From an uncultured virus (IMG/VR IMGVR_UViG_3300028840_007214) (taxonomy: Duplodnaviria; Heunggongvirae; Uroviricota; Caudoviricetes), in IMG/VR virus record IMGVR_UViG_3300028840_007214: DNA of 20,000 nt. One strand, written 5' to 3'. Position 1 is the first letter of the stretch; each line of letters begins with the position of its first letter. This document shows, in pieces, positions 1 to 20,000 of the stretch. The notes beneath the pieces were generated by a model. It worked only from the letters and a program-made list of their open reading frames with translations, did not search any database and was not told where the DNA came from. The translations under genes and the position numbers were made by a program.

Positions 1-7
1 GAGAAAA

Positions 8-511
8 GTGGCAAATACGAAACTAGAACTACGAGAAGAAGATGAGGTTTCTTCTTGGTCATATGATGCTAGATTTGAACCGACCGAGAATGTAGATCTT
101 CCTTCGATTGATGATTATGAAGATTTTGATCTGATTTCGGCTTATGATTTTGAATATTGGCGTAGAAATCCATGGGGTTATATCGATAAGGCTTATCTTT
201 GTGAGACAGATTTCAAGCGAATTGTTTCGAAAGCTTTAGATTTAAGAGATGAAGAGACTTATTCTTGTAACCCAGATGCTGCTAACTCATCTGCACTTGA
301 ATTAGCAATCTGGAGTATGGATGATGCCGCTTATCAATCAAAGATCCATCCAAATGTTTTCAAAGAGATGCTTGTAGCAATGGAAGATCCAAAATTTAAG
401 AAAGTTTCAAAAGAGCTACAAGCACGTGATCTTAATAAACTTTATGCAGTTGAGAAACTGCTTAAATTAGCTCAAGAATTAAAAGACCTTTCTTTTGAGG
501 AGATCTCGTAA
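8..511 (+). CDS. Hypothetical protein, acidic N-terminus; true start may lie upstream of the window
   Basis: 167-aa ORF with GTG start at the window edge; stop is 1 nt before the next start at 513. Confidence 0.7.
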   Translation: MANTKLELREEDEVSSWSYDARFEPTENVDLPSIDDYEDFDLISAYDFEYWRRNPWGYIDKAYLCETDFKRIVSKALDLRDEETYSCNPDAANSSALELAIWSMDDAAYQSKIHPNVFKEMLVAMEDPKFKKVSKELQARDLNKLYAVEKLLKLAQELKDLSFEEIS

Positions 512-512
512 G

Positions 513-1016
513 ATGAATAAGGCTACAGCTGAGAGGATGATGACACGGCTGATGCGGATTGCCGGTGAGGTACACAAAGAGAATCCAGACCTCGCGAAGC
601 GTATCAAGAGAGTTGCCGAATGGTTAGAAGGGGATGCTGACGAATCGCGCTTCATGAAGAACTTTGACTTCGATGGCACCTATGAAGGTGATGCTGATGA
701 AAGTCGTTACATGAAGATGTACGATGATGTCAAAGATCTTCCTGCTCGGGATTCTGAGGTGCAGAAGAGAGTTGAGCCTCCCGTCAAGGATTTGAACACT
801 GACAAAAAGTGGAAGAATCCACATGAGGGGCAGGGTCCAGTTGATTATCACTGGGCTAAGGCACTTAAAGTCGCCTCGGCGCGCCTTGACAATCTTGCTG
901 AGCAGGTCGAACCGCATGATGCAGATCTTGCTCTCCGCATTGATCAGATTTCAGATGCGATTGATGTCGAGCGTGAGCGTGTAGCAGCCGCCTTAAAAGA
1001 AAAAGAAGAAAAGTAA
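513..1016 (+). CDS. Putative virion head/internal protein with internal repeats
   Basis: ATG 513 follows GAGGAG at 497-502 (preferred over TTG 495). Duplicated EGDADESR(F/Y)MK and two similar helical segments; lies upstream of the head genes. Confidence 0.7.
   Translation: MNKATAERMMTRLMRIAGEVHKENPDLAKRIKRVAEWLEGDADESRFMKNFDFDGTYEGDADESRYMKMYDDVKDLPARDSEVQKRVEPPVKDLNTDKKWKNPHEGQGPVDYHWAKALKVASARLDNLAEQVEPHDADLALRIDQISDAIDVERERVAAALKEKEEK
627..716 (+). repeat. Degenerate coding direct repeat with 57-nt period (EGDADESR[F/Y]MK x2)
   Basis: gaaggggatgctgacgaatcgcgcttcatgaag at 627-659 vs gaaggtgatgctgatgaaagtcgttacatgaag at 684-716; differences are mostly synonymous. Confidence 0.85.
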
Positions 1017-1062
1017 GCGTTGCTTGCCTTTACAAGTAACGTTGGCGGTGGAGACTAAGTAT

Positions 1063-2640
1063 ATGCCCTATCCTAACGAACACGCAGCTCGGCTAAAAGA
1101 ACCAGATCAATACGAAGACTGGGCGCGACAAAACGATCGCTTCGGCAAAGGTGTTGACGCAATCTGGGGAATCAAGCGAGGCAAACCTCAATTACAAGCT
1201 CTGAGATTCGATAAAGAGACTTTTACCGCAGCCGAAGCAAAGAAATGGCTCAAATCGCACAATTACGATCCGATCTTGTTCGAAGCTGCTGAAGGTGAAG
1301 AGAAATCGAAGAAGAAAAAGAAGACCAAGAAAAAGAAGTCTGCAGGCGCACTCTACCCATCTCTTGTCGCTCCTGAAGACTTCAGGCCTGGAGATGTTGT
1401 TCGAAAGATCTTTGGTGATTTCAGAGTAACTGAATACACCGGAATCATTCTTGCAGTACATCCAACTACGCAGACGGTTGATGTTAGATGGCCGTATGGG
1501 ATAGGGTTCGAAAATCCGCAAGATCTTGTTCGAGTAAATCCATTCTTTGAGCCCCCGACAGTTGTGATTGACGGTGAGGGCTATTACACGACTTGGGATG
1601 CTGAAAGGTGGAACAGCAAGACAGATGTTCCGTCAAAGGGAGTGTCAGGAAGATCTCCTCTTTATCATGATACCCGAGATATAATTGATGATATAATTAA
1701 GAACGCAGCCACCACGACTAATGCTCTGCCCTCATACACCTTTACATCTAATGTGGATAACAACACAATTTATGTAAACAGTGCAGGCAGTGTAACATTA
1801 ACTGAAGGGTCTTATACTTCTGTGGATAATGCAATTGAAGTAACTTTAGATAATGAAATACCGGATGAACTTAAAGCTGCTCGAATTGCTGATCGTTATG
1901 TTCGAAGAGCATTTAACGTTTTGTTAAGAGCCGCTTCACATCCATATAATGCTGGCTTAAATGACTTACAGACATATAGTTTACTTTACAGGAAGTTCGG
2001 CCAGCACTATTCAGAACCCTCAATCCGCAAAGTAGTCTCTTATCTGTATGGTGAACCTCATACATATGCAGTTGAAGATTTTGATCGCGTAATTCAAGCA
2101 GCAGTCGTCGCGGCTCAAGAAAAGGATAAGAAATTATTAAAAGAAATGTTCTTGGCCGTTGTAGGCGCAACGCAAGGGGATACAGGTAAAAGCCTAAATG
2201 ATCTACTTGACTTTTCAATCGAAACTCCGCATGCTAAAGAGATTTACAATAATTTTAGGCATGCCGTGCGTAGAGGCGGGGGCAGGTTAGATCTTTTACC
2301 AACACCTAGTGCAAGATTTGCTTCTCAAGAGAAGCAAAGTGATGAGGTAACAAATCTCGACAATATGCAATGGACCGTAATTACTTTACCAGCTTTGAGT
2401 GAACAAGCCTTCCAGCAGCTCTTTGATGTTGAAGAGGATTTAGTTAATATCGCTGAGATGTCCGAAACACCTTTCACTGAAGCTGCGCAAAAGTTGAGTC
2501 CTGAAATTGCAAAGCTTTGGGCGGATCTTACATATCTAGAAGATAAGACAGCTGTCGAGTTTAATCAACCTCTAAAAGATCTGGCGGGTAGCGGTAAAAT
2601 TCGCGAAGCTTTTAATCAACTTAAAGCTCTCAAGAGTTAG
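1063..2640 (+). CDS. Multidomain putative head-associated protein: N-terminal PYPNEH domain, poly-Lys linker, SH3/KOW-like barrel, helical C-terminus
   Basis: ATG 1063 after GGAG near 1050. MPYPNEHAARL...QALRFDK..FT..EAKKWL resembles a small domain I recall from phage head-module proteins; FRPGDVVRK...YTGIILAV...VDVRW is SH3-like. Confidence 0.7.
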   Translation: MPYPNEHAARLKEPDQYEDWARQNDRFGKGVDAIWGIKRGKPQLQALRFDKETFTAAEAKKWLKSHNYDPILFEAAEGEEKSKKKKKTKKKKSAGALYPSLVAPEDFRPGDVVRKIFGDFRVTEYTGIILAVHPTTQTVDVRWPYGIGFENPQDLVRVNPFFEPPTVVIDGEGYYTTWDAERWNSKTDVPSKGVSGRSPLYHDTRDIIDDIIKNAATTTNALPSYTFTSNVDNNTIYVNSAGSVTLTEGSYTSVDNAIEVTLDNEIPDELKAARIADRYVRRAFNVLLRAASHPYNAGLNDLQTYSLLYRKFGQHYSEPSIRKVVSYLYGEPHTYAVEDFDRVIQAAVVAAQEKDKKLLKEMFLAVVGATQGDTGKSLNDLLDFSIETPHAKEIYNNFRHAVRRGGGRLDLLPTPSARFASQEKQSDEVTNLDNMQWTVITLPALSEQAFQQLFDVEEDLVNIAEMSETPFTEAAQKLSPEIAKLWADLTYLEDKTAVEFNQPLKDLAGSGKIREAFNQLKALKS

Positions 2641-2642
2641 AT

Positions 2643-2924
2643 ATGAGCTGCATTCTAGGAAGAGAATTTAATTTTAAATCAACAGTTGAGGGTGAAGTCT
2701 ATACTTTCGTAGTTGTATGGCAAGAAGTCGAAGACAAAGTGTATGTAAAGAGTATTGAGACACCTCGAGGCCATGCTGGATTTGCTATACCTATTCCAGA
2801 GCAAGTCGTGAAAGATATGTATATCGCCACTCAAATGGTTAGAGCAGATACTTTTGCTGATCACTACACTGGAGTACCTCAGATAACAGGGCATGGTGGA
2901 TCAGGATTTATCTGTATGAGTTAA
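2643..2924 (+). CDS. Hypothetical protein (93 aa)
   Basis: ATG 2 nt after the upstream stop; tightly packed in the operon. Confidence 0.7.
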   Translation: MSCILGREFNFKSTVEGEVYTFVVVWQEVEDKVYVKSIETPRGHAGFAIPIPEQVVKDMYIATQMVRADTFADHYTGVPQITGHGGSGFICMS

Positions 2925-2934
2925 AAGGTACGTT

Positions 2935-3537
2935 ATGGGCAATTTGCATATTAGTTTAGGTGAAAATGTTCAAGATCTTATAGAGCTTTATTGGGAAGCC
3001 GGTGATAGCACTATAGATCACTTTAAAGTATACCATTCTGTCGCTGTTGGTGGTCCTTTTACTTTATGGGATCCGCATATACCTAATTATCCTTCTCGTT
3101 GGGTTCAGCGGATGGCCGTCGCATTTAATGTGTCGCGAGTAGCCCTTGGTATTAATCAGAATGTGCCCCATCACTTTAGAATTACTGAAGTTGATAAGGC
3201 AGGAGTCGAAAGCCTTTTAGCTAACTCACCAACGCGTGCTGTGCCGGCTCCTGGGTCTCCTCGATTTCAGTTTGATGCTAATATTACCGTAGCTGCCTAT
3301 CCGACTAATCCTCAGTTTAATTTTGGTTTTTCAGCCACCTCTTTCTTGATTGTCAATAAAGGGGGTGGGGGCGAAATCGAATATAGCTTTGACGGTGTAG
3401 CAACTCATGGTAAACTTGGAACTGCGGGTGCACCAGATAATGGTAAGGTATTTGACTTTAGAAGAGCGCGAAAAATTTGGTGTAAGCATACAGGATCGGC
3501 GCAAATGGTAAGAGTTGAGGCTTGGGTAAATCGTTAA
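2935..3537 (+). CDS. Putative virion structural protein: fibronectin type III-like domain plus beta-sandwich C-terminus
   Basis: LYWEA...DHFKVYHS...FRITEVDKAGVES follows the FN3 pattern; beta-rich C-terminus; AAGG before ATG. Confidence 0.65.
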   Translation: MGNLHISLGENVQDLIELYWEAGDSTIDHFKVYHSVAVGGPFTLWDPHIPNYPSRWVQRMAVAFNVSRVALGINQNVPHHFRITEVDKAGVESLLANSPTRAVPAPGSPRFQFDANITVAAYPTNPQFNFGFSATSFLIVNKGGGGEIEYSFDGVATHGKLGTAGAPDNGKVFDFRRARKIWCKHTGSAQMVRVEAWVNR

Positions 3538-3564
3538 ATAAAGCTTTTAAGCTAAATTAGATCT

Positions 3565-3588
3565 GCGCGGTTATATCCGCGCTTTTTT
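3565..3588 (+). terminator. Rho-independent terminator
   Basis: GCGCGG-ttatat-CCGCGC followed by TTTTTT, 28 nt after the stop at 3537. Confidence 0.8.
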
Positions 3589-3602
3589 AGTGTAAGAATT
3601 AG

Positions 3603-4631
3603 ATGATCAAATCTATTATCTTTTTAAAGAAAGGTATTAATGCTTGCACACATTACCGTGTTGATATACCTGCTAAATTTTTAACTCAGCTTAACTTTAA
3701 TGTAAGAATAAAAGAAACTATTCAAGCAGAGGATTTAAATGATATAGATAAGACTATATTTGTTTTTGGGCGCGCTGCTTCATATGATGAGTTAAATCTT
3801 TTCAGAGAAATCAAACATAGGGGAGCTACTGTAGTTTATGAATTAGATGATAATCTCTTAGACTTGCCTTCAGGTAACCCTGCAACTATTTTCTATCTAA
3901 GCAAACAAGGATATATTAGATCTTTTATCCGTGAAGCTAATCATGTTATTGTCACAAATGAAGCGCTTAAGAAAGTCTTGCAGAACTATAATCGGCAGAT
4001 CTCGTGTGTCGATAATTATCTAGATCTTGACTATGCGCGTATTGAATGCTCACCTAATCTTTTTGATAAACATTCAAAAAGATTAGATGCTTCTATCTTT
4101 GACGGGCGTTTTGTTATACTTTGGGCTGGAAGTATAACGCATAGAGATGACTTAAGAGTTTTGAGTAAACCGCTTTTAGCCTTTTTGCATAAATATCCAG
4201 AAGCTTTGCTAGTCGCTGTTCACTCATTAAACAAAGAGTTGCTTGTGCATATCTCGAATGAGCAGCTTTGTTTAGTCTCTGCTGTGCCCCCTACGCAATA
4301 CCTTAATTTACTTTCGAAGTTGTCTGCAGATGTCGGATTAGCTCCTTTATGCAGGCATCCTTTTAATGAGTGTAAGAGTAGACTTCGAGTTATTGAGTAT
4401 ATGGCTTCAAGCATCATCCCCCTTGCAAGCAATTTAGGACCGTATAGAGAAATTCTAGAAGGGACACCTTTTGCTGACTTGCTTTGTTCGGTGGGCTGGT
4501 ACGAAAAGTTAGAGTGGTTAAAGAATGAAGTAAACCTAGAAGTTCTAAAAGAGCATTTGTCTCAGTTTTGCCGAGAACGTTTTATTATTCAGAACTCTAA
4601 CTGGGCAGATGTCTTTATAAATCTCACCTAA
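3603..4631 (+). CDS. GT-B fold glycosyltransferase (GT4-like)
   Basis: Motifs YRVDIP, VVYELDDNL, ILWAGSITHRDDL and ADVGLAPL..HPFNECKS.LRVIEYMAS.IIPLASNLGPY are typical of phage GT-B enzymes. Confidence 0.85.
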   Translation: MIKSIIFLKKGINACTHYRVDIPAKFLTQLNFNVRIKETIQAEDLNDIDKTIFVFGRAASYDELNLFREIKHRGATVVYELDDNLLDLPSGNPATIFYLSKQGYIRSFIREANHVIVTNEALKKVLQNYNRQISCVDNYLDLDYARIECSPNLFDKHSKRLDASIFDGRFVILWAGSITHRDDLRVLSKPLLAFLHKYPEALLVAVHSLNKELLVHISNEQLCLVSAVPPTQYLNLLSKLSADVGLAPLCRHPFNECKSRLRVIEYMASSIIPLASNLGPYREILEGTPFADLLCSVGWYEKLEWLKNEVNLEVLKEHLSQFCRERFIIQNSNWADVFINLT

Positions 4632-4635
4632 AGAC

Positions 4636-4650
4636 AATAATCCATTAATA
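4636..4650 (+). promoter_or_regulatory. Candidate late promoter motif AATAATCCATTAATA, copy 1
   Basis: Exact 15-nt match to 6355-6369; intergenic, upstream of the prohead protease. Confidence 0.6.
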
Positions 4651-4706
4651 TTTTCTAAGTTTAAATTGATTCTACTGTGTCCATTGAATTTGTTCAAGAG
4701 GATGAG

Positions 4707-6356
4707 ATGGCATTTTTAAAAGTCGCAAACGCGGTTGTTGTACGTAACTTAAAAGACTGGGAAGAATGGGGTGGTGAGTCTTTATTTCATACAAAGACTG
4801 CTCAAAAAGAGATTGTCTCAAAATATGAACCAGACAAATATCTTTTAACACATTGCACAATTATCGCTAGTGTAGATGTTGAAAAGGATAACCCTCATTT
4901 TATCACTCCCGAAACTACACGTTTTGTGAACAACAATTATGACGCTTGGGAAAGAGATCTGCTCTTAGGTTGCTATAAAACATTCATTGGTGCAAACAAT
5001 TATGTAGAGCATGTGCAGGTTGAAGATTTAGCAAAAGGCAAAGTGATTGATGCTGTTGCGCGAGAAGTTATCTTTCCTTCAAAGACTGCAAACGAGCGTG
5101 AGGCAAAATCGATCTATGTTGACATTTTAGTCGCCACTGATCGAAAACATAAAAAACTTGTTAAAGATATCGAAGAAGAAAGAACAAATAAACTTTCAAT
5201 GGGTTGTGCTGTTGCCTTTACGATTTGTTCTAAATGTGGTAATAAGGCAGAAGATACAGTACAGCTGTGCCGGCATATTAAATATGAAAAGGGAAATAAG
5301 TTTTTAGATGATAGCGGGGTTGAGCGCATTGTTGCTGAACTTTGTGGTCATAAAGATGATCCTGAAAGTGTAAAGTTTATTGATGCAAGTTGGGTGGAGA
5401 ATCCAGCTTTTACAGGCGCCGTTCTAAATAAGATCTTAATACCTGAAGGTGATAGTTCTGTACAAGCAAAATTAAAGTCTGCTTTTGAGGTGGGCGCAAT
5501 TACAGGTATTGAGTCATTACATCTCAAGAAAGTTGCCGGTACTAACTTTTATAAGGTCGCACAACCTGAAGATGAACCAGAGCCTGAGCTTGAAGAGGCG
5601 GCACCTGAAGAAGAGGTCGCACCTGAAGAAGAGGTCGCACCTGAAGAGCTTGCACCTGAAGAAGAAGCAATAGAAGAAGTTGAAACACCTGATGAGCTAA
5701 CTGAGATTTCGGATGAGATGACCTTTGGTGAAGTCAAAGATATTATCAAAAAGAAGTTAAAAGAAAAAGCCAAGCATGAAATTAAAGAAGAGCTTCTTAG
5801 AGAGCTTGAAGAAGAGTTTTCAGAAAGTGAACGCTCCGAAGAATATTTTGAAGAAGAAGGGCACACACGAGATACATTAGTTTCTTCTTCAGAGCTAAAT
5901 ACTGTTAAACAAGGCATTCATTATGATGAGAAAATGCCTTTCGATCAATTAGGCTACATTACTGCCAAGACACGTGAAGAAGCGATCAGTAAATTGTCTA
6001 CAGTACCCCGCAAAAAGTTTGCTGATTTGTTTTCTAAGTATTTTAGAAGCAGAGAAGGTGCTGAAGATATACACACTGCTATAAAGATTTTAGCACTTGC
6101 TTCACCGAATTCCTGGGAACGTTTAGCAAAGTCGAAAATTTCGGGTAAAGGTGCTGTTCTTCTATCTGCTTTCCTTGATTCTCTAATTAAAGCGAATTAC
6201 GATCAGCGAATTTATATGGCTGCTTTAAATTCTAGTAAGTTTAAGCATAGAGATACATTTAAAGCATATTTAAAACGTCTTTTCGGTCGCGAGCTCGAAG
6301 CAACTGAACTAAAGAAGGTTGTTCAAGAAGTGGAACGATTCAATCTTTTTAGTTAA
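4707..6356 (+). CDS. Putative prohead (capsid maturation) serine protease with CxxC...CxH insertion and acidic C-terminal extension
   Basis: ATG 4707 after GAGGA (in frame with the listed GTG 4677). NNNYDAW, YVEH, LSMG and FIDASWVENPA match the HK97/herpes-type protease motif order; sits directly before scaffold and capsid genes. Confidence 0.75.
   Translation: MAFLKVANAVVVRNLKDWEEWGGESLFHTKTAQKEIVSKYEPDKYLLTHCTIIASVDVEKDNPHFITPETTRFVNNNYDAWERDLLLGCYKTFIGANNYVEHVQVEDLAKGKVIDAVAREVIFPSKTANEREAKSIYVDILVATDRKHKKLVKDIEEERTNKLSMGCAVAFTICSKCGNKAEDTVQLCRHIKYEKGNKFLDDSGVERIVAELCGHKDDPESVKFIDASWVENPAFTGAVLNKILIPEGDSSVQAKLKSAFEVGAITGIESLHLKKVAGTNFYKVAQPEDEPEPELEEAAPEEEVAPEEEVAPEELAPEEEAIEEVETPDELTEISDEMTFGEVKDIIKKKLKEKAKHEIKEELLRELEEEFSESERSEEYFEEEGHTRDTLVSSSELNTVKQGIHYDEKMPFDQLGYITAKTREEAISKLSTVPRKKFADLFSKYFRSREGAEDIHTAIKILALASPNSWERLAKSKISGKGAVLLSAFLDSLIKANYDQRIYMAALNSSKFKHRDTFKAYLKRLFGRELEATELKKVVQEVERFNLFS
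5601..5665 (+). repeat. Coding tandem repeat gcacctgaagaagaggtc (APEEEV): two exact 18-nt copies plus two degenerate copies
   Basis: Copies start at 5601, 5619, 5637 and 5652. Confidence 0.9.
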
Positions 6357-6369
6357 TAATCCATTAATA
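6355..6369 (+). promoter_or_regulatory. Candidate late promoter motif AATAATCCATTAATA, copy 2
   Basis: Exact match to 4636-4650; upstream of the scaffold-decoration-capsid genes. Confidence 0.6.
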
Positions 6370-6393
6370 GTCGAGAACATGATGATTGGTAAC

Positions 6394-6420
6394 GAAATAT
6401 TATTTCAAAAGTAATATTTC
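6394..6420 (+). promoter_or_regulatory. AT-rich inverted repeat in the scaffold leader
   Basis: GAAATATTATTT-caa-AAGTAATATTTC: 12-bp arms with one T-G wobble. Confidence 0.5.
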
Positions 6421-6474
6421 ACTAATTTCGAAAAGTTCATTAATTAAGAGATCATCTTATAGAGGAGTTTAACT

Positions 6475-7248
6475 ATGCGCAAGCGACTTACTCAAAGGAA
6501 AAAAGAAGCAGATCAGAAAAAGACTGCTGAACTAACTGATCCGAATCAGTTAGGGAGAGAGGATCGCGTGAATCCGCCCTTGTCCAAGTATGAAACTCAC
6601 AAGTTTGTTGAGAATCATCCTCTTCCAGATCTGAAACATGATTGGCAGAAGGACAAGAGGAATGAAGTGGGCCTTCCAGCACCTATGAAAGAGGCTGCTG
6701 TGCGCCAAGCTCGTCAAGAGCGTGATAGGCTAGAAAAAGAAACTAAGAAGAAGGCTGAAGCTTGCCTCAAGATTGCTGAGATGATCCTGCCAGAAGGTGA
6801 TGTGAATGTTCAAGAAGATCAGGCAGTTGATCTTATGGATCTTCCGACTGATGCTATTGTCAACACATTGCGCAGAAAGTATGAACTCCTCGAAAATATA
6901 GAAGCAGCCGCCAAGGAAGCAACCGAAGACAAGGAAGCAACCGAGGAGCAGACAGAAGAGACAAAAGAAGCTTTCGGTGAAGAAGCTACAGATGCTGAGC
7001 TGAAAGAAGAAGAGACGAAGGAAGTCGAAGCAGAAGAGAAGTGTGCAGAAGAAGATGAGATTGAGATGTCGGCTGCAGAAGAAGATGAGATCTTAGATCG
7101 TATCTTCACAAAAGAGACTTCCGAGAAGAAAGAAGTAAAGAAGGAAGGCGCAAAGAAGCTTGGAAATGTGAAGAAAGCGAGCGTCGATAATGATCTTTCA
7201 AAGCTTTGGAAGTCAGATCCTGACGTATCCAACGCTTTCGGAATTTAG
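6475..7248 (+). CDS. Putative capsid scaffolding protein
   Basis: GAGGAG RBS; very Glu/Lys-rich and helical; located between protease and capsid genes; short hydrophobic C-terminal tip (LSKLW..DPDVSNAF). Confidence 0.7.
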   Translation: MRKRLTQRKKEADQKKTAELTDPNQLGREDRVNPPLSKYETHKFVENHPLPDLKHDWQKDKRNEVGLPAPMKEAAVRQARQERDRLEKETKKKAEACLKIAEMILPEGDVNVQEDQAVDLMDLPTDAIVNTLRRKYELLENIEAAAKEATEDKEATEEQTEETKEAFGEEATDAELKEEETKEVEAEEKCAEEDEIEMSAAEEDEILDRIFTKETSEKKEVKKEGAKKLGNVKKASVDNDLSKLWKSDPDVSNAFGI

Positions 7249-7292
7249 TTAGATACTTGTAGTTCTTTGGTAGAAGCATTCGGGAGGTGATC

Positions 7293-7901
7293 ATGACGGT
7301 CAGTATTCAGGGTGCTGATTACGGGCTTAGAATCCTGTACATCGGCCACCGGAACACCCTCGGCTTCTTGGACGCGAATGGCTTTTCTAAAGTCAATTTC
7401 GTGGCTGGGACTACAATCAACTCCACTCTTTCGACCTCAACTCCCAAGGGCGTGCTCGCGGGTAGTGTTGCGGTTGTGAAGGGTTCGGATTTGATTGGAA
7501 ATCCCACTCCGGCAGCTTCACCGGAGCCAGCTGAGCAGCCGCTGGGATTGTTCATCAACGACGCAGCTGGATACGCATTCCAGTCCACATCAGCTGCGGC
7601 ATCAGGCAGGGCGCCTTACGTGGACAGCATGGGTACACATGAGGTAAGGTACTACGAGACCAACGAGCGGGATCAGTACGGTGTGCACACGGCTACGTTG
7701 CTCACTTACACCGCAGGCGATCCGCTGTATTGTGACAGCAGATCGGGTCTTTTGACAAACGTAGCACCAGATGATCTTTCAACGGCGCCTCCTACGGTGA
7801 CCAATGGGATCATTGCAGTGGCTTGGAATTGTCCGATCGCGATTCTGACTCGGCCGCCAACCACAGCTGACACCTCGATGAGAATCGCTTTAAGAGTCTA
7901 A
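7293..7901 (+). CDS. Putative capsid decoration/cement protein
   Basis: GGAGGTGA RBS favours ATG 7293. Ala/Thr/Gly/Pro-rich beta-type protein (PLGLFINDAAG; YTAGDPLYC...GLLTN) immediately upstream of the capsid gene. Confidence 0.65.
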   Translation: MTVSIQGADYGLRILYIGHRNTLGFLDANGFSKVNFVAGTTINSTLSTSTPKGVLAGSVAVVKGSDLIGNPTPAASPEPAEQPLGLFINDAAGYAFQSTSAAASGRAPYVDSMGTHEVRYYETNERDQYGVHTATLLTYTAGDPLYCDSRSGLLTNVAPDDLSTAPPTVTNGIIAVAWNCPIAILTRPPTTADTSMRIALRV

Positions 7902-7912
7902 GGAGGACTAAA

Positions 7913-8800
7913 ATGAGTGATCAAGGCCATGGTGAAGTCCTCAGCAATGAGGCTAAAAGCCAGATCATCGGGGACCTGATCAAGACCGCCGCAGGGCGGC
8001 AGAAGTTGGCAGCCTCGATGATTCAGCCGCTGAGAGCTCGTCGTGACTACACGAGCATCGGCAGAAAGACCTTCCTGGTTGAGCAGTTGCCTGATGGCGC
8101 ACTGCCCATCTATGACAGAGACCCGGATGCGGTCGCTTATGTCATTGGTGAGGAAGGTGAAAACGTGCTGGCTATTCAGAAGCCGCGCAGAGTCATCTTT
8201 CCGCTCTTCGAGATCGCGTCGAATCCTGAGATTCCGCTCACACAGGTGAAGGAAAGACGGTACGACCTGATCGAAAGAGCACAGGACCTGGCGAAGAGTG
8301 AAGTCCAGGCGGAAGAAGACACGAGAGTCTTCGCAGTAATGGACGCCATCCAGGCGGTCGGCTTTGGCGGTCTTCCGCCCAATCCTGACATCCCGGTGGC
8401 AGCTCCTATCACAGGTGATGTACTCGCCGACGCATTTGCGACGATTGAGCGTCATGACCTGAGAGTTGCGAGACTGTTCTTCAACGCCAAGGACTACACC
8501 GACGTGAGGAAGTTTGGCCGTGATATCCTTGATATCGAGAGCCAGGCAACCTTACTGAAGACAGGCCTGATGGCGAACCTTTGGGGCGCACAGCTGATGG
8601 TCAGCAGAATCGTGCCCGTGGGTAAGGTATATGTTTGTGCCGAACCTGAGTTCTTCGGCCGCATTCCGGTGCGTACGGAACTCACAGTGCTCAGTGCAGA
8701 CGATCCGAAGGCCCGCACGATTGGGTTCAGCATCTTTGAGAACCTGGGCATTGGTGCTTACAACCCGTTCGCTCTCACAAGGCTCGACGTCAGCAGGTAG
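7913..8800 (+). CDS. Major capsid protein, HK97 fold
   Basis: AAGGAGG RBS; 295 aa. AYVIGEEG, FEIASNPEI, AKSEVQAEEDTRVF and LWGAQLMVSRIVPVGKVYV fit HK97-fold capsid proteins; follows protease-scaffold-decoration and precedes a strong terminator. Confidence 0.85.
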   Translation: MSDQGHGEVLSNEAKSQIIGDLIKTAAGRQKLAASMIQPLRARRDYTSIGRKTFLVEQLPDGALPIYDRDPDAVAYVIGEEGENVLAIQKPRRVIFPLFEIASNPEIPLTQVKERRYDLIERAQDLAKSEVQAEEDTRVFAVMDAIQAVGFGGLPPNPDIPVAAPITGDVLADAFATIERHDLRVARLFFNAKDYTDVRKFGRDILDIESQATLLKTGLMANLWGAQLMVSRIVPVGKVYVCAEPEFFGRIPVRTELTVLSADDPKARTIGFSIFENLGIGAYNPFALTRLDVSR

Positions 8801-8822
8801 TCAAGCCTAAAGCAGGCAAACT

Positions 8823-8856
8823 AAGAAGACCGCTTTAATCGGCGGTCTTCTTTTTT
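8823..8856 (+). terminator. Rho-independent terminator, possibly bidirectional
   Basis: AAGAAGACCGC (8823-8833) / GCGGTCTTCTT (8842-8852) followed by a T run. Confidence 0.9.
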
Positions 8857-8889
8857 GGTTATATATTCAGGTAGCAATTCATTCGAGTA

Positions 8890-8898
8890 TTGTAAAAT
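8890..8898 (+). promoter_or_regulatory. Candidate promoter motif TTGTAWAAT
   Basis: TTGTAAAAT 23 nt before ATG 8922; the motif recurs at 11415, 13841, 15569 and 18305. Confidence 0.45.
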
Positions 8899-8921
8899 AT
8901 GTAGGCTTTCCGAACAGATGA

Positions 8922-9428
8922 ATGAACCTGCATTCAAGATTTAGAGTACGCAAGCAACCTAATCTTCGCGATTGGCGTAAGTTTTTAAATAAGCAAAAGT
9001 ACTCTGAGTGCCAACTTGTTACCGCTATTAATGCTCGTTATTGGTTAACCGGAAAAATTCTTGGTCAAGATACTCAACACTATGAAAAGTTAGTTGATCT
9101 AGTAGGTGCTCGTCATGGTGCTGCAATAAGTGTTCACCGAGCTTGGAAGCGTTTTGGTATTGATGTTGCTCAAGAATATAATTACGTTTTTGGCATTGAA
9201 GCAGATATGCTTCCTCTTGAGTTAACTGTTTGGCATAAAGCTTATGGCTATCATTCTGTGCTTATAATTGATCGAGAAGCTAGATCTGGAGCTGTTCGTA
9301 TTGCAAATTTTAGTAAAGCAACAAGTATGTATGGTTGGATCTTTTGGGAAGATCTTCAGCATTTCTTGCAAAAATCTCTAGGCCGCCGAAGTTGGCGTGC
9401 CCGAAAGTTCAAATTAGTAAAAGGATAA
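8922..9428 (+). CDS. Hypothetical protein, possible papain-like (C39-like) cysteine peptidase
   Basis: QKYSECQL (Q-x4-C), YHSVLII and VRIANF give Cys-His-Asn in papain-like order. Confidence 0.55.
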   Translation: MNLHSRFRVRKQPNLRDWRKFLNKQKYSECQLVTAINARYWLTGKILGQDTQHYEKLVDLVGARHGAAISVHRAWKRFGIDVAQEYNYVFGIEADMLPLELTVWHKAYGYHSVLIIDREARSGAVRIANFSKATSMYGWIFWEDLQHFLQKSLGRRSWRARKFKLVKG

Positions 9429-9431
9429 GCT

Positions 9432-9743
9432 ATGCAGGAAAACATATGCCCTTATCCGCATGGTGGATTTTTGGAAGGTCCACACCCATGCAGAAAGTGT
9501 GGCAAAGAGTTCATTCCAAATTGTTTTCCGCATTATGGTCTTTGTGAAGAATGTTTACCTTCAACTGAGCCTTCACCTTGTCCAAGATGCAAAAGCACTA
9601 ATATTGAAAATTACATAGATGTTAGTACCTGTTTTTGTCGATGTCTTGACTGTGGCGTGAGTACTCTTAAGTTCTATTATACCCATACAAGTCAGGGAGT
9701 ATATGCGTGGAACAGAGGAGAAGTTTATAAAAAACCAACGTAA
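9432..9743 (+). CDS. Multi-CxxC zinc-finger protein with Lar (restriction alleviation)-like C-terminal half
   Basis: CRKC and CEEC, then PCPRC...CLDCG...AWNR, the Lar-like pattern. Confidence 0.6.
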   Translation: MQENICPYPHGGFLEGPHPCRKCGKEFIPNCFPHYGLCEECLPSTEPSPCPRCKSTNIENYIDVSTCFCRCLDCGVSTLKFYYTHTSQGVYAWNRGEVYKKPT

Positions 9744-9771
9744 GTTAGTAGAAAGTGAAAAAAGAGAGAGA

Positions 9772-9942
9772 ATGGCAGCTCCTTATAAAACAGTTGATAA
9801 GATCATTGCAATCATAAAGAACCATGTTCCGAAAGAAAACATTCCGCACCTTTTAGCAGATCTTGCACAAACTCTCACCGAATCTAAAAATCAATCGTAT
9901 AATGAGACAATATCTCGTATAATAAGACGCTTTAGTGAGTAA
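9772..9942 (+). CDS. Hypothetical protein
   Basis: ATG 9772 after a purine-rich run; avoids overlap with the previous gene. Confidence 0.6.
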   Translation: MAAPYKTVDKIIAIIKNHVPKENIPHLLADLAQTLTESKNQSYNETISRIIRRFSE

Positions 9943-9947
9943 GCATA

Positions 9948-10226
9948 ATGGTTAGAATCCATTGGCCCGAACCTGGTTGGCCTCCTGAGAAACATGAGTG
10001 TATGTGTGATGAGCGCGATTACCAAATCATTGAGAATGGGAAGCAATATTACCTCCCTCAAGGTTTCCCATGTCAAAATACAGCAACCCACTGCTTAATT
10101 AGCAAGAATACCTATACCTTTTACTGTGAAAGGCATGCGGCGCAAATCTCAGAAGATGCGGGAGAACTTGTAGAATTACCCGATTCAACTTTTAGAGTGG
10201 AGAAGGATGATCAAAAAGAACATTAA
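9948..10226 (+). CDS. Hypothetical Cys/His-containing protein
   Basis: 92 aa with CMC, PCQN.ATH and YCERHA; overlaps the next start. Confidence 0.7.
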   Translation: MVRIHWPEPGWPPEKHECMCDERDYQIIENGKQYYLPQGFPCQNTATHCLISKNTYTFYCERHAAQISEDAGELVELPDSTFRVEKDDQKEH

Positions 10227-10560
10227 TCCAGATGCTTATATGTCACGACCAATTGAGAATCTTGTCTTTTGGTGTGCGAAGCTTGTTGAGAGAATTACTA
10301 AAGCGTCTGAGATGTTAGAAGAGCAACCTGAATTAGAAGAGAATCCTGAATTCCAGAAACTTTCAGATACTGATAGTCAGATGATTCCAGCATATCTTGC
10401 AGCTCTTAAACTTCGTGCACAAGAGGTAGTCGAATACGCTGCTAAATTTGGAGTTCTATGCACTGAAGAAGATGTGCGCGAAAATCCATTTTTAATTGCT
10501 GCTGGTCTAATGCATCACATTGGGGCTTTAAACTTTGAGGAAGATGAAGATGACGACTGA
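10207..10560 (+). CDS. Hypothetical acidic protein
   Basis: GGAG RBS; 117 aa; overlaps both neighbours. Confidence 0.7.
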   Translation: MIKKNINPDAYMSRPIENLVFWCAKLVERITKASEMLEEQPELEENPEFQKLSDTDSQMIPAYLAALKLRAQEVVEYAAKFGVLCTEEDVRENPFLIAAGLMHHIGALNFEEDEDDD

Positions 10561-10774
10561 GACGCAATGGCTTAGTTGTTTCGTTAAGAGATTTGTCCGT
10601 AAGAAAGACGCTGATGAAGTTGGGTGCTTTATCTGTCATGTTGAAATTCCAGTCGGCTCCGAATACACTTTTGCTGGTAAAGACTACTCCGATTTTAAAA
10701 CATTCTGCCTAGAGTGCACTGAGCATATTTCAAGAGACTTTGTAATGCGGCTTTTTGAAGAATCTAGGAGCTGA
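10550..10774 (+). CDS. Small CxxC-CxxC zinc-binding protein
   Basis: GAGGA at 10537-10541; CFIC...FCLEC. Start is 10544 or 10550. Confidence 0.65.
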   Translation: MTTETQWLSCFVKRFVRKKDADEVGCFICHVEIPVGSEYTFAGKDYSDFKTFCLECTEHISRDFVMRLFEESRS

Positions 10775-10776
10775 AG

Positions 10777-10968
10777 ATGGATCTTCAAGAACTTAAAGAC
10801 TTTGAGCGAATCACCCGCAAACTCGACTGTAAAGAAACATATAAACCTAACACCTATATTTGTCTACGTTGTGGTTATTCATATGACAGTGGTTGTTCTG
10901 GTACTTATTCTTTTACAGCAAACTTTTGTGGGATTTGCTTGATTGAGGCACAAAATGAAAAGCAATAA
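10777..10968 (+). CDS. Small CxxC-CxxC protein
   Basis: AGGAG RBS; CLRC...FCGIC. Confidence 0.65.
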   Translation: MDLQELKDFERITRKLDCKETYKPNTYICLRCGYSYDSGCSGTYSFTANFCGICLIEAQNEKQ

Positions 10969-11116
10969 ATGCCCAACAGTTCTCACATTAGATGAGCAAA
11001 TATCTGCAAGTTATCTTTTAGATCGCAAATTATTAAAAGACTTCAGGGAGGCAGTTAATAAATTTAGAAAGATCTATGATGAGCAAAAAAGAAAGCGTTC
11101 TTCGAGATCCGTATAA
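10955..11116 (+). CDS. Small hypothetical protein (53 aa; not in ORF track)
   Basis: GAGG RBS; MKSNKCPTVL...KRSSRSV*; fills the gap between listed ORFs. Confidence 0.5.
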   Translation: MKSNKCPTVLTLDEQISASYLLDRKLLKDFREAVNKFRKIYDEQKRKRSSRSV

Positions 11117-11420
11117 AGTTATTCGTAAAAGAGCTGACGGTTTGCATCCAGTAGGGAAACCTGGTGGGCATAATCTAGCGTTTTGCCCGACTCTTGAAAA
11201 AGCCCGTTTTGTCGCTGCAGCTTTAAATGCTTATTATCATTTCGGTTTTGATTTTGATACAGGGAGTTCTAGCTCTCAATGTAAATATGATAGGGGTGAT
11301 TGTTCTCACCCAGAACGCCCCCATGTTATGAATTGTCATCAACAGAATTGCCCTTGGGAAGAACGCCGTAAAGATGAAGATTGGTGGTTTGGGCATCCTG
11401 GACGTTTTAACCAATTGTAA
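11076..11420 (+). CDS. Hypothetical protein with Cys-rich C-terminus
   Basis: 114-aa ORF in the + strand gene run. Confidence 0.65.
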   Translation: MMSKKESVLRDPYKVIRKRADGLHPVGKPGGHNLAFCPTLEKARFVAAALNAYYHFGFDFDTGSSSSQCKYDRGDCSHPERPHVMNCHQQNCPWEERRKDEDWWFGHPGRFNQL

Positions 11421-11465
11421 AATACATGTTTAGTTTTGAACGCCAAATAGAAAGGGACATGCATT

Positions 11466-11705
11466 ATGACAAAGAAAAAAGCAAAAAAAGCTTCACCGAA
11501 GAAAGCAAACGATTCTAACTTTTATGGCATTTACTTAGGAGTTCCAGAAGGCACTGTTCGTGAGATTCATGTCGCTATTAATGATATTCTAAAGAGTGGC
11601 GCTGATCAAGCAACAATGCAAGAAGCTCTTAATGTTCTCCGCGATGCCGCGAAGATCGAAGAATGCACAATCTCAAATTGTTCAATAAATCTTTCGAACA
11701 AATAA
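11466..11705 (+). CDS. Hypothetical protein with Lys-rich N-terminus
   Basis: AAGGGA RBS; preceded by TTGTAAAAT at 11415-11423. Confidence 0.7.
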   Translation: MTKKKAKKASPKKANDSNFYGIYLGVPEGTVREIHVAINDILKSGADQATMQEALNVLRDAAKIEECTISNCSINLSNK

Positions 11706-11714
11706 GAGGGAAAG

Positions 11715-11894
11715 ATGTGGACTTTAAAATCTCTGTTGCGTTCGGCCGAGCAAACTCAAGCAGAAATCAACGGTAAATGGGTACCTGCTCGTCCGTTAAA
11801 TTGGAAATGCCGTAGCTTTCGTGAACGTCTTTGTGAAGCTTGGGCAGTATTTAAGGGCCGAGCAGAAGCATTTACTTGGCCAGAAGGACAATAG
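11715..11894 (+). CDS. Small phage-type hypothetical protein (59 aa; not in ORF track)
   Basis: GAGGG RBS; MWTLKSLL...NGKWVPARP...RLCEAWAVFKGRAEAFTWPEGQ*, resembling a small protein pattern I recall from phages. Confidence 0.75.
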   Translation: MWTLKSLLRSAEQTQAEINGKWVPARPLNWKCRSFRERLCEAWAVFKGRAEAFTWPEGQ

Positions 11895-11896
11895 TT

Positions 11897-12022
11897 ATGA
11901 AAGAGGATTTAACACTTATTCTATTAACTATTGCGATGTTTATTTTCGCTCTATGCCAAGCAGGTGAAAGATTTGTCCGCGGAGAAAGATTATATCCTAC
12001 TAATGAAGACGAATTTATTTAA
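11897..12022 (+). CDS. Small putative membrane peptide (41 aa; not in ORF track)
   Basis: AAGGA upstream; MKEDLTLILLTIAMFIFALCQAG... has a hydrophobic N-terminus. Confidence 0.4.
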   Translation: MKEDLTLILLTIAMFIFALCQAGERFVRGERLYPTNEDEFI

Positions 12023-12263
12023 CATTAAACCACGCAGGCGCCTTATTAATTATCTGCGTGAGAAGTATCCTGAATACATTTGGCAGTACGATTTTCATGG
12101 TCATGCATGGCGTGCATCTAAAGACGGGAAAGAAGTGGGGCATGTACGCCACGTTGCTGCTCTTGCACCTCGCTATGACGGAGATGATGATACATTTATA
12201 AGACAAACCTATTTCTACCGTGATGGTCAAACTCCGCTAAGGATTTGGTCATATGACTTATAA
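12003..12263 (+). CDS. Hypothetical protein
   Basis: ATG 12003 is in frame with the listed 11931 ORF; overlaps the next gene. Confidence 0.6.
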   Translation: MKTNLFNIKPRRRLINYLREKYPEYIWQYDFHGHAWRASKDGKEVGHVRHVAALAPRYDGDDDTFIRQTYFYRDGQTPLRIWSYDL

Positions 12264-12564
12264 TAAGATTTTAGCAACGATCGCAGTTATTGGTCTCTAT
12301 GCCTTCCTCATATTTATCACTGTATTTCTAATCGTAGATCTAAACAGGAAGTTTGATAAGCTAGAAGAATCCCTTGGAGAGCTCAAGGTTTCTCTTGAGA
12401 AATTGTGTGTTACCATGGAAGAGGTGAATGAAAACACAAAGAAATTGGTCAAGCAGATGGAGAAGATGAATAAGAAACTAGAGAAGATCGATAAGCAATT
12501 AGAAGAAATGAATAAGAAGTTAGATGAAACAAATAAAGAACTTAGAAAGCGAGAAGGCCCATGA
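12253..12564 (+). CDS. Single-pass membrane protein with a long heptad coiled coil
   Basis: ILATIAVIGLYAFLIFITVFLIV, then heptads EKMNKKL-EKIDKQL-EEMNKKL-DETNKEL. Confidence 0.75.
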   Translation: MTYNKILATIAVIGLYAFLIFITVFLIVDLNRKFDKLEESLGELKVSLEKLCVTMEEVNENTKKLVKQMEKMNKKLEKIDKQLEEMNKKLDETNKELRKREGP

Positions 12565-12797
12565 AACAGTTAAGATCTTTAGAAGAAATCGAAACTATGC
12601 TTTCTTGGTTAGAAGATAAAATAGCAAAGTGGGAAGAGCGCCAGAGTTTAGCAGGCATTGGCACTCGGATGGGTACCAGTCAGTGTAACCATAGCCGTAT
12701 AGAGTATGCGAGCTGGTTAGCTCAGCGAGATTTTTTACTAAAATTAAAGCAGCGTGTTAGTGCTGTTACCTGCTCAGGAGTCCCTGATGAACAATGA
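12561..12797 (+). CDS. Hypothetical protein
   Basis: ATGA start/stop overlap with the previous gene. Confidence 0.7.
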   Translation: MKQLRSLEEIETMLSWLEDKIAKWEERQSLAGIGTRMGTSQCNHSRIEYASWLAQRDFLLKLKQRVSAVTCSGVPDEQ

Positions 12798-13044
12798 ATA
12801 TCCCCCAAAACATACAACTCGAGAAGACGTTGAAAAATTAGCTCGAGACAATCCAATTATCTTTTCAGCTCTAAATGCTATGTATTCTGGGCATATCTCT
12901 TTTGAACAAGCAATGCTCGAGGCAGTTAAGTTGCTCGCAAAGCATAATGCTTATCTTGAGCAGACTGTTTTAAAACATGCTCTGGTGCTTGAACCTGTAA
13001 GTGTTCCATTGCAGGAGTCCTCGGATGAAAACAAAGGAAATTAA
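12787..13044 (+). CDS. Hypothetical protein
   Basis: AGGAG at 12776-12780 supports ATG 12787. Confidence 0.7.
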   Translation: MNNEYPPKHTTREDVEKLARDNPIIFSALNAMYSGHISFEQAMLEAVKLLAKHNAYLEQTVLKHALVLEPVSVPLQESSDENKGN

Positions 13045-13546
13045 AGAAGGCGGCCCATACGAAGCCGTTCATGTAAAAGACCGCAATGAGCATCAAGTTG
13101 AAGTAACAATGCGGAACGAATCAGGCCATGAAATCATCTATCTTATCTATAAGAAACCTCTTTTCGAGAGGATGAAAGATCTAGAGAAAGAAGAAAAGAA
13201 AAAGCGTTGGATCGCTTCAAGCCGAGACTGTGAAATGTATCCGATAAAACGAGTAAAATCAAAAGATGAAGAGATGCTCGTAAAGATGCCTTTCCAGGAA
13301 GCTTTCCATTTGCGCAAAGCTCTGATAAAGGTAGTAGAACATATTGATAGCCCGCATATTCGAGTTCTTATTAAGTCTCTTGAATTAAAAGCAAGTGATT
13401 ATGGTAGCGAGCCTTGTCTTGAGTGTGGGCAGAAGATGAAGGTAATAAATACAAGTCGTGCAAAGTATGCAACTTTTATTCTTTGGTCGTGCAATAATTG
13501 CGGTAATCAGCATTTGGAAAAGAAACATACTCCAAGTATGTATTAG
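13025..13546 (+). CDS. Hypothetical protein with C-terminal zinc ribbon
   Basis: AGGAG RBS before ATG 13025; PCLECG...SCNNCG. Confidence 0.7.
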   Translation: MKTKEIKEGGPYEAVHVKDRNEHQVEVTMRNESGHEIIYLIYKKPLFERMKDLEKEEKKKRWIASSRDCEMYPIKRVKSKDEEMLVKMPFQEAFHLRKALIKVVEHIDSPHIRVLIKSLELKASDYGSEPCLECGQKMKVINTSRAKYATFILWSCNNCGNQHLEKKHTPSMY

Positions 13547-13555
13547 AGGAAAGTG

Positions 13556-13801
13556 ATGGCATCTTTTACATTTAAGAAGCTGAAAGAGAAATTCAAATCA
13601 CTTCTACGGACTAATATCGTTGAGCATCGTGTTACTATAATAAATGATCAGGTGATCGAAGGCAATCTTACTCCAGATGAAGCAAAACAGCTTGTAAAAG
13701 AATCAGATGAGTTATTTGATGCTGCTTGCAAACGTATGGATGCCCTATTTGAAGACGTTAATCAGCGTTTAAATAGTATTCATTCTAAGTTCAGAAAATA
13801 A
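13556..13801 (+). CDS. Hypothetical protein
   Basis: GAGGA RBS; start is GTG 13553 or ATG 13556. Confidence 0.7.
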   Translation: MASFTFKKLKEKFKSLLRTNIVEHRVTIINDQVIEGNLTPDEAKQLVKESDELFDAACKRMDALFEDVNQRLNSIHSKFRK

Positions 13802-13820
13802 CTTGTTTGTTTCCTTGTCG

Positions 13821-13849
13821 TTAACTTCCCTTGCTTTTTCTTGTATAAT
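13821..13849 (+). promoter_or_regulatory. Candidate sigma70-like promoter
   Basis: TTAACT (4/6 match to TTGACA), 17-nt spacer, TATAAT at 13844-13849, inside an intergenic gap. Confidence 0.55.
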
Positions 13850-13884
13850 GTCATGTACTTACATTCTTTTGTTAGGAGAAAGTC

Positions 13885-14112
13885 ATGAAAAAGGATGATC
13901 ATATTAGTCGTGCCGCAGCACTCGAGAAGATCATCAATGATCGCGAAAAGCCTGAATCCGAACGTATGGAAGCAATGATCGAACATGCAAAGATTTGGTG
14001 TCCTAATGATGTAGAGAGGCACAAGCTCAGACTTACTTTGATGATTACTCTCGAAAAGCTCGATGTTCCTCAGAAGACAATCGAGCGCATTTTGACTGAT
14101 GATGTGAACTAA
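13885..14112 (+). CDS. Hypothetical protein
   Basis: AGGAG RBS; TAATG overlap with the next gene. Confidence 0.7.
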   Translation: MKKDDHISRAAALEKIINDREKPESERMEAMIEHAKIWCPNDVERHKLRLTLMITLEKLDVPQKTIERILTDDVN

Positions 14113-14402
14113 TGATTTTAGATCAATTAGTTGAGAAGAAAGATCTCTACATTTATCTCAAGTATCGTATACTTGAGCTACAGAAAGCTGAAGCAGACCT
14201 ATTTGTAGCGATCAAAGAAGATGAATCATTAAATAAGACCAAAAAGCTACAACACGCTGTTTTGCGTCTTAAAGGAAGCATCCGCGAATTAAGAAGGCTT
14301 AAGGCTTCTCTAGAAACAGGACGGCTTAAAGAAGAATGTAAAAGGATGTGGAGACCAGACGATGAAATGGGTGAGGAAGGAAGGCATCAAGATTCCGATT
14401 AA
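14112..14402 (+). CDS. Hypothetical helical protein
   Basis: TAATG coupling with the previous gene; overlaps the rtcB start. Confidence 0.7.
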   Translation: MILDQLVEKKDLYIYLKYRILELQKAEADLFVAIKEDESLNKTKKLQHAVLRLKGSIRELRRLKASLETGRLKEECKRMWRPDDEMGEEGRHQDSD

Positions 14403-15567
14403 ATCTTGGTGTGAATCTATTGATATTGAAGCTGAAAAGCAAGCTGTAAATCTTGCTAATCTGCCATTTGCTTTTAAACACATTGCTCTTATGCCTGACT
14501 GTCATGGTGGGTATGGCATGCCTATTGGTGGCGTTCTCGCTACAAATGGGGTAGTTGTCCCCAATGCTGTAGGTGTTGATATTGGTTGTGGTATGGGTTT
14601 CTTTGAAACTAATATCGACGCAGATGAAGTTGTTACAGCGCCAGATGATTTTCTTCGTAAGTTCGTTCAGGAACTTAAAAGAAGCATTCCTGTTGGTTTT
14701 CATCATCATAAAATAGCCCAGAAGTGGGAAGGTTTTAACCGCGCCCCTCAAACTCCTCCAGTCAAGCAAGAGCTCGAATCAGCAAGATTTCAGTTAGGCA
14801 CTCTTGGTGGAGGTAACCACTTTATTGAGTTACAGAGATCAGATACAGGCAAACTTTGCTTAATGGTGCATTCAGGGTCTCGTAACTTTGGTTATAAGAT
14901 CGCTAAATATTATAATGCTCTTGCTCAGAAGCTTTGTAAACGCTGGTATTCTAACATCCCTGAATTTAAAGGTGAAGATGGTTTAGCCTTTCTTCCCATT
15001 GAAACACTTGAAGCCAAAGCCTATTTAGACTCGATGAATTATGCCTTAGACTTTGCTAAAGAGAGTCGTGCGCATATGATGAATACCTCTATAAACATCC
15101 TTAGTAAATTGCTGAAATCGGAGCTTTCTTTAGATCTTAGTTTGGGGCGCGAAGTTAACATTCATCATAACTTTGCAGCTTGGGAAAATCATTATGGTAA
15201 GAATGTCATTGTGCACCGTAAAGGAGCTACTCAGGCACGGAAAGATCAGTTTGGTATCATACCCGGTTCTATGGGAACATCCTCTTACATTGTGCGTGGG
15301 CTTGGCAATTCAGAATCGTTTGAATCATGCTCGCATGGAGCTGGAAGAAAATTAGCTCGCGGGAAAGCCAATAGAACTCTTACAATGACTGATGTTGAAA
15401 AGGCTATGGGTGATATCGTTTTTGAGATTGGAGTTGACCGTAAAGGTAACCCCGATCTTAGCGAAGCGCCGCAAGCGTATAAAGATATTGATGAGGTAAT
15501 CGACGCTGAGAAAGATCTTGTCGAGGTAGTTACGAAATTGCAACCACTGGCTGTAATTAAAGGATAA
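14362..15567 (+). CDS. rtcB: RtcB-family GTP-dependent RNA ligase (2',3'-cyclic phosphate/3'-phosphate to 5'-OH)
   Basis: All hallmark motifs present: MPDCHGGYGMPIG, VGVDIGCG, LGTLGGGNHFIE, VHSGSR, HHN, HRKGA, IPGSMG, SCSHGAGR, EAPQAYK. Confidence 0.97.
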   Translation: MKWVRKEGIKIPIKSWCESIDIEAEKQAVNLANLPFAFKHIALMPDCHGGYGMPIGGVLATNGVVVPNAVGVDIGCGMGFFETNIDADEVVTAPDDFLRKFVQELKRSIPVGFHHHKIAQKWEGFNRAPQTPPVKQELESARFQLGTLGGGNHFIELQRSDTGKLCLMVHSGSRNFGYKIAKYYNALAQKLCKRWYSNIPEFKGEDGLAFLPIETLEAKAYLDSMNYALDFAKESRAHMMNTSINILSKLLKSELSLDLSLGREVNIHHNFAAWENHYGKNVIVHRKGATQARKDQFGIIPGSMGTSSYIVRGLGNSESFESCSHGAGRKLARGKANRTLTMTDVEKAMGDIVFEIGVDRKGNPDLSEAPQAYKDIDEVIDAEKDLVEVVTKLQPLAVIKG

Positions 15568-15591
15568 TTTGTATAATCAAGTTATCCTTTA
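15558..15591 (+). promoter_or_regulatory. 14-bp inverted repeat with TATAAT as its exact loop
   Basis: TAAAGGATAATTTG-tataat-CAAGTTATCCTTTA (one T-G wobble), spanning the rtcB stop and abutting the AGGAG RBS at 15591-15595. Confidence 0.6.
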
Positions 15592-15602
15592 GGAGCTAAC
15601 AT

Positions 15603-16022
15603 ATGGATAATCCTTATGATTGGGGTTTAAAGCAGGAAGCGGCATTTCTTGATCGCAAACATCGTAATGAAAAACGAGAAGAGTTAAAGAGCTCTACCTT
15701 AGAGCTAGACTTGATTTCATTTGATAAGTTAACCCATTTGGCCGAAAATCCTGAGAAAGAACCAGATCCTGATAAACCTCTAACTAGGTTATCTCAAGCT
15801 CAAATAGATCGAGTTTTAACTGAGTTAAATGTTGCTTGTCATATGAATGATTCTATGGTCAGCTTACCTTTAGCTGAGTTGAGCCATCTTTTAAGAGCTT
15901 GGTTTCTTTGCCGTCTTATTAAACAAAGCACAGATTGGGATAACCTTTGTGAAGAAGACAAAGAGGTCAGCCCACTTAACAGTTTAAAAGCCATTTATAA
16001 TCTTGTTAAGGATCGTGTTTGA
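15603..16022 (+). CDS. Hypothetical protein
   Basis: AGGAG RBS; 139 aa. Confidence 0.75.
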   Translation: MDNPYDWGLKQEAAFLDRKHRNEKREELKSSTLELDLISFDKLTHLAENPEKEPDPDKPLTRLSQAQIDRVLTELNVACHMNDSMVSLPLAELSHLLRAWFLCRLIKQSTDWDNLCEEDKEVSPLNSLKAIYNLVKDRV

Positions 16023-16495
16023 TGAAGGAGTTAGATATAACAATGAATGATTTCGACAAAGCTCAGGTGAAAGCTCTTGGGCGCGATATAGGTTATGGTA
16101 ACATAATGAATCTTGCGAGCGAATGCTGGCGTGAATTTCTCGAAGCTTCAGGGCACCCTTCTGGGGGAGAATTTGTTCCAGGCCCTTGTAAGGCATCAAC
16201 AGTACCCTGTGATTGTGGAGGTTCCTGTGACTGGTGCTGTGGTTCTGGATGGCTTACACTTAAAGTAAAAGAAGCAAAAGAAGCTTTAGGTGATAAAGAG
16301 CTACCTAAAAAGAAACAGCATGACATTACTGAGTTTGGTAATTATGATCCTCAAGTGTTTCAGCAGTTTTTAGATTCTAGTAGATCGTTTCATCTGTGCC
16401 ATACTCAAGCCTCTTCTTGGGGTATAGCGCATGTGCGTAAAGCTTTAGTTAATTGGATTAAAGCATTTGAGAAATTAGAAGAAAGCAGAAAATGA
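16019..16495 (+). CDS. Hypothetical protein with Cys cluster (CDC...CDWCCGSGW)
   Basis: 158-aa ORF. The start could instead be ATG 16022 or the ATG at 16043 after AAGGAG. Confidence 0.7.
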   Translation: MMKELDITMNDFDKAQVKALGRDIGYGNIMNLASECWREFLEASGHPSGGEFVPGPCKASTVPCDCGGSCDWCCGSGWLTLKVKEAKEALGDKELPKKKQHDITEFGNYDPQVFQQFLDSSRSFHLCHTQASSWGIAHVRKALVNWIKAFEKLEESRK

Positions 16496-16764
16496 ATCGA
16501 CGCGATTTGCAGCGGCTTGTTGTTAAACTTAATGTGCGTCTTAACAATCTTTTTACTGAACTACAAGAGAAGCATAGTTCTGAAAATATTCCTCTGCTTA
16601 AAGGCCAAATTTACGACACCCTTTGGAATTTACGAAGATTAAGTGGTCTTGAAGCAGGTAGCCCTTTTCTAGAGCATTTAATCACTCAAGAAGAGCATGA
16701 GCTTAGAAAAGAATTGTTGGAAGCAAAACCAAAGATCGGGGCTAGAAAGATTCGGTTCAAATGA
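16492..16764 (+). CDS. Hypothetical protein
   Basis: ATGA overlaps at both ends. Confidence 0.7.
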   Translation: MNRRDLQRLVVKLNVRLNNLFTELQEKHSSENIPLLKGQIYDTLWNLRRLSGLEAGSPFLEHLITQEEHELRKELLEAKPKIGARKIRFK

Positions 16765-16985
16765 AACTAGGGCATTTTCTTGAAATAATTACGTTAAACG
16801 ATTTTCAGAAAGCTTACGGACGGCATCTGAACGCACTTCGATTTAATTTCGGTTTCCCTTTCTGTCCTAAATGCGATAGAAGAATAGCTGGCTGGCGAAG
16901 ATTTCTTTTTTGGCGAAGAATCCATAATCGGAGGTGCCGGGAGAAATTTGGGCACCTTTTAAACGATTTTAGAAAGAAGAGCTAA
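16761..16985 (+). CDS. Small basic protein with CPKC...H...C
   Basis: ATGA overlap upstream, TAATG overlap downstream. Confidence 0.65.
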   Translation: MKLGHFLEIITLNDFQKAYGRHLNALRFNFGFPFCPKCDRRIAGWRRFLFWRRIHNRRCREKFGHLLNDFRKKS

Positions 16986-17287
16986 TGTCAGAAGAACTAA
17001 AGAAGAGAACTTGGTGTTGGATTATGCTTCCCGCTGATTATGAGATTCGTTGTGATCTTTGTAAAGGCGCTAACATTACTTGGTCTGAATATGAGAATCT
17101 GATTTGGTGTTATGACTGTGAAAAAGATACACCTGGAACTTCCGGTATTTTTGATGGGCCGATTATGGTTAATACGGTCCAACTAATGGGCATTTCTCTT
17201 GACCGTTTTGATTGTGTTAATGAACGAAGGCTTTATCTTCATCAGACTGATTCTGGTATTGATTGGAAACCAGAACCTCCAGAATAA
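16985..17287 (+). CDS. Zinc-ribbon protein (CDLC...WCYDC)
   Basis: 100 aa with two CxxC pairs. Confidence 0.7.
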   Translation: MSEELKKRTWCWIMLPADYEIRCDLCKGANITWSEYENLIWCYDCEKDTPGTSGIFDGPIMVNTVQLMGISLDRFDCVNERRLYLHQTDSGIDWKPEPPE

Positions 17288-17570
17288 GGATCTAACAACC
17301 TTGCGGGTCGTGGGAACCTCGACTCACGTTAAGAACGAGAGGAATGACTAGGTGGCTTTGACCGTTTGTCTCCTATCAGAGAAACGGTTGTGGGCAGATG
17401 AGCTCCCCACTCGTGTTAGCTTTGACACGACAAAACTTAGCTTGCTGAGCGCCGATCTCAGCACAATGATTCGGCCGGGGTGCTTGTTAATTCCTGATCG
17501 AACAGCTGGAATTGACTAGGTGTGCATTCCGAATAATGTACTACACTCGTAGATGGGTTGTTAGATCTTT
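17286..17570 (+). ncRNA. Putative structured non-coding RNA of unrecognised family
   Basis: Longest intergenic gap in the window; perfect 12-bp terminal pairing 17289-17300/17556-17567 enclosing nested helices and at least six hairpins; G-U wobbles are consistent with the + strand. Confidence 0.75.
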
Positions 17571-17589
17571 TAAGAGAAAAGAGGTAAAG

Positions 17590-18297
17590 ATGAAAGAAGA
17601 AGACATTTACAAACCTCAAAATATAAAAAGAACCGAAGAAGTTTTTTCACCCTCAAAGAAGTTCAAACTTGAGATCCTTTACTATTTCACAAAAGAAGGT
17701 TGTTGGGAATACTCTCGAGGTAAGATATACCGTGTCTTAGACAATAAAATTATTGCCGATATCAAAAGAAATTATTCTACCTTCCACCATAGCTTCCAAA
17801 CTAAAAACTCTCAAGAGTATCTAATCACCGGGCGCAGCTATATGGGGCAAACGATTGTCAATTTAGACGAGGAATGGGAAGTTTCTACTCCTGGGCCTTA
17901 TGGGGGGCAAGAATTTTGTTGGGCCGATCATTTTCTTTCTCCAGATGGTCAAACATTGGCTGTGGCTGGCTGTCATTGGGCTGGCCCATATGAAATCGCA
18001 TTTTTCGATTTTTCGAATCCCAAAGTTTTACCTTTACCTGTGCTCATGCAAGATGATGACACTTGGTATGATAAGACCTATGGTTGGACGGATAAGGGGT
18101 TTAAGTGGGCTAGAGGTCATGAATTATTTGTGCCTTGGAGTAAACGTGATCGTGATTTAACACTTGAAGAATTAGAGCAGATCAGTAAAGAGTTTGGTGA
18201 TGAAGATGACGATAAGCTTTGGAAGTGGGTAGATGATGAAGTTTGGCTTTGTCATCGTGAAGGTGATACAGTGCTTGTCAGAAAGATCGAATCTTGA
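17590..18297 (+). CDS. Hypothetical beta-rich protein with a WD40/TolB-like LSPDGQTLAV motif
   Basis: GAGGT at 17581-17585 supports ATG 17590 rather than TTG 17512; 235 aa. Confidence 0.75.
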   Translation: MKEEDIYKPQNIKRTEEVFSPSKKFKLEILYYFTKEGCWEYSRGKIYRVLDNKIIADIKRNYSTFHHSFQTKNSQEYLITGRSYMGQTIVNLDEEWEVSTPGPYGGQEFCWADHFLSPDGQTLAVAGCHWAGPYEIAFFDFSNPKVLPLPVLMQDDDTWYDKTYGWTDKGFKWARGHELFVPWSKRDRDLTLEELEQISKEFGDEDDDKLWKWVDDEVWLCHREGDTVLVRKIES

Positions 18298-18337
18298 GAT
18301 ATAATTGTATAATAGATCGTTTTTGTGAGTAACTAAA

Positions 18338-18520
18338 ATGGCAACGTTTCGTGTTAAGCTTGAAGTAGTTCTTGACCTCGAATGCGCAGGAGACGAAGTT
18401 CCTCTTATTAGCTCAGTTATTAATGAGTTAGATTATAACTTCGTTTCAAATACTCCTGAAGTTCAAATTAAGCACACAGAGATTCGAGATAGTAACTTTA
18501 GTGAAAGCTTTTCCTTATGA
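18338..18520 (+). CDS. Hypothetical protein
   Basis: 60 aa; preceded by tandem TATAAT (18300-18305 and 18308-18313); ATGA overlap downstream. Confidence 0.7.
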   Translation: MATFRVKLEVVLDLECAGDEVPLISSVINELDYNFVSNTPEVQIKHTEIRDSNFSESFSL

Positions 18521-18948
18521 AGATTCCTTCAGTAGAATCAACATACAAAGTGCTAATGGATAAATCAAACAGGATTCTGGAGAAAATTGCCATGGAGCAA
18601 GAATCTAAAACTGTATTTCCTCCACTGTCTCAAGAACCTATTTTGCATGTTGATTCTACTCCTGATGCTAATTATCCTTTGCGCATCTTAAGAGCATATC
18701 GGCTTAATGCTGATTGTTGTTATGAAGTAACCGGGGTAGATGAGAAATCTAGAGTTATCTGGGATATGATGAATTCCTTTCAAGAGAAGCGCGCTAAGCT
18801 TCTTGATAAGGCTTTAGAGATCTTAGAACGCATGATTTTTATGTTGATTGTGCCTACGCAACTTGTGATGCCTGTTATACTTTCTTTTATGCTACGCAAT
18901 CAGCAACGCGAGATCGTAACGCAGATGTTTGCCCTCCGCAGATTGTAA
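18517..18948 (+). CDS. Hypothetical protein; possibly frameshifted near 18830 with a true end at 19031
   Basis: 143-aa ORF; an overlapping frame without ATG runs 18810-19031 and looks more coding-like. Confidence 0.6.
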   Translation: MKIPSVESTYKVLMDKSNRILEKIAMEQESKTVFPPLSQEPILHVDSTPDANYPLRILRAYRLNADCCYEVTGVDEKSRVIWDMMNSFQEKRAKLLDKALEILERMIFMLIVPTQLVMPVILSFMLRNQQREIVTQMFALRRL

Positions 18949-19082
18949 GAAAAAGCCCCTATCAATTTGAATCCACGGGAGATATTTACCCTACATTTAC
19001 TTATGAGCAAAGTTCTGGCTATATTCATTAAATTTATCTGGATCTTTCTCTCAAATAGGTATACCTTTAGAAGAGAATAGAG

Positions 19083-19301
19083 ATGATAAAAGTCGATAAA
19101 AATGGCAAATTACACTTAGTTTGCCATCATTGCTCTCAAGAATTCCATTATCCTCATTTTGATTCAGCAAACCCTTTTGAGACTCTACCGAAAGGTTGGT
19201 TGGGGCTTTATTTTCCAGAGCGCGGTATAGAGCTCTATTGTGGTAAAAAATCATGTTCGAATGTAGCTCATGCTTATCTAGGTTTACCTATAAATGTTTA
19301 G
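19083..19301 (+). CDS. Small Cys-containing protein (CHHC...LPKGW...YCGKKSC)
   Basis: 72-aa ORF with zinc-finger-like spacing. Confidence 0.65.
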   Translation: MIKVDKNGKLHLVCHHCSQEFHYPHFDSANPFETLPKGWLGLYFPERGIELYCGKKSCSNVAHAYLGLPINV

Positions 19302-19311
19302 AGGTTGAAAG

Positions 19312-19705
19312 ATGTACCAATACAAAGCAAGACATCTAAGAGTAGTTGATGGGGACACTTTAGATGTTGAGATAGACCTTGGCTTTGGCATTATTACTCG
19401 CCAAAGAGTTCGCCTTAAAGGTATTGATACTCCTAGGTATTGATACTCCTGAAACTTATGGAGTAAAGAAAAGCTCTGAAGAATATCAGGCAGGGTTAAA
19501 GGCAAAGGAAAGAGTAAAGAACGTATTAGATACTTGTGTCATTCATCATGGCCATTTTCTCATCGAGACTTCTAAGAAGGGTAAGTTTGGCCGTTGGTTG
19601 GCTGAGATCACTTTACCTCATTTTGTAACAGCCTCAGGTGAAACAATCTCTTGGTCTTTGAATGCTCTTTTGCTTGAAGAAGGGTTAGCGAAACCATATA
19701 ATTAA
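19312..19705 (+). pseudogene. Staphylococcal nuclease (thermonuclease, SNase)-family gene frameshifted by a 16-bp duplication
   Basis: GAGG RBS and ATG 19312 give MYQYKARHLRVVDGDTLDVEIDLGF...RVRLKGIDTP, then stop at 19441-19443. GIDTPE...GKFGRWLA...LNALLLEEGLAKPY continues in another frame. Confidence 0.9.
19419..19450 (+). repeat. Exact tandem duplication (AGGTATTGATACTCCT)x2
   Basis: 19419-19434 and 19435-19450 are identical. Confidence 0.97.
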
Positions 19706-19743
19706 ATTGGCGTAATGAGTGAGGATAGTTAAAGGGCAGGAGG

Positions 19744-20000
19744 ATGAAGAAAGAAAAGTATACTCTCTTCTTTACAGGCTTTCCTGAGCCTGTGCAGCAT
19801 GCTTTGCTTCAGATGAGAGCTTATGGGCAATACAATGAAGAGCTCGAATGGACTGAAGCTAACCTGGAAGATGTTGCTAAGGCACTTAGAGCTTTAGCTA
19901 AGTTCTTAGCAGAGCATGGAGTTGATTGTTCAGAAGTTAAAGCTGAAGCTACCCGAGTTTATGTTCATGGTAAGACCACAAAGCGCATTCCTCAATCACT
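19744..20000 (+). CDS. Hypothetical protein, truncated by the window end (not in ORF track)
   Basis: ATG 19744 after a purine-rich run; MKKEKYTLFFTGFPEPVQHALLQ... stays open to 20000. Confidence 0.7.
   Translation, partial: MKKEKYTLFFTGFPEPVQHALLQMRAYGQYNEELEWTEANLEDVAKALRALAKFLAEHGVDCSEVKAEATRVYVHGKTTKRIPQS

Follow-up and report, generated by a model that had tools for sequence, protein, structure and literature searches.

An unclassified 285-nt non-coding element in a huge-phage accessory region as a possible inserted foldback element

The window analysed here, a stretch of 20,000 nucleotides from an uncultured virus of the Caudoviricetes, contains at 17286..17570 of its plus strand a feature that is real and unclassified. 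It was delineated by its fold and its position in an intergenic gap, consists of a closing helix and a multi-hairpin interior, and is non-coding by all tests that were run. The initial annotation had proposed that it is a novel, highly structured non-coding RNA with a pseudoknot, and this identity is not established by the analysis presented below. The explanation that we tentatively favour is that it is a lineage-specific inserted foldback element which is transcribed with the operon around it. Its effect would most likely lie in processing or insulation between cistrons, rather than in a conserved function as a trans-acting RNA.

The 285 nt of the element lie between the stop codon TAA of the upstream gene (17285-17287) and the ribosome-binding site AAGAGG (17579-17584) of the downstream gene, which starts at 17590. 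These coordinates agree with the original description of a feature filling the space from the upstream stop to just before the next ribosome-binding site. The resulting gap of 302 nt, from the stop at 17287 to the start at 17590, is the widest non-coding gap in the window, the next in size being 134, 121 and 118 nt. The reported GC excess over the flanks is likewise found, with a GC content of 0.48 in the element and 0.52 in its centre against approximately 0.39 on either side, and the cumulative GC skew shows no inflection at the element. All genes of the window are on the plus strand in a compact array, which includes a glycosyltransferase (3603-4631), a prohead-protease-like protein (4677-6356), the major head protein (7913-8800), an RtcB RNA ligase (14362-15567) situated 1.7 kb upstream of the element, and an SNase-like nuclease (19379-19705). 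The AAGAGG-type ribosome-binding site points to host signals that are bacterial in style. Relatives recognised by their capsid protein are as large as 355-437 kb and bear terminal repeats, and the phage itself is of approximately 400 kb, with contigs of up to 128-179 kb in public assemblies; the record nearest to the window, G001, is a near-identical stretch of 21.5 kb that is rated 5% complete.

The genes from about 13 kb onwards have no counterparts within 10 kb or less of the capsid gene in 80 relatives, and the element can therefore be placed in a mosaic accessory region. The gene upstream of it (16985..17287, plus strand) codes for a 100-aa Cys-rich protein of no family, and none of its six relatives in viral contigs is followed by the element. 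The gene downstream (17590..18297, plus strand) codes for a 235-aa beta-propeller-like protein, whose family comprises 75 hypothetical proteins and for which a fold model was obtained with a pLDDT of 91.4; its matches in the PDB are generic beta-propellers (TM 0.3-0.49), and these structure matches offer no link to RNA. The two flanking genes are adjacent in none of the relatives examined, and there is no transposase near the element.

The element is closed by a long helix. The left inverted repeat, with the perfect 12-bp core GATCTAACAACC at 17289..17300, is the exact reverse complement of the right inverted repeat at 17556..17567, and inclusion of G-U pairs extends the helix to 16 bp (17286-17301/17555-17570, mean pair probability 0.95), just as the initial annotation had it. 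Beyond a 3-nt bulge the helix continues with inner segments of 7 and 4 bp, whose 5' strands occupy 17302..17313 of the plus strand (17302-08/17545-51 and 17310-13/17541-44, mean probabilities 0.85 and 0.59), giving a closing helix of approximately 27 bp in total. Perfect 12-bp inverted repeats less than 400 nt apart are not rare, since Markov simulations give an expectation of about 0.7 per 20 kb and four are observed in the window; hence the terminal helix counts mainly because it meets the two ends of the gap exactly, and not on account of the rarity of such a repeat. Its core consists of Watson-Crick pairs with wobbles restricted to the edges, a pattern that fits a terminal repeat at the DNA level better than a helix that evolved in RNA.

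The interior contains a succession of local hairpins on the plus strand. Hairpin A (17360..17389; 8 + 3 bp, pair probabilities 0.97 and 0.92), hairpin B (17390..17410; pair probability 0.57) and hairpin C (17411..17430; 8 bp with the loop GCUU, pair probability 0.96) are contiguous, with B directly abutting both of its neighbours, and hairpin E (17486..17516; 9 bp with a 13-nt loop, pair probability 0.75) lies further downstream. Between C and E lies region D (17436..17475), for which pair probabilities were used to compare two arrangements. It may form the nested hairpins 17436-49 and 17451-75, or it may form a candidate pseudoknot, in which the loop (17451-55) of a stem 17443-49/17457-63 is paired to 17471-75. 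In nested folding, the GCCGA/UCGGC pairing (17451-55/17471-75) has a probability of 0.94-0.98, as against 0.02 for the 7-bp stem 17443-49/17457-63, and the two are compatible with each other solely as a pseudoknot. The interior further contains an exact 9-mer direct repeat, GACTAGGTG, with one copy at 17346..17354 (extended as GGAAT-GACTAGGTG) and the other at 17514..17522 (extended as GGAATTGACTAGGTG), both on the plus strand. The 20-kb window has no further exact copy; the two lie 168 nt apart within the element, and both fall in predicted junction regions.

Scripted pair assertions confirmed that all helices listed in the initial annotation consist of uninterrupted standard or G-U pairs where they had been placed, but they do not all fare equally well as elements of the predicted fold. 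The long-range pairings 17335-39/17546-50 and 17341-46/17525-30 are indeed complementary, yet they have a probability of only 0.03. Forcing them costs 4.5 kcal/mol (-102.6 versus -107.1 kcal/mol), and 17302-08/17545-51 is a better rival for the same region. More generally, the minimum free energy structure has an ensemble frequency of 0.0008, and long-range pairings compete with one another.

The folding energy of the element was compared with that of dinucleotide shuffles, a test that had been proposed along with the RNA reading. The plus-strand RNA folds at -107.1 kcal/mol with a z-score of -5.21, which none of 200 shuffles equals, and the minus-strand RNA at -85.6 kcal/mol with a z-score of -4.02. 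Among 789 sliding windows of 285 nt across the 20 kb, the GC-regressed residual of the element is z -3.2 against -2.2 for the best other window, a comparison that is tilted toward the element inasmuch as its exact boundaries were picked to include the helix. When the closing helix is set aside, the interior (17314-17540) has a z-score of merely -2.18, with 5 of 200 shuffles equalling it, and -1.56 on the minus strand. Most of the folding signal thus comes from the closing helix (z -5.2 for the whole versus -2.2 for the interior), and the description of the element as highly structured rests mainly on its terminal helix. The presence of G-U wobbles in several stems had also been taken to indicate a plus-strand RNA rather than a DNA palindrome. 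This argument proves to be weak: the difference of 21.5 kcal/mol between the two strands is equalled or exceeded in 10% of windows of this G-rich strand (mean 8.5, sd 9.4), and the element folded as DNA still has a z-score of -4.43.

Searches for known RNA families bore out the initial impression that the element belongs to none of them. Rfam 15, in a test that took in RNase P, SRP, 6S, tmRNA, group I and group II introns, phi29 pRNA, Y RNA, riboswitches and small ribozymes, gave no match in the 20-kb window at gathering thresholds. ARAGORN found no tRNA or tmRNA gene in the window, and none in 17201-17650 at its default settings or with -ps or -ps80. Admission of Rfam matches with E-values up to 10 in 17100-17750 brought up five, all far under threshold, the best being UPD-PKib with an E-value of 0.26 and 21.5 bits, where the gathering score is 39. 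No intron family is among these sub-threshold matches, and a group I intron was rejected. An intron-bearing tRNA was likewise rejected, as -ps70 with introns allowed gave only three implausible calls, one of which overruns the element. The alternative of an intron or split gene was discarded too: the alignments of the downstream protein with its relatives start at residues 1-20 on its side and at the N-terminus on theirs, the upstream protein shows no similarity to these relatives (best E-value 4.4), and the upstream protein's own relatives are separate ORFs of 94-104 codons. A connection to Y RNA and Ro proteins was considered on account of the nearby RtcB gene, and UUGACUAG may resemble the stems of Y RNAs; the connection was rejected in view of the absence of a TROVE/Ro-type domain among 40 ORFs searched with Pfam and of any Rfam Y RNA match.

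The search for relatives of the element itself relied chiefly on a covariance model, R1, of 285 positions and 82 pairs, constructed from the window and the G001 copy, which recovered G001 as a positive control at 366.7 bits. This model found no full-length match in the loci around the major capsid gene of 80 relatives, where it returned a single 33-nt hairpin (E-value 4.7), and no match in three sets of whole viral records (0 of 5, 0 of 33 and 0 of 18), which together cover 56 phages, either relatives or other large ones; CheckV rates 14 of these records as complete. In the 22 loci with relatives of the downstream gene it returned only two hairpins of 35-37 nt, both in one locus (L143) and downstream of the gene. 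When the element was compared with 34 related records by BLAST, five of them showed short matches of 14-25 nt attributable to chance and the others none; blastn of 17200-17700 found no match in 50,697 phage records, and a blastn search of plasmid records was likewise negative. Pattern searches were equally negative with respect to the element. The 23-mer of its left end has no match in viral contigs, and the pattern of the inverted-repeat pair is absent from viral contigs and from 185,579 species genomes. The pattern GACTAGGTG...GACTAGGTG occurs in 47 viral stretches, none of which matches R1 and of which the 13 that were inspected are mostly glycine-rich repeat coding sequence, and a 10+10 version of the GACTAGGTG pair pattern occurs in 11 prokaryotic stretches with no model match. 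A loop-only pattern for hairpins A-C has one viral match, a GC-rich coding region, again with no model match. A scan of metagenomes with the alignment of the downstream protein returned solely a contig already known from the viral collection. The collection of homologues from viral sequence collections, which had been recommended at the outset, thus yielded no homologue of the element, and it is known as one copy, present in the window and in G001.

The same loci bear on the suggestion in the initial annotation that the element is a cis-regulatory leader of the gene starting at 17590. In none of the 22 viral loci with relatives of that gene is there a model match upstream of it, and the suggestion is not supported. 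In the closest relative of the downstream gene, with 73% identity, a different gene ends 1 nt upstream and the element is missing. The nearest upstream ORF on the same strand (at least 45 codons) lies 15 nt or less away in 12 of 21 loci, these 21 being those of the 22 in which the ORF script found the target ORF. The ribosome-binding site at 17579-84 lies outside the structure of the element.

The element differs between the window and G001 at a single position, 17555, where G is replaced by A, converting the U-G pair with T17301 into U-A and adding a 13th Watson-Crick pair to the core. The two sequences are identical over 15786-17554 and have nine differences over 17555-17725. Run X3 likewise has a contig that breaks at 17554, so that a boundary of strains or of recombination falls at the right arm of the element. 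Public metagenomes from sediment, seawater and soil contain the element unchanged, with no differences in the Logan contigs of runs X3, X4 and X5. Run X6 contains a relative with approximately 88-94% identity in both flanking genes, whose short contigs stop at 17253 and resume at 17644, leaving the element uncovered. Of the eight public runs listed, none is of RNA. No joints of a deletion form across the element are listed among the Logan contigs of X3-X6.

The interpretation that we favour, as a tentative one, accounts for the element as an insertion of approximately 282-285 bp bounded by inverted repeats, which would be a miniature foldback-type or moron-like insert. Its site is in a rapidly changing accessory region of a huge phage, and the accessory genes on either side of it are unrelated to each other. 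A direct repeat, TAAG, is found at the two ends of the element: its left copy (17285..17288) contains the stop codon and abuts the left inverted repeat, and its right copy (17571..17574) lies 3 nt (TTT) past the right inverted repeat. The chance of this 4-mer recurring within 0-3 nt is about 0.02-0.03 by our own estimate, and the pair is suggestive of a possible target-site duplication. Excision of the element together with one TAAG would leave TAA, 16 nt containing AAGAGG, and ATG, a stop-to-start arrangement that is unremarkable in this genome. The initial annotation had named target-site duplications and dispersed copies as signs of a MITE that would speak against an RNA; the former finds a partial counterpart in the TAAG pair, whereas dispersed copies were not found in the collections searched. 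All genes are on one strand with tiny gaps between them, from which it may be supposed that the element is transcribed as part of a polycistronic message. In such a transcript its ends would close into the helix of about 27 bp, bearing about six hairpins, and RNase III-type enzymes cut helices of this kind. Since a long helix suits cleavage of this type, processing or insulation between the flanking cistrons may follow from its presence.

In weighing the insertion, the width of the gap, the shift in GC content, the perfect repeat core with a closing helix that carries most of the folding signal, the z-score of the DNA fold, the TAAG pair, the absence from all relatives examined, the mosaic nature of the region, the strain boundary and the lack of a match to any protein or known RNA were counted for it. 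Counted against it were the single known copy, the 3-nt offset of TAAG on the right, the absence of an empty site among relatives, none of which has the two flanking genes side by side, and the lack of a transposase nearby, as well as the interior z-score, the three abutting hairpins and the 9-mer repeat, which a passive insert need not have.

The main rival reading is that the element is a genuine new functional structured RNA of the phage, of about 230-285 nt, a possibility that we regard as real but doubtful. Such an RNA would be cut out of the operon transcript at the closing helix to serve in trans as a decoy, a scaffold or an anti-defence RNA, and it would be new, given that no Rfam family is matched. 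In its favour, the element is the strongest folder of the window after GC correction, unmatched by any of its shuffles, it forms a GC-rich island without coding support inside an AT-rich genome, and three hairpins abut without linkers in the company of a doubled GACUAGGUG motif found nowhere else in the window. The only known variant also converts a U-G pair of the closing helix into U-A, but one SNP is no evidence of selection. This reading is further weakened by the lack of a homologue in any collection searched, including the 14 complete relatives or other huge phages, by the modest z-score of the interior and a strand asymmetry that is ordinary for this genome, and by the low ensemble frequency and competing long-range pairings of the predicted structure. 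In a more specific and improbable form, the element would be a structured RNA of one huge-phage lineage that is cleaved from the operon transcript and acts as a decoy or scaffold. As the helix keeps both ends together and RtcB is encoded 1.7 kb upstream, this RNA could perhaps be sealed into a circle by the phage's own RNA ligase; its targets would be host defence or RNA-repair pathways, with the GACUAGGUG copies as putative binding sites. Alternatively, the element could be a spacer or decayed remnant in which most of the pairing is accidental, with a chance 12-bp repeat and ordinary local hairpins. The frequency of such repeats in the window, the interior z-scores of -2.18 and -1.56 on the two strands, and the status of the element as a singleton without conservation are all in line with this; nevertheless we consider it unlikely, as the arms are flush with both ends of the widest gap, the helix of about 27 bp is predicted with high pair probabilities (0.95, 0.85 and 0.59), the residual z-score stands out among the 789 windows, and the GC shift argues for a distinct origin or constraint.

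Two other readings were considered. The element could serve as a site at the DNA level, working in double- or single-stranded form, namely a protein-binding region, a recombination or packaging signal, or an origin-like cluster of hairpins. The z-score of its DNA fold, the perfect core of the inverted repeat, the two exact 9-mer direct copies 168 nt apart and the strain boundary at the right arm are consistent with such a site; but the GC skew has no inflection, the related complete genomes have no counterpart, the repeat has only two copies, and there is no tie to replication or packaging genes, making this reading very improbable. Finally, a 55-codon frame beginning with GTG (17352..17519, plus strand), preceded at 8 nt by GAGAGGA, might be an unannotated gene for a 55-aa protein, with the hairpins being incidental. 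The frame is open, its Shine-Dalgarno sequence and spacing are plausible, and its codon score of 0.01 exceeds those of the other two frames (-0.54 and -0.71). This score is, however, at the bottom of those of the 33 genes scored (0.003-0.48), and 55 open codons in about 300 nt at 48% GC are not rare (10-20% by our own estimate). A word-indexed search of 5.8 billion proteins gave no homologue, with the frame itself absent from that collection and the neighbouring gene present, and phmmer on 1.84 billion representatives gave no match. Accordingly, the frame is probably not a gene, and there is only a very slight chance that this reading is correct.

Several known systems offer partial parallels to an inserted foldback element. 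Bacterial MITEs and foldback intergenic repeats, such as those of the Correia, RUP, ERIC, BOX and REPIN types, share with the element its terminal inverted repeats (12 bp, or 13 bp in G001), a short direct repeat near its two ends that may be a target-site duplication, the intergenic location and the non-coding nature, and also, if the element is co-transcribed with its neighbours as we suppose, the formation of a long RNA helix. MITEs are defined by many dispersed copies, whereas the element is known in one copy only, and its interior is made of independent hairpins rather than of a single long foldback. The helices cut by RNase III in T7 early mRNA and in rRNA operons provide a second comparison, the former being simple hairpins of 50-60 nt and the latter stalks that bracket conserved RNA. 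The predicted arrangement here is similar in that sequences bracketing a structured domain would form a long helix in a polycistronic transcript, but it differs in that the element is not conserved among relatives.

Among phages, the closest parallels are provided by MPME1 and MPME2, the former of which carries a small ORF. In PMC3029335, MPME1 is described as being 439 bp long with short left and right inverted repeats and 6 unexplained extra bp between one of these repeats and the target, and both appear as single insertions in near-identical phage genomes, located between accessory genes or at their ends. The element resembles them in its size of a few hundred bp, its inverted-repeat ends and the extra bases beside one repeat (TTT in this case); the MPMEs, however, recur at several sites in related phages, whereas the element is known from one site. 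A difference in sequence is also indicated by the negative blastn search of the 50,697 phage records, among which we assume the mycobacteriophages carrying MPMEs to be included. With regard to an RNA, Fremin, Bhatt and Kyrpides (2023; PMC10690425) describe candidate structured RNAs of viruses and phages with nucleotide covariation. In the terms in which that article presents them, these candidates are comparable to the element, which is non-coding, structured, intergenic, located on an uncultured phage contig and not in Rfam. A 15-nt motif was not found in three supplementary files of PMC10690425. The candidates as presented there show covariation, whereas the element is known from two near-identical sequences alone.

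For genome scans in general, the element carries a warning that a strong folding z-score does not establish a non-coding RNA when most of it stems from a single terminal inverted repeat and the sequence is a singleton lacking relatives. If it is nonetheless a functional RNA, it would represent an unclassified structured RNA of a phage of approximately 400 kb, encoded near a gene for an RNA-repair ligase. If, as we tentatively favour, it is an inserted foldback element, it would add to the miniature mobile or moron-like DNA of huge phages, which has, to our knowledge, barely been described, and it would illustrate how one insertion is able to introduce a long RNA helix between adjacent cistrons.

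Comparison of the window with its near-identical 21.5 kb sister record G001 revealed 9 differences, all of which lie at or after position 17555 (17555-17725), starting at the right arm of the structured element (17286-17570), against none in the preceding 1769 nt. In the public sequencing run X3, whose contigs contain the element, a contig break likewise occurs at 17554, and this run seems to carry both alleles of the gene that follows the element.

Matches to the doubled internal 9-mer pattern of the element (17346-17354 and 17514-17522) were chiefly to coding sequences for glycine-rich (GLG/GVG) repeats (viral-contig stretches L091, L098, L100, L110, L111, L114, L118, L124, L127 and others), several of them on giant-virus contigs. 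These sequences bear no relation to the element.

Beyond the 12-bp inverted repeat bounding the element, the ORF at 18517-18948 contains an internal 19-nt inverted repeat, with arms at 18531-18549 and 18642-18660 that are 95% complementary and separated by 92 nt. This repeat, stronger than the one bounding the element, is located in coding sequence, and folding of the region spanning it (18525-18666) yielded a z-score of -3.06. A near-perfect palindrome at 19046-19077 (centre AGGTATACCT), situated in a 134-nt gap 5' of the gene at 19083, may represent an operator or a terminator.

Five small ORFan genes lie in the 1.7 kb between the element and a phage-encoded RtcB RNA ligase upstream of it (14362-15567; Pfam E-value 1e-109); no tRNA genes were found in the window. 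GC content rises to 55-56% in the gene for the major head protein and in its immediate predecessor (7287-8800), versus ~40% for the genome.

The 235-residue protein encoded directly 3' of the element (17590-18297) belongs to no Pfam family and is predicted to adopt a β-propeller-like fold (pLDDT 91.4). Its 75 relatives are all hypothetical proteins, many of them approximately 370-410 residues long with a C-terminal extension, and those in the viral collection are carried on contigs ranging from 20 kb to 1.26 Mb, the majority exceeding 170 kb.
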